From positions 1-61,783 of the IMG/VR virus record IMGVR_UViG_3300029822_000011: 61,783 nucleotides of DNA. One strand, written 5' to 3'. A program made the translations under genes and the position numbers. Shown here piece after piece: positions 1 to 61,783 of this stretch (position 1 is the stretch's first letter; every line of letters begins with the position of its first letter). Source of the DNA: a virus (Duplodnaviria; Caudoviricetes). The notes under the pieces are model-generated. The model saw only the letters and a list, made by a program, of their open reading frames with translations. It searched no databases and was not told where the DNA came from.

Positions 1-1
1 C

Positions 2-97
2 GCCTGCCCGGTGTGCGGGCGGACGTGGGATGAGCAGGCGGCGGCGTACCAGTGCTGCGCGGGCGGCGACGAGCCCGAGCAGGAGGCACAATCGTGA
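2..97 (+). CDS. 3' end of a small Cys-rich protein (truncated by window start)
   Basis: Open frame ACPVCGRTWDEQAAAYQCCAGGDEPEQEAQS* whose stop overlaps the GTG at 94. Confidence 0.55.
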   Translation, partial: ACPVCGRTWDEQAAAYQCCAGGDEPEQEAQS

Positions 98-493
98 GCA
101 CCAAGCCCGCTCCGCGATGCGCAGTCTGCGAGCGCCGACAGCAGAGACGGCAAGCGGTTCCGGTGCGTGGCTTGCGGTCATGCCGACTACGCTGACGTGA
201 ACGCAGCGAGGAACATCCTCGCCAGAGGTTTACTCGCCGGGAAGGCCCCGGAGAGTATCGCGGTGCGCGGCCCGGTGAAGCGCGAATCAGGGACGTTACC
301 TGTAGCGCCCGAGCGAACCTTGGGCCACTCTGTCGCGGTAGGGGGTGCAGTGCGCCCCACGCGCACGCGGAGTGCTGGCCAATGTGCAGCCAAACGAACC
401 GCCGCTGCGTTGGCATTGGAGGACGCGGAGCCAAAGAAACTTGAGTGCATAGGGCGCGTGAGAGAGGAGTGTGGGGCGAGTGATCTACCTTAG
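94..493 (+). pseudogene. tnpB: TnpB (IS200/IS605-type) C-terminal remnant, frameshifted
   Basis: AGGAGG at 81-86, GTG at 94 gives MSTKPAPRCAVC; after a frame change at ~130 it reads SADSRDGKRFRCVACGHADYADVNAARNILARG...GPVKRES = Zn ribbon, RuvC-III and a TnpB-like tail. RuvC-I/II absent. Confidence 0.8.
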
Positions 494-596
494 CGAAGCA
501 ACGACCTGCGCGTTCGTGCAGGGCTTCCTTGCGATCCGCGCAGACGTGAAGCACCCGCAGGCGGAGGATGGCGAGGACTCGTTCGGCGATCAGTAG
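480..596 (+). CDS. Possible 38-aa peptide
   Basis: GAGGAG at 464-469, GTG at 480, MIYLSEATTCAFVQGFLAIRADVKHPQAEDGEDSFGDQ*; no recognisable motif. Confidence 0.3.
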   Translation: MIYLSEATTCAFVQGFLAIRADVKHPQAEDGEDSFGDQ

Positions 597-605
597 CGAG
601 TGGTA

Positions 606-634
606 TTGACAAGCCGCCCCATATCATGTAAACT
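606..634 (+). promoter_or_regulatory. sigma70-type promoter upstream of the CRISPR leader RNA
   Basis: TTGACA (606-611), 17 nt, TAAACT (629-634); expected start ~641 coincides with the first base of a 13-bp stem. Confidence 0.8.
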
Positions 635-640
635 GAAAGT

Positions 641-871
641 GTCCCGGCAAGGACTTGAGAGGAGGTCGCGTTCACAATGCACATCAATAGGATTGCCCCC
701 GCGAAAGCGCGACCTCCGTTTCCTTGCCGGGACGAGAGCGTTGCTTTTCGCGGGGGTTTTGCATGTACGCTTACAAGACGCCTCGAACCGGCTGCGGTTG
801 GTTCGACTGCGGCTACTCTGAGCCGCGAGGCCGGGCAACGAGTCGTCCGGCAAACCTGCGCGCGCCCCAAG
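641..871 (+). ncRNA. Structured tracrRNA/omegaRNA-like scaffold contiguous with the first CRISPR repeat
   Basis: Stems 641-653/721-733 (13 bp), 661-670/708-717 (10 bp), 696-706/746-756 (11 bp), 783-789/800-806, 809-814/821-826, 831-836/845-850; anti-repeat CCTGCGCGCG (855-864) pairs with repeat bases 883-892 (one G-U). Confidence 0.7.
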
Positions 872-1095
872 CGTGCGATCCACGCGCGCGGGGCAGAGGA
901 CAACGGCACGTGACGACCGGTTCGACGTGCGATCCACGCGCGCGCGGGGCAGAGGTAACCGGGTCAGAGTGTCGTACATAGGGCACCGTGCGATCCACGC
1001 GCGCGCGGGGCAGAGGCAAGGCGGCCTGGGCGGCGCTGGAGAAGGCGGAGAGGCAGGCCTCGCAGCGTGCGATCCACGCGCGCGCGGGGCAGAGG
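872..1095 (+). CRISPR. Mini CRISPR array: 4 repeats, 3 spacers
   Basis: CGTGCGATCCACGCGCGCGCGGGGCAGAGG (30 nt) at 926-955, 987-1016, 1066-1095 and a 28-nt variant lacking one CG at 872-899; unique spacers of 26, 31 and 49 nt. Orientation inferred from promoter and anti-repeat, not certain. Confidence 0.9.
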
Positions 1096-1114
1096 AGGAG
1101 AGATAGCTAAAGCA

Positions 1115-2368
1115 ATGATAAAGACCGCGACATTCTATCTGGCCGACATGCCGCAGGAGGACAAGCGCCTGTGTCAACTCCTCTGCGATGAACTCGGCGC
1201 GGCGGGCTCCGCGATGGTTCGCGAGTGGTATCGCGCCTGTGACGAAGTAGATGGCGAGCGTATCAACTGGGGTGACGTGCAGGCGCGCGGTGTGCAGGTC
1301 GGCAAGCAGGCGTTTGCGGATCGTGGATACCGAGGCGAACTCGTCAATGACCTCCAGCGCGCAGAGTTCTTCGCTCGCTTCAAGACTGAGTTCAAGAAGA
1401 TTGCCGCAGGTGAGCGCGCCTCGCTCCCGTTCCCCGGCAGCGCGCCCTTCATCTTCCTGCGCATGGACCCCGGCCACGAAGTGGCTTCCGTCGTCAACGA
1501 GGGCGGCACCTGGTATCTGTGCAATCCGCACTTCTACCCCGGCGGTTCGCGCAGTGAAGACAACCGGCGCGAATGGCGGCTCAAGGACGTTGGCCGCAAC
1601 GGGTGGGGCTACGCGATCCTTGCCGAAGCAGAGAAGTTCGCCTGCATACGGATCATGCCCGACCGCAAGAAGCGCGGCTCGTGGGTTGTGAAGATCACCG
1701 TACACCTACCCGACGCCATAGCCCGAAGGGAGGTCGAGAAGCAGGAGGTGTGGGCGGGGATAGACTTGGGGCTGAACTGCCCGGCAGTCTTGTCTATCCC
1801 CGACCATCCCGACGGCGGCTTCGTTCGCTTCCTCGGCAATGACCAGTATCCACGCCTCTGGAAGCGCCTTGATGATTACGAGGAGCGCAAGCGCGTCCTC
1901 AATCGCGCAGGCAAGCGCGAAGCCGCCCGCGACCTGCGTGCGAAGATCACCGGCGTTCGACAGCATATCAACGAACTCATCAGCCGGGAGATTGTTGACC
2001 TCTGCCTCGCTATGCGCGTGACGGGTCTGCGCATGGAGGACCTCAAAGGCCTCGGTGTGGAGGGAAGCGGCAGGCTGAAGTTCTGGCCGCGGTTCCACCT
2101 GGTTACTCGAATTGAGCAGAAGTGCGGTGAGGTGGGGCTGACGTTCGAGAAGATCAAACCAGCGGGCACCTCGCAGACCTGCTCCTCCTGCGGCCATCGC
2201 GACAAGGACAACCGCAACGGCCCCGACTTTGTTTGCCTGCGGTGCGGTTTCGCCCGCCATGCCGACGTGAACGCAGCGAACAACATTGCCCGTGGCATGG
2301 ATGACTTCGACTTGCCGACGGGCGCAAGCGCGCCGACGAAGGCGCGGCGATTGGAGATTGCATCATGA
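1115..2368 (+). CDS. cas12f: Miniature type V CRISPR effector, Cas12f-like (TnpB-derived) RuvC nuclease, 417 aa
   Basis: RuvC-I GIDLG, RuvC-II MEDL, Zn ribbon CSSC...CLRC, RuvC-III HADVNAANNIA; starts 19 nt after the last repeat; size and segments (MIK start, RFK..KI..G..SLP, LRAKI...ISREIVD) resemble AsCas12f1 as recalled from memory. Subtype needs a phylogeny. Confidence 0.85.
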   Translation: MIKTATFYLADMPQEDKRLCQLLCDELGAAGSAMVREWYRACDEVDGERINWGDVQARGVQVGKQAFADRGYRGELVNDLQRAEFFARFKTEFKKIAAGERASLPFPGSAPFIFLRMDPGHEVASVVNEGGTWYLCNPHFYPGGSRSEDNRREWRLKDVGRNGWGYAILAEAEKFACIRIMPDRKKRGSWVVKITVHLPDAIARREVEKQEVWAGIDLGLNCPAVLSIPDHPDGGFVRFLGNDQYPRLWKRLDDYEERKRVLNRAGKREAARDLRAKITGVRQHINELISREIVDLCLAMRVTGLRMEDLKGLGVEGSGRLKFWPRFHLVTRIEQKCGEVGLTFEKIKPAGTSQTCSSCGHRDKDNRNGPDFVCLRCGFARHADVNAANNIARGMDDFDLPTGASAPTKARRLEIAS

Positions 2369-2636
2369 GAAGTGGCTGTCGGGCTGAGGTTTGACGGCTT
2401 GCGGTGATTGCGCACCGCGAGGATAGCCGATGGTTATCAAGTGCTGATACAGCATCGCAAGCGCAGATGATGGTGCAGAGATCGTGCTTGACGAAGACGA
2501 AGTGCAGAAGCTCAGGGAGGCGCTGGAGGAGCACGCGAAGAGCAGTCCGCAGGACTGACGCACACGCCGCACCTGCTGACGCGCATGGGGACGCACGGGG
2601 ATGCAGAGCGCGCAGCGAGAGGTTGCCGGGATGCGC

Positions 2637-2665
2637 TTGCAATCGACGAACGTTCGTGCTATAAT
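2637..2665 (+). promoter_or_regulatory. sigma70 promoter of the replication operon with palindromic operator in the spacer
   Basis: TTGCAA, 17 nt, TATAAT with TGn extension; perfect palindrome ACGAACGTTCGT at 2646-2657. Confidence 0.8.
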
Positions 2666-2826
2666 GGAGGTGTCTGGAGAGACACGGCGCGGCTTTGCGT
2701 TCTATGGCCGCCCACCACAATCTGACCGTGACCATATTGCCCTCGTGCAAACCTCCGCGCGTGTCTCTCCAGACTGCGTAGGCGGCCAGCGCGAGGGCTT
2801 TTCTTTGCTCCGGGGTGATCCAGTTC

Positions 2827-3978
2827 GTGGCTAACCCAAACCACTACGTCAAACTCTTCCTCGCAACGTTCGACGGGCAGTCCGCCGATATGCAGGCGCT
2901 CACTATCGGCCAGAAGTACGTGTGGCTGGCGCTCCTCGCATTTGCCCGAGCCTACAGACCGTATGGCATTCTGAACGCAGGAGAGCACGAGGGGCGTCCT
3001 ATGCCCGCGAGTGTCCGCCGCCTGGCTGACTGGGCTTCCGTTGGAGTCGGCACTGTGAGTGAGGCGCTGGCAATCTATGAGAAGAGAGGAATGATAAAGC
3101 AGGATAACCGGCGCAGTGATCCGTGTTGGGAGATCGTCAACTGGGAGAAGTGGCAGGTGTCTCACGGCCTCGAAGAGTGTTCGGGAGCCGAACAAGATGG
3201 TGTTCGGGAGGCGAACACACAGACTGTAGCGCGTTCGGGAGATGAACAGCACTGTTCGCCATCTGAACGCCAGTGTTCGGCAAATGAACAGCAGTGTTCA
3301 GATGGCGAACACCTATCTCCGGACGCAGAGTGTTCAGGAGGCGAACACAAACAGGTAGAAAGCCTAGGGGCGCAAGGGCTATTGGCCTTAGTATCTGACG
3401 AGCAGGGGTGTTCGCCTACCGAACACGATTCTCTAGACGTTAAGAGAACAACATTAACAGCAGAAGAAGGCACGGCTACTTCTGCTTCTCAAGTAGATCA
3501 GGCACGACAAATCCTCTGCACCCTTCTTCGCTTGCCCGATGGATCAATCGCGATTGATGCCGCGCTTATGGCGGCCTCTCGTGTTCATCCGCGCGCCGCC
3601 GATGTCCTTGTCCAAGAGTGTGGAGCACTTGCGGCGCGGGAAGCTCAAGGCGGCAAGCCGGTTGATCTACAATACCTCGCCTCGAATGTTCGCCAAGCGG
3701 CGGAGCGACTTGAGCAGGAAGAGACACTTCAAGACGACGACGAACGCCTCTTCGTTCGCTTGTTCGGCCCCCGCCCCCGGAACGCTTTCTGGACGCAGGA
3801 GCAGGCGTGGGATCGCGAACTGGTCGGGTTCCGAAAGGATCGCGAGCACTGGCTGTATTCGCACTGCGCCACCGGCTGCGAGGAGAAGTTGCGCAAGCGC
3901 GCAGAGGAGTGTGGTCTTTGGGGTGATGGTCTGATTGAGCGAGTGCGCGAGAAGATCATGGCGGGTGGTTACGAATGA
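2827..3978 (+). CDS. Phage replication initiator (replisome-organiser-like N-terminus)
   Basis: HYVKLF...QKYVWLALLAFA...HTH-like SVRRLADWASVGVGTVSEAL; internal iterons; directly upstream of helicase. Start could be 2815. Confidence 0.75.
   Translation: MANPNHYVKLFLATFDGQSADMQALTIGQKYVWLALLAFARAYRPYGILNAGEHEGRPMPASVRRLADWASVGVGTVSEALAIYEKRGMIKQDNRRSDPCWEIVNWEKWQVSHGLEECSGAEQDGVREANTQTVARSGDEQHCSPSERQCSANEQQCSDGEHLSPDAECSGGEHKQVESLGAQGLLALVSDEQGCSPTEHDSLDVKRTTLTAEEGTATSASQVDQARQILCTLLRLPDGSIAIDAALMAASRVHPRAADVLVQECGALAAREAQGGKPVDLQYLASNVRQAAERLEQEETLQDDDERLFVRLFGPRPRNAFWTQEQAWDRELVGFRKDREHWLYSHCATGCEEKLRKRAEECGLWGDGLIERVREKIMAGGYE
3178..3425. repeat. Eight TGTTC-N7-GAACA palindromic iterons (putative replication origin)
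   Basis: Copies begin at 3178, 3201, 3232, 3253, 3274, 3295, 3331, 3409 (two have one terminal mismatch); copies 3-6 have a 21-bp period; A-rich tract follows at ~3426-3465. Confidence 0.8.
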
Positions 3979-5423
3979 GATCAGCGCCGGAGGCCGTGAA
4001 CGCGCAGACGCCCGACGACGTGCGCCTACCTCCGTGGGATAAGGACGCGGAGCAGATCGTCCTCGGGTGTTGCTTGCGCAGTGAAAGCAAGTGGGATCAG
4101 CAGGAGTTCGTTCATGCCATCCTGACGTTGCAGCCATCCGATTTCTACCACGAGGCAGCGCAGCAGGTCTTCGCGGCGATCTGTGAAGTGTGGCAGCAGG
4201 GCAAGCCGGTTGCGGTGCCGACTGTGGCGGCGCGGCTGCGTGAGCGAGGACAACTCGAAGCGACAGGCGGGCGCGAGTGGTTGCGCAAAGTTGCTGACGA
4301 CGTATGGACAGGACAACATGTGCAGGCGGCAATCCGGGCGGTTGCTGGCAAGTCACGCTTGCGGAAGATGATCGTGTGGACGGGTGAGGCGCGGCAGAAA
4401 CTCTACACGCGCGAACATGAGCCGGACGCGGTGATCGCGGACCTTGCTGCCGAGGCGCTGCGCTTCGCCAATGCAGACGACGGGCCAATGACGGTGACGC
4501 CAGACGCCACGAAGACTGAGGACTGGCAGAGCATCAAGGAGGCGCTGAACGCGAACTTCGATCTGACACCCGCGCGGTTTGGCGTTGGCGAACTTGACTA
4601 CTACACAGGGGGCCTCGGCAACATGTTCCTCGTGCTGCTCATGGCGATGCAGGGGGGCGGGAAGACGCGCTTCGCGATGCACGCCACGCTCAAGAGCGCG
4701 CAGGAGTTTGCTCGCGTACCAGAAGACGAGCGGCCACATGCCCTCGTGTTTCCGCTGGAGGAGGGTCGGGAGCCGTGGATACGCAACGCAGTCGCGTGGT
4801 TGGCGCGCATAGACGCGATGAAGCTCATGCCAGGGCGCGCTCCAAAGCACGAGCGCGAAGCGATAGAGGCGAGGGCAGAACAGGCGCACCGGCAGTTGCT
4901 GGAACTCCCCGTGGTGATCGGGCAGAACGTGACGCGCGTGGAGCAGTTGACGACGCTCATTCAGATCGAAGCGCGGCGGCGCAAACTCGGCCTCGTGGTG
5001 ATTGACTACCTCCAGCGCCTCGGGCGGTCGGCAGATGAGGAGAGGCTTGCCCTCGCGCGGGTGTCGCTGGACTTGCAGACCCTCTCAGAACAGTTGAAGG
5101 TGCCGGTGTTGCTGCTTAGTCAGATGAGTTTCAGCAACGTGCCCGGCGATGTGTTGCCCTATGGTGGTCGCGGCGCAGCCTTCGATGCAAGCCTCGCTAT
5201 CATCCTCGAACGCACCGTAGACGACGAGGGGCGCAAGCGTGACGAGGGCACGCTGACGTGCTTCAAGGCGCGCCCCATCCCTGAGTTTCCGACAGTCAAG
5301 TTCCACGTCAACTACGCGAACGGCGGCCACTATTACGACGAGAAGGCATGGGCCATCGCGCAGGCAGATGAGGCGCGCATGGGTAGCCGCATGGAGGTGT
5401 CACGCGATGAACGCTACGGATAG
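3975..5423 (+). CDS. dnaB: DnaB-like replicative helicase
   Basis: N-domain PPWDKDAEQIVLG, Walker A AMQGGGKT, VVIDYLQ, VPVLLLSQ. Confidence 0.9.
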   Translation: MRSAPEAVNAQTPDDVRLPPWDKDAEQIVLGCCLRSESKWDQQEFVHAILTLQPSDFYHEAAQQVFAAICEVWQQGKPVAVPTVAARLRERGQLEATGGREWLRKVADDVWTGQHVQAAIRAVAGKSRLRKMIVWTGEARQKLYTREHEPDAVIADLAAEALRFANADDGPMTVTPDATKTEDWQSIKEALNANFDLTPARFGVGELDYYTGGLGNMFLVLLMAMQGGGKTRFAMHATLKSAQEFARVPEDERPHALVFPLEEGREPWIRNAVAWLARIDAMKLMPGRAPKHEREAIEARAEQAHRQLLELPVVIGQNVTRVEQLTTLIQIEARRRKLGLVVIDYLQRLGRSADEERLALARVSLDLQTLSEQLKVPVLLLSQMSFSNVPGDVLPYGGRGAAFDASLAIILERTVDDEGRKRDEGTLTCFKARPIPEFPTVKFHVNYANGGHYYDEKAWAIAQADEARMGSRMEVSRDERYG

Positions 5424-5679
5424 TCTGCCCGACGAGGACCAGGACGAAATACTCCGCGACCGGATCGTCTGGACGCGGCAGAAGCAACAGAAGATCGGGG
5501 AGTTGAGCGTAGACGATCAAGTGGGGATGCTTACGGCGCTTCAGGACCTGTGCGTAGTGCGGCAACGCAGGAGCGAGCGGTTTGCGCAAGCGGTACAGGA
5601 TGGATCGCTCTGCGCAGAGTGCCCGTGCAGGATAGTGGCAGAGTTGGCGGGAGGTGTCTGTCATGCAGGCAACACGTGA
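5407..5679 (+). CDS. Hypothetical protein
   Basis: GGAGG upstream, overlaps helicase end. Confidence 0.6.
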   Translation: MNATDSLPDEDQDEILRDRIVWTRQKQQKIGELSVDDQVGMLTALQDLCVVRQRRSERFAQAVQDGSLCAECPCRIVAELAGGVCHAGNT

Positions 5680-5824
5680 ACCTATGCCTACGGTAGACGT
5701 GGCCGCCGACGAGACGGTGTTCGTGCGGCAGGCGCTTGCGCGCGCGATTGACGAGGAGCGCGACGCCGACGCCCGCGCGCTGCTGGCCCGCCTGCGGCGC
5801 ATGGTGGGGAGGGAGCAGGAGTGA
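5663..5824 (+). CDS. Hypothetical 53-aa protein
   Basis: GGAGGTG RBS, MQATREPMPTVDVAADETVFVRQALARAIDEERD...; stop overlaps next GTG. Confidence 0.55.
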   Translation: MQATREPMPTVDVAADETVFVRQALARAIDEERDADARALLARLRRMVGREQE

Positions 5825-5964
5825 GCGGCCCTCGCTGCCCCCACTGCCGCGCGTCGCCGACGTTCGTGCAGCGCGAGTGGCTGGAGCGCAGATGGAGGTG
5901 CGAGAAGTGCAAGCGGACGTTCACGGGCAAGGAGAGGCGAGAGGGAGGTTCGGAGGATGAGTGA
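5821..5964 (+). CDS. Small zinc-ribbon protein (47 aa)
   Basis: MSGPRCPHC...WRCEKCKRTF; GTGA overlap with upstream ORF. Confidence 0.6.
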   Translation: MSGPRCPHCRASPTFVQREWLERRWRCEKCKRTFTGKERREGGSEDE

Positions 5965-6295
5965 CGAGTGGCCGCTGTCCGAGGACGCCTGTCCTACAAC
6001 GACGCGGAGGGTGAGTGAGATGAGCTGGATCCAGGCGATGTACTCGCTGCGTGGGGACGCGGACGAGGAGCGCGTAGACTGGGCCAACCGCGCCGCCGCC
6101 CTCGAAGCCGAAGTCGCGCACTTGCGGGCGGCGCTGGAGTGGTTGGCGAAGAGGACAACGTCGGAGTGGAAAGTAGGATGCCCTTCGGGGGTTGCCTTGT
6201 GCGAAGATGAACACGCCGAACACGGGGATAGCGAGTGCGTTGACTGTTGGATCACAGCCGCACTCAAAGCCGCAGAGGAGGGTTCCGATGAGTGA
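5957..6295 (+). CDS. Hypothetical protein, partial paralogue of next gene
   Basis: Shares RAALEW...C...C...AALKAAEE C-terminal module with 6288-6635. Confidence 0.65.
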   Translation: MSDEWPLSEDACPTTTRRVSEMSWIQAMYSLRGDADEERVDWANRAAALEAEVAHLRAALEWLAKRTTSEWKVGCPSGVALCEDEHAEHGDSECVDCWITAALKAAEEGSDE

Positions 6296-6635
6296 ACGCT
6301 ATCCGTGGACGCCAGTGCGTGCGCTGGAGGTTGTGCTGTGTGAGGACGACGTGACCGAGGAGGAGTGCGATTACTTCGGGCGCAGGAAGTGGGTGCGCTC
6401 GTCGGCTGAGGAGTTCTTACGGGGGTACATTGCGGCAAGTGTGCCAAGGGCGGCGCTGGAGTGGGCGGTGCACGAGATTGACGGCTGTGTCTATCACGAT
6501 GGCCGTGAATGCGCCGTCGTCGAATCTGGTGAGGAGAACGAGGACTGCTTCGACGGCATTTGCTTTGAGCACCGTATGCAGGCCGCACTCAAAGCCGCAG
6601 AGGAGGCAACGCAGGATGCGAATGATGATTGCTGA
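6288..6635 (+). CDS. Hypothetical protein
   Basis: GAGGAGG RBS; shared C-terminal module with previous gene. Confidence 0.65.
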   Translation: MSERYPWTPVRALEVVLCEDDVTEEECDYFGRRKWVRSSAEEFLRGYIAASVPRAALEWAVHEIDGCVYHDGRECAVVESGEENEDCFDGICFEHRMQAALKAAEEATQDANDDC

Positions 6636-6837
6636 CAGGCTCTTCCGCGCGTCAACGCTGCTGCACTTCTGGAGCTTCGTCTGTCGCAGCCGCATGGTCC
6701 GCAGGCGAGGTGTGCGCCGGGTGATGTGGAGCATCGGGCGCGCAGTGCCGAGGTGGGCCGCGTGGGTGTTGTGCTGGTTTGTGGATCGGCTGATCGGCCT
6801 GCCATTGCGAGAGGAGGCGACGCAGGATGACGTATGA
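6616..6837 (+). CDS. Hypothetical basic/Trp-rich protein
   Basis: AGGAGG at 6601-6606; coupled to neighbours. Confidence 0.5.
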   Translation: MRMMIADRLFRASTLLHFWSFVCRSRMVRRRGVRRVMWSIGRAVPRWAAWVLCWFVDRLIGLPLREEATQDDV

Positions 6838-7102
6838 CGAGCAGGTGCAGGTGATCGCGCGGAGGTGCGCTGCTGTCCAAGGAGCGGGATGCGCGTTCGC
6901 CCTCTGCCACGATAACGCCGACTGGTGGGCAGCCGAGGCAGCGGGTCGCATTGACGGCGGCCCGACAATCCGCCTCGCCGCCGCAAGCCTCTTCGCGCGG
7001 CTCTACGGCAAGCGCCCCGACGAGTACGCGCGGGAGCATGGCGACGATGAACTGCTGCGCGCGACGGAGGGGCTGGAAGAGGAGGGTGCTGAGTATGACT
7101 GA
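6827..7102 (+). CDS. Hypothetical protein
   Basis: GAGGAGG RBS; coupled to neighbours. Confidence 0.6.
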   Translation: MTYDEQVQVIARRCAAVQGAGCAFALCHDNADWWAAEAAGRIDGGPTIRLAAASLFARLYGKRPDEYAREHGDDELLRATEGLEEEGAEYD

Positions 7103-7517
7103 TGCGCCACACATCGCGTTCGTGGTGCCGGGCACGATCCAACAGGAGCGCAAGCGTCACGTTCGGCGCGGCAAGTTTCAGCGGCGCGTTGACACAAAGG
7201 AGGCCGCCGACTGGAAGACGCGCGCGGCGGCGTGGGCGCTTCAGGCGATGCAGGAGGCGGGGCTGCAACCACTGGACGGGCCGCTTGTGCTGGAGGCAAC
7301 CTGGTATCGCCCGAAGCCGCAGTCGTGGCGCAAGAGCGACAACCTCCCGCACAAGAAGCCGGACCTCGACAACTACGTGAAGCTGCTTAATGACGCCCTG
7401 AATGGCATCGTGTTCGTGGATGACGCGCGGATCGTGACGGCGTTGCTTCGCAAGCGGTTCGACGCACAGGAGCGCGTAGAGGTGAGAGTGTATGCAGCGG
7501 AGGAGGACGCGGAATGA
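7095..7517 (+). CDS. rusA: RusA-family Holliday junction resolvase
   Basis: KKPDLDNYVKLLNDALNGIVFVDDARIV signature. Confidence 0.92.
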   Translation: MTDAPHIAFVVPGTIQQERKRHVRRGKFQRRVDTKEAADWKTRAAAWALQAMQEAGLQPLDGPLVLEATWYRPKPQSWRKSDNLPHKKPDLDNYVKLLNDALNGIVFVDDARIVTALLRKRFDAQERVEVRVYAAEEDAE

Positions 7518-7675
7518 CACTCGCAATCGCGGTGCTGATCGCATTCTCGGCAGGGATCGCCATCGGTGCGTTCGTCATGGCGTGCGCGGTCGCGGCAGGG
7601 CGCTCCGACGCGGCAGCCGAGAAGAACGCGGACGCATGGGCGCAGCAGGGGCGCGAGAGGAGGTGGGTGGGGTGA
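7514..7675 (+). CDS. Small single-pass membrane protein
   Basis: MTLAIAVLIAFSAGIAIGAFVMACAVAAGRSD; ATGA overlap. Confidence 0.6.
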   Translation: MTLAIAVLIAFSAGIAIGAFVMACAVAAGRSDAAAEKNADAWAQQGRERRWVG

Positions 7676-8004
7676 GTGACTGGACAAAGATCATCGGCGC
7701 GTGGCCGGGCGACGAGACTGACGAGGAGGTTGAGGAATTCTTGAATCCACCGGACGCGCACGAGGGCATGATGACGCGGCGCGAGGTGCTGGAGGAGATA
7801 GCTGAGATCAATCGGTGGAAGAAGCCGGAAGGAGTGTATCAGCGAGCGTGGCGCAACGGGCAACTAATCACGTACGCGCTATGCCTCGGCATCATGGGCT
7901 TCATGCCGGAGCAAATGCTCAACGCCGCCCACGAACTGGCGCTGCTGATGAACACCGAACGCGGCGCATCTGCCGTGAGGCGGAGGTGGCGGCGGAGTGA
8001 GTAG
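7672..8004 (+). CDS. Hypothetical protein
   Basis: GTGA overlap, GAGGAGG RBS. Confidence 0.55.
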   Translation: MSDWTKIIGAWPGDETDEEVEEFLNPPDAHEGMMTRREVLEEIAEINRWKKPEGVYQRAWRNGQLITYALCLGIMGFMPEQMLNAAHELALLMNTERGASAVRRRWRRSE

Positions 8005-8209
8005 CGTTTCGCATCGCATCATCTTCGCTGACGTGCTGGACGGCCTGCGCTCGCTCCCGTCGGGAAGCGTCAACTGCGTGGCTACCTCGCCGCCCTACTG
8101 GGGCTTGAGGGACTATGGCAGGCTCGGGCTTCCCGAGGAGGGGACGCTGTTCGGCGACGAGGCTCTCGGGGTGGAGTTCGTGGCGCTGGAGGAAGCGGAA
8201 GTCCTGTAG
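7997..8209 (+). pseudogene. Internally deleted beta-class DNA methyltransferase remnant
   Basis: ADVLDGLRSLPSGSVNCVATSPPYWGLRDYG followed directly by a short tail; no FxGxG SAM-binding motif; 70 aa. Confidence 0.75.
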
Positions 8210-8248
8210 TGACGTGATCTGACACTGTAGCGGGAGGTGCTGTAGACG

Positions 8249-8779
8249 ATGGCAACTGACACCCTGAACCTCGATGTCCTGCACACTGACGACCAGTCCT
8301 TCGACGACTGGTATGCGGCCTACGAGGACACCGCGCAGGACCGCATCCGCGCCCGCAACATCCTCGCCGACCTCACCTGGGGCGACTGGTGCCTGTGGCA
8401 GGGATGGGCCGTCTGCGGCCTTGAGACCCTGCCCGCCGACCGGCTCCGGGAGGCCCGCAAACTCATCGTCCGGCGCGTCCGCGGCAACCGCATCCGCACG
8501 ACGCCCGCGGACCCGCTCGTACCCATCCTGCGCGAGGGCGATCTGATTACTTTCCTCGATGAGGACGAGCGGGTCCTGTGGCTCAACGTCTACGTCAACG
8601 GGCGGGACCTGGCGAAGCTCGCCGCCCGCCGCGGCTGGACGCTTGACCGCGCGCAGAGGGTCCTTCGGTCGGCCCGCGTCGTCGTCGAACACCTGCTGCC
8701 GCCGGACGCTGTCGGGCCGGAGATTGTCAATAGCCAAGCACGTTTGACAATTTTCGGGGATGTGCTATCGTGCCGCTGA
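8249..8779 (+). CDS. Putative transcription regulator with sigma region-4-like HTH
   Basis: C-terminal LDEDERVLWLNVYVNGRDLAKLAARRGWTLDRAQRVLRSAR; position between replication and packaging genes typical of late activators. Confidence 0.55.
   Translation: MATDTLNLDVLHTDDQSFDDWYAAYEDTAQDRIRARNILADLTWGDWCLWQGWAVCGLETLPADRLREARKLIVRRVRGNRIRTTPADPLVPILREGDLITFLDEDERVLWLNVYVNGRDLAKLAARRGWTLDRAQRVLRSARVVVEHLLPPDAVGPEIVNSQARLTIFGDVLSCR
8723..8771 (+). promoter_or_regulatory. sigma70-like promoter with inverted repeat over the -35
   Basis: TTGACA (8744-8749), 16 nt, TGn-TATCGT (8766-8771); ATTGTCAA (8723-8730)/TTGACAAT (8744-8751). Confidence 0.55.
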
Positions 8780-8931
8780 CCGCACCAGTGGCAGCGGCAG
8801 CAACGCCGCAACGGACGCACCAGGGCACGCAGAACTGCCCGGACCGGGGACAGGGGCGGAGGAGGGCGACACCCTCCCGCTCGCACCCTCCGCCCCTCCC
8901 CGCGGGCGCATCCGACGGAAGGTGTGGCGCC

Positions 8932-9252
8932 ATGCCGAGGAAATTCGAGGTCGATGTCGCCTACGTCCTCGACCCCAACCTGCAGATGCTGTGTCAGATC
9001 ATGGCGGGGCTTGAGGGCCTGAGCGATGGCCGCCTGCCCTACTACGTGACGGGCACCCCGGAGGAGAACGAGCTCTACCTCTCCGAGCCCCGCGCAGACG
9101 GCCGCACCGGCACCGGAGCCATGGAGATCCTCTCGGCTGCTCGGACCCGCACGTGCGACCTTTCGCTCAAGGCGAAGCGGCTCCTGCGCCAATGCGAAGC
9201 CCTCATCGAGGACGCCCTCGGCGAGTGGCGAGACCAGTGTGAGGAGGACTAG
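8932..9252 (+). CDS. Hypothetical protein
   Basis: MPRKFEVDVAYVLDPNL..., typical GC3-rich codon usage. Confidence 0.65.
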   Translation: MPRKFEVDVAYVLDPNLQMLCQIMAGLEGLSDGRLPYYVTGTPEENELYLSEPRADGRTGTGAMEILSAARTRTCDLSLKAKRLLRQCEALIEDALGEWRDQCEED

Positions 9253-9291
9253 GCCTTGACAACAATCAAGCACAATGCTATTCTCAAGGCC
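9252..9291 (+). promoter_or_regulatory. sigma70 promoter flanked by an 8-bp inverted repeat
   Basis: TTGACA (9256-9261), 17 nt, TGn-TATTCT (9279-9284); GGCCTTGA/TCAAGGCC at 9252-9259 and 9284-9291. Confidence 0.7.
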
Positions 9292-9378
9292 ACGCGTCGA
9301 CGCAACCATCGTGCCTGCTGCATGGCGGCCCTCCGCATCATCGTGGAGGGCCTCTGTCGTGTACGGAGGGCGAGCATC

Positions 9379-9645
9379 ATGCCAGCGTATCTCGGCGACC
9401 TGCTGGAGGGGCAGGCGGAGGAGCGCGATGCCCTGCTCAAGAGCGTCGGTGCCCGCCCCTGGCCGGAGACCCGCCGGGCGCTTGAGCGCGTTGCCGGCTC
9501 TCCCGCTGGCGGCTCGTTCGACACCCTCATCGTCCCGGAGGGCGGTGTTGTGGTGCGCTCAAGCGTCGCCCGCGAGGCCGAGACCGACAAGCTCGCCCGT
9601 CTGATGCAGGAGCGGCCCGGTGGCCGCCTCGGGAGTGAGGTCTGA
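9379..9645 (+). CDS. Hypothetical protein
   Basis: GGAGG upstream of ATG 9379; TGATG coupling to next gene. Confidence 0.55.
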   Translation: MPAYLGDLLEGQAEERDALLKSVGARPWPETRRALERVAGSPAGGSFDTLIVPEGGVVVRSSVAREAETDKLARLMQERPGGRLGSEV

Positions 9646-10253
9646 TGAGGACCACAAGCCCAGTGCGCGTGGCGCTGTGGATTGCCCTCGTCCTGACCGT
9701 CATCTGGGGCGCACAGGTCGTCGCGACCTCTCCGGCGGGGGCTGAGCCTGCTGAGGCCGTGGCAGCACCCACACCCGACGCACAGGCCATCCACGACCTG
9801 CGCGTGCGCAAGTGTGAGCGGCTGGTGGCCAACTACTACGCAGGCAGCGGCTTTTTGCCCTACTGCGACTACCTCGTCACCACGCATGAGCGCCTGGAGG
9901 CCGAACACGACGCACCGGGCTTCGGAGCCGCGTGGTATTACTCGCTCGTCTACGGCGCGGCCAACTTCGGCCTGCGCGTCGGGGGTGTGGCCCCTGGTAA
10001 TTGCGCCGGTCCAATGGACGTGAAGCACTACCCTTTGATCCGTGACCCGCAGAGAAACATCGACTACCACTGCCGCGAGATGCTCGGCTTCTACAAGCGC
10101 GGGATCCGCGGCAGGCGGCTGTGTGAATACGTCATGCTCCCCGCCCGCCCGCACGACTGGGGCGGGGGACGCTTCCGGCGGACAGACGAGAAGTTCCGCG
10201 CCTGCATCGAACGCGGCTACGCCGTCGGGAAGCTGCCGGGTGATGCAAAGTAA
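9645..10253 (+). CDS. Secreted/membrane-anchored protein, divergent lytic-transglycosylase-like
   Basis: Hydrophobic N-terminal signal; AGPMDV...DPQRNID resembles the GLMQ...DP..NI SLT motifs, catalytic ES not evident. Confidence 0.4.
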   Translation: MRTTSPVRVALWIALVLTVIWGAQVVATSPAGAEPAEAVAAPTPDAQAIHDLRVRKCERLVANYYAGSGFLPYCDYLVTTHERLEAEHDAPGFGAAWYYSLVYGAANFGLRVGGVAPGNCAGPMDVKHYPLIRDPQRNIDYHCREMLGFYKRGIRGRRLCEYVMLPARPHDWGGGRFRRTDEKFRACIERGYAVGKLPGDAK

Positions 10254-10313
10254 CAGCGGCCCTGCCCGCCGCGTTTGTCGCACACACCACCACCTGAGAG
10301 GAGACGCTGCCCG

Positions 10314-10706
10314 ATGGCCTGGTTCAGACCCGCAGAAGACGTAGACGCTGCCGCACTCGACGTACTCGACCGGGTGCTCGAAAAGCCCTGTCACGAGTAC
10401 CTGCGCGAGTTCGGTATCCGACTGATGTTCCGCTCCGACACCCCGAAGAACCGGGGGCAGGAGACGTGGGCTACGGCCAAGCGCGCCTCGGCCTTTGAGC
10501 GCGCCCTGCTACCGACAACCGCCTGCTACATCATCGTGAGCGCCCCGATCTGGCAGGTCCTGCGAGAGGACCAGCAGGAGGCCCTGCTCGATCACGAGCT
10601 GCGGCAGAGGCACTTCATGCGTTCAAGTGCGGCGGGGCGGAGGCGCCTGACTCTGAGTGACGGTAGCCCTTGCAGGAGGCTGAGGGACGCGGTAGCCCAT
10701 GCATGA
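10314..10706 (+). CDS. Phage putative metallopeptidase-domain protein, HExxH disrupted
   Basis: IIVSAPIWQVLREDQQEALLDHELRQRH; family normally reads HELxH. Confidence 0.55.
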   Translation: MAWFRPAEDVDAAALDVLDRVLEKPCHEYLREFGIRLMFRSDTPKNRGQETWATAKRASAFERALLPTTACYIIVSAPIWQVLREDQQEALLDHELRQRHFMRSSAAGRRRLTLSDGSPCRRLRDAVAHA

Positions 10707-11274
10707 CAACAGCTGTGGCGCAAAAACGAGGGCCGGACACCCCTGCAAGCGACCCGCTGGCTGGGGGACCGATCACGTCGGTTCGGGGCGCTGCCGGATG
10801 CACGGCGGCGCGTCGGTCAAAGGCGTTGACCATCCGAACTTCAAGCACGGTCGCCGCTCGAAGCACTGGGACCCGAACTCCGTGGTGGAGTTCGCCTCGT
10901 GGAAAGAGAGCGTCGGGCCTGCGTTTGCGCTTGAGGACGACCTGCTGTATCTCGTGTGGTTTGCCCGAGAGGGCCTCAAGCCGGACGCGACGATCACCGT
11001 CGCCACGAAAGACGGGCCGGTAGAGATCCTGCCGGACCCGCGCTACATCGCAGGCGTTGGCCTCGACCTGGCGCGGATGTGGGAAAGTATCGTCAAGCGC
11101 CACGAGGGCGAGACCATCCACGTCAAGCTCGCGCAGCCGGAGATCCTCAAGGCGTTCCGGGCGGTGGGGGAGGCTGTGGCCCGCCACGTATCTGACCCGG
11201 CGGAGGCGGCGGCAGTGGCCGCCGACGTGCAGGCCGCTTTGCAGCAGCTCGCGCTCGAGGAGGACGGCGAGTGA
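10699..11274 (+). CDS. HGGxSTG-domain protein, probable terminase small subunit
   Basis: CGAKTRAGHPC...GRCRMHGGAS; upstream of large terminase. Confidence 0.7.
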   Translation: MHDNSCGAKTRAGHPCKRPAGWGTDHVGSGRCRMHGGASVKGVDHPNFKHGRRSKHWDPNSVVEFASWKESVGPAFALEDDLLYLVWFAREGLKPDATITVATKDGPVEILPDPRYIAGVGLDLARMWESIVKRHEGETIHVKLAQPEILKAFRAVGEAVARHVSDPAEAAAVAADVQAALQQLALEEDGE

Positions 11275-11338
11275 CGGTGGCCGCTGATGTTCACGCTGCC
11301 CGCGCCGCTGGGCACCAGTCTACAGGGAGCGATGACCG

Positions 11339-11557
11339 ATGCCGTGGGCAACGGACGTGACCGCCGGCGACTTCCTGATGTGCGCGGTGCTGTTCGTCCT
11401 GGCCGTGGCCGCCTACGCCGCCTGCTGTGCCGTCGTCTACGTCGCCCGCTGGGCCTATGACGAGCGCAGGCGCCTGCGGGGGTATGTGGAGGGCTTGTGC
11501 CGATGGGTGCCGTTCAGGTCGTGCCGGAGGCTCTGCCGGCGAGGAGGACGCGCGTGA
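11339..11557 (+). CDS. Small membrane protein
   Basis: Hydrophobic stretch FLMCAVLFVLAVAAYAACCAVVYV; GTGA overlap with MTase. Confidence 0.5.
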   Translation: MPWATDVTAGDFLMCAVLFVLAVAAYAACCAVVYVARWAYDERRRLRGYVEGLCRWVPFRSCRRLCRRGGRA

Positions 11558-12372
11558 AGCCGTATTGGGCGAACGAGGAGCATGGCCTGCGCATCTACTG
11601 CGGGGACTGCCTCGAAGTGCTGCCGGAGTTGGAGGCGGCGGGGGAGAGGTTTGATCTGTGCTTGACGGACCCGCCGTATGGCGAAACGTCGCTGTCGTGG
11701 GATGAGGCAGTAGCCGGATGGCCTGCCCTGATCACTGCCGATAGCTTGTGGTGCTGCGGCTCAATGCGGTTGTTCCTCAACACCATCGAGCAGTTCGGCG
11801 GATGGCAATACGCGCAGGAGATCGTGTGGGAGAAGCACAACGGCAGTATCTTCCATGCCGACCGCTTCCGACGGGTCCACGAGTTCGTGTTGCACTTCTA
11901 CCGCGCCTCCCTGTCGTGGGCTGACGTTTACCATGAACCCGTGTTCACCATGGACGCGACGAAGCGGACGATAAACCGCAAGCAGAAGCCGCGACACACT
12001 GCGGATGTGGGTGTCTCCACCTACGCAGTTGAGGACGGCGGCCCGCGTTTGATGCGCTCGGTGTTGCAGGTGAGGTCATGTCACGGACACGCGCTTCACC
12101 CGACGCAGAAACCATTGGCCCTCATCGAGCCGCTCATCGCATACTCATGTCCACCGGGAGGCGCCGTCCTCGACCCTTTCCTCGGCTCCGGCACCACACT
12201 TGTCGCGGCCTACCGCCTCGGGCGTCACGCAACCGGCATCGAGATCAGCGAGGAATACTGCGAACTCGCGGCACGCCGCTTGGAGCAGGAACTCGCGCAG
12301 GGGCGCTTGTTCGAGCCTGCGGAGGTTGCGGCTACGCGGCAGGAGGCGTTCGCGCTGGAGGCTGCTGAGTGA
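11554..12372 (+). CDS. Orphan beta-class N6/N4 DNA methyltransferase
   Basis: GDCLEVL, TDPPYG, HPTQKP, VLDPFLGSGTT. Confidence 0.93.
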   Translation: MKPYWANEEHGLRIYCGDCLEVLPELEAAGERFDLCLTDPPYGETSLSWDEAVAGWPALITADSLWCCGSMRLFLNTIEQFGGWQYAQEIVWEKHNGSIFHADRFRRVHEFVLHFYRASLSWADVYHEPVFTMDATKRTINRKQKPRHTADVGVSTYAVEDGGPRLMRSVLQVRSCHGHALHPTQKPLALIEPLIAYSCPPGGAVLDPFLGSGTTLVAAYRLGRHATGIEISEEYCELAARRLEQELAQGRLFEPAEVAATRQEAFALEAAE

Positions 12373-12462
12373 CGGTGGCCGCGCCGCTGCCTGGGCGGCG
12401 AAGATGAAAGCCCGCGTGGCGGGCGCGACACCCGCAGAGGCCTTGGAGGCGGCAACGCAGGC

Positions 12463-12678
12463 ATGGGACAGGATTATGACGGCTACAGGGGCTTGCCCAT
12501 CAGCAGCGCCCGGCTCTGCGAACTCGAAGCCGAAGTCTGCGCCTGCGGCTCCGGCGTCGACATCAACGTCGTTCAGTTTGCCGCTCTGATGGGGCGCAAG
12601 TGGTGTCGGGGGGATCTGCACACAGACGGCTGCCAGAGGGAGGCCAGAGATCACAATGCCAAAGCCGACGCAATCTGA
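12463..12678 (+). CDS. Hypothetical Cys-rich protein
   Basis: GGAGG upstream; 71 aa. Confidence 0.45.
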   Translation: MGQDYDGYRGLPISSARLCELEAEVCACGSGVDINVVQFAALMGRKWCRGDLHTDGCQREARDHNAKADAI

Positions 12679-13228
12679 CGACGCAATCAGCTCCATCGTC
12701 GAACGCTGCAGGGCCATGGGCTTTGAGGCCCGGTGCGTGAAGTGCGGCCGGACGTTCGCGACGATCCGCCAGACGGGTGACGGGCTGCCGCTGATGCTCC
12801 GTGCCGACGGCCCGTGCTGCGCCAACTGCCGCACGGGGAAGACGATCGGCGTCGTTATCCCGCGGGCGGGCCTCGAGCCGCTCAGGACGATCCGCTGCGG
12901 AAGCACAAGGCCCCTCATCCGTCTTGCAAGCAGCGGGCAGCTGTGCATCAACCGCGCGGCCTGTGACCTCTACGGCTTCCCGCCGTCGGGGCATGTTGTC
13001 TTCGCGTGGGATGGCGAGCAGCAGCGCATCTACGTCGGCCTCGGGGGCGAACGCGATGACGGCGCCCGGCCGTTCACGCGCAAGGACTCCGGCGAGATCA
13101 TGTGCAGCGTGAAGACGATGATCCAGAAGGGCTGCGGACTCGAGATCTCAGAGGTGCGCAAGCAGGCCCCGTGGGTGCCCGAGTATGACGAGGAGACCGG
13201 TCTGCTGTTCGTGCAGCTGAAGAAGTAG
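12656..13228 (+). CDS. Hypothetical protein with zinc finger
   Basis: CVKC...CANC; GGGAGG RBS. Confidence 0.65.
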   Translation: MPKPTQSDDAISSIVERCRAMGFEARCVKCGRTFATIRQTGDGLPLMLRADGPCCANCRTGKTIGVVIPRAGLEPLRTIRCGSTRPLIRLASSGQLCINRAACDLYGFPPSGHVVFAWDGEQQRIYVGLGGERDDGARPFTRKDSGEIMCSVKTMIQKGCGLEISEVRKQAPWVPEYDEETGLLFVQLKK

Positions 13229-13236
13229 GGAGAACC

Positions 13237-15015
13237 ATGGCGACAGCGGCGGCGGCGACAACGGTCAGACAGGTGGTGGAGGAGTGCACATCAGCCTTCG
13301 CCGCCGGCATGACCGCCGTGCACCGCGCGCAGGTCCCCGTCTCCGAGTGGGCCGCACAGCATATGCGCACCGAGCGCGGCGAACCGCTCGACTTTGAGCG
13401 CTACCCGCACATGCGGCAGGTCATGGACGACCGCGCCAGCGAGAAAGGCATGATGTGCGGCTCGCAGACCGGGAAGACCACGACGTCGCTTGCCGACGTC
13501 TACCACTTCTGCGACACCCACAGGGTCACGGCCATCGTCACGATGCCGACCGCCAAGGACGTGGCGGAGTTCAGTAAGACCCGCGCCAAGCCCGCCATCC
13601 AGGCGAGCGAGTACCTCCGCGACCGCATGGGCGAGATCGACGCGGCCGAGATCAAGACCTTCCGCCACGACGGCGGACAGTCGACGATCTTCTTCCGTGG
13701 CGCCACCGTCGAAACGCAGGCCATCTCCATCCCGGCCGACCTGCTCTATCACGACGAGATCGACCGCTCCCGGCCCGATATCGTGAGCCTGTATCGCGCG
13801 CGCACCGCCGCCTCCGTGCACGATCGGCGGCTCATCTCCTCGACCCCGACGGTGCCCAAGTACGGCATACACGCCTACTGGGAGGACAGTTCGCAGACGC
13901 AGTGGCTGGTCAAGTGCCCCGTGTGCGGCGACGAACGGCCGCTGGAGTGGCCCGGCAGCATCGCCGTTGACGCCGACCCGCCGTTCTACATCTGCGGCCA
14001 CGGCCACGAACTGACGCAAGAGACGATCCGCGAGGGCCGCTGGGTGGACGCCCGCACCGGCGACTACACCTGGCGGATGTATCACACCTCTCGAATGCTC
14101 ATGGACCTGTGGCCTGCCGACCGCATCGTGAGCATCGAGCGCTCGCAGGAGTACACGGACTACCCGGAACTGTTCCACAACGACGTGCTGGGGCTGCCGA
14201 AAAGCTCCGGCGAACTGGCGATCAATGCCGACGTGCTGGCGCCGCTGATGGTCGGCTACCCGCAGTGGGAGGCGGCCCCGGAGGGTGAGGTCTGTTTCGC
14301 GGGCGTCGACCAGTCGCCGCGCGAGAACGAGCACCGGGTCATGATCGGCGGGATCGACGCCGAGGGCTGCCACAACTACGTCCACCTCGAGCGCTGCGGG
14401 TGGGAGAGGCTCCACGACCTGATGAGCCTGTTCCGGATCCAGTTCCTCGTCGTGGACGCGATGCCGGAGACCTCGCAGGCCCGCAAGCTGCGGGACGCCT
14501 TTCCCGGGCGCGTGTTTCTGGCGTGGTACGCCAACCAGCCGCTGCAGGCCGCTGACGCGCAGAGCGTCGTCATCGACAAGACGCGCCGCGAGGAGAGCGT
14601 GAAGCTCGACCGCACGGCCGTCCTCGACCGCAGTGCCCGGCGGCTCATCCTGCAGGAGGATTACTTCCCCGGGATGGACGCGCGCACGCGCGACGCGTTC
14701 ATGTCCGAGATGACCAACATGTCGCGGGCGACGGAGCTTGATGCCCACGGGCAGCCGGTGGCGAAGTGGCTGGCCGTCGGCCCGGACCACTACCGGCATA
14801 CGCACAGTTACGCGACCGTGGCCGCCGAGATGCTCGCCCGCTGGGGCGGGCGCGGCGGGACGCTGACGGGGATAGACCTGACCCCTGCGGCGATGAAGCG
14901 CGAAGTGGAGGACCCGAAGACCGGAGAGAAGCTCGTGATCCGCCCCGGCTACATCCCCATGCCCGAGGGTGTCGTCGGCGCTGGGCGGCTGATCGAGTGG
15001 CGCAAGCCCAAGTGA
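13237..15015 (+). CDS. terL: Terminase large subunit (GpA-like)
   Basis: Walker A GSQTGKT, Walker B YHDEID, ISSTPT, CPVC zinc site, nuclease motifs GVD, VVDAMP, DHYRH. Confidence 0.92.
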   Translation: MATAAAATTVRQVVEECTSAFAAGMTAVHRAQVPVSEWAAQHMRTERGEPLDFERYPHMRQVMDDRASEKGMMCGSQTGKTTTSLADVYHFCDTHRVTAIVTMPTAKDVAEFSKTRAKPAIQASEYLRDRMGEIDAAEIKTFRHDGGQSTIFFRGATVETQAISIPADLLYHDEIDRSRPDIVSLYRARTAASVHDRRLISSTPTVPKYGIHAYWEDSSQTQWLVKCPVCGDERPLEWPGSIAVDADPPFYICGHGHELTQETIREGRWVDARTGDYTWRMYHTSRMLMDLWPADRIVSIERSQEYTDYPELFHNDVLGLPKSSGELAINADVLAPLMVGYPQWEAAPEGEVCFAGVDQSPRENEHRVMIGGIDAEGCHNYVHLERCGWERLHDLMSLFRIQFLVVDAMPETSQARKLRDAFPGRVFLAWYANQPLQAADAQSVVIDKTRREESVKLDRTAVLDRSARRLILQEDYFPGMDARTRDAFMSEMTNMSRATELDAHGQPVAKWLAVGPDHYRHTHSYATVAAEMLARWGGRGGTLTGIDLTPAAMKREVEDPKTGEKLVIRPGYIPMPEGVVGAGRLIEWRKPK

Positions 15016-15052
15016 TCTCACCACCTGATGACGTGCGAGGGAGCTGCCGAGT

Positions 15053-15226
15053 ATGGCCGAAGAACCCGCCATTGTAGCAGAGGATGTAGTCGTTGACCGC
15101 GTGCGGCGGATGCTGCGCGGGAGGACCACTACCGCGAGGACAGGCTGCGCGGAGTGCGGCGGCCTGCAGGAGCATTACGCGGGGCTCGCGGAGGATATCC
15201 CGCAGGGCGGTGAGGGCAATGAGTGA
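15053..15226 (+). CDS. Hypothetical 57-aa protein
   Basis: MAEEPAIVAEDVVVDRVRRML...CAEC; overlaps next start. Confidence 0.45.
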   Translation: MAEEPAIVAEDVVVDRVRRMLRGRTTTARTGCAECGGLQEHYAGLAEDIPQGGEGNE

Positions 15227-16112
15227 GTCGTGGTATCGGGACCCGGAGTATGTCGCCTTCTGCCACGCCGCCGATATGGACGGCCTCGGCTGCGCCCTGC
15301 TGCTCCACCGGTTCACGTCAGTAGCCGAGATCCGCTTCCTCGACTACCCGGTGCCCGAGGATCTCGGCGCGGAGGGGAAGGTCGTCGTCTGCGACCTGAA
15401 CCTCGCGCCCGACAGCCCCGCCTGGCAGAACCCCGACCTCGTCGTCTTCGATCACCACGGGGCGGCTCCAGAGGGCGCGAAGGCGCGCGAGGTCGTCGCC
15501 CGCGATGGTGGCGATGCGTGCGCGACGCGGCTGCTGTTTGAGCATCTCAACGCGTGGCTCGACCGGCAGTGGCGCACGACCGGCGCGGAGTTCGTCGCGA
15601 TGATCAACGCCGGCGACCTGCACCTGACGGAGGACAGACTCTACTCGCGCTCGCGGAGTTACTCGTGGCTGCTCAACAAGGCCGGCATCGAGACTGTCTT
15701 CGCGATGGCGCGCAAGGATCCCGGCGGCTTCATCGACCTGCCGGAGGAGCTCCTGCGGGCCGTGGACATCGCTCGCAGGCGTGAGGATCTCAAGGCGTGG
15801 CAGGCGGCTATGATGCTCGCCCGCCCGCGCGAACGCGACGGCCTGAAGTTTCAGGTGACGTGGCTGCTCCCCTGCGACCGCTCAGAGGTCCTGGGGCAGC
15901 TTGCCGAGGATATGCCGCCGCCGATCGTGGGGCTGTGCCTGGACGCCATCAGCGACACCGTGCAGATCACGGCGTCGGTACGAGACCCTCGTGGCGGCGC
16001 TCGCGCTCTGGCGGAGGCCTTTGGCGGAGGTGGCCACCGCAACGCGGCGGGATTCACGATCCCGCTTGACCAGGCGCTGGCACTGTGGCAGGGCGATGAT
16101 CCCGATGAGTGA
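15219..16112 (+). CDS. DHH/DHHA1 family phosphoesterase
   Basis: HAADMDG, VCDL, FDHH, GGGGHRNAAG motifs. Confidence 0.9.
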   Translation: MSESWYRDPEYVAFCHAADMDGLGCALLLHRFTSVAEIRFLDYPVPEDLGAEGKVVVCDLNLAPDSPAWQNPDLVVFDHHGAAPEGAKAREVVARDGGDACATRLLFEHLNAWLDRQWRTTGAEFVAMINAGDLHLTEDRLYSRSRSYSWLLNKAGIETVFAMARKDPGGFIDLPEELLRAVDIARRREDLKAWQAAMMLARPRERDGLKFQVTWLLPCDRSEVLGQLAEDMPPPIVGLCLDAISDTVQITASVRDPRGGARALAEAFGGGGHRNAAGFTIPLDQALALWQGDDPDE

Positions 16113-16458
16113 GTGGCGCAACGAGGTCGGCCCGGAGATCACTGCACTCATCGAATGGCTTGCGTACGCACGCGCAGCGTGTGCCGTTCGATGCGAAGGC
16201 AACGAAGTGCGTGTACGCATCGACCTGCCCGTGCGCATCGTCATGCGCCGGACGGACGATATGGGGCTCTGCGACGGCGACTTCGACGACAACGTTGACC
16301 TGCTGTACGTCAACGAAGGCGACCTCGAGGAGGGGGCGCTTGCAGTCCTGCAGGTTCGTGATGAACAGGGGGAGTGGGCGAACACCCAGCACGTACTATA
16401 CCGCGATGAGATCGACTATGACGAGGACATGTCGGAGGGCGGTGGGGACGATGAGTGA
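16105..16458 (+). CDS. Hypothetical acidic protein
   Basis: Translationally coupled on both sides. Confidence 0.6.
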   Translation: MSEWRNEVGPEITALIEWLAYARAACAVRCEGNEVRVRIDLPVRIVMRRTDDMGLCDGDFDDNVDLLYVNEGDLEEGALAVLQVRDEQGEWANTQHVLYRDEIDYDEDMSEGGGDDE

Positions 16459-16774
16459 GCGCCCCCGCTACCGCGTTCACACAGAGGTCGGCCGCGGCTT
16501 CATCGTCGTCACGGTGCAGCGGTGGGTCATCTACCTCGAGGACAAGGGCTTCTGGCAGACTGAGCTGGACCCCGGGCCGGGCCTCAACATCAGAAACCGC
16601 TGTGAGTGGGAGGTCAGGCCTCCCGGCTGGCTGGCCCGGCGCTTTGGCGACACCTTCGCCAAGCGAACCAAGCGGGCGCGGGCGCAGGCGCGGCAGTGGA
16701 TCGCCAACGCCGACGCGGCGTGGGACCGGGCAGAGAATGCCCTTGCCGACTCTGAGGACGGTGAGGGAGCGTGA
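16451..16774 (+). CDS. Hypothetical protein
   Basis: Translationally coupled on both sides. Confidence 0.6.
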   Translation: MSERPRYRVHTEVGRGFIVVTVQRWVIYLEDKGFWQTELDPGPGLNIRNRCEWEVRPPGWLARRFGDTFAKRTKRARAQARQWIANADAAWDRAENALADSEDGEGA

Positions 16775-17025
16775 CACCGCACGACGCACCGCAGGAGGGA
16801 CCCGGCCGCCTGGCCTGCCTCTGGCCGCTGGCGGTGGGATGGTTCCTTGGTGCCCGCGCGCAGATGCTGGGCCAGTCGACCCCGGAACTCGCGGAGGCCA
16901 CAGAGAAGGCGAGCGACGCACTCTTCGCTGAGTTGGAGGCCGATCCGACACGGCATCCGGTAGACCTACTCGTTGCTGATTGGTTCGCGGAGGACCTGGA
17001 TCGCCGGCGAACCGCCGCGAAGTAG
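16771..17025 (+). CDS. Hypothetical protein
   Basis: GTGA overlap, followed by terminator hairpin. Confidence 0.55.
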   Translation: MTPHDAPQEGPGRLACLWPLAVGWFLGARAQMLGQSTPELAEATEKASDALFAELEADPTRHPVDLLVADWFAEDLDRRRTAAK

Positions 17026-17053
17026 CACCCGCCCCACCTGAGCGCACAACCGA

Positions 17054-17094
17054 CGAAAGCCCCCGGCTTCCCTCATCAGGGCCGGGGGCTTTCG
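17054..17094. terminator. Intrinsic terminator-like hairpin
   Basis: CGAAAGCCCCCGGC/GCCGGGGGCTTTCG 14-bp stem between ORF and portal. Confidence 0.7.
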
Positions 17095-17130
17095 CATGTA
17101 CGCCCCACCCCACGAGCGAGGGAGAGACCG

Positions 17131-19179
17131 ATGGCACAGAACCCGACGAACAAGGCCTCCTCGCCCGACGGCGCCCCCGTCTTCGAGGACCCGAGGCTGC
17201 GCAAAGGCTTCGCCACCCCCAACATGCCCGCAGGCATCCCCCATCGGCGCATCGACGCGATGGCGAACGCCGGGGCCTACCGGGGCATCCGCGACCCGCG
17301 CGCCGCCACCAACGTCACCTACGACATCCTGCACCTGATGTCGCGCCACTCCATGGTGCGGGCGGTGCTGCTGCACGTCATTAAGATCGTCCGCCGCTAC
17401 GCCCGCACCCCCCGCCGGCGCGGTGACTACGGCTTCCGCATCGAGCTGCGCGACCCCGAAGCCCGCATGACCGCCGAACAGCGCGACGAAGCTCTGCTGC
17501 TCACGGAGTTCATCGAGAGGGGCGGCTGGGACTACATCCGCACCGTCGACGGCCAGGTCGCCCGCTGGGACGGCTTCGGCGAGGAGCGGGCGCTCCCGTT
17601 CCCGCAGTTCATGGGGATCCTCACAGAGGATAGCTTGATCTTCGACGGGGCCGCCGTGCGCAAAGAGTTCCCGCGCGACGTCGACCAGCACCCCGTCTAC
17701 CAGCAGTTCCCGAAGGCCCGCGAGTATGGCTCCCCGTTCCCGCCGGTGTGGTTCGCGCCGGTGAGCGGGCGGCGCATCCGCCGGGCCGAACAGACCTACC
17801 GCAACCGCGACGAGGTGGAGGAGGCTGCAGGGGGGGCCGTTGTCCCGCGCGATACCGACGGCGGCTATCAGGCCGAGATCCGCCCCGAGCTTGAGAACCA
17901 CGTCGCCTACGTGCAGCTCTCCGAGCGCAACGAGATCGCCCGCGAATTCGCCTGGAACGAGCTCGGCTACTTTGTGCGCAACCTCGACCCGGATACCTGG
18001 ACCGACGGCTACGGCCGCTCTGAGCTTGAGTATGCCGTGGAGATCGTCACGGGGCTGTCATCGGGCGTAACCTTCAACGTGGAGTACTTCACCCACGACC
18101 ACCGCCCCGAGGGCATCCTCAACCTCTCCGGCGAGTGGAGCGAGGAGTACGTCAAGCAGTTCCAGGAGGACCTCGTGACGGAGGTCGGGGGGCCGGGCAA
18201 CTATCACCGGCTGCCCGTGCTGTGGTCGCCGGACCCCGACGCCAAGGCGCTGTTTCTCGCCACCCGCGGCGACACCCGTCTCGACATGTACTGGGAGAAG
18301 TGGATCTCGTGGGTGGTCTGCGCGCTGTGCGCGCTGATCGGCGTCCCCCCGGAGGCCATAAACTTCGCGTCCTTCAAGGGCGGCGCCGGTAGTGCCCTGA
18401 ACGAAGCCGACCCCTCGACGCGGCTGCTCTACGGCGATGACGTGACGGTCGTGCCGTTCATGCTCGCCATCGAGAGCTTCATCAACGAGCAGCTCATCTG
18501 GCCGATCGACAACCGCTACTGCTTCAGGTGGGCGAACCTGCGCGAGCGCGACGAGGAGAAGCAGTTCGGCCTCGTGGAGCGCAAGCTGATGGCCGGCTAC
18601 TACACGGTCAACGAGGCGCGCACAGAGCTCGGCGAGCCCGAGATCCAGTGGCCGCTTGATCGCCACCTGTGGCGGATGATCGAGCAGAAGGTGCAGCGCA
18701 AGTGGGAGGCGCTGCGCGACGACACCGCAGAGCGCGAGCGTATCACCGCGCAAATCTACGAGCACCTCGATGGCGAGTACGCACTGTGGCCGGACGCCCC
18801 GGGCAACGTGACGGCGCTGATCGCTCAGCAGGAGATCGGCGGGCTGCTCGGCGGCGGCGAGATGGGCATGGAGGAGATGATGGGATTGGGGCCGGGGGCC
18901 TTCGGCGCTCCGGGCAGCGGCGACGAGGGAATGGACCCGACAGGTGGCGGCGTCTTCCCCGGCCCCGATGGTTACGCAGAGGAGGGGGAGGGCGAGGATG
19001 ACCCCGACGCCATCCTGCAGCACTTCCTGCCGCCGACGGAGGATATGGCGAAGTCGGTCGCGGCCGACCTGGCACAGGCGCGGTCGCGGCTGAGCAGCTG
19101 GCAGCGGGCGCTTGGCGGCAACGTCGATGCGGACATCGAAGCGGCGATTGACGCCGTGCTGGGGGCTGATGAGCGATGA
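17131..19179 (+). CDS. Portal protein
   Basis: GYGRSELE, YFT...PEGIL, DMYWEKW, CALIGVPPEAI, TVNEAR..LG motifs; follows terminase. Confidence 0.88.
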   Translation: MAQNPTNKASSPDGAPVFEDPRLRKGFATPNMPAGIPHRRIDAMANAGAYRGIRDPRAATNVTYDILHLMSRHSMVRAVLLHVIKIVRRYARTPRRRGDYGFRIELRDPEARMTAEQRDEALLLTEFIERGGWDYIRTVDGQVARWDGFGEERALPFPQFMGILTEDSLIFDGAAVRKEFPRDVDQHPVYQQFPKAREYGSPFPPVWFAPVSGRRIRRAEQTYRNRDEVEEAAGGAVVPRDTDGGYQAEIRPELENHVAYVQLSERNEIAREFAWNELGYFVRNLDPDTWTDGYGRSELEYAVEIVTGLSSGVTFNVEYFTHDHRPEGILNLSGEWSEEYVKQFQEDLVTEVGGPGNYHRLPVLWSPDPDAKALFLATRGDTRLDMYWEKWISWVVCALCALIGVPPEAINFASFKGGAGSALNEADPSTRLLYGDDVTVVPFMLAIESFINEQLIWPIDNRYCFRWANLRERDEEKQFGLVERKLMAGYYTVNEARTELGEPEIQWPLDRHLWRMIEQKVQRKWEALRDDTAERERITAQIYEHLDGEYALWPDAPGNVTALIAQQEIGGLLGGGEMGMEEMMGLGPGAFGAPGSGDEGMDPTGGGVFPGPDGYAEEGEGEDDPDAILQHFLPPTEDMAKSVAADLAQARSRLSSWQRALGGNVDADIEAAIDAVLGADER

Positions 19180-19529
19180 GGACGGTGCGGCTTGGGTGCT
19201 TTATCGCGGCGGCGGTGTGTGGGGCGATTACCGTCGCCTGGGCGCAGGCGGAGGCGGGCGGACTGCTTGAAGCCTGCCGCGACAGCTCAACGGCGGTGAC
19301 GGCCATCGGCGGGGCGCTGCTGATGATCGCCGGGGCCGGGTTCGCGTGGAGCGACCTGCGCAACATGGTCAACAACAACGCGGAAGCCATAAAGCGCGAG
19401 TGCGACGCCCGCCGGGAGCTTGAGGGGCGCGTGGTCAAACTCGACGAGCGCACGGACAAGCTCGAGGCGCGCGGGGCCGCGCAACATCAGGAGATACTCG
19501 ATGCCATCCGCGGTATCCGGCGGGAGTGA
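19176..19529 (+). CDS. Membrane protein with C-terminal coiled coil (holin-like)
   Basis: Two hydrophobic segments then charged heptad region. Confidence 0.45.
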   Translation: MRTVRLGCFIAAAVCGAITVAWAQAEAGGLLEACRDSSTAVTAIGGALLMIAGAGFAWSDLRNMVNNNAEAIKRECDARRELEGRVVKLDERTDKLEARGAAQHQEILDAIRGIRRE

Positions 19530-19535
19530 CGGAGA

Positions 19536-20555
19536 ATGTTCGACGCCCTGCGCAAAGGTGCCGATGAGGTGATGCTCCGGGTCGCCGCCGCGCGCAAGTC
19601 GCTCGTCAAGCGCGTGGCCGTGGCCGTCGGCGAGGACCGGATGGGCGAGGAGGCCCTGAAGGCGCGGGCGGCGAGCCTGCGCATGAAGGCCGACCTGCAG
19701 GCGCAGATGGTAGGGGCGTTCACGGCGTACGACGCCACGGTGCGCTACGCCCGCCGGCGGCTCGTGACCGAGACGAATGACGAGGTGCGGCGGGCGCTGC
19801 TTGAGGATCTCGAGGAGGTCCGGGCGCGGACAGAGCGCGGCTTACAGGCATCCATCCGCGTCGCCTACCGCGAGCAGTTCCGGCTCGGGAAGCGCTACGG
19901 CTGGAACTGGTCTGACCTCGACGCGGCGGAGGAGAAGTTCGTCGAACGGCTCCGGCGCGATGAGTACGTCTTCGTGCGACGCTTCCTCGACGATATCGGG
20001 GCCCGGCGGGTGCGCATGTCGATCGAGCAGCGCGCGGCCCTCTACGGCAACGCCGGCGAGGAGGCCTTCTGGCACGGCTACTTGTACGCGGACCAGTCGT
20101 CCGGGCGGTATCTGAGGTGGCGCACGCACGAGGCCGAACACTGCCCTGACTGCCTCTACCTCGCCGGCGAACTCCCCGACGAGGAGCTCGCCAAGTACGC
20201 CCCCGACAACCAGAACCCCGACCTGGCGCACGGCGGGCGCTGGGGCAACGGGACCTATGAGGTGCAGGAGCTGACCCGGCTCGGCATCGTGCCGCAGTCG
20301 GGGGAACTGCGCTGCACGACGAACTGCAAGTGCCACCTCGAGGAGTGCGAGCGGCCGGCAACGGCCCCCGAGGGGAATGTGCAGCGGGTGCCGTTCGTCT
20401 CGCTCGCGCCGAAGCCCGTGGAGGAGCCCTACGCGAGCAAGCGCAGTGGCAAGCGCACGAAGCGGGTGCAACGCTCGGGCAAGGTCGAACGTGGTCGCGG
20501 CGGCCTGGTGAAGGCGCTGACAGAGGCGATCTGGCGGGACCTGTTCCGGGGATGA
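19536..20555 (+). CDS. Head morphogenesis protein (MuF/SPP1 gp7-like)
   Basis: W...EHCPDC and C..NCKC motifs; downstream of portal. Confidence 0.7.
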   Translation: MFDALRKGADEVMLRVAAARKSLVKRVAVAVGEDRMGEEALKARAASLRMKADLQAQMVGAFTAYDATVRYARRRLVTETNDEVRRALLEDLEEVRARTERGLQASIRVAYREQFRLGKRYGWNWSDLDAAEEKFVERLRRDEYVFVRRFLDDIGARRVRMSIEQRAALYGNAGEEAFWHGYLYADQSSGRYLRWRTHEAEHCPDCLYLAGELPDEELAKYAPDNQNPDLAHGGRWGNGTYEVQELTRLGIVPQSGELRCTTNCKCHLEECERPATAPEGNVQRVPFVSLAPKPVEEPYASKRSGKRTKRVQRSGKVERGRGGLVKALTEAIWRDLFRG

Positions 20556-20577
20556 CGGCTCAGCGAGGAGGTGCGCG

Positions 20578-22341
20578 ATGGTCATAGAGGGCTTCGGTTC
20601 GAGCGTAACCGGGGGCACCGGCGGCACCACCTACACCGTTACCTCGCTTGAGTGGGATGCGGAGGTAGAGGGCACCCTGCCGTGGGCGCTTGCGCAGACC
20701 GGCCCGCGCATCATTGAGTTCGACGTAGCGGGCGTGATTGAGCCACCCTCGCGCTTCACGATCCCGAGCTATACCACCATCGACGGGAGCACCGCACCCT
20801 CTCCCGGAGTGTGCATCAAAGGGTGTGCGAACGTGGGTTCCTCCGATCCCGCCTCATGGGATAGCCATATCATCATCAGCCACATGCGCTTCCGCCCCGG
20901 CAGCGTCTCAGAGGGCGATCCGCTGACGCTCATGGGGCGCTATATCGTCATTGACCATTGCTCAATCTCGTGGGGCAATGACGAGAATATCGGCTTCAAA
21001 AACCTCTACTCCGACGGGGACCCCGCGCGCTACATCACCGTGCAGTGGTGCCTCCTCGCGTATGCGGAGAAGGGCTGTTTGGCCTCGCCAAGCGCGCACT
21101 GCACGACCTTCCACCACAACCTGTGGGCGCACCACTATCACAGGAACCCGGTAATCGCAGGCAGCGACTTCGCGCACGTCATCGACTGCGTTGGCAACAC
21201 CGTCTATGACTCAGGCGACTTCGGCGTCGGGCTCAAGGGCTACGTCAACGTCAACGCGGTCAACGATACATTGATCGTCCGCGAGGCCCGCCTGCACACC
21301 TTCTGCTATCAGGTGCAGGATAGCGATGATGCTGTTGCCGATCCGGACCACATCCAACTCTACCTCAGCGGCGTCAGCGGCCCCCGCACTCGCGGCGACT
21401 TCGGCGACGTAGAGGACGAGTGGAACGAGGTGCGCTATGGCTGGAACGTGGCCTCCGCCGACTACCGCTCCGCGACGCGCTTCGACGCCCCGGCAGTGAC
21501 CACCACCTCCGCCGAAGCCGATCACGCGGCGGTGCTCGCAGGCGCAGGTGCGACGCTCCCGGCGCGCGACAGTTACGACGCGCGCATGGTCACGGACGTG
21601 GAAACGCGCGCCAACCTCGGCACCTACCTCCAGGACCCCGCGCCGATCCGCGCGCTTGCGGCCACCGAGTGGGAGTCGCTCTCGTATGCCGATGAAGACG
21701 ATCCACCCGCCACCGTCAAGTACTTCGTCATGTTGGCGGCCGGCGGCCCTGCGCCACCTGTCGGCAAGGGCCCGCAGGACTACACAGAGTATACCGAGCT
21801 CGATGTGGTGCCGCCCGACTACATCACCGTGACCGAATCTGCGATCACAATGACCGACTGGATGGCGAACAACGTAGATGTGCTGGTGTACAAGGACTTC
21901 GGCGCAGGCCACTTCGCAGGCGATTTCGAGCATGAACTGGACTTCACCGCCTGGCGGCAGGATACCGGCTCATTCATGGGCGTGTGGTGCCTCGCCAACA
22001 CCGTGGATGACATCTACGGCCTCCAAACGGGCGCAGAGCCCGCGCTGATGGTGGCCTGCTGGGGCGGCATCCGCGTGTGGCTGATGACCGGCAACTCCTT
22101 AGCCTATCAGGAGATCACCGGCCTCTCGGTCAATGTGCCCTACTACCTGACGCTGAAGCGCGAAAGCGGCGTGTTCACCGTCGAGGTCTACAGCGATGCT
22201 GCGCGCACGGTGCTGGTCGGGAGCAAGTCGGTGGCCGACGCCAACGCCTACCGCTATCTGTATGCGTTCGCGTCGCGTAACAGCGGCCAGACAGGAGACA
22301 CCTGCTATGGCGAGGTGCGCAATCTCGATATTGTTTCATAG
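20578..22341 (+). CDS. Pectate lyase (PL1-like beta-helix) with C-terminal beta-sandwich
   Basis: EGFGSSVTGG, GTL..A...GPRII.FDVAGVI, IVIDHCSISWGNDE, TFHHNLWAH..RNP. Confidence 0.85.
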   Translation: MVIEGFGSSVTGGTGGTTYTVTSLEWDAEVEGTLPWALAQTGPRIIEFDVAGVIEPPSRFTIPSYTTIDGSTAPSPGVCIKGCANVGSSDPASWDSHIIISHMRFRPGSVSEGDPLTLMGRYIVIDHCSISWGNDENIGFKNLYSDGDPARYITVQWCLLAYAEKGCLASPSAHCTTFHHNLWAHHYHRNPVIAGSDFAHVIDCVGNTVYDSGDFGVGLKGYVNVNAVNDTLIVREARLHTFCYQVQDSDDAVADPDHIQLYLSGVSGPRTRGDFGDVEDEWNEVRYGWNVASADYRSATRFDAPAVTTTSAEADHAAVLAGAGATLPARDSYDARMVTDVETRANLGTYLQDPAPIRALAATEWESLSYADEDDPPATVKYFVMLAAGGPAPPVGKGPQDYTEYTELDVVPPDYITVTESAITMTDWMANNVDVLVYKDFGAGHFAGDFEHELDFTAWRQDTGSFMGVWCLANTVDDIYGLQTGAEPALMVACWGGIRVWLMTGNSLAYQEITGLSVNVPYYLTLKRESGVFTVEVYSDAARTVLVGSKSVADANAYRYLYAFASRNSGQTGDTCYGEVRNLDIVS

Positions 22342-22402
22342 CCTGCTGCTCGCACCGTAGCGGGGGCTCGCACACACAACCGACACACAGGAGGCTCCGC
22401 TG

Positions 22403-22668
22403 ATGCCCGCACTGAGTAAGGACGTGAAAGCCGAGGTGCAAGCGTTCGGCCTCGCCGTCGGCGATTTCGCCAATGACGTGGTGCGCTGGCGCGAGTTCGC
22501 CGCACTGAGAGGCGCGGCGATCATGGCGGGCCGGTGGTCAACGGCTACCTGGAGGGCTACAACATCACCCGCACCGAACTGCTGCAAATCAACGCGCTCG
22601 CGGACGCCCTCGCCGCGCTGGACACCGAACACGCGGCGGCACTGGCGACACTCAGGAGGCTGAGGTAG
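22403..22668 (+). pseudogene. Small helical protein with an apparent single-base frameshift at ~22527
   Basis: AGGAGG RBS; after ...GAAIMA the -1 frame reads GPVVNGYLEGYNITRTELLQINALADALAALDTEHAAALATLRRLR* ending 2 nt before the next ATG. Confidence 0.55.
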
Positions 22669-22670
22669 AG

Positions 22671-23156
22671 ATGGCGACGACGGCAGAGATACCTCTGAGG
22701 TATGCAGGCGGCGGCGCGTCACCGGCGGGTGTGGCCGCGAACGCGGCGGGCGTTCCCTACTGGACATTCAGCGATACTGTGGTGCAACAGATGCGGTTCG
22801 CAGGCGTGGTGCCGGACAACTACGCCTCGGGACTGGTGGCGACGCTCTTCTACTCGATGGCCTCCGCCACGAGCGGGAAGACGGATTGGGAAGTCTCGGT
22901 TATGTGCGTCTCGCCGGACGATGCGGCGGACGTGGACACCGACTCGTTTGACACCGTGAACGCGGCCAACGAGACTGTCCCCGGCACGGCGGGCTACATG
23001 AGCGCGCTGGCTATCACGCTCACGAACGCGGACAGTGTAGCAGCGGGCGACCTGCTGCTGCTCAAACTGGAGCGCGACGCCGACGACGCCACAAACGACA
23101 CCGCCACCGGCGACGCCGAAGTGCGCGCGGTCGTGCTGAGTTACACGACGAGCTAA
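22671..23156 (+). CDS. Putative virion structural protein (beta-sandwich-like)
   Basis: Ala/Thr/Asp-rich ORF within structural cluster. Confidence 0.6.
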   Translation: MATTAEIPLRYAGGGASPAGVAANAAGVPYWTFSDTVVQQMRFAGVVPDNYASGLVATLFYSMASATSGKTDWEVSVMCVSPDDAADVDTDSFDTVNAANETVPGTAGYMSALAITLTNADSVAAGDLLLLKLERDADDATNDTATGDAEVRAVVLSYTTS

Positions 23157-23173
23157 GCGGGGAGGTGAGGGCA

Positions 23174-24010
23174 ATGGCGGTCTCATTCGACGGAAGCGAC
23201 GACTACCTCGTGCTCTCGCGCATGTCCGATACCGAGGGGCAGGCGGGCCTCACTATCGGCGGGTGGTTCTACCTCGCCGCCGACCGCGACCACTGGTGCG
23301 TCTGCAAAGGCTCGGACGCGGGCGGTAACGGCGACCTCCTGTGGTGTGATGACGTATGCGGCGAAGGAGTGCAGGGGGACGGCAACACGGACACATGGGT
23401 CTTCAATACAGGCCCTGCATCTATGCCGGCAAATCGCGTCAACGGCACCACTGGTCTGCGCCAACTGAACACCTGGCAGCACGTCGTTGGCGTGATGAGC
23501 GGAGCCAGCCGCCTGCTCTATTTCAACGGGGCGCTGAATGCCTCACACAGTAGCGCGCCTGCTACGACCGTTTATGTGAATACCAACCTTTACCACGTCG
23601 GCGCCTGGCAGGCGGTCGGGAGTGGCCGACTCGGCGGCATGGCTGCGGATGTGTTCGTCTATCCTGCCGCACTCAGCGCCGCCCAGATCGCCACGATCTA
23701 CGCTTTGCGGCGCGTCCCGTGGAGCATCGTCGCGGGCTGCGAGTGCTACCTCCCGCTCATGGGGCCGACCGGGGCCGCCGTGGACACCGCGCACTGGGGT
23801 ACAAAGGACCTCAGCGGCAACGGGAACTCGGTCAGCAGCATCGCCTCCGCGCCGGTGTGGGCGGACGATCCGCTGCCGCCGCAGGCGTGGATAGATGGAT
23901 GGTTCGGCGGGGCGTGGGCGGGGGCGGTGGGGGGCGCAGGCCGCTACCCCGCAGCACACCGCACACACGTCTGGCGTAATGGGCCGATCACCTACGTAGG
24001 AGGAACCTGA
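23174..24010 (+). CDS. LamG/concanavalin-A-like lectin domain protein
   Basis: SFDGSDDY, LTIGGWF, WQHVVGV, LLYFNG, DVFVYPAALSAAQI. Confidence 0.85.
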   Translation: MAVSFDGSDDYLVLSRMSDTEGQAGLTIGGWFYLAADRDHWCVCKGSDAGGNGDLLWCDDVCGEGVQGDGNTDTWVFNTGPASMPANRVNGTTGLRQLNTWQHVVGVMSGASRLLYFNGALNASHSSAPATTVYVNTNLYHVGAWQAVGSGRLGGMAADVFVYPAALSAAQIATIYALRRVPWSIVAGCECYLPLMGPTGAAVDTAHWGTKDLSGNGNSVSSIASAPVWADDPLPPQAWIDGWFGGAWAGAVGGAGRYPAAHRTHVWRNGPITYVGGT

Positions 24011-24011
24011 T

Positions 24012-25925
24012 ATGGCCGTGGCATTTGCGCATGGCGTGCAGCAGCAGGTGGCGATAGCCTGTTATGAGGGTGCGACGCCCACCGCGCCTGCGGCCCCGAC
24101 GATAGAGGTGTCCGTGGACGGGGCGGCGTTCGCGGCTGCGGACAACGCGGCTGCCTACGATCCCGGCACCGCTCCCGATGGGTATGTCATAGAGGGCGCG
24201 TGCGTGTTTGTCACCCTGTCGGCTGCGGAGATGACGAGCGCGGTTGTCGTCGTGCGCGTGACGGACACCAACCTCACCGAGGCCCAGTATAGCAGCCCCT
24301 ACTATCCGGGAGGCCACTATACTGCGGCCCGTGGTGAGGCGCTGGATAACCTCGATGCGGCAGTAACCTCGCGGGCCGCCGCAGGCGCGCAGATGGACCT
24401 TGTTGACGCGCCGAACGCTACGGCAGTGACCGCAATCCAGTCGGGCCTTGCGCCTGCCAACGAGTATGACGTGGAGATGGCGCGGATAGATGACGCCGTA
24501 TCCTCCCGCGCGCAGGCCGGGGACGCCATGACCCTTACCGCTGCCTACGACGCGGCGAAGGCTGCCGCCCAAGCGGGGGAGGCGGCTGCGGCCATCGCCG
24601 CCTATGGTCCGCTGACGGCTGCGGACGTTGAACAGGCCCCCCCGAACATGAGCCTGCTTGACATCACCCCGCTTGGAGAGGTGAACGTGGGTGCGGTGGC
24701 GGGCACCGCGGTCACGGGGCCTGATGACCTCAAGGCGGATGTCTCGACCCTGAGCACCCTCACTGAGGCGCAGGTGCAGGCCCTTCTCGGCGCCCTCAAT
24801 GACCTCTCCACGGAGGACGTGAGCGCCCTGCTCGCGGCCCTGCAGCTCCACGGTGACGGCGCGTGGGTGACGGCCACGGGCTTCTCGACGCACTCGGCAG
24901 CGGACGTGACCTCAGCCGTGTGGGCGGCAGGCACCCGTACCCTCACGGGCTTCGGCACGCTGGTTGCGGACGTAGTAGCAGGGGTGTGGGCCGCTGCACA
25001 GAGGACGCTGACGGCCTTCGGCTTCACCGCCTCGGCAAACGTGACGCAGGTGGCTGGGGAGGCCGTTACCGGCGTCGAGGATTTCAAGGCCGACGTGAGC
25101 GGCCTGAGCACCCTCACTGAGGCGCAGGTGCAGGCCCTTCTCGGCGCCCTCAATGACCTCTCCACGGAGGACGTGAGCGCCCTGCTCGCGGCCCTGCAGC
25201 TCCACGGTGACGGCGCGTGGGTGACGGCCACGGGCTTCTCGACGCACTCGGCAGCGGACGTGACCGGCGGGCGCACGGTGGCAGCGGTGGAGGCGGCTCT
25301 GCGCGGGACAGGCGCAGAGAGCCTGACGACGCTTGCCACCGCCATCGACGAGATTGAGGCCGGCACCGCCGGCGGTGACGCCACGCTCGCGAAGCAGGAC
25401 GCTATCCTCGCGTCGCTGACGGCGCTCATGGGCGAGGGCTGGGAGGGCGAGACCGATACCCTCGTGGCACTCGCGCAGGCGCTTGCGGCGCTCCCGGCGG
25501 GCACGCTTGCGGCCATAGAGGCAGCCCACGGCACCGGGCCGTACGACGGCATCGGCACCCCGACGGCGCAGATTGTGAGCTCGCGCGTCGTGGAGGCGGG
25601 CGAGCAAATCACCTTCTACCGCGACAGCACCCCGCAGACCGTGACCATCCTGCGGGCCGCCGTCGACTTCTCCGAGTGGGACTGCTACTTCACGATCAAG
25701 CCGACCTCTGCCCTGGATGATGCCGACAATGCCGCCGCCGTCTGCACCGTGGAGGGCGATGGCTACCCCGGCGTCGTGCGCTTCGCGGTAACGGCGAGCC
25801 ACGTCGCCGCACTCGAGCGCGACCGGGCGTATCACTTCTCCGCTGAGCGCAAGCGCGGCGAGGAGTACCAGCTCGACCTGATGGGGACCTGCAAACTCGT
25901 CTGGAACGTCCGCCGCGACGTGTGA
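24012..25925 (+). CDS. Ala-rich fibre-like virion protein with internal duplication
   Basis: LDAAVTSR, ATGFSTHSAADV, VWAA..RTLT repeats seen in phage fibre-like proteins. Confidence 0.7.
   Translation: MAVAFAHGVQQQVAIACYEGATPTAPAAPTIEVSVDGAAFAAADNAAAYDPGTAPDGYVIEGACVFVTLSAAEMTSAVVVVRVTDTNLTEAQYSSPYYPGGHYTAARGEALDNLDAAVTSRAAAGAQMDLVDAPNATAVTAIQSGLAPANEYDVEMARIDDAVSSRAQAGDAMTLTAAYDAAKAAAQAGEAAAAIAAYGPLTAADVEQAPPNMSLLDITPLGEVNVGAVAGTAVTGPDDLKADVSTLSTLTEAQVQALLGALNDLSTEDVSALLAALQLHGDGAWVTATGFSTHSAADVTSAVWAAGTRTLTGFGTLVADVVAGVWAAAQRTLTAFGFTASANVTQVAGEAVTGVEDFKADVSGLSTLTEAQVQALLGALNDLSTEDVSALLAALQLHGDGAWVTATGFSTHSAADVTGGRTVAAVEAALRGTGAESLTTLATAIDEIEAGTAGGDATLAKQDAILASLTALMGEGWEGETDTLVALAQALAALPAGTLAAIEAAHGTGPYDGIGTPTAQIVSSRVVEAGEQITFYRDSTPQTVTILRAAVDFSEWDCYFTIKPTSALDDADNAAAVCTVEGDGYPGVVRFAVTASHVAALERDRAYHFSAERKRGEEYQLDLMGTCKLVWNVRRDV
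24749..25265. repeat. Exact 163-bp direct repeat (24749-24911 and 25103-25265)
   Basis: Identical by eye; 354-bp period, in frame. Confidence 0.9.
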
Positions 25926-25951
25926 GGCACATTGCCGAGGAGGGACACCCG

Positions 25952-28402
25952 ATGCTCGTAGTTTTCCGATCGCCGCTCTCGCGTCTCTCCAAGGCGCAGA
26001 AGCGCCTCGGGCTCACCTGGGACGAGTCGGCCCATCCGCGCGGGCAGAGCCAGAACCCCGGCCAGTTCACGCGCAAGCCCGGCGCCACTGCGACGGCCCC
26101 GCAGGCCCCGAAGCCCGCGAACGGGCCGGCGGCGCCGGTGACCGGCGGGCGCAAGCCGCTTACCCCCCTCAATACCCCGACGCGCCTGAAGTTCGGCGTG
26201 GAGGATCTCGTCTTCACGGAGGCGGAGAAGGCACGCTCGCCTTATACCTGGCGGGTCAAGGAGATCACCCGGCGCATCGGCCATATCATGGAGCCGATGG
26301 CGATGTGGGCGCTCTCTGACGAGATGATTGACGCGCTGCGGCGGGAGGTCGTCGCCAACGATGATCAGGTCGGGCAGATGATGGTCGATATCCACCGCAA
26401 TATGCGGGCGAGCTTCTCGAAGGCGCAGAAAGACGACGCCCGCGGCGTGATTGTCGCGATGCTCAAGCAGGCCGTGGGGCGCGAGGAGGACGGGACGAAC
26501 GGTGAGGCCAACGGCAACGGCAACGGCAACGGGCATGTGCGCAAGGCGCTCGTGGCGCTAACGCTCGAGGAGGCCTTCCTGCCGCCGGCGGCACCTCGGA
26601 CCGGGGCCGTGCAGCGTTTCCTCGGCTGGCTGCGCAAGTCGCAGATGTCGCTCTTTGACGAGGACCTGCATCCCCGCCACGGCAAAGGTTCCCCGAAGGG
26701 CGGGCAGTTCGCGCCGAAAGGGAAGAAGCAGGCGGCGTCGGCAGGCGCGCAGGGCAACCTGTTCGCCGACAAGCCCGCACCCGCAGAGGTGCACAAGCCC
26801 GTGGCGGCAGCGGCGCCGGTAGAAGCAGCACCGGAGCCGGAGGTTGTGGCCGATGGCCTGACGGTGCGCCCGGCGCACTTCCGCCACTATACCGACGAGG
26901 GCCGGGTGGCGCACTGGGAGGTCTCGGAGGAGGAGTACCTGCAGGAGCGGGTGGCGCGCGAGCAGCGCAGGCTCGAGGGGCAGGTGCGCTACTACACGGA
27001 GCAGCTCGCGGCGATGGGGCCGCGCACAGGAGCGCGCAAGCGGGCGGAGGCAGAGGCCTTTCTCGGCATGTTCCAAAGGGACCTCGAGAAGTTCCGTGCG
27101 GAGGGGCCGAAGCCGGCGCATCTGCAGAAGTGGCGCGAGGATTACATCGCCCTCGTCGGCAAAGCTATCTCCAAGGGCGAGCCGGTCCCCGAGGAGGTCA
27201 TCGCGCAAAGGCCCGAGTTCGCAACGGCGCGCACGGCGCGCCAGCGCTATGAGAAGGGCCGCCACACCTCGTTTGCCAACCGCTCTGCGGCCATAAATGA
27301 CACGATGCAGCAGGCCGCCGGCTACAAGGTCAAGCGGCAGGACGGCAAGCCGATCACGCCTGAGCAGATTGAGGAGATCGAGGTCGGCGTGGCGGAGATC
27401 GCGTCCGTGGTCGGCGAGGACATCCGCAGGCTGTTGCGCGAAACCGACGCAACGATTGCTCATACCTCGGGGAAACATCCGTTCCTGCAGACGTCGGGCG
27501 GCTGTTACAGTCCGACGGAGAAGACAATCACGATGGGCACGATCAGTCAGGGCGGGAGGGAGGTGCGCGCGCTCGCGCACGAACTCGGGCACTGGCTCGA
27601 TATTGAGGCCGGCAAGCGCGAGGGCGTCAAGGTCTACGTCGGGGAAGGCAGCCGTGGGCGCGGCCAGTACTCATCCTCGCTGGCGGAGGGGGAGAACGCA
27701 TACATGGTCGGTGGCCTCATTGGACGGGCCAGGCGCCTGATCAACCACGAGTATGAGGTCACCCGCCTGCTCAAGAAGCCAAAGAAGAATATCTCCCCCG
27801 AGGAGCAGGAGGAACGCGCACTCGTGCGCGTGTCGCTTGGGGCCTACTGGCGGCGACCGCGAGAGATCTTCGCGCGGCTCTTTGAGCAGTACATCGCGAC
27901 GCGCATCGGCGACCCGAAGGTCGCGGCCCGCGGAGACTTGCACCGTGCGGCGGGCTGGTGGACCGCTGATGACTTCGCAGGCCTGGTGCCCGATATCGAG
28001 CGGGAGATCGCCCGGCGCATCGAGATCCTCGGTGGCGACGCTGCCGAGTTCGAGCAGCAGGCGCCTCCTCTCGAACCCCCTCGGGACGTGTCAGCGCCGG
28101 AGAAAGTCGGCAAAGCGTCGGGCGCTGGGGGCACCCGCGAGGAATGGCACATAGCCCTTCCTAAGGTGCTGAGCCTCGGCGCAGAGATGACCGCGCTGGT
28201 GGCGATCAACAGCACTCGCCCGAACGACGGTATCCTGACATACGAGGCCGTTCTGGCCGAACTTGAGGGGAACCCCTACGCGGGCGACGTGGAGGGTGCG
28301 CGTCGCGCGCTGCAGGACGCGGCGGATACGCTAGAGCGCAAGCGCACCCCCGTCCGCAAGTCGATCATCGTTGCCCGCCGTCGTCAGGAGGTTGTCGTAT
28401 GA
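25952..28402 (+). CDS. Polyvalent-type protein: zincin-like HExxH motif plus LPD1-like region, two HPR...GQF tags
   Basis: ALAHELGHWLD; YWRRPREIFARLFEQYI; WDESAHPRGQSQNPGQF and FDEDLHPRHGKGSPKGGQF. Confidence 0.7.
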   Translation: MLVVFRSPLSRLSKAQKRLGLTWDESAHPRGQSQNPGQFTRKPGATATAPQAPKPANGPAAPVTGGRKPLTPLNTPTRLKFGVEDLVFTEAEKARSPYTWRVKEITRRIGHIMEPMAMWALSDEMIDALRREVVANDDQVGQMMVDIHRNMRASFSKAQKDDARGVIVAMLKQAVGREEDGTNGEANGNGNGNGHVRKALVALTLEEAFLPPAAPRTGAVQRFLGWLRKSQMSLFDEDLHPRHGKGSPKGGQFAPKGKKQAASAGAQGNLFADKPAPAEVHKPVAAAAPVEAAPEPEVVADGLTVRPAHFRHYTDEGRVAHWEVSEEEYLQERVAREQRRLEGQVRYYTEQLAAMGPRTGARKRAEAEAFLGMFQRDLEKFRAEGPKPAHLQKWREDYIALVGKAISKGEPVPEEVIAQRPEFATARTARQRYEKGRHTSFANRSAAINDTMQQAAGYKVKRQDGKPITPEQIEEIEVGVAEIASVVGEDIRRLLRETDATIAHTSGKHPFLQTSGGCYSPTEKTITMGTISQGGREVRALAHELGHWLDIEAGKREGVKVYVGEGSRGRGQYSSSLAEGENAYMVGGLIGRARRLINHEYEVTRLLKKPKKNISPEEQEERALVRVSLGAYWRRPREIFARLFEQYIATRIGDPKVAARGDLHRAAGWWTADDFAGLVPDIEREIARRIEILGGDAAEFEQQAPPLEPPRDVSAPEKVGKASGAGGTREEWHIALPKVLSLGAEMTALVAINSTRPNDGILTYEAVLAELEGNPYAGDVEGARRALQDAADTLERKRTPVRKSIIVARRRQEVVV

Positions 28403-31400
28403 AGCCGCTCGTGGTCACGAAGAAGACGCAGGCTCCGGCTGCCGTGCAGGGCGGGGCCGAACGCGAGTATCCCTGGCCGATCATCTCGGCCAAGTCCTGC
28501 TGTCATCTCGACTGGTATCCGATGCTCGGCGACCTCGAGGATGGCACCGATGATTACGAGTGCGAGGTCTGCGCCCTGTGCGGCGCGGTGCGCAACCTGC
28601 AGCGGTCTAACGGCGGTGGGCAGGCCCCGGTCATGCGCAAGGGCGTGACGCTCCTCGTCAAGGCGGCAGGCGGCGGCTACGTCGACTGGAAAAACGACCC
28701 GCGCTACCGCTGGATCACGATGCGCCCGCACGGCGAGGATGGCGAGGGCTACCCGGTGCTCATTCGCATGGATGACCCGAAGGGCGAGAAAGGCTCGGGG
28801 ACCGTCGTCGGCGGCGCCGGCGGCTCGATGAACTACCGGCGCGTGACGGGGGTGCGCTCGAAGGCCGACTACCAGACCGAGGCGCGGTCGCGACGCGCGG
28901 AGAGGGAGTCCAAGGCGGAGGCGCGCACAGCGAAGCGGGTGCAGGAGGCCCGCGACGCCGGACTGACCGATGCCGACCTCGCCGAAGCCGAACGGCAGCG
29001 CAAGGAGGCCCGCGAGCAGTTGCAGGAGGAGGCCACACTCGCTGAGGCCGAACACCTCGCGCACCTTGCAGAGATCATGGGGTGGGAAGTCCCGGCACTG
29101 TCGGAGACACAGCTTGAGGGCATGACCACGAAGACGAAAGACCGCATCGAGCGAGAGCGGCGCCGCCGGATGCTCAAAGAGGCCGAGAAAGCCGTTCAGA
29201 ATGTGCAGGACTCGGTGATCAAAGAGCACGACCGGGCCGTGACGGAGGCGATCGGGCAGGAGCGCGTGGAGGATCTCGCCTTTGACGAAGTTGACGACCG
29301 CGGCCTCGGCTACGTCGCGAAGGTAGAGACGCTCGCCAAAGAGGCCGGGATGACAAAGGCAGAGGCCCGCGCCCTCTCCCGTGCAACCACGGACGCCTCC
29401 CTCGAGCGTGCCGAGGACGAGGGATATATCAAGTCGGCGATCAAGGCACGCATGTACATCGACATGCTTCAGCAGGCCGGGGCGGATGCGCGGACGGAGG
29501 ACAAGCCGTTCCGTGAGCGGGGACTGCACAAGGTCGGGGAGGCGCCGGAACATCTCGAACCCGACCAGGCGCGGGCGCTGCTGGTCGCGCACGAGCAGTA
29601 CAAGCAGAAGCAGCGTGAGTTCCAGGCGAAGGAGCGCGAGATCACAGACGCCGCCCCGCAGAATGTCGTGGACGTGGCGGTGGTCACGCGCGGCGACGCC
29701 CTCGTGCGTATGGGGAAGATGACCGACGAAGAGGCTATGGCGAAAGTCGAGGAGAGCCTGCAGGCGCGGGCGCGTATCACGGCCGCCGACCGGCTCCTCT
29801 CGCGCATTGAGGAGCTTGAGGGTGGCGTCGAGTCGGTCGAGCAGCACCTTCTTGAGGGCCGCCACGTCCAGCTTCAGGAGGTGGCGCAGGCCGTCTTCTC
29901 TCAGCCGCTCACGATGCGCCGGGAGGTCCTCGACCTGCTCGGGCCGGAGGCGGGCGGGACCCTCATGGCCTACCTCATGCGGCAGGAACTCGGCGAGGAT
30001 GAGCGCGAGGCCGTGCGAACGGCGCTGCGCGAGGAGCACATCGAGACACAGGTCGACCGGGCGCGCACGGCCCTTGAGGACGCACAGGAGCACTTTGAGG
30101 CGGCGCAGGCGGCCTTCGCCGGCTTCGGCACCGTCGGCGAGCTCGGGGCGGAGGGGCTGGAGGCGGCGTCAGCGGCCAAGGCCGAGAAGCTGCGCGAGCT
30201 GCGCGAAGCCCGGCAGATCCTCGGCGTCACCCTTGGCCGGCTGCAGATGCTCGGCTCCATGAACGCGGCGCTTGCCGAGGGGGAGGGGCGCACACTCGAT
30301 GTCCCCCTCGGGCAGATCACCGGCGCGCAGGCGTGGCAGGTGGGGGCGGCGCTTGGCCTCGCCCGCGGCGAGTATGAGGTGCAATCGGACGGCCCGAACA
30401 AGTACATCCGGATCTCCCGCGACGCGTTCGGCAAGCTGATCGAAAGCCCCGACCCGGAGCAGAAGGAGCAGTATGAGGCGGCCGTGGCGATCAAGCGCGG
30501 CGACTTCGATGAGGACGGCTGGCTTGCCGAGGGGCTGATGAAGCGCCCGAGTGAGAAGTATTACGACGACCCGGACTTCACCGCCGGGTGGGGCGTGGAT
30601 GCGGCCGAACTGCTTGAGGGCAAGCACGGTGCCGAGTTTGAGGCCGGTATCCGTGAGTATGCCGGTAGGATGCTCGCCAACGGCGGCGCCGCGGGGATCG
30701 GCTCCCTGCGCCAGAACATGCTCTCGGCGCTGTGGCAGGCGGACAACCTCGACGACCGGCAGCGGGCTGAGTTCGCCGAGGTAGTGGCGAAGGTGTTCCC
30801 GGCTGATGCCGCAGAGGATAACTGGACGGGCGTTGCCGAGGAGCTGGTCAAGCCGTTCATCGAGCAGTCCAATGCCGAACGCGCCGCACTCGACGCGCAG
30901 AATATCGACGTGGTATCGGCCCGCGACCCCATCCACCGGGCGCTGCAGGCCTGCCCGGAGGGGAAGGTCGCGTTTACCCCCATCAGCCGCATGACGCCGC
31001 AGGACAAGGCGCTGCTCCGGCAGTACTTCTGGAACAAGCTGACGGATGAGAAGCCGCCGTCGGCAACGGAGAGTCGGGCGGCGAAGCAGGAGCAGGCGGA
31101 GGCTGCCGAGGAAGTCGTCGCGACGCAAATGGATATCTTCGGGAACCCCGTGGAGATCAAGCGCGGGGAGACGGAGGCGTTCCAGGAGAAGCAGGCGGAG
31201 GCCGATGCCGACCGCGGCGATCACGCATGGGCGCGTTATGTGAAGGCGATGAAGGGCGTAGGCAACGCCTACGCGACCGTGCAGTCGCTCATCCAGGGCG
31301 ACCTCGCCGAATCGTTCGCGAAGCACTACGCCCGCGAGACCGGCCGGGGCCTGCGCACGGCGCCGGCGGATGTCCCGAACGCCCTGCGGCATGTGATCGG

Positions 31401-33882
31401 CCTCATGCCCAAAGACGCCCTCGAGCGGGTGCTCGACGCGGACAACGGCGCGCTGCGCGAGATGTACGAGGGGCTGCGGCGGCGCGACACGCGCGGGCGC
31501 TACTCCGAGGGCGAGGTCGCCAACCTCGCCGTGCGGATCCTCGAGAAAGCGAAGAAGATGCAGCTCACGTTGTTCGGGGACGCATCGCCCGGGGCTCAGC
31601 GGCTCTCGATCGGCGCGACGGCAGAGAAGCAGCTCAAGCAGGCGTGGGCGCAGGTGGCCCCGCACTTTGACCCTGAGCGGCCGGCCCACATCATCGAGAA
31701 CCTCGCCCAGAGCGGGCCGAAGTACGTCCACCAGCAGCGGGCGATCAAGATGCTCGAGAAGGCGAAGCGCATCGGCCTGCACCACTCGACGGGCTGTATT
31801 GCCGGTACGACGCTGCTCCTCGACCCGGTGACAGGTGCGGCGAAGACGGTGCGTGAGCACCACGAGCAGCGTACGCACCCGCGCGTGTTGGCCGTGCGGC
31901 CCGACGGCTCATTCGCCGTCGCGGAGGCTGACGTGCCGTTCGTGAAGGGCGTGACGCGTCTGCTGACCGTGCGCACTGAGGCAGGGCGCGAGGTTACGGT
32001 TGCGCCGAACCACCTCTTCCTGACGGAGCGTGGCTGGCGTCCTGCCGCTGACCTGACTGCTGGAGATTCTCTATGCGCGGTCGGCGCCGCCACGGGATCT
32101 GATGCCACTCGACCAGCTTCCGAAAGGTCGATACACGAGTGGGACCGGGTGTCAAATGTGGTCGAGGCTGAGGTGGAGGAGTACTTCGACTTCGAGGTGC
32201 CTGTCTACCACAACTACGTCGCGCACGGCCTTGTCCACCACAACAGCGGCAAATCGCTCGCGTCGCTCGGCGCGTTCACCCACCTGCACTCGCAGGGTAA
32301 AGTGCAGCGCGGCCTGTACATGGTCCCCCCCAAGATCCAGGCGCAGTTCGGCGGCGAGATCAACGCCTACGCCGAACCGGGCCGCTATTCGCACTTCTCC
32401 GACCCGTCGGCGAGCGCGAGCGAGCGGCGGGCGGCCTACGCGGACCCGGAGAAGCAAATGGTGGTTATCTCGCACCAGGCGTGGCGCGATGACGTGACCT
32501 GGGCCGTGGCGCAGGAGCGCTTCGGCGGCAACGAGCAGGAGGCTGCCGACTGGCTGCGCACCGCAGAACGCGGGGAGACCGCAGAGGCGGTGCGCGCGGC
32601 GGTGGACGCGCAGGGCTGGTCGTTTGATATGAACGTGGTGGATGAGGGCCACGACACCCTCAACCGCAAGGGCAAGCCCGACTCGCGGCTCGCCCGGGTT
32701 ATCGACGCCACGACCGACCGGGCCGAGTACATGATGACGATGACCGCGACGCCCGTCAAAAACGACACCTCCGAGGCCTACGACCTGCTGCGCAAGGTGC
32801 GACCCGACAAGTTCCCTGCAGACGGCTACGAGGACTTCCGGCGTCGCTACGCCCTCAACACGGAGGCGAACCGGGAGGCCCTGCAGCGGCTCGTGGCACC
32901 CTATTTCTACGCGAAGAACGTGGATACGGGCGTGGAGGAGCGGCACTCGTACACCGGCACCGACCTCTCGCCGTGGCAGAAGGAGCGCTACCGGCAGGTG
33001 CTGGAGGACTACAACACCGCCCGCTCCGCCCCCGAGGGCAGCGACGCGCGGCGCGAGGCGATCCGCGCGCTCGTGCCTGATGAGTCCCTCCGGGATCTCT
33101 CGCCGGAGCAGGTGGCGCAGAAACTCGACGACCTCGGCGGGGCGCTTGGCTTCACGCGCGACCGGGCGATTGCGCGGGTGCTTGAACACGCTCCCGCCGA
33201 ACACAATCCGCGGATACAGAAGGTCGTGGAGATCGTCAAGCGCCACGCGGGCAAAGACGACGACGGCGGCCAGGTGCCGGGGCTGATCTTCTCGCAGTCG
33301 CTTGAGAGTGTGCGGCTGCTCGCCGACGCGCTGAAGAAAGAGGGGCTGCGGGTCGGGGTGATCACCGGGGAACTCTCCGGTGCCGACAGCGAGCTTCGCC
33401 GGATGGATTTCAACGCCGATGGTGGCCGCGGCAAGGGCGATGATCTCGCGCAGGAGGCGGCGACGCGCCGGAAGATGGCGAAGTATGACATCATCGTCGG
33501 CAGCGGTGCGGCGGGAACCGGGCTGAACATGGAGCGGGCGCGCTTCCTCGTTCATTACGATCAGCCGTGGACGGCCAAGGAAATTGCACAGAGAAACGGG
33601 CGCCAGAACCGCCTCTCGCAGCACTGGGGCGAGGTGGAGGTGCATACGCTCGGCACCGACGTGCCCTATGACCGCCGCCGGCGGGAGCTGGTGGAGAGAA
33701 AGGCGGGCCTGATGACGACGTTCATGGAGCCGACTGAGCAGCTTGACGACACGGGCCTGGCGCGGCGGATACGTGAGGCGCGGGCCGAACGGCTGTCGGA
33801 CGCGACGGAGACGGAGCTTGGGTTCGTGCCCCCGCGGGCGGGCGGGGGCGGCGCAGGCGCTATGCAGGAGGCGGCCACATGA
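28399..33882 (+). CDS. Large SNF2/SF2 helicase-domain protein (1827 aa) with intein
   Basis: Walker A HSTG/SGKS split by intein, VVDEGH, MTATP, GTGLN, QRNGRQNR. Confidence 0.88.
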   Translation: MKPLVVTKKTQAPAAVQGGAEREYPWPIISAKSCCHLDWYPMLGDLEDGTDDYECEVCALCGAVRNLQRSNGGGQAPVMRKGVTLLVKAAGGGYVDWKNDPRYRWITMRPHGEDGEGYPVLIRMDDPKGEKGSGTVVGGAGGSMNYRRVTGVRSKADYQTEARSRRAERESKAEARTAKRVQEARDAGLTDADLAEAERQRKEAREQLQEEATLAEAEHLAHLAEIMGWEVPALSETQLEGMTTKTKDRIERERRRRMLKEAEKAVQNVQDSVIKEHDRAVTEAIGQERVEDLAFDEVDDRGLGYVAKVETLAKEAGMTKAEARALSRATTDASLERAEDEGYIKSAIKARMYIDMLQQAGADARTEDKPFRERGLHKVGEAPEHLEPDQARALLVAHEQYKQKQREFQAKEREITDAAPQNVVDVAVVTRGDALVRMGKMTDEEAMAKVEESLQARARITAADRLLSRIEELEGGVESVEQHLLEGRHVQLQEVAQAVFSQPLTMRREVLDLLGPEAGGTLMAYLMRQELGEDEREAVRTALREEHIETQVDRARTALEDAQEHFEAAQAAFAGFGTVGELGAEGLEAASAAKAEKLRELREARQILGVTLGRLQMLGSMNAALAEGEGRTLDVPLGQITGAQAWQVGAALGLARGEYEVQSDGPNKYIRISRDAFGKLIESPDPEQKEQYEAAVAIKRGDFDEDGWLAEGLMKRPSEKYYDDPDFTAGWGVDAAELLEGKHGAEFEAGIREYAGRMLANGGAAGIGSLRQNMLSALWQADNLDDRQRAEFAEVVAKVFPADAAEDNWTGVAEELVKPFIEQSNAERAALDAQNIDVVSARDPIHRALQACPEGKVAFTPISRMTPQDKALLRQYFWNKLTDEKPPSATESRAAKQEQAEAAEEVVATQMDIFGNPVEIKRGETEAFQEKQAEADADRGDHAWARYVKAMKGVGNAYATVQSLIQGDLAESFAKHYARETGRGLRTAPADVPNALRHVIGLMPKDALERVLDADNGALREMYEGLRRRDTRGRYSEGEVANLAVRILEKAKKMQLTLFGDASPGAQRLSIGATAEKQLKQAWAQVAPHFDPERPAHIIENLAQSGPKYVHQQRAIKMLEKAKRIGLHHSTGCIAGTTLLLDPVTGAAKTVREHHEQRTHPRVLAVRPDGSFAVAEADVPFVKGVTRLLTVRTEAGREVTVAPNHLFLTERGWRPAADLTAGDSLCAVGAATGSDATRPASERSIHEWDRVSNVVEAEVEEYFDFEVPVYHNYVAHGLVHHNSGKSLASLGAFTHLHSQGKVQRGLYMVPPKIQAQFGGEINAYAEPGRYSHFSDPSASASERRAAYADPEKQMVVISHQAWRDDVTWAVAQERFGGNEQEAADWLRTAERGETAEAVRAAVDAQGWSFDMNVVDEGHDTLNRKGKPDSRLARVIDATTDRAEYMMTMTATPVKNDTSEAYDLLRKVRPDKFPADGYEDFRRRYALNTEANREALQRLVAPYFYAKNVDTGVEERHSYTGTDLSPWQKERYRQVLEDYNTARSAPEGSDARREAIRALVPDESLRDLSPEQVAQKLDDLGGALGFTRDRAIARVLEHAPAEHNPRIQKVVEIVKRHAGKDDDGGQVPGLIFSQSLESVRLLADALKKEGLRVGVITGELSGADSELRRMDFNADGGRGKGDDLAQEAATRRKMAKYDIIVGSGAAGTGLNMERARFLVHYDQPWTAKEIAQRNGRQNRLSQHWGEVEVHTLGTDVPYDRRRRELVERKAGLMTTFMEPTEQLDDTGLARRIREARAERLSDATETELGFVPPRAGGGGAGAMQEAAT
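31795..32244 (+). mobile_element. Mini-intein (150 aa, no homing endonuclease)
   Basis: Starts CIAGTT, block B TVAPNHLFLT, ends YFDFEV..HNYVAHGLVHHN followed by Ser. Confidence 0.92.
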
Positions 33883-34622
33883 GACCGCTGATGGTCGGGC
33901 CTGTGTTGAAGGCGCGACTGGAGGAACTGCTGCCGCTGTTGCGGAAAGCCTTCGACGAATCCAAGGTGCGCAGGCAGCCGCGAGGTTCGCCGAAGGGTGG
34001 GCAGTTCATGGCGCAGGCCAGCGGCATCCCGCCACGTCCCCAGACCACCTTCTGGGCCGCAGAGGAGGGCAATGCGCCTCCAGTCACGGGTTCGTTAGGC
34101 AGCGAGGAGTGGGAGGCCAGTCTCAGCACAGAGGAGGCCGATGCACTTCGCGCGTGGTGCTACAATGACTGGGAGTTCATCATGGCCGCCTCGCGCGCCG
34201 GTGACAATGCCGAGGAAGAGGTTGGATGGGAGTACGCCGATATGGCGCGCGCTATCGAGGAGGCCCTTGCGCGCGCGGAACCCTACGACGGGGCCGTGTG
34301 GCGCTCATTAGCACGATTGACTGCGGAAGAGGCGCAGGCCCTCAACTCCCTGGCACCGGGCGATATCGTCACCCTCAAGTGCCTTCAGTCGGCCAGTGCT
34401 GATTATGAATGGACGCGAGGATGGATTGATGCGCAGGGCGGCGTGACAGAGCGCTGCGCGATGCTCGCTATCAAGCAGAACCTCACTGGGGTTGATATCG
34501 CCAACCTCAGCAGCGAGGACCAGGCGGAGGTACTGCTTCGCCGGGGCGCTCAATACCGTGTGGAAGGAGTGGGTCCCGATGGGGAGGGCATCCTCACGGT
34601 GTACCTCAGCGAAGTCAACTAA
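33879..34622 (+). CDS. ADP-ribosyltransferase (R-S-E clade) with N-terminal cargo tag
   Basis: VWRS, LQSAS, DQAEVLL.RG..Y.V; N-terminus MRPLMV...LRKAFDESKVRRQPRGSPKGGQF. Confidence 0.8.
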   Translation: MRPLMVGPVLKARLEELLPLLRKAFDESKVRRQPRGSPKGGQFMAQASGIPPRPQTTFWAAEEGNAPPVTGSLGSEEWEASLSTEEADALRAWCYNDWEFIMAASRAGDNAEEEVGWEYADMARAIEEALARAEPYDGAVWRSLARLTAEEAQALNSLAPGDIVTLKCLQSASADYEWTRGWIDAQGGVTERCAMLAIKQNLTGVDIANLSSEDQAEVLLRRGAQYRVEGVGPDGEGILTVYLSEVN

Positions 34623-34706
34623 TGTGTCGAAGTCGCGCTTCATCGGGCGTGGCCTGCAGGATGTTGCTATCAGCAGCAAGCCTCAACGGCGAGGTGACGG
34701 TGCGAC

Positions 34707-35039
34707 ATGAAAGACCTGAACAAGCTCACACAGTCCATCGGCGCACTGCTCGCCCGCGTGGAGAAAGGCATCGCGGATACCGAGGGCGCCGTCGGTGACG
34801 CCCTGATCGAGCGCGCCGACGAGATCGAGCGCATCCGCACCGAGGACATGGAGCGGCAGAGGAAGATGCTCGACGCCGAATCCGACCCCTACAAGCTGCG
34901 CGGCATTGAGGCCCTCTACGTGGCGGCGGCGACGGACCGGCAGCGTGCCCGGCGTATCGGGCGCTATGAGCGGGACCTTCGGCTGGCGCGGCAGGAGCAG
35001 GAGGCCGAACGCGGGGAGCCGCTGATCATGGCGCCGTAG
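34707..35039 (+). CDS. Hypothetical helical protein
   Basis: GAGGTG RBS; charged helical composition; ends GEPLIMAP. Confidence 0.65.
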   Translation: MKDLNKLTQSIGALLARVEKGIADTEGAVGDALIERADEIERIRTEDMERQRKMLDAESDPYKLRGIEALYVAAATDRQRARRIGRYERDLRLARQEQEAERGEPLIMAP

Positions 35040-35062
35040 TCAACCTGTAACTGATGCTTACA

Positions 35063-35103
35063 ACGAGCGAGGCCCGCTGGCGAACCCGGCGGGCCTCGCT
35101 CGT
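35063..35103. terminator. Long intergenic hairpin
   Basis: ACGAGCGAGGCCCGCTGG/CCGGCGGGCCTCGCTCGT; no clear U-tract. Confidence 0.55.
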
Positions 35104-35131
35104 GTACGGACAGACCCGGGAGGTGGTGCGC

Positions 35132-36934
35132 ATGAAAGACCCGCTGCGCGACTGGCTGCTGTATCTGCCGATCGCCAAAGCCGTGCAGGCGGCGGACGGG
35201 CGCCTGGAGGTTGAGGGCATCGCCTCGGACGAGTCCGTGGACCTCGAGAACGAGATCGTCAAGGCCTCCGGGCTCGTGGATACGCTTCGCATCCTCGAGG
35301 AGCGCGGGGTGATCGACTGGGACCACGGGCGGATCATTGGCGCCATCGACAAGGCGGCCATCATCCCGGTCGAGGAGGCCATCGAGCGCTTCCCCGAACT
35401 GCGCGAGTGGTACGGGCGCGATTACGCCGGCCGCAGGGTCTTCTACCTGCACGGGTGGGTGGACGCACCGCTCCCCGACGAGGATGAGCCCGACAATCAG
35501 GACCTGCTCGACGCCCGCCATACGCTCAAGGCGGGCCACCGGCTGGGCTTCTCGGTGAGCGGGGGCAGGCTGCGGCGCGGCCAGACGCAGGGCCCCGACG
35601 GGCGCATCTACCCGTCGACGGAGCAGGCCGTGCTGACGCGGGTGGCGCTGACGCCGCACCCGATCAACCTCAACACCGTGGCGCGGATGGCGAAGTCGCT
35701 CTCCGCGGCGATGAGCGAACCGGAGGGCGACGGGCCGGTGGTGGTCATCGCGAAGGGGATGGAGGGGCTTTCGGCGGGCGCCGGGACCGATCATGCCGGG
35801 TTCGGCGGCGGTCGCTCACTCGTGCCCGAGAGCCTGCACGACCGCGTTGAAGATACCCTGTGGGGCTGCGCGACCTGTAAGACGAGCCGCCGCGCGCCCG
35901 ATGCTGACGGACCTCCTCGCTGCCGCGTGTGTGGCGGGGAGATGGCTCGTACGGGCCGAAGCGAGGTCCGGAAGGGGCTGTCGCCCCTGGCGCGTATCGC
36001 ACACGATCTTGGAGCACCGGAGGAGGACGCAACGATGAGTGGAGAGCTGACGCGCGCACGCAAGCTGCACAAGTCGGTCTTCGGCTCGCTCGCCCGTATC
36101 TTCGGGAAGGCCGCCGACATGGATGAGGACGACCTCGAGGATATCGAGGGCGAGGTGAAGGACCTGGCCGAGGAGGTCGGCGAGGCCGGAGAGGGCCTGC
36201 CGCCCGACGGCGAGGGGCTGCCCGAGGACGGGGCCCCCGAGGCCCCCGAGGACCTGGCGCTGGGCGAGGAGGACACCTCCGACGAACCGCCCTCCGAGGG
36301 CGAGGTGGACGATATCCTCGCAGAGCTCGACGATGCCGATGAGGCTGTCCCCGACCTCTACGAGACCACGCAGGAGGACGTGGAGGCCGGCACACAGGAC
36401 GAGGATGATGACGACGACGAGGAGGACGACGACGAGTTTGAGGAGGCCGGGATCGTGCGCAAGTCACTGGCGCAGTACATCGCAGAGCAGGAGGGGGGCG
36501 CGGAGGCGCTGGAGGTGATCGAGGCCGACGACCTGCTTGCCGGCCTGCTCGAGGGCCTGCAGAAGGCCCTCAACGACCGCTTCGAGACCCTGGAGGCGGC
36601 CCTCGCGGAGAGCCTCGAGGGGCAGGCGGCGATGGCGGAGGGCCTCGGCGCCATGCACAAGGCGATCGGGGCCTCGGCGGAGGAGCTTGAGCTGCTGCGG
36701 ACGGTGCAGGAGCAGAGCAAGCGGGCGCTCGGGGCCGTACCGGCCGGGACGCGCATCCGCAAGTCGGCCAAGGATGGCCCGGAGGCGGTGGAGCCTGACG
36801 AGCTCTTCGACCGCATCCAGAAGGGGCTGCAGGAGGGCCGGCTCGATGTGAGCGAGGCGAACACAATGAACGTGCGGCTGCGCCGGGGCGACCTCAAGGG
36901 GGTGGAAGCGGATCTGGCGACTATCGGGGCCTGA
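35132..36934 (+). CDS. Prohead protease fused to acidic scaffold
   Basis: EGIASDESVDLENE, WDHG, LGFSVSG, VALTPHPIN; acidic coiled-coil C-terminal half with internal RBS/ATG at 36035. Confidence 0.85.
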   Translation: MKDPLRDWLLYLPIAKAVQAADGRLEVEGIASDESVDLENEIVKASGLVDTLRILEERGVIDWDHGRIIGAIDKAAIIPVEEAIERFPELREWYGRDYAGRRVFYLHGWVDAPLPDEDEPDNQDLLDARHTLKAGHRLGFSVSGGRLRRGQTQGPDGRIYPSTEQAVLTRVALTPHPINLNTVARMAKSLSAAMSEPEGDGPVVVIAKGMEGLSAGAGTDHAGFGGGRSLVPESLHDRVEDTLWGCATCKTSRRAPDADGPPRCRVCGGEMARTGRSEVRKGLSPLARIAHDLGAPEEDATMSGELTRARKLHKSVFGSLARIFGKAADMDEDDLEDIEGEVKDLAEEVGEAGEGLPPDGEGLPEDGAPEAPEDLALGEEDTSDEPPSEGEVDDILAELDDADEAVPDLYETTQEDVEAGTQDEDDDDDEEDDDEFEEAGIVRKSLAQYIAEQEGGAEALEVIEADDLLAGLLEGLQKALNDRFETLEAALAESLEGQAAMAEGLGAMHKAIGASAEELELLRTVQEQSKRALGAVPAGTRIRKSAKDGPEAVEPDELFDRIQKGLQEGRLDVSEANTMNVRLRRGDLKGVEADLATIGA

Positions 36935-36998
36935 CCTGCGTCTGCCCGCTGCACCGGCGTGACCGTCACGAACCACAACTGACGTGAAACACCATTGC

Positions 36999-37033
36999 GC
37001 AAGGAGCGCGCCCATACCGGGCGCGCTTTTTGC
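36999..37033 (+). terminator. Intrinsic terminator-like hairpin before the capsid gene
   Basis: AGCGCGCCC/GGGCGCGCT stem followed by TTTT. Confidence 0.65.
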
Positions 37034-37050
37034 ATTAGGAGGCTACTCAG

Positions 37051-38499
37051 ATGAATGGACGAGTCATTCGCGCGGCGGACTATCCGGGCCGTTTCATCAC
37101 CGCCAGCAACGAGGGGCGGGCCGAACTCGATGCGCTGGTCTCGAGCCTGACGAAGGCGCTCACGGCGGGCTCTGGCACCGACAGCGCCAGCTTCACGGGC
37201 GGGCGCAGCATGATCCCCGAGTCGCTCGAGAATACGCTCCAGAGCACGCTGTGGGGCGAGCGCCACGTGAAGCTGTTCAAGAAGCTCCGGCCGAAGCCGC
37301 TCAAGGCTATCGTGGACGAATACACGGTGCGTGACAGCTACGGTGGGCGCTGGGGAACCGCGACGACCGAGTCGGCGAACCCGGTGGCCCGCGTCTCGAA
37401 CCTGCGGCGTGAGATCGAGCAGTGCGCCTTCTACCGCGACATGCGGTCGGTCACCCACCCGCTGCTGCAGGTCGATACCATCGACCCCGGCGCGGAGGCG
37501 GAGGAGGAGGAGGCCGCGACCCGGACCATCCTGCACGCGATTGAGGAGGACCTGTTCGTCGGCGACCCGACCATCTACCCGCAGCGGATGCAGGGCCTGC
37601 GCGCCCGCGTCCTGGCGGAGGGCGGCGATCTGGTCGTGGACGCGCACGGCACCGCCGTCACGGACCTCGACGAGTTCCACGCTATCGCGGGCGTCGTGGA
37701 GGCAGAGGGCGGGTACATCTCCGACGCCTACTTCCACACCTCGGTCGGCGCGGACATCACCGCTGCCGCCAAGGACGCGCAGCGGTTCGTCCTGACCCCG
37801 ACGGAGGACGGCGCGCCGATGGCGGCCGGCACCCCGATCTCCTCGCTCGTGACCGACTACGGCGAGGTCAACCTCACCCGTGACCGCTTCGTGCAGGCGC
37901 GTCACCTGATGAGCGCCCCGGACGTGGCCGACACCCCCGACGCCACCAAGTGCCCGGGGACGCCGGTCGTGGACGCGGCCACCGGCAACGCCGGCGCCAT
38001 CTACGACCAGACCAACCTCCCGGCGGGGACCTACCAGGTGCGTGTCTCGGCGGTCTGCGAGAACGGTGAGTCGGTCGCGTCGGTGGCGGACCAGGTCGTC
38101 CTCGCCGCCGACTGCGCCATCCAGATCACCGTGACCCCCGCCGACGCGCTCGCGACCGGCTACCGCGTCTACCTCTCGGCGGTCGACGCCGCCAACGCGA
38201 CGGACTGCCGGCTGCACGCGGAGTACGCCGCCACCGGCGCCCAGCAGACCCTGACCGTTGACGGCCACTGGGTCACCGGCACGACCGACATCTACCTCCT
38301 GAGCATGGAGGAGGGCGAGGCTGCCATCGACTGGCGGCAGCTGTTCCCCATCACCCGCTTCGACCTGGCGGTCACGTCCCCGGTGATCCCGTTCCTGGTC
38401 ATGATGTACGGCTACTGCCGCGTCATGCGGCCGAACTGGCACGGGCTGATCACGAACGTCCTGCCGTCGAACGTGGACTGGGCCCCGCTCGGTCCCTGA
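37051..38499 (+). CDS. Major capsid protein
   Basis: Follows protease-scaffold; LTKALTAG.GTD...TGG....ESLE N-terminus, IEEDLFVGD, VVDAHG; Ig-like insertion near C-terminus. Confidence 0.85.
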   Translation: MNGRVIRAADYPGRFITASNEGRAELDALVSSLTKALTAGSGTDSASFTGGRSMIPESLENTLQSTLWGERHVKLFKKLRPKPLKAIVDEYTVRDSYGGRWGTATTESANPVARVSNLRREIEQCAFYRDMRSVTHPLLQVDTIDPGAEAEEEEAATRTILHAIEEDLFVGDPTIYPQRMQGLRARVLAEGGDLVVDAHGTAVTDLDEFHAIAGVVEAEGGYISDAYFHTSVGADITAAAKDAQRFVLTPTEDGAPMAAGTPISSLVTDYGEVNLTRDRFVQARHLMSAPDVADTPDATKCPGTPVVDAATGNAGAIYDQTNLPAGTYQVRVSAVCENGESVASVADQVVLAADCAIQITVTPADALATGYRVYLSAVDAANATDCRLHAEYAATGAQQTLTVDGHWVTGTTDIYLLSMEEGEAAIDWRQLFPITRFDLAVTSPVIPFLVMMYGYCRVMRPNWHGLITNVLPSNVDWAPLGP

Positions 38500-38545
38500 T
38501 GGGGTACTCCCCCGGGGGGTGACGTAGCGTAGCACGACAGATACC

Positions 38546-38583
38546 GGCGGCGGGCGGCCTTTACCGGCGGCCCGCCGCCTTTT
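38546..38583 (+). terminator. Intrinsic terminator after capsid gene
   Basis: GGCGGCGGGC/GCCCGCCGCC stem followed by TTTT. Confidence 0.65.
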
Positions 38584-38602
38584 ACAGGAGGAGGAACCTC
38601 TC

Positions 38603-39733
38603 ATGGCTGAGAGTGTGCTGACGACGCGCGAACGCGCCCGGCTCGACGGTTCGTCGCCGGTCGCGAATGACGTAGGGCTTGGCGCCAAGCTCGGTGACGT
38701 GCAGGACCGGGTGGGGGTGCTGGAGGCGTCCTCGCTCGGCTCCAACGCGTTGCAGGGGCCGGCCGGCTATGTGATGCAGGTCGCTGTCCTGCCCGCTCAG
38801 AACGGCACCGGCACGACCCCCATCGCGTTCGACGCGGATACACCCGCCGCGATCACCGGGACGGTGGATATGGCCTCGCCGGTCGACCTGTCGGCCGTTG
38901 GTGATGGCGGGACCTTCATCGTCAATCCCGACGATGCGGGCGCTGACACCGCAACGCTCAACGCGGCTGCGGCCACGTCGGTCTCGGGCGCGGCACCCTC
39001 GACGGATATCTCCGCGGAGGCCGACAACGCCCTGATGATCTCGGTCAACGGCTCGCCGGCGGTGCTGGTCGAGCTCACGGTGGCCGGTTTGGCTAGCGGC
39101 GCGGCTATCGCCACGGAGCTGCAGACGAAGATCCAGGCCCTCGCGCTCGCCGATGGCCTCGAGGGCTACGGCTTCGAGGACGTGACCGTCGCCTATACGA
39201 CCGTCTACACGATCACCTCCGGCGTGCTCGGGACCGACTCGTCGGTCGTAGTCACGCCCGCTGCTGAGGCGAGTATCACGGAGGAGCTCAAGCTCGGCGT
39301 CGCCGCCGGTGGTGTGGAGACCGCCGGCACCGGCGACTGCGGCAATATCGCCGCCGTGGAGATCGACGAGCTGATCACGCTGATCAACGGCGATATCGCC
39401 GGTCTCACGGCCGACTCGGCCGGTGGCTACCTGCGCATATCCTCGGACACCGCCGGCGTCGACAGCTCGCTCGTTCTCGGCGCGGGCACGCTCAACGTGC
39501 TCCTCGGCTTCACGAACGCGGCTGCCGCGTGCGGCGGGGTGGGCCTCGGCCTGACGGCGATGGCGAACGCGAACTACTCCGTCATGGCGATCATCACGGA
39601 CGCGGCGCAGGGGGCCGTGGCCGCGCTCGGCGTGGCGCAGCGCACGACGGCGGGCTTCAACCTGCTGTGCAGCAGCGCCACCTCGACGGCGCCGGTGGTC
39701 ATGTGGATCGGCGGCGTCCCGGCCGAGTCGTAG
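38603..39733 (+). CDS. Virion structural/decoration protein
   Basis: AGGAGG RBS; Ala/Gly/Thr-rich with TITSG..G..SSV repeats; directly after capsid. Confidence 0.65.
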   Translation: MAESVLTTRERARLDGSSPVANDVGLGAKLGDVQDRVGVLEASSLGSNALQGPAGYVMQVAVLPAQNGTGTTPIAFDADTPAAITGTVDMASPVDLSAVGDGGTFIVNPDDAGADTATLNAAAATSVSGAAPSTDISAEADNALMISVNGSPAVLVELTVAGLASGAAIATELQTKIQALALADGLEGYGFEDVTVAYTTVYTITSGVLGTDSSVVVTPAAEASITEELKLGVAAGGVETAGTGDCGNIAAVEIDELITLINGDIAGLTADSAGGYLRISSDTAGVDSSLVLGAGTLNVLLGFTNAAAACGGVGLGLTAMANANYSVMAIITDAAQGAVAALGVAQRTTAGFNLLCSSATSTAPVVMWIGGVPAES

Positions 39734-39771
39734 ACGGTTTCATCCCACCAGAGGAAAGGAAGCTGCCCACC

Positions 39772-40287
39772 ATGATTATCCGCAACGAGAAGATGGCCGG
39801 CCAGAGCTGCTGGCTCGGCGACGGGCTGGTGTGCTTTGACGAGGAGGGCGTGGCGGTCGGCGTCATCAAGCGCGACGGGCGCAGGTGCGACCCGCCCGCG
39901 CCGCTCAACGACTCGCAGGTGGAGAACGCCCGGGAGGTGGCCTTCGCGGGCTTCGTCGTGGAGGAGGACGCGGAGGGGGCCGTTCCCGCGCCCCAGGCGC
40001 CCGCACAGGCCCCCGCGCCCGTCCCGGCACCTGAGCCCTGCGAGGGGCCGCCGGCGGCTGCACAGGAGCCTGTGGCTGCCGCTGCCGAGGAGCCTGATGA
40101 GGCGGCCGTGGAGGATGAGGCCCCCGACGGCCCCGACCTCCCGGACCTCGACGCCCTCAAGCGCCCGGCGCTGCTTGCCCTCGTGCGCGAGCTCGGCATC
40201 GGCGTCAACGGCGTCGGCCTCAAGAACACGGACCTCGCGGAGGCTATCCGCGCGGCGTGGCGCGAGCGCGGCCCGCTGGCCGAGTAG
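39772..40287 (+). CDS. Hypothetical protein with Pro/Ala linker and Rho-N-like C-terminal helical motif
   Basis: LDALKRPALLALVRELGI...KNTDLAEAI. Confidence 0.6.
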   Translation: MIIRNEKMAGQSCWLGDGLVCFDEEGVAVGVIKRDGRRCDPPAPLNDSQVENAREVAFAGFVVEEDAEGAVPAPQAPAQAPAPVPAPEPCEGPPAAAQEPVAAAAEEPDEAAVEDEAPDGPDLPDLDALKRPALLALVRELGIGVNGVGLKNTDLAEAIRAAWRERGPLAE

Positions 40288-40320
40288 TAGAGACCCGAAA
40301 CAGAGAGGAGGCGGCGGCGC

Positions 40321-41085
40321 ATGGCTATCATCGAGCGCGAGGCGATCACCCGGCGGATTGCGGGCCTGCGGCCGTATCTCGACCTCGTGGACCCCGACGA
40401 CCTCGACGCGATCTTAGATGAGGCACTGGCCGCGGCGACGGCGCGCTTTGAGGACCGTCTGGAGGCGTGCCTCGAGCGTACCGTCATCCGCCAGGACCCC
40501 GACGACGGCGAGGTGGAGGGCGTCGATTACGACCGCCTCGAGCCGGCCCTGTCGTGGGAGCGGCGGAGGATGGACAAGCTCATTACGATCGACCTGCGCC
40601 GCCGCCCGGTCATCAGCGTCGAACGGATCCGGCTCAAGCTCTCCGACGACCTGCAGCTTATCACCTTCCCGCCGGAGTGGTATGAGGACCACATCCAGTT
40701 CAACTTCGGGCGGGTGACGCTCATCCCGGCGGCGCTCGGGCACCTCGCGCTCGCCGGCAACGGCGTGCCGATCTACCAGTGGATGACCTCGAAGATGCCG
40801 TGGCCGGTGCTCCCGCAGTGCTTCTACGTGAACTACACGGCGGGCTGGGAGAACGCGGCCACGAACCCGCAGCTTGGCGACCTGCGCCGGCACCTCGCGG
40901 TGCAGGCTGCCCTCTACGCGATGGAGGATATCCGGGACCTGATCCCCTCGAGCGTCTCACTCGACGGGGCCAGCGAGACCTTCGACGGCGTGCAGCAGCG
41001 GCTGGAGGCGCGGTCAGAGCGGATCGAGACTTTCCTGAGCGAGTGGCGCGGCAAGCACAATTCGCCGCGGATGGTGGTGATCTGA
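40321..41085 (+). CDS. Head-tail adaptor (neck) protein
   Basis: LRRRPVISVE, VNYTAGW, SVSLDGASE; position. Confidence 0.65.
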   Translation: MAIIEREAITRRIAGLRPYLDLVDPDDLDAILDEALAAATARFEDRLEACLERTVIRQDPDDGEVEGVDYDRLEPALSWERRRMDKLITIDLRRRPVISVERIRLKLSDDLQLITFPPEWYEDHIQFNFGRVTLIPAALGHLALAGNGVPIYQWMTSKMPWPVLPQCFYVNYTAGWENAATNPQLGDLRRHLAVQAALYAMEDIRDLIPSSVSLDGASETFDGVQQRLEARSERIETFLSEWRGKHNSPRMVVI

Positions 41086-41086
41086 C

Positions 41087-41731
41087 GTGCTGAACCCGAT
41101 GGCGGCGAGAGTGAGCATCCAGCGGCTCGGCGAGCGGGTGCGCTGGCTGCAGGCGCTCCCGTGCGACTGCCGCGACCCGGCGGACCCGACCTATGGTGAC
41201 GCCCGCGCCTGCACCCGCTGCGAGCACGGCTACGTCTACCGCGAGCAGGTGCTGCCTGCGAGCGTGCGCGTGCTGCTCACGCGGCAGCGGCGCGAGTTTC
41301 TGCACCCCGAGGTCGGCCTCGTGCGGGTGGGCGACCTGACGGTGACGGCGATGCCCGACGAGATCCAGATATCCGACTTCGACAAGCTCGTGCTGATCGA
41401 CCGGGCGGCGCCGAAGACGGAGCTCGTGACGCGCGGGTCGGGGGAGCGCGACGCCCTCGCGGAGGAGTACCCGCTTGCGGTGGCGGTCGTGGCCGACGGT
41501 GACACGGTGTTCGTGGAGGGGACCGACTACCTCTTCGACGAGGAGGCGGGGGAGGTCGTGTGGCTCGCCGGCGGGTCCGTGCCTGGCGGGCGGACGTATG
41601 CGGTGTCGTACACGTTTGCGCCGGTCTACTGGTACACGGGCACGATGTCGGCGGAGTCGCGGCCGATGCCCGGCTACAGTGCGCCGTGGCCGAAGAGCGG
41701 GTTACTACAGGTACACTTCCAGGAGGTCTGA
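41087..41731 (+). CDS. Head completion/neck protein with Cys motifs
   Basis: PCDC...CTRC..GYVY; position. Confidence 0.55.
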   Translation: MLNPMAARVSIQRLGERVRWLQALPCDCRDPADPTYGDARACTRCEHGYVYREQVLPASVRVLLTRQRREFLHPEVGLVRVGDLTVTAMPDEIQISDFDKLVLIDRAAPKTELVTRGSGERDALAEEYPLAVAVVADGDTVFVEGTDYLFDEEAGEVVWLAGGSVPGGRTYAVSYTFAPVYWYTGTMSAESRPMPGYSAPWPKSGLLQVHFQEV

Positions 41732-42657
41732 TGAGTATGAGCGATGAGCGGCAGGGCAGGCCGTTGATGATCCCGTCGTGGCTTTTGGCGAAGCTCGAGG
41801 AGCTGAACAAGGCAATCGGCGGGCAGTTGTCGCTGTTCGACGAATCGAAGGTCTCCCGGCATGGCAAAGGCTCCTCGAAGGGCGGGCAGTTCGCGCCGAA
41901 GGGTGGGGTGAAGGGCGGCGGGGGCGGTGGGCAGCCGAAGATGCCGAACCCCGCTACTCAGCACGGGCGGGCACAGGTAGCGCGGATGTTGGGCCAGAAG
42001 CCGCCGGTCGATGACAAGGGTCGCTATCAGAGCGGCCCGCTCGCCAGTAAACCCACTGCTGAGAAGCAGACCTTGATTGCCGGTGCGAGCAAGCGGGCGA
42101 AGCAGTTCATGGCGGGACTCGACGAGGACAAGGCGCGTCAGTCCGATGATTTCAGTCAGTCGCGTGCCCTGCTGACCTCCATGGGGTACAGCGACGAGCA
42201 GCAGGACTACGTTCTGAGCCATTTCGAAAGCCACGGCGGCTACGATGATGCGGAGGTGCTTTGGAACGTACATCCCGATATCGTGCATGACGCCCTCGTC
42301 GGGGCCGGTGAGCCCGCTGGCGGAGGCGGTGGCGAGGAATCGCGCGACGAGCGGGAATCCCGACTCATGGAAGCGGGCGTCCTGTTGCCGGACCATGCGT
42401 CGGAGGTAAACTCGATTCTGCAAGGCGAGTATCTGAGCAAGTTCTCCAAGCAAGCGAAGCCCGGCGGCAGCAGGATATGGGATCGTGGCGCAGGCGGCAC
42501 TACGGCCCATTTCAGAGAGTGGGCAGATGAGCACAGACCTCGCGTGCGGGATGCGATCATGGACTGGCGGGAGGCGAAGGCTGGAGGCGGGCCCGAGTAC
42601 CGGAACACGACGTTTGACGAATGGGCGGACAAGATGAGCTGGAAGATCGACGGATAG
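41731..42657 (+). CDS. Tagged cargo protein of unknown function
   Basis: RPLMIPSWLLAKLEELNKAIGGQLSLFDESKVSRHGKGSSKGGQFAPK then Gly linker; start may be 41737. Confidence 0.7.
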   Translation: MSMSDERQGRPLMIPSWLLAKLEELNKAIGGQLSLFDESKVSRHGKGSSKGGQFAPKGGVKGGGGGGQPKMPNPATQHGRAQVARMLGQKPPVDDKGRYQSGPLASKPTAEKQTLIAGASKRAKQFMAGLDEDKARQSDDFSQSRALLTSMGYSDEQQDYVLSHFESHGGYDDAEVLWNVHPDIVHDALVGAGEPAGGGGGEESRDERESRLMEAGVLLPDHASEVNSILQGEYLSKFSKQAKPGGSRIWDRGAGGTTAHFREWADEHRPRVRDAIMDWREAKAGGGPEYRNTTFDEWADKMSWKIDG

Positions 42658-43705
42658 GCGCTGATGAGGAGGTCCACCGTGGACACCGCCTACTGGACCT
42701 ATCTCGACGACCGTCACCCGGTTTACGACCGCCCGAGCGACGTGACCTCGTGGGCCTTCGCCCCCGAAGGCCTCACCCCGGCCGAGTACGACGCCGAGGA
42801 GGGGGCCGTCGAAACCGACGGCGGGCAGCCGTTCCCGCAGACGGAACCGCTGTCCATGGGCTTTGAGAGGCTGCCGTCGCTTGAGTGGCGGCAGGGGCCA
42901 AGCGGCAACACGATCCTGACGCTTAGGCTCTCCTCGGAGTGGACGGGGAAGATGGACCTTCGGGAGATGGTGGAGTTCGCGCGGGCGATGCACGAGCAGT
43001 TCCAGGCGCACTCGCACGGGCCGTATTCGCTCACGATGCTCGCCGATATGGGCCACCCCTACGGCTACGGACTGCCGGGGGAGCTGCCCTCGTGGGGCAA
43101 GCTCGCACGGCCGCGCAAGGTCCCCCGCTACGCCGACACGCTTGCCGGCCGCAGGAGCATCGGGCATGTGCGCGGGGTCCGTGGCTCCGTGGGCACGATG
43201 TCGGTTGTCAACGAGCAGACGAGCGACTTTTCGCGGGCGTGGCGCTGGTCATACTCGGTCGGGGCGAACGGGGTCACGTTCTCGTGGTGGAATGAGCGCA
43301 AGTCGGCGCGTGGGGCGCCCGTCGCGTGGTTCCTCGCGCATGGAACGGTGAAGATGCAGGCGCACGGGCCGTGGGAGGTGGTCCCGCGGCGGTTCTGGCC
43401 GGCGCTGGTCAATGCCTGGCGGCAGTCGGCGGCGCGGGCGGCGCAGGAGCACAGGCTGCACGAGGGGCTGTACGGGTCGGGGGACTTCGGTGCGATGATG
43501 CGGGCGGCGAGTGCGCGTCGCTCGCTGGTGCGATAAGGAGGTCGTTAGGTATGAGCAGGCCGCTGATGGTGCCGGGCTGGCTTTTGGAGAAGTTCGAGGA
43601 TCTGTGCAAGGCCGTCGGGACCGGGCAGTTGTCGCTGTTCGACGAATCGAAGGTCTCCCGGCATGGCAAGGGCTCCTCAAAGGGCGGGCAGTTCGCTCCG
43701 AAGGG
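41820..43705. repeat. 84-bp near-identical direct repeat encoding the cargo tag (41820-41903 and 43622-43705)
   Basis: Three synonymous differences by eye; more diverged copies at ~26640-26722 and ~33950-34007. Confidence 0.85.
42664..43536 (+). CDS. Neck/tail-completion protein, HK97 gp10-like C-terminus
   Basis: AWFLAHGTVKM motif; position. Confidence 0.5.
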   Translation: MRRSTVDTAYWTYLDDRHPVYDRPSDVTSWAFAPEGLTPAEYDAEEGAVETDGGQPFPQTEPLSMGFERLPSLEWRQGPSGNTILTLRLSSEWTGKMDLREMVEFARAMHEQFQAHSHGPYSLTMLADMGHPYGYGLPGELPSWGKLARPRKVPRYADTLAGRRSIGHVRGVRGSVGTMSVVNEQTSDFSRAWRWSYSVGANGVTFSWWNERKSARGAPVAWFLAHGTVKMQAHGPWEVVPRRFWPALVNAWRQSAARAAQEHRLHEGLYGSGDFGAMMRAASARRSLVR

Positions 43706-44909
43706 GGAAGGGGCCGCTGGAGGCGGCGGAGGAGGCGGGCGGAGAACGGCGAAGCAGAAGCCGAAAGCGTCAACACTGGACGCTGCGGAGGCTGCGATGC
43801 CCACAGAGAAAAAGCGGCTACCCGAGGGTTGTCGCATAATCAACCAGGTCATGATGCCGGGAGCACCGCCTACGGCGATAGCGGTGGAAACGCCGTATAA
43901 CGAGGCCTGGCGTGAGAAGGCTCGTATGTTGGGGGGCAAGTGGGAGAAGGGCCGAAAGGCGTGGGTGTTCCCTGTCGACAAGCGCGATGCGGTGACGGAA
44001 GCATTGTGCCAGGTGTATGGAGAGCCGACGCCGGTTACGACTGAAGAGCCCCCGAGAATCAGCAACAAGCCAGTATGGAACGCTGAGGTCAAGGCGCCGC
44101 GCGTGCAGGGCGCGGACGGTACGTGGTATGTTGTCGTGACCTCCCCGTACAATGAGAAGTTCGTACGTAGGGCGAAACAATTGCGGGGCGTATGGCAAAG
44201 CCGCAGCAGAACATGGCGCTTCCCGATTGCCAAAGAGGCTGATGTGTACGCGCTGCTCGCGGATATCTATCCCCGCGAAGAGGATGCGGCAGAAGCCGCC
44301 GACGAGCCTGACGTTAGCGACGTGGATACGTTCAGCATCGGAGAGGGTTATGGTGGGCAGGACTACGCGCCCGGCACGGTTATCCGCCATCCGGACCGCA
44401 GCCGGCGTGACGAGATCGTCGTCGTCGAGGAGACCCACGCGAAGTACTACCGCGAGGATGGCCTGTCGTTCGGCGTCGGCGATGATCGCGGCTACCTGTA
44501 CACATACACGCTGCGTCCAGCGACGCAGCCGGAAGCGGCTCCGCTCCTGCAGAAAGAGGAGGAGGCGAAGGCCGCGACCGAAGCGGGTAGGCGCCGGGCG
44601 GCTCTGGCAGGGCGCATCCGTGAAGCCGGGGAGGTGCCGGCGGGCAGGCATCTGCTCGAGGGCGAGCGCATCAGCGACACGGCGAACGTTTATGGCGGCG
44701 GCGACTGGTTCGTTGTCGGCGACGACTACATCTGGTACGTGCAGAACAACGGCATGGATGGGGACGACTGGAGCCGCAACAACGTCTCCACGGGTGGCGC
44801 GGGCGCGATCGGCTGGCGCGTTCCCTACGACGAGGAACTCGCTGCCGAGATCAGGTCGCTGCAGCCCGTCCGCAAGTCCATCGTCGTGTTCCGCAGGAAG
44901 ACTGGCTGA
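43551..44909 (+). CDS. Tagged cargo protein with two HARP-like repeats
   Basis: Tag as above; PYNEAWREKARMLGGKWEKGRKAWVFP and PYNEKFVRRAKQLRGVWQSRSRTWRFP; ends PVRKSIVVFRRK. Confidence 0.7.
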   Translation: MSRPLMVPGWLLEKFEDLCKAVGTGQLSLFDESKVSRHGKGSSKGGQFAPKGEGAAGGGGGGGRRTAKQKPKASTLDAAEAAMPTEKKRLPEGCRIINQVMMPGAPPTAIAVETPYNEAWREKARMLGGKWEKGRKAWVFPVDKRDAVTEALCQVYGEPTPVTTEEPPRISNKPVWNAEVKAPRVQGADGTWYVVVTSPYNEKFVRRAKQLRGVWQSRSRTWRFPIAKEADVYALLADIYPREEDAAEAADEPDVSDVDTFSIGEGYGGQDYAPGTVIRHPDRSRRDEIVVVEETHAKYYREDGLSFGVGDDRGYLYTYTLRPATQPEAAPLLQKEEEAKAATEAGRRRAALAGRIREAGEVPAGRHLLEGERISDTANVYGGGDWFVVGDDYIWYVQNNGMDGDDWSRNNVSTGGAGAIGWRVPYDEELAAEIRSLQPVRKSIVVFRRKTG

Positions 44910-44914
44910 ACGGC

Positions 44915-44950
44915 TTGACACTCCTGCGGCCTCCGGTTATACTATAACCG
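44915..44950 (+). promoter_or_regulatory. sigma70 promoter with palindromic operator over the -10
   Basis: TTGACA, 17 nt, TATACT (44938-44943); CGGTTATA-C-TATAACCG at 44934-44950. Confidence 0.85.
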
Positions 44951-44986
44951 TCAGTCACCGAAAGGCCGAATCGGAGGGTGAAGCAG

Positions 44987-45514
44987 ATGGTAAACGGTGC
45001 GCATGTAGTGCGTTTCGACAGCGTGATCTACCTCGTACTCAGGGAGACGCAACCAGCAAGCGGCCGGCCGGAGCGGGATGGCTACATACAGTGCGAGTCT
45101 GTGTTCGTCGCGGGCAAGCCGTCGCGCGATCCGACCGGGCGGTCTGGCGGCATCCATCCCACGTGGGATCGGATCGCATGGCGCGAGCCGAGTGTCAGAT
45201 ATGACCGCGATCTCGGGCGCTGTGTTACCGGCGACGTGCAGGAACACTGGCGCCACCAGGGAGGCGGCGGTCGGCGTCTGTATGCGATCGAGGGCATGAG
45301 TTACCCGCTGCCCACGACACGACAGACGCCGCTGGAGAGTGTGCAGATCAGCGACTGGGCGCGGGGCGTAATCACGGGCGCGCTCACTATGGCGTGCGCT
45401 GACCTCTGGACGATAGAGTGCCGCCGGCCGGAAAGTGCGTCCGAGGTGCAGGAGCTTTGGGAGCATCATGTAGTGCAGGTATCCGCGCACTATTACAGTG
45501 AGGCCCGCGTATGA
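44987..45514 (+). CDS. Moron gene, unknown function
   Basis: GGAGG RBS; own promoter; less GC3-biased than flanking genes. Confidence 0.6.
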   Translation: MVNGAHVVRFDSVIYLVLRETQPASGRPERDGYIQCESVFVAGKPSRDPTGRSGGIHPTWDRIAWREPSVRYDRDLGRCVTGDVQEHWRHQGGGGRRLYAIEGMSYPLPTTRQTPLESVQISDWARGVITGALTMACADLWTIECRRPESASEVQELWEHHVVQVSAHYYSEARV

Positions 45515-45705
45515 GTATCCGCTGCGCACGACTGGAGCAGAGTGGGGACCTCAGCAAGCGCATCGAGGTCCCCGTGACTGAGGAGACGCGTCGGGCGCTG
45601 GATCAACGCGCCCACGACCTGAAGATGGACAGTGGCAGGCCCTATTCGGCGGCGGATGTAGCCCGTCACTACATCGAACAACGAATAGCCGCCGAGCAGC
45701 GGTAG
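45511..45705 (+). CDS. Ribbon-helix-helix-like small DNA-binding protein
   Basis: KRIEVPVTEETRRALDQRA...SAADVARHYIE. Confidence 0.7.
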   Translation: MSIRCARLEQSGDLSKRIEVPVTEETRRALDQRAHDLKMDSGRPYSAADVARHYIEQRIAAEQR

Positions 45706-45729
45706 AGAACACAACCGACGCAAAGCACG

Positions 45730-45761
45730 CACAAGCCCCGCCCGTAGCGGCGGGGCTTGTG
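45730..45761. terminator. Hairpin closing the moron
   Basis: CACAAGCCCCGCC/GGCGGGGCTTGTG 13-bp stem. Confidence 0.65.
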
Positions 45762-45782
45762 GATTCCTGGAGGTGCCCGCCC

Positions 45783-46316
45783 GTGAGCGAGTTCACCGTG
45801 CAAGAGATCCTCACCCGCATGAACGAACTGCCGCGGGCCGTCCCGGCCCTCGAGGAAGTCCTCGCCATCTGCGCGGACAACCTCCCGGTCATCCTCCCCG
45901 AAGTCGGGCTCCCGCCACCGCGCTCCTACGGCTACGTGGAGACCGAGATCGACAATGCGAAGTTTCCCGCACTCGTCGTCGGGGCCTCCATCCGCACGGA
46001 CCCCGCCGGCCACTCGTACATGGACTCGTCGCAGGTGGCCGTTATCTACGCCTTCGCCGGGCCGCGGATAGCGCCCGAGGACTTCCGGCGCTCGCTCGAC
46101 GTGGCGCAGGTCGTGCGGGCGCTCCTGTCGCTCCCGACCGTCGTCGGGCCGCGCTACGCCGATGACGGCACGACGATCATCTGGAACACGCTGCTTCCGG
46201 CCCAACAGTGTTTCTCGCCGGTCCCGCCGAACTACCCCTACTTCCAGGGCTGGCAGGCGGCGTTTATGGTCGACCAGTACCCGGTCGCGGGCACCCTGTG
46301 GCCGACACAATCCTGA
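45783..46316 (+). CDS. Putative tail terminator
   Basis: KFPALVV motif, size and position before tail tube. Confidence 0.5.
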   Translation: MSEFTVQEILTRMNELPRAVPALEEVLAICADNLPVILPEVGLPPPRSYGYVETEIDNAKFPALVVGASIRTDPAGHSYMDSSQVAVIYAFAGPRIAPEDFRRSLDVAQVVRALLSLPTVVGPRYADDGTTIIWNTLLPAQQCFSPVPPNYPYFQGWQAAFMVDQYPVAGTLWPTQS

Positions 46317-46337
46317 CGCACGCGGAGCTGATGGCAA

Positions 46338-47309
46338 ATGGCACTCACGGCTGTGGATACCGCGATGGTGAGCATCGCCGACCGGCTGGCCTACCTGCGC
46401 GGGGCGGGCGCAAACCTCGCCCTTGCCGGGACCGACCTGTGGGAGATCGTGGACGCCAGTGACGACGAGACCTTTGAGAATCGCCTCGTGGGGGCCGACC
46501 TCACGGCGGCGGACGCGGCACTCGAGGACACCCCGATAGGCTCCGTGCAGGCGCTGCGCACGGTCCTCGGGCACCTCGACACCTACTGCCGCACGGACCT
46601 GTCCCTCGGCGGCCTCGACGCCTACCTCACGGCCAAGCGCCTGCGGGTCCCCGCCCGCTTCGCCAGCGCCTGGTATGAGGCCACCGGGCAGAGGCTCACG
46701 GCCACGAACGTGCATCCGACGGCGGACGCGGGGGCGGCCTGCCCGGGCCTCGCCCTCGGCACGCTACTTCGCGGCGGGGCACTCGTCGGCGGCCTGTCGG
46801 CTGCGGGCTCGTCCTACTACGGGCCGGGCGTCATTGTTGCGCGCGTGACGGCCATCGGCGCCGCCGACTGGACGGTCACCGTCACCTGTGTGCGCGAGGA
46901 CGCAACCACGGAGGCCATCGAGCAGGTCATCCTCGGCACCGGCAATAGCGGCGCCGTGGGCGATGTCTACGTCCTCGGGGCGCAGGCCCTCGGCGTGGAG
47001 GCGGCTGCCGGGCAGGCCGATGTACCGGTCGCGGCTACGGCGCAGTTTGCCGCCGATCAGCAGGTGCTCCTCGTCGAGTGGACCGGCGACGCACCGGATG
47101 AGGTCTGGGCGCAGATGGAGATTGCCACGATCGAGTCGCTCGTGGAGAACACCTCCCTGACGATGACGGAGGACCTCCTGCACACCTACTCGGCGGCGGC
47201 CTACGTCTACCCGCTCTTTGACTACGTGAGCCTGGCGACGGGCAGTGGCGGGTCGGTCAGCGACGCGCTGGGGCTGTTCATGGGGGCGGATCGCAGGCTC
47301 CGGGCGTAG
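46338..47309 (+). CDS. Putative virion structural protein
   Basis: Typical codon usage, within tail cluster. Confidence 0.6.
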   Translation: MALTAVDTAMVSIADRLAYLRGAGANLALAGTDLWEIVDASDDETFENRLVGADLTAADAALEDTPIGSVQALRTVLGHLDTYCRTDLSLGGLDAYLTAKRLRVPARFASAWYEATGQRLTATNVHPTADAGAACPGLALGTLLRGGALVGGLSAAGSSYYGPGVIVARVTAIGAADWTVTVTCVREDATTEAIEQVILGTGNSGAVGDVYVLGAQALGVEAAAGQADVPVAATAQFAADQQVLLVEWTGDAPDEVWAQMEIATIESLVENTSLTMTEDLLHTYSAAAYVYPLFDYVSLATGSGGSVSDALGLFMGADRRLRA

Positions 47310-47332
47310 GGCGTAACGGACGCATAACGACA

Positions 47333-47366
47333 GCGGGCGGGCAGCTCTTTCGGGCCGCCCGCCCGC
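47333..47366. terminator. Intergenic hairpin before tail tube gene
   Basis: GCGGGCGGGC/GCCCGCCCGC stem; no U-tract. Confidence 0.45.
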
Positions 47367-47385
47367 GATTCTGGAGGTGGCTGAA

Positions 47386-48369
47386 ATGGCCGGAACGCTC
47401 TACTCGACCCCGACGTACCGGATGGGGGCGCAGGGCTACCTGCTCTCCAAGGCACAGCCCGGGCTGCTCGTGGCGGCAAATGCCATAGCCGACCCGGCGC
47501 CGGTCGCGGGCGTGAACGAACTGATCGGCTTCGCCGATAACCCGTCCTCACAGCGCTCCGAGGGCGCCGAACCGGTAAACTCCCTCGGCTCGATGCGCAC
47601 CGTCTGCGTCGCCCACGGCTTGCGCACCTACTCGCTCAACACCCGCTTCATCGTGGGCGATGGCACCTTCTGCACCTACGCCGCCCGCGACCACTCCGAC
47701 CCCGACAAACTCGGGACCGTCATGGGCCTGCCGCTGCGGACGTACGAGTACGGGACCTCGCAGGCCTTCGGCGCGGCGGCGGCGGAGGCCGAACAGGCCC
47801 TCGACACCCTGATCAACTCCCTCTCGCTCGACTTCCGGGAGGGCCAGCCGGTCACGGCCACGGTGGATATGTGGCCCACGGTCATCCTCGACCAGGGCGT
47901 CACCCCGCAGGCGTCATACACGCCGATGTCCTGCCCGGTGCTGCACTGGTGTCACCTCGAGTGGACGGTAGGGGGGATCGATTACACCCCCATCCTCTCG
48001 GGCTGCTCCTTCAGGCTGCAAAACGGCCTGCAGCGGATCGGCGTGCGCAAGCAGTTCGGGGCGATCACCACGGAGCCGAATATCTCCCGGACGGCCTACG
48101 CGATCATCCCCGGCATCGAGCAGCTCGGCCTGCAGCCGTCGTGGCGGGACAAGCTGCCAGCGGCGCTGCGGCAGGCGGGGGACTGGTCGACGATCACGAT
48201 GCGGGCGGAGGTCCCCGGCGTCGGCATCGGGCGGCGCTACCTGCAGATTGTGATTGCGCATAACTACCTCTCCGCGTGGTCGCGGCAGGCGAGCAACGCC
48301 AACACGCCGATGACCTGGAGCAGCGACACCCTCAGCTTCGAGGTGACTATCACCGCCGGCACGACCTGA
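47386..48369 (+). CDS. Putative major tail (tube) protein
   Basis: INSLSLDFREGQPVTATVD, SFRLQNGL; precedes chaperones and tape measure. Confidence 0.65.
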   Translation: MAGTLYSTPTYRMGAQGYLLSKAQPGLLVAANAIADPAPVAGVNELIGFADNPSSQRSEGAEPVNSLGSMRTVCVAHGLRTYSLNTRFIVGDGTFCTYAARDHSDPDKLGTVMGLPLRTYEYGTSQAFGAAAAEAEQALDTLINSLSLDFREGQPVTATVDMWPTVILDQGVTPQASYTPMSCPVLHWCHLEWTVGGIDYTPILSGCSFRLQNGLQRIGVRKQFGAITTEPNISRTAYAIIPGIEQLGLQPSWRDKLPAALRQAGDWSTITMRAEVPGVGIGRRYLQIVIAHNYLSAWSRQASNANTPMTWSSDTLSFEVTITAGTT

Positions 48370-48439
48370 TGAGTGTCGCGAAAATGAACCGAAGAAATGA
48401 ACCACGCAAACCCCACCGTCGAGCAAAGGAGCTGCCCCT

Positions 48440-48898
48440 ATGCCTGTCATGCTGCGAAACAGCGACGACTACTACGTGACCATCGAGACCATCGACGGCA
48501 GCAGGTTCTGGCTGCGCGACCTCTCCGACGACGACTACGACGCGTTCCTGACGGCGGCGGCGGAGGGGCGGGCGCTTATCGGCCTCGACGCCGCCGGGCT
48601 GCTCGAGGCGCTGGAGCGGCCCGAGAAGATGATCGAGCTGCAGGTGAAGACGGCCGCGGACCCTGAGAAGCTGCGGGCGATGCGGGTGCATCAGCGCGAC
48701 CTCGTGCATCTGATCCTGCGCGGGGGGCTGGTCCGGTGGGACCTGCCACTTGAGGATGGCGAGCGCCCGAACGGGACCCTGCTGCCCTCGACTGTGAAGG
48801 TCCGGCTCGCCCGGCGCATCATCGAGATTAGCGACCTGCGAACGGATGAGGAGAACTTTCATGGTGGAGTGGGGGCTGGCGCATCTCGGGGTGAATGA
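48440..48898 (+). CDS. Tail assembly chaperone (gpG-like)
   Basis: Position; GLVRWDL motif; ...EENF near end overlapping second ORF. Confidence 0.65.
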   Translation: MPVMLRNSDDYYVTIETIDGSRFWLRDLSDDDYDAFLTAAAEGRALIGLDAAGLLEALERPEKMIELQVKTAADPEKLRAMRVHQRDLVHLILRGGLVRWDLPLEDGERPNGTLLPSTVKVRLARRIIEISDLRTDEENFHGGVGAGASRGE

Positions 48899-49139
48899 GC
48901 TTATCCCCGACGTCCCCGACGAACTCTCCCCGCTCGTAGACGGCTGGCTCATGCTGCGCGACACGGGGCGTGTTCCCTGGGAGTGCGGCATCCGGGTCAG
49001 CCGTCGCAGGTTCTGGCAGGCGGCCCGTATCCTCTCGTGCGTGGTGCAGCAGGGGCGTTTGCTGCTCACGCGGGCGGAGGTGGAGCGCCTGAAGCATCCC
49101 GTGTTCGCGTGTCCGCTGCTCGGCATCGGAGGTGAGTGA
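48861..49139 (+). CDS. Second chaperone ORF (gpT-like), +1 frame relative to upstream gene
   Basis: Overlaps chaperone end; ends just before tape measure. Confidence 0.55.
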   Translation: MVEWGLAHLGVNELIPDVPDELSPLVDGWLMLRDTGRVPWECGIRVSRRRFWQAARILSCVVQQGRLLLTRAEVERLKHPVFACPLLGIGGE

Positions 49140-49142
49140 CCC

Positions 49143-51578
49143 GTGGCTTTGTGGGACCTGAATGACGAGTATGCGGCCGAGGCGGTCGCCGAGGTGCAGG
49201 CAGAGAGCGGACACACCTATCAGAACGGCTCCTGGCGTGGCTGGGAGGACCGGGCCGGGCGGCGCAGTGCGAACATGCGGGTCCCGGAGTGGAAGCAGAA
49301 CGAGCTCGACTCGCGCGTGGCAGAGCGCGTCATGGCGAAGCGCCGCCAGCGCGAGGATGAACTAGCCGCACAACACGCGCAGGCACAGGCGGCGCTCGAG
49401 GAGCAGCAGGCCTTCGCCGATGAGCTGGTGGCGGGTGGCAGTGGACGCCGCAAGGGGGAGCCGTGGCCGCTGCGCTACCCGGCCGGGCACCCGCGCGCCG
49501 GGCAGTTCCGGCCGTGGTCGGAGGCCGGTGACGACCCGTTTGAGGATCTCGGCGGAGAAGAGGCGGGTGCTGGCGGCGGGGGCGGGGGCGGGGGCCGCCG
49601 CTGGGGCCGCTCTCCGCACTCGCCCTACTCGGTGCCGCGCTACGCCGCGAACCTGCTCTCCTCGGTCCTCGGGGCGGGGGCGGGGATCGCCACCGTCGGC
49701 ATGGGCATGGTCCTCTCGCCGCTTGGCGGCACCGGCGCGGGCGCAACGCAGGTCGGGCAGGCCGTCGTCGGCCTGTTGACCAGTTCGGTCAACGCCGTGG
49801 CCGCGGCGGGCTCGTCGGTGCTCTCGCTCGCGATCGGCGGGCTGCTCGCCGGAGCAATCGGCGGGGCGGCGGCGATGGTCCTCTCGGCCGTCGGCGACCT
49901 CTTCGGGCAGATCGCGCAGGCTATCACCTCCGCGCTGCAGGGTGTCGTCACGGTCGTAAAAGACGTCTTCCGCGACGCCGGGCAGTACGCGCAGGCCGCG
50001 ATGCAGATGGTCTACATGGGCGGCTACGGCCTCGGCGACGCGACCGGGGCCATCTCGACCTTCGGCGCCCTCGGGATGTCGCCGGAGGCCACCTCCGGGA
50101 TGCTCGGGCAGTGGTCGATGCGGCCGGAGTTCCTGGCGATGCGGCTCGGGCCGCTCGGCGGGATGCAGACCGGCCAGGATGGCTCCATCGACTGGGCCGG
50201 GACCCTGCGCGGGATGCGCGGGGCGATGGGCGGCTACGCGCCGATGGCGCAGTGGCAGGTGCTGCAGGCGCTGCTTGGACCGGGCGCTGCCGGACAGCTC
50301 ATGCCGATGATGATGATGGAGGAGGGCGCCTTCGAGCAGGCGATGGGCAACGCGGAGGGGCTGCGCGCCCCGACCGAACAGCTCCGGGCGCTGCGCGAAG
50401 AGCTCGCGCCGGCGCAGGCGCAGGTGGGGCTGCTCGCGCAGGTGATCAAAGTCGAACTCGCCTCGGCGGCGCTCGAGCCTGTGCTTGTGCTGCTGCAGAG
50501 CTTCCTCGATCTCGTGACGGAGAACCGGGGGGCGATTCACCAGTGGATGGCCGAACTCCCCTCGCGCCTGGCCGAGTGGATGATTGAGGCCACGGAGTGG
50601 GCCGAACGGCTGCACGATGCCCTGCCGGGCATTGCTGAGAGGCTGCGCGATGTCGTCGATGGCCTGCGCAGTGCGTGGGGCGTTATCCGCGATATCGGCG
50701 AGTTCGTCGCCGCGCACCCGACGCTCTCGGCGGTCTTCGCGGGGGCGGCGCTTGGTGGCATGACGGGCGGGGTGCCCGGTGCGGTCATGGGCGGGGCGCT
50801 CCTTGGCGGGACGCAGGTGGGTGCGCAGGGCTTCGGCGTCGGTGGCGGGGTCGGCGGCGGGCTGCTTGGTATGCTCGGAGGGGCGGCGCTGATGCGCTAC
50901 GGCGGCGCGGGCCTGACGGCGGCGCGGGCGGGGATCGGTGGCCTGCTGATGGGCTCTGGTTCGCTGGCGTTCCCGGTGGCCGCAGGCGGCAGCCTCGCGG
51001 AGGGCGGCGCGCTTGCCGGCGGCGGGCTGCTCGCCGGCACCGGCGGCATCGTCGCCCTGGTCGCGGGGATCCTCGCGGCGTCAACGGCGATTGCGGCGTG
51101 GACCTCCGGCTGGTGGGGCGCCTACCGCGAGCAGAAAGAGGCGGAGAGGCAGGCCGCGGCTATGGAGGGCGGGGCGCGCGAGCTTGGCTACGTCACCCCG
51201 GAGATGGCCGCGGAGAGCATCGGCCCGAACATACTCAAGGGCTACAAAGAGAACACGCTGAGCCAGAAGGAGCAGGCGGCCGTCGCCGAGCGGATGTACG
51301 AGATGATGGAGGAGCGGCGCAAGCGCCTCAACGCGGAGGAGGGCGAGGAGGGGGAGGGCGGGAGTATCTGGAGCACCCTGCGGGAGCGGCTCTCGGCCAT
51401 TGCCGACAACACCCGCCCCGACCGCACACAGCAGGCCCACCGGCAGGCGCTCGAGGAGGCCTCCGGGCGCTCCCTCGGGACCCTCGAGGTGCGGCTGGAC
51501 CCGCGCTTTGAGGCGATGTTTGAGCTTGAGCTGGTGCAGGCGAACTGGCGCGGCCTGCAGGTCGCAATAGGGGGGTAG
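49143..51578 (+). CDS. Tape measure protein
   Basis: 811 aa, Ala/Gly-rich helical and hydrophobic segments; follows chaperones; N-terminal RYPAGHPRAGQF motif. Confidence 0.75.
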   Translation: MALWDLNDEYAAEAVAEVQAESGHTYQNGSWRGWEDRAGRRSANMRVPEWKQNELDSRVAERVMAKRRQREDELAAQHAQAQAALEEQQAFADELVAGGSGRRKGEPWPLRYPAGHPRAGQFRPWSEAGDDPFEDLGGEEAGAGGGGGGGGRRWGRSPHSPYSVPRYAANLLSSVLGAGAGIATVGMGMVLSPLGGTGAGATQVGQAVVGLLTSSVNAVAAAGSSVLSLAIGGLLAGAIGGAAAMVLSAVGDLFGQIAQAITSALQGVVTVVKDVFRDAGQYAQAAMQMVYMGGYGLGDATGAISTFGALGMSPEATSGMLGQWSMRPEFLAMRLGPLGGMQTGQDGSIDWAGTLRGMRGAMGGYAPMAQWQVLQALLGPGAAGQLMPMMMMEEGAFEQAMGNAEGLRAPTEQLRALREELAPAQAQVGLLAQVIKVELASAALEPVLVLLQSFLDLVTENRGAIHQWMAELPSRLAEWMIEATEWAERLHDALPGIAERLRDVVDGLRSAWGVIRDIGEFVAAHPTLSAVFAGAALGGMTGGVPGAVMGGALLGGTQVGAQGFGVGGGVGGGLLGMLGGAALMRYGGAGLTAARAGIGGLLMGSGSLAFPVAAGGSLAEGGALAGGGLLAGTGGIVALVAGILAASTAIAAWTSGWWGAYREQKEAERQAAAMEGGARELGYVTPEMAAESIGPNILKGYKENTLSQKEQAAVAERMYEMMEERRKRLNAEEGEEGEGGSIWSTLRERLSAIADNTRPDRTQQAHRQALEEASGRSLGTLEVRLDPRFEAMFELELVQANWRGLQVAIGG

Positions 51579-51581
51579 TCC

Positions 51582-52796
51582 ATGGCGCTCACGAACTGGA
51601 AAGCCCTAACCTCGCAGGGCGTCATCTCGGACACGCCCGCAAGCGGCTTTCGCTACCGTTACGGCGCGGACTTCGTGGTCTACCTCGAGGACGCTCCTGG
51701 CGCGCTCGCGGCCGTGGCGTGGTCGGCGGTGGGGGCCGGTGTCCCGGTTCCTGGTATGCACACCGTCAAGGTGCCGATGCGCTGGAAGCTACATATCGAG
51801 GACCCGAACGGCACGAAGCTGTTTGAGCAGGAAGTGAAGATGGACCTGTGGTTCGTCGCGATGATCATGAGCATGATGGGCGGGGTCGCCTTCTCGCTCT
51901 TCACCTGGTGGATCCACGAGGGTTCGGACACGATCAAAACGACCATCTGCGACGGGAAGACGCTTGCGGAGGGCGAAAAGCCCCGCACGCTCGGGGCGGA
52001 GGTGGGCTTCAACGTCCCCGCCGGAGGCTCTGATTACACCTCGAACTACGCGACTATCCTGAACGAGTGGACCTCGCCGATCTACTACTGCCAGTTGCCG
52101 GCGGGGTCGCGCTTTAAGATCACCTTTCATAACGTCGGCTACTCATCGCTGCGCTCGTCGCTCTCGTCGATCCAGACGCAGGTCATGGAGGCCACCGGCG
52201 CTTTCCGGCGGCTGCCGGGCTTTGGCATGGTGGTGGGGGCGCGGGCAGGCTCTGGCGGCATGGAGGCGCACGCCTGGCACGCGCCGGCGGGCCGGGCAAC
52301 GCCGCTGCGCTGGGAGGCCCCACAGTGGACCTCGGGCGTCGGCAGCTCCGGCGGGAGGTGCGTCTGGGTGCCGTACGTGGGCGGCGGGCGGGTGGCCCTG
52401 CTCTGGGAGGGCAACGGCGCCATACTCTACGCCGAAAGCTGCAACCTCGGCGATGTGAACGGATGGGAGGGGCCTGCTACCGTGCTCCCGGGACACACAC
52501 TCTTAGGTGCCGACCGCGATACCGACGGGGTGTTGTATGTGCTCACCCGAAACCCCGCCGGGGCCACCGTCGGCTACAAGCTCTCCCGCTCGCTCAACCG
52601 CGAGGCGCTGGTGAGCGTCGGGCCGCCGATCGCCTGCCGGATGCGCGACAGCGGCGAGGCGCTCTCGCTGACGTCGGTCGATCACTTTGAGGTCGAACGC
52701 GGCGTCTGTCACGTCATGGTCGACCGCGGCACGAGCATTGACTACTACCAGGGCCTCGACGGTATGGCGTCGTGGGTCCTCGCCGAAGGGGTGTGA
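51582..52796 (+). CDS. Tail-associated protein
   Basis: Directly after tape measure. Confidence 0.6.
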   Translation: MALTNWKALTSQGVISDTPASGFRYRYGADFVVYLEDAPGALAAVAWSAVGAGVPVPGMHTVKVPMRWKLHIEDPNGTKLFEQEVKMDLWFVAMIMSMMGGVAFSLFTWWIHEGSDTIKTTICDGKTLAEGEKPRTLGAEVGFNVPAGGSDYTSNYATILNEWTSPIYYCQLPAGSRFKITFHNVGYSSLRSSLSSIQTQVMEATGAFRRLPGFGMVVGARAGSGGMEAHAWHAPAGRATPLRWEAPQWTSGVGSSGGRCVWVPYVGGGRVALLWEGNGAILYAESCNLGDVNGWEGPATVLPGHTLLGADRDTDGVLYVLTRNPAGATVGYKLSRSLNREALVSVGPPIACRMRDSGEALSLTSVDHFEVERGVCHVMVDRGTSIDYYQGLDGMASWVLAEGV

Positions 52797-52802
52797 GGGC
52801 GC

Positions 52803-55502
52803 ATGGCGAAGTCAAGCCCTTGGATGCGCGTGCTCTGCTATCCGCTCGGCGAGACCTCCATCGTCACCCGCGCGGGCTTTGTGCGCACGGATCTGCTGAT
52901 GAACCTCGTGCGCGACGCCGACCCTGAGCCGCCGGCGATGCGCACGGCGCCGGACCTCACGGCGGGCGGGGTGAAGCTCACGACGCCGATGGAGGCGCTC
53001 GAGCGCGGCGTTTTACGCAGCGTGCGACACCTGCGCTGGTGGGACCTCTCCGATGAGGTCGAGCGCACGCAGGTCTCCGGGTACACCGTCGTCCCCGCTC
53101 TCGTGGCGCGCTCGAACCGATTCGCGGAGGATATCCTGCTCGAGATCGTCGGGCGGCGCGACCCGCTGCCGATCGAGTGGGAGGCGCTCGCGGGCTCCTA
53201 CTGGGAGACCTGCCAGCCGGACGCCGAACCGCAGACTCATGCCGTGGCGTGGCGGGGGACCGACCGGCTGGAGGAGTACCTCGCGCAGACCGCGCTCGAC
53301 CTCCCCGAGGGCCAGTCGTTTGCGGTGCGGCTGTGGTGGCTTGGGACCGCCCCGATCTTCCGCACGGAGGAGCCGGCCGCGCTGGAGACCCCCGCGGGCA
53401 CCGTCACCGTCGACCTCTCCGAGGAGGTCAGCCCCTACGCGCAGGTCGTCTGGGGCGGGGGCCTGTGGTGCGTCAACTTCACGCTCGGGCAGGCCCCGAC
53501 GCTGTGCCGCTGGGTGGATGGTGACTGGCGGGTGGCGCGGCGCTTCAGCAGCTTCGACACCGACCCGTTCGCCGATGCGAACCCGATGTGGCTGCGCGTC
53601 TTCAACATCGCCGGGCGGCTCGTGGTGCAGATAGAGACCGCCGGCGGCGACTGCTCGCAGGTCGTCTACACTGAGACGCTCCCCGACCGCTACGGGCAGC
53701 CGCAGGTGGCGCCGGTGACGCAGGCCCGCGGCAAGGTCCTCCTCGGCGGGCGCGGCGTGGCGTTCAGCGCCCTGTTGTGCGAGTACCGCTTCGGGCACGA
53801 CGTGCCCGCCGAGACCGATGTCTGGGGGAAGGTTACGCCCGCGCATTTCGACGGCGAGGGCTGTTTCAGCCGCGAGTACTGGTGTAACCGCACCGTCAAC
53901 GCGGCGGCCGTGGTGGCCGGGGCCTTCGGCTACTACGCCGACGGCAATCCCTACCGCGCGGGAAGCCTCTACGAGGGCGACGCAAGCTCCGTCGCGCAGG
54001 TGGAGGATGAGCCCGTGTACGAGAAGCGCGGGCACGCCACCGTGCGCACGGGCAAGCGCCGCTATACCTGCACGCTCTCGGCGCATAACCCTGAGCTCAC
54101 CCGCGACATGCTCGACGAGGGGCACTCGCGCTGCATGGCGGGCGCGCGCACGCCCTTCGTCTACGGCGTGTCGGTGCGCGTCGGCAGTGCGAAGACCGCC
54201 ACCTCAACCGAACCCGTGGACATCCGGCCCGCGCTCGTGCGGGCAAGCGAGGAGCTCGCCGACCCGATGCTCGCGGCCGGGCCGATGTGGCGCTTTGAGA
54301 TCAACCGGGCGCTGCTTGGCGACAGTATCCACCAGGGCACCGGCAATCCCATCGGAAACGACTGGCCGGATTACGTGGCACGCAACCACCGGCTCGACGC
54401 CGACCTGTCGTGGACGCACGAGTCGGGGGCCGTCAACGCGGGGGAGGCCCCCTACGGTGGTTCGGCGAGCTACGTGCGGCGGCTTATCGGCTTCATCACG
54501 GCGGAGGCCCCGGAGGCCGGCGGCTTCGGCGACTACGGCGCGACGCTTACGGCACGCGACTTCTCCGTGCTGCTGCAGGCCCCGGCGGGCGTGATCGACG
54601 CCCGCTACGCGCCGCTTGACCTGCTGCTGCACCAAAAGCTCCACGACGGAGACCGCACCCTCTACGGCTGGGAGGGCGTGCAGTACATCCTCGAGACCGC
54701 CATCTCCCCGGAGGTAGCGGCGGGGCTGGTCCACGAGTTCCCGGCCGACCATTACGACCTGCTCACCCACAAGATGCTGCTCGACCCGCCGTCGGGCGGT
54801 TTTTTCTATCCGCCGCCCTTCGGTAGCGACGCCCGGCAGTGGCTCGGGCAGCTGTGTGAGCGCGACTTCGCGGTCTTCTGGTGGGCGGCGCAACCGACCG
54901 ACTCGACGACGGTCGTACCGCACTACTGCAACTACTACTCCTACCTCGCGGGCGCCCCGACGATGACGGCGTACGATGCGGTCTACTCGGGCAGCGGCAC
55001 CGACAACCTGCTCACGGCGGCGGGCTGGCAGCACGACCCGTCCTCGGACATCAACCGTGTCGTGGTGCAGGGCGCGCCACCCGGGCAGGCGGGCCTCGGC
55101 GGGCTGATGCCCGCACTCGGGGGCTTCTCGGCGGAGGCGCGCATCGAGAGCGGCTCGCCGATCTCCGAGCAGAATATCGACGACACCTGGGAGCGGACGA
55201 AGCTGTATACCGGCTCGCAGTTCTGGCTCCCGCATGTGGCGCGCGTGGTGGCGCTGAATACCCTGCGGCTCCTGCGGGGCGTGGATATGCGCGGGATACG
55301 CCTGACGGTGCGGGGGAACCCGTACCTGTGGTGGGGCTGGAAGGTCACGCCGCGGATGGACGCGGCGGCGTCGGACCCGCACGGTATGCGCCTCGACGGG
55401 CAGCTGTGCCGGATTATCCGCCTGCGCAACACCGTCGACTTCGCCCGCGGGCGATATGAGACGACCCTCAACGTCGCACCTGAGCCGAACCTGGAGGGCT
55501 GA
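52803..55502 (+). CDS. Tail tip/hub-like protein
   Basis: INRVVVQG, LTVRGNPYL, YETTLNV C-terminal hub-like motifs. Confidence 0.6.
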   Translation: MAKSSPWMRVLCYPLGETSIVTRAGFVRTDLLMNLVRDADPEPPAMRTAPDLTAGGVKLTTPMEALERGVLRSVRHLRWWDLSDEVERTQVSGYTVVPALVARSNRFAEDILLEIVGRRDPLPIEWEALAGSYWETCQPDAEPQTHAVAWRGTDRLEEYLAQTALDLPEGQSFAVRLWWLGTAPIFRTEEPAALETPAGTVTVDLSEEVSPYAQVVWGGGLWCVNFTLGQAPTLCRWVDGDWRVARRFSSFDTDPFADANPMWLRVFNIAGRLVVQIETAGGDCSQVVYTETLPDRYGQPQVAPVTQARGKVLLGGRGVAFSALLCEYRFGHDVPAETDVWGKVTPAHFDGEGCFSREYWCNRTVNAAAVVAGAFGYYADGNPYRAGSLYEGDASSVAQVEDEPVYEKRGHATVRTGKRRYTCTLSAHNPELTRDMLDEGHSRCMAGARTPFVYGVSVRVGSAKTATSTEPVDIRPALVRASEELADPMLAAGPMWRFEINRALLGDSIHQGTGNPIGNDWPDYVARNHRLDADLSWTHESGAVNAGEAPYGGSASYVRRLIGFITAEAPEAGGFGDYGATLTARDFSVLLQAPAGVIDARYAPLDLLLHQKLHDGDRTLYGWEGVQYILETAISPEVAAGLVHEFPADHYDLLTHKMLLDPPSGGFFYPPPFGSDARQWLGQLCERDFAVFWWAAQPTDSTTVVPHYCNYYSYLAGAPTMTAYDAVYSGSGTDNLLTAAGWQHDPSSDINRVVVQGAPPGQAGLGGLMPALGGFSAEARIESGSPISEQNIDDTWERTKLYTGSQFWLPHVARVVALNTLRLLRGVDMRGIRLTVRGNPYLWWGWKVTPRMDAAASDPHGMRLDGQLCRIIRLRNTVDFARGRYETTLNVAPEPNLEG

Positions 55503-55506
55503 GGCG

Positions 55507-55731
55507 ATGGCGCCTGATATGGTCGGGATGATCAGCGAGATGTGGGCGCGGGCGCAGAGGGACACGATCAACTCGCTCATGCGCAACGGCGGCCTGCACC
55601 TCGCCTCACAGTCGACGCCCGATGACCCGATGCTCGCCAACGGCGTGATCATCGACAACGAGTTCTGCGAGGTCGCCCTGTTCGACGATGACGCGAGCGG
55701 CTTCGACAACGAGGAGGCAGGGTTCGCATGA
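55507..55731 (+). CDS. Small tail-tip protein
   Basis: Coupled to neighbours; ends FDDDASGFD...GFA. Confidence 0.5.
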   Translation: MAPDMVGMISEMWARAQRDTINSLMRNGGLHLASQSTPDDPMLANGVIIDNEFCEVALFDDDASGFDNEEAGFA

Positions 55732-56681
55732 GCCTCGACCACTACGGGGATCTGCTGCATAACGACTGGATGCCCGCCGACCCGGTGCCAAGCGCCGAGT
55801 TCAACTCCATGGCCGGGATCCTCGACGCGCAGCTTGTCGGGGCCCTGCAGGCGCTTGGGACCGGCTGCGTGGAGACCGATGCGTGGGTGGTGGCGGCGGG
55901 GGCGGGGCTGTCGGTGGACGTGACCGCGGGCTCTGGCGTCGCGGTCTCGGGCGATGACTACCTCTTCCTGCGGACTACGGCGGCGGCGAACGTCGTCCTC
56001 CCGGCGAGCAGCACGACCTATCTCTACGCGCTGGCGGTGACGCGCGTGGCCGCGGGGGACCCTGACAGTCGCGAGCAGGCTGTGGTCTCGTGGCACACCT
56101 CCGCGACCGGCGGGGCCGTGGCCGGGGCGGTGCTGGTGGCGAAGGTTATCACCGGGCCGGCGGCCGTGACCTCCGTGACTGATGAGCGCGAGTTCATCCG
56201 GGCGCTGGAGGCGCTTGCGGCGCTCGGCTCTGGCGATGACAGCATCGCCGAGATCGAGGCCGCCATCGGCTTGGATTACTTCGGCGCGACGCCACCGGCC
56301 GCCTCGCTTGATGCCCGCGTGGATGACCTCGAGTCGGCCGCTGCCTCCGGCGACGGTGTGACGGCCGTCTTCTGGGGCGTGCTGAAGCGTGCCGCAGGCG
56401 TCCAGACTACTATCGAGCAGTACGTGGGCGAGCAGATCGCCGCGCACGTTGCTGAGAAGCACGCGACGGAGCAGCAGTTCCTGGCGGAGGCAGAACCGTG
56501 GGATGAGGATGCGGTCAATCAGGCGCGGATGGTGCTGCGGCTGACGCGGCTGACGGACACGACGCTGCCCGATGACCTGCTGGAGAGCGTGGTCGTCGTC
56601 TGGCTGGTCTACGGCGATGGCAGCGACGGGACGCCTGATTACGTGGATCAGATCAACAGCACCTGGCTTGTGACGGCGTAG
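55728..56681 (+). CDS. Tail fibre/baseplate-associated protein
   Basis: GLSVDVTAG...LAKV....TSVTDER pattern of minor tail proteins. Confidence 0.6.
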   Translation: MSLDHYGDLLHNDWMPADPVPSAEFNSMAGILDAQLVGALQALGTGCVETDAWVVAAGAGLSVDVTAGSGVAVSGDDYLFLRTTAAANVVLPASSTTYLYALAVTRVAAGDPDSREQAVVSWHTSATGGAVAGAVLVAKVITGPAAVTSVTDEREFIRALEALAALGSGDDSIAEIEAAIGLDYFGATPPAASLDARVDDLESAAASGDGVTAVFWGVLKRAAGVQTTIEQYVGEQIAAHVAEKHATEQQFLAEAEPWDEDAVNQARMVLRLTRLTDTTLPDDLLESVVVVWLVYGDGSDGTPDYVDQINSTWLVTA

Positions 56682-56693
56682 GAGGGCGGGCGT

Positions 56694-58718
56694 ATGCACC
56701 TGTCGCTGCGAGAGGTGGCCGAGTTCGAGGGTGAGGGCCTGCTGACCTGCCTGTGCGTGTACGACGGCGCCTGCTACGTCGGCTGCGAGCGGGGCACCGA
56801 GGGGCTGTATGCCGTCAGCGGTGAGGGCTTTGCGGCGGTGGAACTGCCGCTGGATGAGGTCGATACCGCCTACGTGCAGGAGCTCATTGAGTCTGACGGC
56901 CTGCTGTGGGCGTTTGGGTGGCTGGTGGGGCTTGACGCCGGCGGGGCGGTGGAGGAGGCGTCGGCGGCGATCTGGAGCTTTGATGGCTCGGACTGGACCC
57001 TGCGCTCGCGCGTGGAGGCCGGACCGGAGGCTAATCAGGCGATGCGCTGGGCGGGTGCGGCGGCGCTCTCTGACCGCATCGTGACCGGCACGTATAGCTG
57101 GGACGTGTACGACTGGGCCGACAAGGGGGGGGCGTGGGACGGGCAGGTGATTGACGGGGCGCTGCTGCGGCCGGCGCAGGGGAGGGTGCAGGTACTGGCG
57201 GCGGCGGCGCTCTCCGGCCGGCCGGTGCGTATCACGCGCTCGGCGGGGATGGGGTGGTCGATCGACGGCTGCGGGCAACATGTGGTGCCCTACGCGGGCG
57301 CACCCGACCCCGACTGGGGCGACTTCTGGCATCCGCTGCAGCCGCTGGTGAGGTGGCTCGGGCGGGTGTGGTTCACGGCCGAGGGGGCTGCCGGGCGGCA
57401 GCAGCTGCACTCGACCGACGGCGCCAGCACCCGGCCCGGTCCGTCGTGGCTGATGCAGGCGCTCGGGTGCTATGACGTCCTCACCGTCTGGCAGAACCGC
57501 CTCGTGCTGTTCGGGCACGACGGCGCCTACCGCCCGGCGTGGGGCTACTGGGACCCGCCGGGCGTGGCGCTCGGGCGCCCGATCGGCGACTGGCGGGTGC
57601 GGCTTGCCCGCGAGTATGGCGAGACGCTGTGGTGTCTCGGCACGCAGGGGACGCGCTCATCCGAGCATCAGCGACCCACCTCGCCTAAGTTGGTGGTGGC
57701 GCGCGGAAACCCTGCCGCCGGGCCGCCCGGTGACGCAGTCGTCGGCGGCGAGTTGTGCGAAATACGGGACGTGGAGGGCGGCGTCATCTGGGTGTCGGGC
57801 TATACGTCGCCGTGGCGCGGCTACTACCTCACGGCCGGGTCCTACAACGGGCATCCCTACTACGTCAAGGCGGACGGTAGGCCGTATCTGATCTACGCCC
57901 TCGCCCGGCAGGACCGGCAGGCCGTGCTCGTGGCGGCGGGCGAGGTGAGCGCGCACGCGGTAACGCTCGAATGGGCGGATGGGAGCGGCGATCACCGGCC
58001 CGAGCTCCAGTCGACGGGGCTGGAGTGGTCGCGGGCGCACCCGACACAGGTGTCGCTTGGGGGCGTGGCGCTGGAGTGGTCCGACGGGGGCGGGGAGCAC
58101 TCCCCCCTCCTGCACATGGTCGGGCTGTCGTGGAGCGACAACAAGGGCGTCTTCCGCCCGGACCTGCTCTCGGCGGAGCTTGAGTGGAGCAAGGGCGGTG
58201 ATCAGCGGCCGGGGCTGGCGTCGGTGGTGCTGGAGTGGTCTGATGGGAGCGGGGGCAATCGCCCGGCGCTGCTGTCGGCGGAGGTCTCGTGGGGCGATGG
58301 GAGCGGGGGCAACCGCCCGGCGCTGCTGTCGGCGGAGGTCGACTGGGCTGATCACGGCCCGCAGCCGCCGCGGTCAGCGGTGGCGGTCACGGCCTACGCC
58401 CTGGAGTGGAACGACGACGCCGACCCGACGGCGGAGGCGGGCAGCGGGATCTGCTGGCTCACGCTGACGACGGGGCGGCCGGTGGTGGGGGTGCGCGTCG
58501 TTACCTCGGCGGCGATGGAGGAGGGGCGCGAGCTCGACTGCCTCATCCGCTGTGACGATGTCCTGCCGGTCGATGCGTGGGCGAGTTATCAGCGTTTCCG
58601 CTCCAATCGCACGGTGCTCGTCGACGCGCCCGGAACGGACCTGCGCGTTGGTGTCGTGAAGCCTGCCGAGGTAGCCGATGAAACGGACCTGATCGTGCAG
58701 TTGCAGTATGAGGAGTGA
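56694..58718 (+). CDS. Tail protein, beta-propeller-like N-terminus and nine LEWxD-type repeats
   Basis: Trp/Gly-rich blades; 17-18-aa repeats at ~57955-58420. Confidence 0.6.
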   Translation: MHLSLREVAEFEGEGLLTCLCVYDGACYVGCERGTEGLYAVSGEGFAAVELPLDEVDTAYVQELIESDGLLWAFGWLVGLDAGGAVEEASAAIWSFDGSDWTLRSRVEAGPEANQAMRWAGAAALSDRIVTGTYSWDVYDWADKGGAWDGQVIDGALLRPAQGRVQVLAAAALSGRPVRITRSAGMGWSIDGCGQHVVPYAGAPDPDWGDFWHPLQPLVRWLGRVWFTAEGAAGRQQLHSTDGASTRPGPSWLMQALGCYDVLTVWQNRLVLFGHDGAYRPAWGYWDPPGVALGRPIGDWRVRLAREYGETLWCLGTQGTRSSEHQRPTSPKLVVARGNPAAGPPGDAVVGGELCEIRDVEGGVIWVSGYTSPWRGYYLTAGSYNGHPYYVKADGRPYLIYALARQDRQAVLVAAGEVSAHAVTLEWADGSGDHRPELQSTGLEWSRAHPTQVSLGGVALEWSDGGGEHSPLLHMVGLSWSDNKGVFRPDLLSAELEWSKGGDQRPGLASVVLEWSDGSGGNRPALLSAEVSWGDGSGGNRPALLSAEVDWADHGPQPPRSAVAVTAYALEWNDDADPTAEAGSGICWLTLTTGRPVVGVRVVTSAAMEEGRELDCLIRCDDVLPVDAWASYQRFRSNRTVLVDAPGTDLRVGVVKPAEVADETDLIVQLQYEE

Positions 58719-58724
58719 GTGAAG

Positions 58725-59105
58725 ATGCCTGCGAAGACATGGGATAGTGGGGTCGACTGGCTCGACTGGACCCTGAGTAACCTCGAGATCAGCGGCGACA
58801 GTCTGGTGATCTCGGCGGGGTACAATATAGGCACGGCGACGCTGACGGACGCCTATGAGGCGGCTTCGTTCCAGCACTGGAGCAAGTTCACCCTGCGCGG
58901 GACCCGTCCGCAGGGATGCAACATCTACGTGCGGGTGCGCACCGGGGCGTCGAAGGAGGCCTGCGAGTCGGCGCCGTGGTCGGTGTACGTGGACGGTCTG
59001 GATCAGGATGGGGTTATGAGTTACGACCTGCGTGTGCACTGGCTCAACGCGGGCGTCACGGAGGGTGCGTTCATTCAGATCGAGGTCACTCTCGTCGGCG
59101 AGTAG
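58725..59105 (+). CDS. Small tail-associated beta-sandwich protein
   Basis: VRVRTG...WS...FIQIEVTL pattern. Confidence 0.55.
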   Translation: MPAKTWDSGVDWLDWTLSNLEISGDSLVISAGYNIGTATLTDAYEAASFQHWSKFTLRGTRPQGCNIYVRVRTGASKEACESAPWSVYVDGLDQDGVMSYDLRVHWLNAGVTEGAFIQIEVTLVGE

Positions 59106-59327
59106 CGAACTATTTTCGGGCCTATGGCCTCCGACCTCCTGATTTGTGGTATGGTGCGGGCGGTGAAGGGAAAGCTGCCTGCCGCGGGAGGTCGGATGCG
59201 CCATGAAGATTGTGCAGCCCAATGAGCCGTTGTGGTCGGGGTGTCTGTCGCGAAGCTGTTTTGTGTTGTTTTTGCTGTCGGCGTGGATCATCGTCTCGGG
59301 GATCAACTGCGTGGCGGGGGTGGGGGA

Positions 59328-61783
59328 ATGACCCGGGCGCGGCAGTTACTCCCGTATGTGCTGGTGCCGCTGGCGGTCTTCGGGCTGGTGGTGGGGTGGG
59401 GGGAGGTGTGGAGCTGGCGGGAGGCGCGCGAGAAGGCCGTGACGGCAACGGCCGCGACACTGGAGGTGTCGGATGTCATGGAATGGCAGGTAAGCGGCGC
59501 GGGCGACAGCAGCTACAACGGGATTTATCGGGCAGCGGGAACGTGGGACGGTAAGATCTACTACGAGATCGCGGGCGGCGGGCGGTATCTGTATTGGGCC
59601 ACGGGCGGAGGAAATATTGGCATACCGTGGGACGATTGGGTGCTGAATGATGAACTGCTCTATTGGCCCGACGGGGACAATCTGAGCGCGGCTTACCGCG
59701 GGACGGGCGACACCCTACCGGCGAACCCGTGGAGTCAAGTGGGTGGCTCCGCCCCCGCCCCCGCCCCGACGGTCTCCGAGTACGTCCCTCCGCCCCCTGA
59801 GCCGCCGCACTTTGGCACCGATCACCTGATCGACGCCCCCTACAGCCTGTCTACGGCCCGCATGGAGTGGCTCGATGTCGGCGGCACCGATTACCTCTTC
59901 GTCCTCGCGGAGGTGGCCGTCACCGGGAACCCGGTCCTGATGCGTTACGACCTCGCCCTGAACTCGTGGGTCACGGCGCTTGCGGCCGTCCCCGACGCCA
60001 TCCGCGACTGCCTCTACTACGACACCTGCGCCGCCAACGACATGCTCTATGTCGCCACGCTCGACCATGACCGCCGGCGCATCGGCCTGTGGGAGTACGC
60101 GCCGAGCGCGGACACCTGGACACAGCGGCTCGCTGCCGATACCCACGGCCTGCCGCTCGGGTCGTGGTGGGACCTCATGCGGCTGCGGTACGAGAGCGCC
60201 GCCGGGGACTTCACCGTCGCCGGGGCCATCACGCGCACGGTCATAGCCGGCACCCAGCGCACGAACATCGGTGCGCTGACGGTAGACCCGGCGACGTGGA
60301 CGGCCGCCTATGCCGCCGGCGAGGCTCTCAATGCCCTGTCCTTCTACTACGGCGCCACGGATGCTATCCCCGAGGGTGACGACTATCAGCGCGACCGGCT
60401 GGCCGACATCGCCTGGGATGACGTACGCGCCCGCGAGCTGCTGATGATCGGCAACGGTGCCTACGGCATCGGCATCACCGGCTATGAGAGCGGCGGGCCG
60501 ACGAGGCCGCCTTACGGCGATCGTGGCGCGGAGACCTCGATGGTGGTGGGCGCCAATCTCCCGGACCTTGGCGACGACGGCTACTACTACGCTTTCGCGC
60601 GGCGGTGGGCCTACGGGACCATCTGGCGCATTGCACTGGATACGCCGCTCCCGCGCTTCACGCAGGCCTTCCACCGGGCACCGTTGTTGGGGGAGATGAC
60701 GGTGCATGATGTCGGGGGCCTCGGGGACCGGCTCTTCGTCCTCGGCTCGCGCACCTTTGTCGGCGGCACCACCGCATTGTACGAGGTGGACCTGCGCCCG
60801 CAGGTGCGCGACCTGCGCGTGTATCTCGTGGCGGGCGCGGCAGGCGTCGAATGGACCTTCGCCGATGGGGACCTCCCCGGCGACGCGCAAACCGCCTATC
60901 AGGTCGTCGTCACGGACGAGGGCGGCACCGAGGTGGACGACTCAGGCGAGGTGGCGAGTGCGGCCTCCAGTTACGAGGTCTTGGGTCTCGCCAACGGCGT
61001 CTACATCGCCACCGTGCAGCTGTGGGACCGCGACGGGCAGGCGAGCCCGAAGGCGACCCGCTCGTTCGTGGTGGGTGGCGCGTCGGGCTCGGACGCAGCC
61101 CCGATCGTCTCCATCACCTCGCCGCTGACCGGGGCGACGATCACCGGCGATGCGACCGTGACCGTGGGGGCGGCAGATGACCTTGGGGTGGTGTCCGTCT
61201 CGGTCTACGTCGACGGTACGCTGCTGGAGACGCTGACGGCGCCGAACGCGGGCGCTGACTACGCCTTCACCTGGAAGGTGGCGGGCTACGGCGTCGGGAC
61301 CCACTCGATCAGTGCCGTCGCCCGCGACACCGCCGGACAAACGGCCACCGATGCGATCTCGGTCACGCTTGACACCGCAGGCGATACGACCGCTCCGGTG
61401 GTCAGTATCACCGCCCCCGGCGCAGGCGCCACCGTCGGCTCGTCGGTGACGGTGACGGCCACGGCCACCGATGACGTCGCCGTCGTGAGCGTCAAGCTCT
61501 ACGCCGACGGGCAACTGCAGGACACGCTGACGGCCCCCAACGACGGCGCCGCCTACTCGTTCACCTGGGACAGCAGCGGGTGGGCGAACGGCTCCCGGAC
61601 CCTGCGCGTGACGGCGACTGATGCCGCCGGCAACGTCGGATATGATGAGGTGACGGTGACGCTCGATCGCTCGAAGGCCGCCGACACGAAGCTCCTGTTC
61701 CTCGAGCAGGTCCCGAACGCGGCCGTGCAGGATATGTGGCGCTCGGGCGTGACCATCGCCGAGGTCGTCGCCACCTATCATCT
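59328..61783 (+). CDS. Large tail/adhesin protein with propeller-like region and bacterial Ig-like repeats (runs off window)
   Basis: Frame stays open from ATG 59328 (alternative start 59478 with GGAGGTG RBS) to the window end, hence absent from the ORF track; APIVSITSPLTGATITG and DTTAPVVSITAPGAGATVG Ig-like repeats. Confidence 0.75.
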   Translation, partial: MTRARQLLPYVLVPLAVFGLVVGWGEVWSWREAREKAVTATAATLEVSDVMEWQVSGAGDSSYNGIYRAAGTWDGKIYYEIAGGGRYLYWATGGGNIGIPWDDWVLNDELLYWPDGDNLSAAYRGTGDTLPANPWSQVGGSAPAPAPTVSEYVPPPPEPPHFGTDHLIDAPYSLSTARMEWLDVGGTDYLFVLAEVAVTGNPVLMRYDLALNSWVTALAAVPDAIRDCLYYDTCAANDMLYVATLDHDRRRIGLWEYAPSADTWTQRLAADTHGLPLGSWWDLMRLRYESAAGDFTVAGAITRTVIAGTQRTNIGALTVDPATWTAAYAAGEALNALSFYYGATDAIPEGDDYQRDRLADIAWDDVRARELLMIGNGAYGIGITGYESGGPTRPPYGDRGAETSMVVGANLPDLGDDGYYYAFARRWAYGTIWRIALDTPLPRFTQAFHRAPLLGEMTVHDVGGLGDRLFVLGSRTFVGGTTALYEVDLRPQVRDLRVYLVAGAAGVEWTFADGDLPGDAQTAYQVVVTDEGGTEVDDSGEVASAASSYEVLGLANGVYIATVQLWDRDGQASPKATRSFVVGGASGSDAAPIVSITSPLTGATITGDATVTVGAADDLGVVSVSVYVDGTLLETLTAPNAGADYAFTWKVAGYGVGTHSISAVARDTAGQTATDAISVTLDTAGDTTAPVVSITAPGAGATVGSSVTVTATATDDVAVVSVKLYADGQLQDTLTAPNDGAAYSFTWDSSGWANGSRTLRVTATDAAGNVGYDEVTVTLDRSKAADTKLLFLEQVPNAAVQDMWRSGVTIAEVVATYH

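Follow-up and report, generated by a model that had tools for sequence, protein, structure and literature searches.

Cas12f effectors are miniature (about 400-700 aa) and typically work as a homodimer on one guide RNA, and the TranC systems are reportedly intermediates between transposons and CRISPR. The greater Cas12f branch is reported to be associated with arrays only, and the array is normally downstream (PMC10691335). The TranC nucleases, as two reports describe them, are TnpB-sized, have arrays of 3-20 repeats (32-38 bp each) without accessory cas genes and use a guide that is split into a tracrRNA and a crRNA; one TranC clade (TranC9) has been found in a Caudoviricetes genome (PMC13565253; bioRxiv 10.64898/2026.03.27.714800). 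Cas12r, of the Thermus Lalka phages, is described in its preprint as a phage-encoded, TnpB-derived nuclease of 564 aa, which works with crRNA alone, has a short array of degenerate 29-bp repeats in which irregular spacers occur, and has a proposed part in mobile-element conflicts (bioRxiv 10.64898/2026.04.20.719267). Compact type V systems that lack adaptation genes have already been published for phages, in the work on Cas12r and the phage TranC9 and in a landfill phage survey.

The window (the whole stretch of DNA that was analysed) is a 61.8-kb fragment of a record with a completeness of 39% (CheckV), whose phage identity is seen from the genes found for TerL, the portal, the major head protein and DnaB; the best cultured relatives of its large terminase are the Lalka phages, which are distant (25-26% identity). 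The module at 606-2368 begins with a promoter-like site, which is followed by a leader with a strong fold, by four direct repeats and by the gene of a 417-aa RuvC/zinc-ribbon protein (Table 1). It is probably a miniature CRISPR-like system of type V, carried by the phage without adaptation genes and with a TnpB-derived effector. Six-frame searches at E<=1 give zero matches to Cas1, Cas2 and Cas4 in the 61.8-kb window of this 39%-complete record, and zero matches to Y1_Tnp (PF01797) in the window, the serine-recombinase (IS607-type) TnpA being outside this search; Rfam at the gathering threshold also gives 0 matches in the window. This is in agreement with the original prediction of a consensus promoter, a 4-repeat array and a 417-aa RuvC protein with all three catalytic acidic residues, upstream of the replication genes and with no cas1, cas2, cas4 or tnpA (for tnpA, as regards the Y1 type). 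Contigs that are at least 85% like parts of the module come from leachate, landfill and bioreactor DNA runs, and the RNA-library evidence is one contig of depth 2 that covers 707-955, from a library that may contain DNA.

Table 1. Features of the nuclease module and its surroundings, numbered from the first letter of the window
Feature	Position	Strand	Basis or remark
Truncated TnpB/Cas12f-like pseudogene, C-terminal zinc-ribbon/RuvC-III part	~98-378	+	Six-frame match
Repeat-like end of the pseudogene	345-378	+	68% identical to the repeat
Stretch missing from one metagenome contig	538-2460	.	Presence/absence variant of the whole module
Sigma-70-type promoter-like site, TTGACA-17-TAAACT	606-634	+	10/12 positions match
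Long leader hairpin, peculiar to this phage	641-733	+	MFE structure of 640-900
Three-hairpin conserved scaffold, tracrRNA-like core	781-862	+	Covariance model R1, 95.5 bits
Predicted anti-repeat tail, leading straight into repeat 1	851-872	+	Duplex with the repeat
Array, four repeats and three spacers	873-1095	+	Repeat search of the window
Repeats	873-899 (27 nt); 927-955, 988-1016, 1067-1095 (29 nt each)	+	
Spacers	900-926 (27 nt); 956-987 (32 nt); 1017-1066 (50 nt)	+	
Cas12f-like RNA-guided nuclease gene, 417 aa	1115-2368	+	ORF, profiles, predicted fold
Decayed second scaffold copy, right after the nuclease stop	2370-2449	+	Model R1
DnaD-like loader gene	2815-3978		3' of the nuclease module
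DnaB-like helicase gene	3975-5423		After the DnaD-like loader gene

ORF calling extends the nuclease reading frame to a GTG at 1067, inside repeat 4, and the ATG at 1115 agrees with the N-termini of the homologues. The catalytic residues D217, E308 and D384 and the zinc-ribbon cysteines C356, C359, C374 and C377 are all invariant in the family (16 of 16 sequences). The protein matches the Pfam entry Cas12f1-like_TNB (PF07282; 8.5e-19) and, in PADLOC, Cas12u3 (2.8e-39) and Cas12f (2e-38), and the family profile matches OsCas12f (1.4e-36) and AsCas12f (2.4e-36) far better than ISDra2 TnpB (8.5e-6) or LaTranC (1.3e-5); the single NCBIfam model above its cut-off is the generic 'guided_TnpB'. When the AlphaFold model (pLDDT 83.4) is used for a Foldseek search, the top 10 rows are AsCas12f and OsCas12f chains only (best E 3.4e-22, TM 0.52), and TnpB appears at rank 20. 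A homodimer prediction with two copies and alignment A1 gives a median score of 0.38, the mark being 0.42. In size class, in the order of its domains and in predicted fold, the present protein is like Cas12f1 of type V-F1 (formerly V-U3; AsCas12f, 422 aa, and OsCas12f, 433 aa), with which the system also shares its best profile matches, the short arrays and the lack of adaptation genes; the nuclease is only 19-23% identical to AsCas12f and OsCas12f over the structural alignment and, in the tree, falls outside the AsCas12f-like clade.

The family, which comprises 15 clusters at 45-94% identity, is a rare clade. In a FastTree tree of 166 sequences it groups with P0040 (support 1.0), and the AsCas12f-like marker P0079 lies in a separate clade (support 0.93), so that in this tree the family is its own well-supported clade, outside that of AsCas12f, and is placed in none of the characterised Cas12f clades. 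The backbone joining the two clades has a support of 0.27, and the patristic distance to the family is 3.7 for TnpB-annotated proteins versus 4.3 for the AsCas12f-like marker. The predicted Cas12f-like assignment is supported in that the protein is a compact nuclease of the Cas12f/TnpB type, and the effector is probably TnpB-derived and closest to the Cas12f1/V-U3 group.

Relatives with flanking DNA were found at two further loci of the wider clade. L084 encodes a protein of 66% identity and has 3 repeats; L169, a viral contig, encodes a protein that is 33% identical along its whole length (E 2e-58) and has 4 regular 30-nt repeats with a spacing of 60-61. Arrays are therefore present at 3 of 3 such loci, with 3-4 repeats each and with unrelated spacers, and the neighbourhoods also differ. 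In a search of metagenome contigs for close relatives, L084 stands alone among the matches listed; a viral contig search with alignment A1 gives 1 distant locus only, one scan of 185,579 species genomes gives no close relative (best 38-60% partial identity), and 364 Deinococcota genomes contain no relative at E<=1e-40.

The promoter-like site is the sole one on the + strand in 1-2636, and in 1-3200 there are 2 such sites, compared with a shuffle mean of 0.3 (n=50 shuffles). Downstream of it, the fold of 640-900 has a free energy of -136 kcal/mol, whereas shuffled sequences have -107.6 +/- 4.9 (z -5.8) and 0 of 200 reach the value of the window. The structured leader of ~230 nt that had been predicted is in this way upheld as a strong fold, but not as a unit: about 95 nt of it, the long hairpin, have no counterpart in L084 or L169, where local alignment scores are at the shuffle level, and the conserved core is the three-hairpin scaffold. 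A likeness of the leader (606-785) to gene 3' ends was dropped, its scores being at the shuffle level.

The scaffold is also found by covariance model R1 at L084 (2166-2248; 96.9 bits, compared with 95.5 bits in the window) and at L169 (3013-3112), and at E<0.1 the model has 4 matches among 198 sources, confined to the window, L084 and L169. All of the 72 cells remain paired, and 11 of 18 pairs show double changes, in an alignment that was fitted to model R1 and has 4 rows only, one of which is the decayed copy; 0 of 500 shuffles do as well, and slid controls pair at <=51%. A scaffold-motif pattern has 0 matches in IMG/VR. A repeat-end pattern matches L164, a viral contig of low GC, but this has a single copy, its 9.8 kb contain no TnpB homologue and covariance model R1 does not match it; the pattern match was set aside as chance.

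With the predicted anti-repeat tail, the scaffold is a tracrRNA-like arrangement, as judged from its predicted pairing. The duplex of the whole scaffold with the repeat is uninformative in CG-rich RNA, since shuffled repeats pair as well (206/300 for the window, 71/300 for L084), and the tail-only duplex was therefore used. In this test the own repeat is the best of three in each of the window, L084 and L169, and shuffled repeats equal the cognate duplex in 0/500 cases for L169, 19/500 for L084 and 29/500 for the window, where the duplex has -26.2 kcal/mol; taken alone, the anti-repeat pairing of the window beats chance only marginally in this CG-rich sequence. A candidate pseudoknot can be drawn between the loop of stem B and the 3' end of the repeat (CUCUG:CAGAG in the window and L084, AAUC:GAUU in L169), an idea only, of 4-5 nt read by eye and without statistical support.

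The three 29-nt repeats are identical to the base, for which 0 are expected (100 shuffles), and repeat 1 is one CG short; this CG is present in contigs of the runs X3, X4 and X20. There are no further copies of the repeat elsewhere in the 61.8-kb window. The last repeat ends 19 nt 5' of the nuclease start codon, and the GGAGG-type ribosome-binding stretch of the nuclease gene starts within the end of repeat 4. The scaffold-array stretch recurs with few differences in other metagenomes (1 difference over 465-865 in X2 record 4), and the array variants among the metagenome contigs are unit loss and a point change, a gain of new spacers being not clearly seen. The array of the window is tiny, with irregular spacer lengths.

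The order with scaffold and array first, which the original prediction took as the possible mark of a lineage, does not hold as such. In both L084 and L169 the order is gene, scaffold, array; the L169 scaffold abuts or overlaps the gene at its 3' end, and at L084 the repeat-derived end adjoins the ribosome-binding site of the next gene. The window itself keeps a decayed scaffold after the nuclease stop (25.8 bits over the full R1; E 9e-5 in 98 sources and 4.4e-7 in a 3.2-kb search), in which three stems are retained and the loop and tail motifs are lost and which, by its model match, stands where the relatives have a working scaffold. Because both relatives have the gene-scaffold-array order and the window keeps this decayed copy, the array-first order is read as a local rearrangement. 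In having a tracrRNA-like scaffold of ~100-150 nt between gene and array, the relatives are Cas12f1-like; unlike in Cas12f1, the working scaffold and array of this phage are upstream, in the 5' UTR of the nuclease, the anti-repeat runs directly into repeat 1, and the repeat is 29 nt long and very CG-rich.

Upstream of the module, a pseudogene begins directly after the stop of the preceding ORF; like the decayed scaffold, it is absent from the original prediction. Its translated positions 128-247 are 49% identical to residues 362-400 of the nuclease (E 1.6e-6), one frameshift is read in it, and behind it a decayed scaffold gives a weak R1 match (319-402, 11.3 bits). Several metagenome contigs begin or cease matching at 378, and contigs from other metagenomes have this truncated TnpB-like relative further upstream and break at 378. 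A likeness of 553-595 to the L084 repeat and spacer was dropped (11 of 100 shuffles score as high). In one contig of run X3, position 537 is joined to 2461, such that 1923 nt are skipped; 7 letters fit both sides of the joint, and the shorter side has 35 letters. The order of gene versus scaffold and array is apparently different in contigs of X3 and X4.

The predicted use against competing elements has gained no target from the spacers. Spacers 1 and 2 have 0 matches in IMG/VR (exact 20-mers), and the matches of spacer 3 there, in L167 (20 nt only) and L168 (28/32), lie in GC-rich coding DNA and are probably due to chance. In the window, with <=3 mismatches, the spacers match nothing but themselves; blastn of the array against INPHARED phages and PLSDB plasmids gives short GC-rich matches at chance level only; the sole match of one L169 spacer in IMG/VR (exact 20-mers) is its own contig; and there is no cross-targeting among 249 sequence records.

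From its sequence features, the system is probably a functional V-F/V-U ('TranC'-like) one. One transcript from the promoter at 606 would carry the leader hairpin, the scaffold and the array (four repeats, three spacers) and would also include the mRNA of the nuclease. The tail of the scaffold would be complementary to the repeat and is continuous with repeat 1, which would let the first unit fold as a natural single-guide RNA; the units further along would, once processed, pair with the same tail in trans. The protein would bind this RNA and cut spacer-matching DNA beside a short 5' motif via D217, E308 and D384. Likely targets would be competing mobile elements in the same host, by analogy with the phage Cas12r and TranC9; since no spacer target was found, such a function is an analogy only. 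The array would probably have grown as the 3' end of an omega-RNA-like guide was duplicated, and not by Cas1-Cas2.

The present system is like Cas12r in that its TnpB-derived nuclease is encoded by a phage and accompanied by a short array with irregular spacers, in having no adaptation genes and in its proposed part in mobile-element conflicts, and unlike it in having a conserved scaffold with a predicted anti-repeat. BLASTP detects no similarity between the nuclease and LalCas12r (E 1.7), and the Lalka27a genome has no match to the family profile or to PF07282. With TranC the system shares a TnpB-sized nuclease, an array without accessory cas genes, a predicted division of the guide into tracrRNA and crRNA and, as for one TranC clade, a Caudoviricetes genome. 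The idea, known from TranC, that arrays arise from right-end RNA agrees with the repeat-like end seen in the TnpB pseudogene next to the module. As differences, the solved LaTranC is only a weak match (1.3e-5) and the repeat is 29 nt long, the published clades having been compared by description only.

It is possible, if doubtful, that the locus is a snapshot of the transition from TnpB to CRISPR: a self-contained 1.9-kb cassette with a natural single guide, units acting in trans, self-tuned translation and an ancestral relative adjoining it. The omega-RNA-like scaffold may still be covalently joined to repeat 1, in a cassette that may be present or absent between related genomes, and the extra units may have arisen by duplication of the guide 3' end without Cas1-Cas2 and act in trans. 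Because the last repeat overlaps the ribosome-binding site, the effector might tune its own translation by binding or cutting the 5' UTR, and the decayed IS-type relative with its homologous repeat-like end may be the ancestral state beside the derived one.

The RuvC and zinc-ribbon domains, the guide following the 3' end of the scaffold, the scaffold position at L169 and the generic NCBIfam match are also as in TnpB/omega-RNA elements (IS200/IS605, IS607), and the pseudogene does resemble the single-guide TnpB/OMEGA type. That the module is an ordinary selfish TnpB (OMEGA) element inserted in the phage, with 'repeats' that are duplicated right-end/omega-RNA tails from transposition or recombination and with guides for retention (homing) rather than for interference, is nevertheless unlikely. 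It would agree with the truncated relative directly upstream and the contig breaks at 378, with the contig that lacks the module and shares 7 letters at its joint, with the order and neighbourhood that vary from locus to locus (window, L084, L169), as they apparently also do in X3 and X4, and with a tree in which TnpB-annotated proteins are as near as Cas12f-like ones. However, no Y1 transposase is matched in the window; each locus has a single intact copy, and the nuclease is not multicopy in what was searched, including one scan of 185,579 species genomes and the 364 Deinococcota genomes, with no close relative, in contrast to an IS that proliferates; the ISDra2 TnpB profile match is far weaker than that of Cas12f; all three loci have several repeats with unrelated spacers and not one flank-defined guide; the L169 array is regular; and changes in the repeat are matched by changes in the tail of the scaffold, in the manner of a tracrRNA:crRNA pair.

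Quite improbable is an intact nuclease beside an array that no longer serves as a guide, be it a relic in decay or a repeat prone to misassembly, with the upstream RNA acting only as a 5' UTR. Three of the four repeats are identical to the base, the window scaffold scores like that of L084, the loop motif and the 3' part of the repeat are conserved with L084 at 66% protein identity, and contigs of other metagenomes contain nearly the same stretch of scaffold and array. These observations speak against a relic, which would itself account for the irregular spacers (including the 50-nt one), the 2 nt missing from repeat 1 and the targets that were not found, and would suit a region whose decayed scaffold and pseudogene show erosion. 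A system that is mainly an RNA-guided regulator and not an interference nuclease, acting on genes of the phage or the host or on the mRNA of the nuclease itself, as known for domesticated TnpB repressors (10.1101/2023.11.30.569447), would agree with repeat 4 ending within the nuclease ribosome-binding stretch and with the L084 repeat-derived end beside the next gene's site, but is highly improbable, as the RuvC acidic residues are invariant in 16/16 sequences, unlike in nuclease-dead repressors, and no promoter in the window is matched by a spacer.

The reading as a phage-carried type V CRISPR-like system does not overturn current understanding; compact phage-borne systems are already known, and the known picture is filled in. 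Within 2.5 kb, the locus holds a natural experiment: a working scaffold and array, a decayed scaffold in the ancestral position and a decayed IS-type relative, with metagenome variants that differ in order and content. If active, a nuclease of 417 aa with a defined scaffold of ~90-150 nt would rank with the smaller of the known programmable DNA cutters. It would also, if active, add to Cas12r and TranC9 a third, independent lineage of phage type V systems without adaptation genes, and such a third lineage would support phages as a habitual home for transposon-to-CRISPR intermediates.

The window is a tailed-phage fragment, a linear IMG/VR virus record of 61.8 kb with a G+C content of 60-70%, which encodes a DnaD-like loader, a DnaB-like helicase, a DNA methyltransferase, a large terminase, a portal and a major head protein. 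The parts that the original prediction assigned to the unit at 606-2368 are all present (see the table): a promoter, a folded leader, repeats, with spacers of 27, 32 and 50 nt, and a 417-aa nuclease ORF, which starts 19 nt downstream of the last repeat. The absence of cas1, cas2, cas4 and tnpA noted there holds as far as six-frame searches of the record, which is 39% complete by CheckV, find no Cas1, Cas2, Cas4 or Y1 transposase.

Features of the nuclease module and of other regions of the window
Feature	Position	Remarks
C-terminal remnant of a second TnpB/Cas12f-like gene	~98-378	immediately upstream of the module; 49% identity to residues 362-400
Repeat-like end, 3' of the remnant gene	345-378	
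Promoter-like site TTGACA-17-TAAACT	606-634	one of two such sites in 1-3200, against 0.3 expected
Scaffold core	781-862	three hairpins
Repeats		three identical 29-nt copies and a first copy without one CG
Nuclease ORF	1115-2368	417 aa
Decayed full-length scaffold copy	2370-2449	directly past the stop codon of the nuclease gene; covariance model, 25.8 bits
Promoter-like site TTGCAA-17-TATAAT	2637-2665	with upstream TG
Perfect 15-nt inverted repeat	2672-2686 / 2760-2774	73 nt between the arms; just upstream of the DnaD-like loader gene
1827-aa ORF	28399-33882	C-terminal third matches phage helicase family phrog_62 (5.7e-62)

The inverted repeat at 2672-2774 may act as an operator, be a leader RNA or form part of an origin. 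As regards the 1827-aa ORF, the tail genes of Thermus phage Lalka27a include a 'putative helicase' that is similarly huge.

In Pfam, the 417-aa protein matches the Cas12f1-like TNB domain (8.5e-19), with OrfB_IS605 below the cut-off; in NCBIfam only the generic guided_TnpB model passes (108.8 bits, cut-off 100), and PADLOC ranks Cas12u3 (2.8e-39) and a Cas12f model (2e-38) highest. Among 5.8 billion proteins, a word-indexed search (39 hits out of 5570 candidates) yields 15 clusters with 45-94% identity and a coverage of 94% or more, beyond which the matches drop to ordinary TnpB-like proteins of ~30% identity over half of the length. In the alignment of the 16 family sequences, D217, E308 and D384 as well as the four zinc-ribbon cysteines are invariant, in agreement with the predicted Cas12f-like RuvC protein with its catalytic acidic residues. 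A profile search run exhaustively over 1.84 billion representatives finds 64 proteins at E<=1e-30 and adds three distant full-length relatives (P0040-P0042). Among the solved structures (chains named after PMC13186708 and the Foldseek titles), the family profile matches OsCas12f (1.4e-36), AsCas12f (2.4e-36), CnCas12f1 (8.7e-29) and Un1Cas12f (3.9e-27), followed by ISDra2 TnpB (8.5e-6) and LaTranC (1.3e-5). The AlphaFold2 model (pLDDT 83.4) has AsCas12f and OsCas12f as top Foldseek matches (E 3.4e-22, TM ~0.5, 19-23% identity), with TnpB at rank 20.

In a FastTree phylogeny of 166 sequences, drawn from the family and the 340-560 aa hits of both protein searches and not from curated references, the family and P0040 are monophyletic (support 1.0), and P0041 and P0042 form their sister group (0.995). 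P0079, which matches AsCas12f at 8.4e-107, falls in a separate clade (0.93). In the profile search and tree that had been proposed as a check, the family profile matches Cas12f proteins far better than TnpB; the backbone between the family and the P0079 clade has a support of only 0.27, and TnpB-annotated proteins are, by patristic distance, no farther from the family than P0079. Together, the profile, structure-model and tree results place the protein, as judged from its sequence and predicted fold, as Cas12f1-like by fold and profile and as its own lineage within the TnpB/Cas12f bush, outside the AsCas12f clade.

The structured leader is likewise borne out, its fold being far more stable than that of shuffled sequences (z -5.8; 0/200 shuffles match it), and its three-hairpin core recurs in two relatives. 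The first, the metagenome contig L084 (4.7 kb), encodes a protein 66% identical to that of the window; its gene is followed by a 115-nt intergenic stretch and then by three repeats of 31-32 nt. This stretch and the scaffold core of the window share three hairpins with compensatory changes, and the covariance model was made from these two sequences. When run over 198 sources (98, the contig L169 and 99 further), the model gives four hits at E <0.1, only in the window, L084 and L169. The latter is an IMG/VR viral contig encoding a 474-aa protein with 33% identity over the full length (E 2e-58); its scaffold copy (30.8-33.3 bits) overlaps the gene end, as in omega-RNA, and is followed by four regular 30-nt repeats with a spacing of 60-61 nt. 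In the four aligned scaffold copies, 72/72 cells are paired and 11/18 pairs are changed on both sides; this pairing is reached by 0/500 shuffles, and slid controls pair at no more than 51%, for a test of only four rows in an alignment fitted to the covariance model. Downstream of the L169 array, at a distance of 1.4 kb, lies a phage exonuclease (4748-5692; phrog_69, 4.6e-30), which also faintly matches the 'CRISPR/Cas system associated' phrog_1706 (4.4e-4).

Past the third hairpin lies a segment with complementarity to the repeat, and the cognate repeat forms the best duplex in all three loci; shuffled repeats pair as well in 0/500 (L169), 19/500 (L084) and 29/500 (window) cases. A duplex test with the whole scaffold was discarded as evidence for the anti-repeat, as it does not discriminate in CG-rich RNA. 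The gap between anti-repeat and first repeat is only 4-11 nt in the window and L084, so that the first unit can fold like an engineered single guide.

The order of the parts had been considered a possible mark of an undescribed lineage. This is not supported. In both L084 and L169 the order is gene, scaffold, array, which is described as the rule for Cas12-array associations in PMC10691335. In the window, scaffold and array precede the gene, and a decayed scaffold is kept at the canonical place after it. The array-first order is hence a local rearrangement and no lineage mark. The L084 and L169 modules have flanking genes that bear no relation to those around the module in the window, thus the module moves between contexts. 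The remnant immediately upstream has, by reading of the sequence, one frameshift, and 3' of it lies a scaffold-like stretch (weak model match). In metagenome contigs the reading frame of this pseudogene reaches farther upstream than in the window, so that the same habitats seem to harbour a circulating intact relative of the element. In L084 (2435-2461), a 12-nt partial copy of the repeat 3' end follows the last repeat and leads into the ribosome-binding stretch and the start codon of a 727-aa ORF that is unrelated and has no Pfam match, mirroring repeat 4 of the window, which abuts the nuclease gene.

Words of the 1.9-kb stretch are present in runs of 18 studies, and contigs were compared from four runs (Logan contigs report presence, not abundance). 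Contigs 85-99% alike to gene and scaffold occur in one leachate, one landfill and one bioreactor run. In one contig from landfill, 537 is followed directly by 2461, skipping 1923 nt, with 7 shared letters and a shorter side of 35 letters, which suggests a form that lacks the entire module. The CG missing from repeat 1 of the window is present in three runs, and one landfill contig has 22 other letters in place of the loop that separates anti-repeat and repeat. In several contigs matching begins or ends at 378, the end of the repeat-like tail of the pseudogene. In two runs, loose ends and back-joints suggest genomes with the gene-then-scaffold order, in which a short linker and then the stretch starting near 378 or 574 would follow the gene; this adjacency is inferred from overlapping loose ends and not from an assembled sequence. 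An anaerobic-digester RNA library contains one depth-2 contig over 707-955, which past 955 continues like spacer 3, not spacer 2; this hints at transcription and loss of an array unit, with DNA carry-over possible.

Protospacers were not found in the window, the INPHARED phages, the PLSDB plasmids, IMG/VR (exact 20-mers) or the other loci compared, and no flanking motif can be proposed; the spacer search against IMG/VR suggested at the outset thus gave no credible target, its two exact 20-mer matches to the GC-rich spacer 3 being probably due to chance. In the low-GC IMG/VR contig L164 (1995-2200, minus strand), the 20-nt repeat-end motif occurs once, closing a ~170-nt intergenic stretch headed by a promoter-like site; with no TnpB homologue in its 9.8 kb and no scaffold model match, this likeness is probably also due to chance.

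Related systems are known. Cas12r of the Thermus Lalka phages, as described in bioRxiv 10.64898/2026.04.20.719267, is a TnpB-derived effector of 564 aa whose short array consists of degenerate repeats of 29 bp; for this effector the crRNA alone suffices and integrative elements are the targets. These phages are the nearest cultured relatives of the window's terminase (25-26% identity), whereas the nucleases are unrelated in sequence (E 1.7). The TranC clades are TnpB-sized and array-associated, with split guides and without accessory cas genes (bioRxiv 10.64898/2026.03.27.714800 and PMC13565253), and one TranC comes from a Caudoviricetes genome (the former source). According to a landfill survey (PMC12607003), a type V homologue is encoded by 114/450 array-bearing viral elements, in no case together with adaptation genes; among them are TnpB-like proteins (401 and 433 aa) that adjoin arrays and a candidate new subtype represented by a 474-aa protein, the same length as the L169 protein. 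No description of this nuclease family was found in the literature searched, and supplementary sequence sets may include members.

The module on this phage is thus likely to be a genuine adaptation-less miniature type V system of the V-F/V-U (TranC-like) kind, and probably a functional one; by analogy only, it would be likely to take part in conflicts among mobile elements. Adaptation-less miniature type V systems of phages are already known as a kind, to which the window adds a member. Locally, it stands out by the anti-repeat fused to the first repeat, by the array within the 5' UTR of the nuclease gene, where the last repeat abuts the ribosome-binding stretch, and by two decayed elements, a scaffold in the ancestral place and the adjoining IS-type relative.
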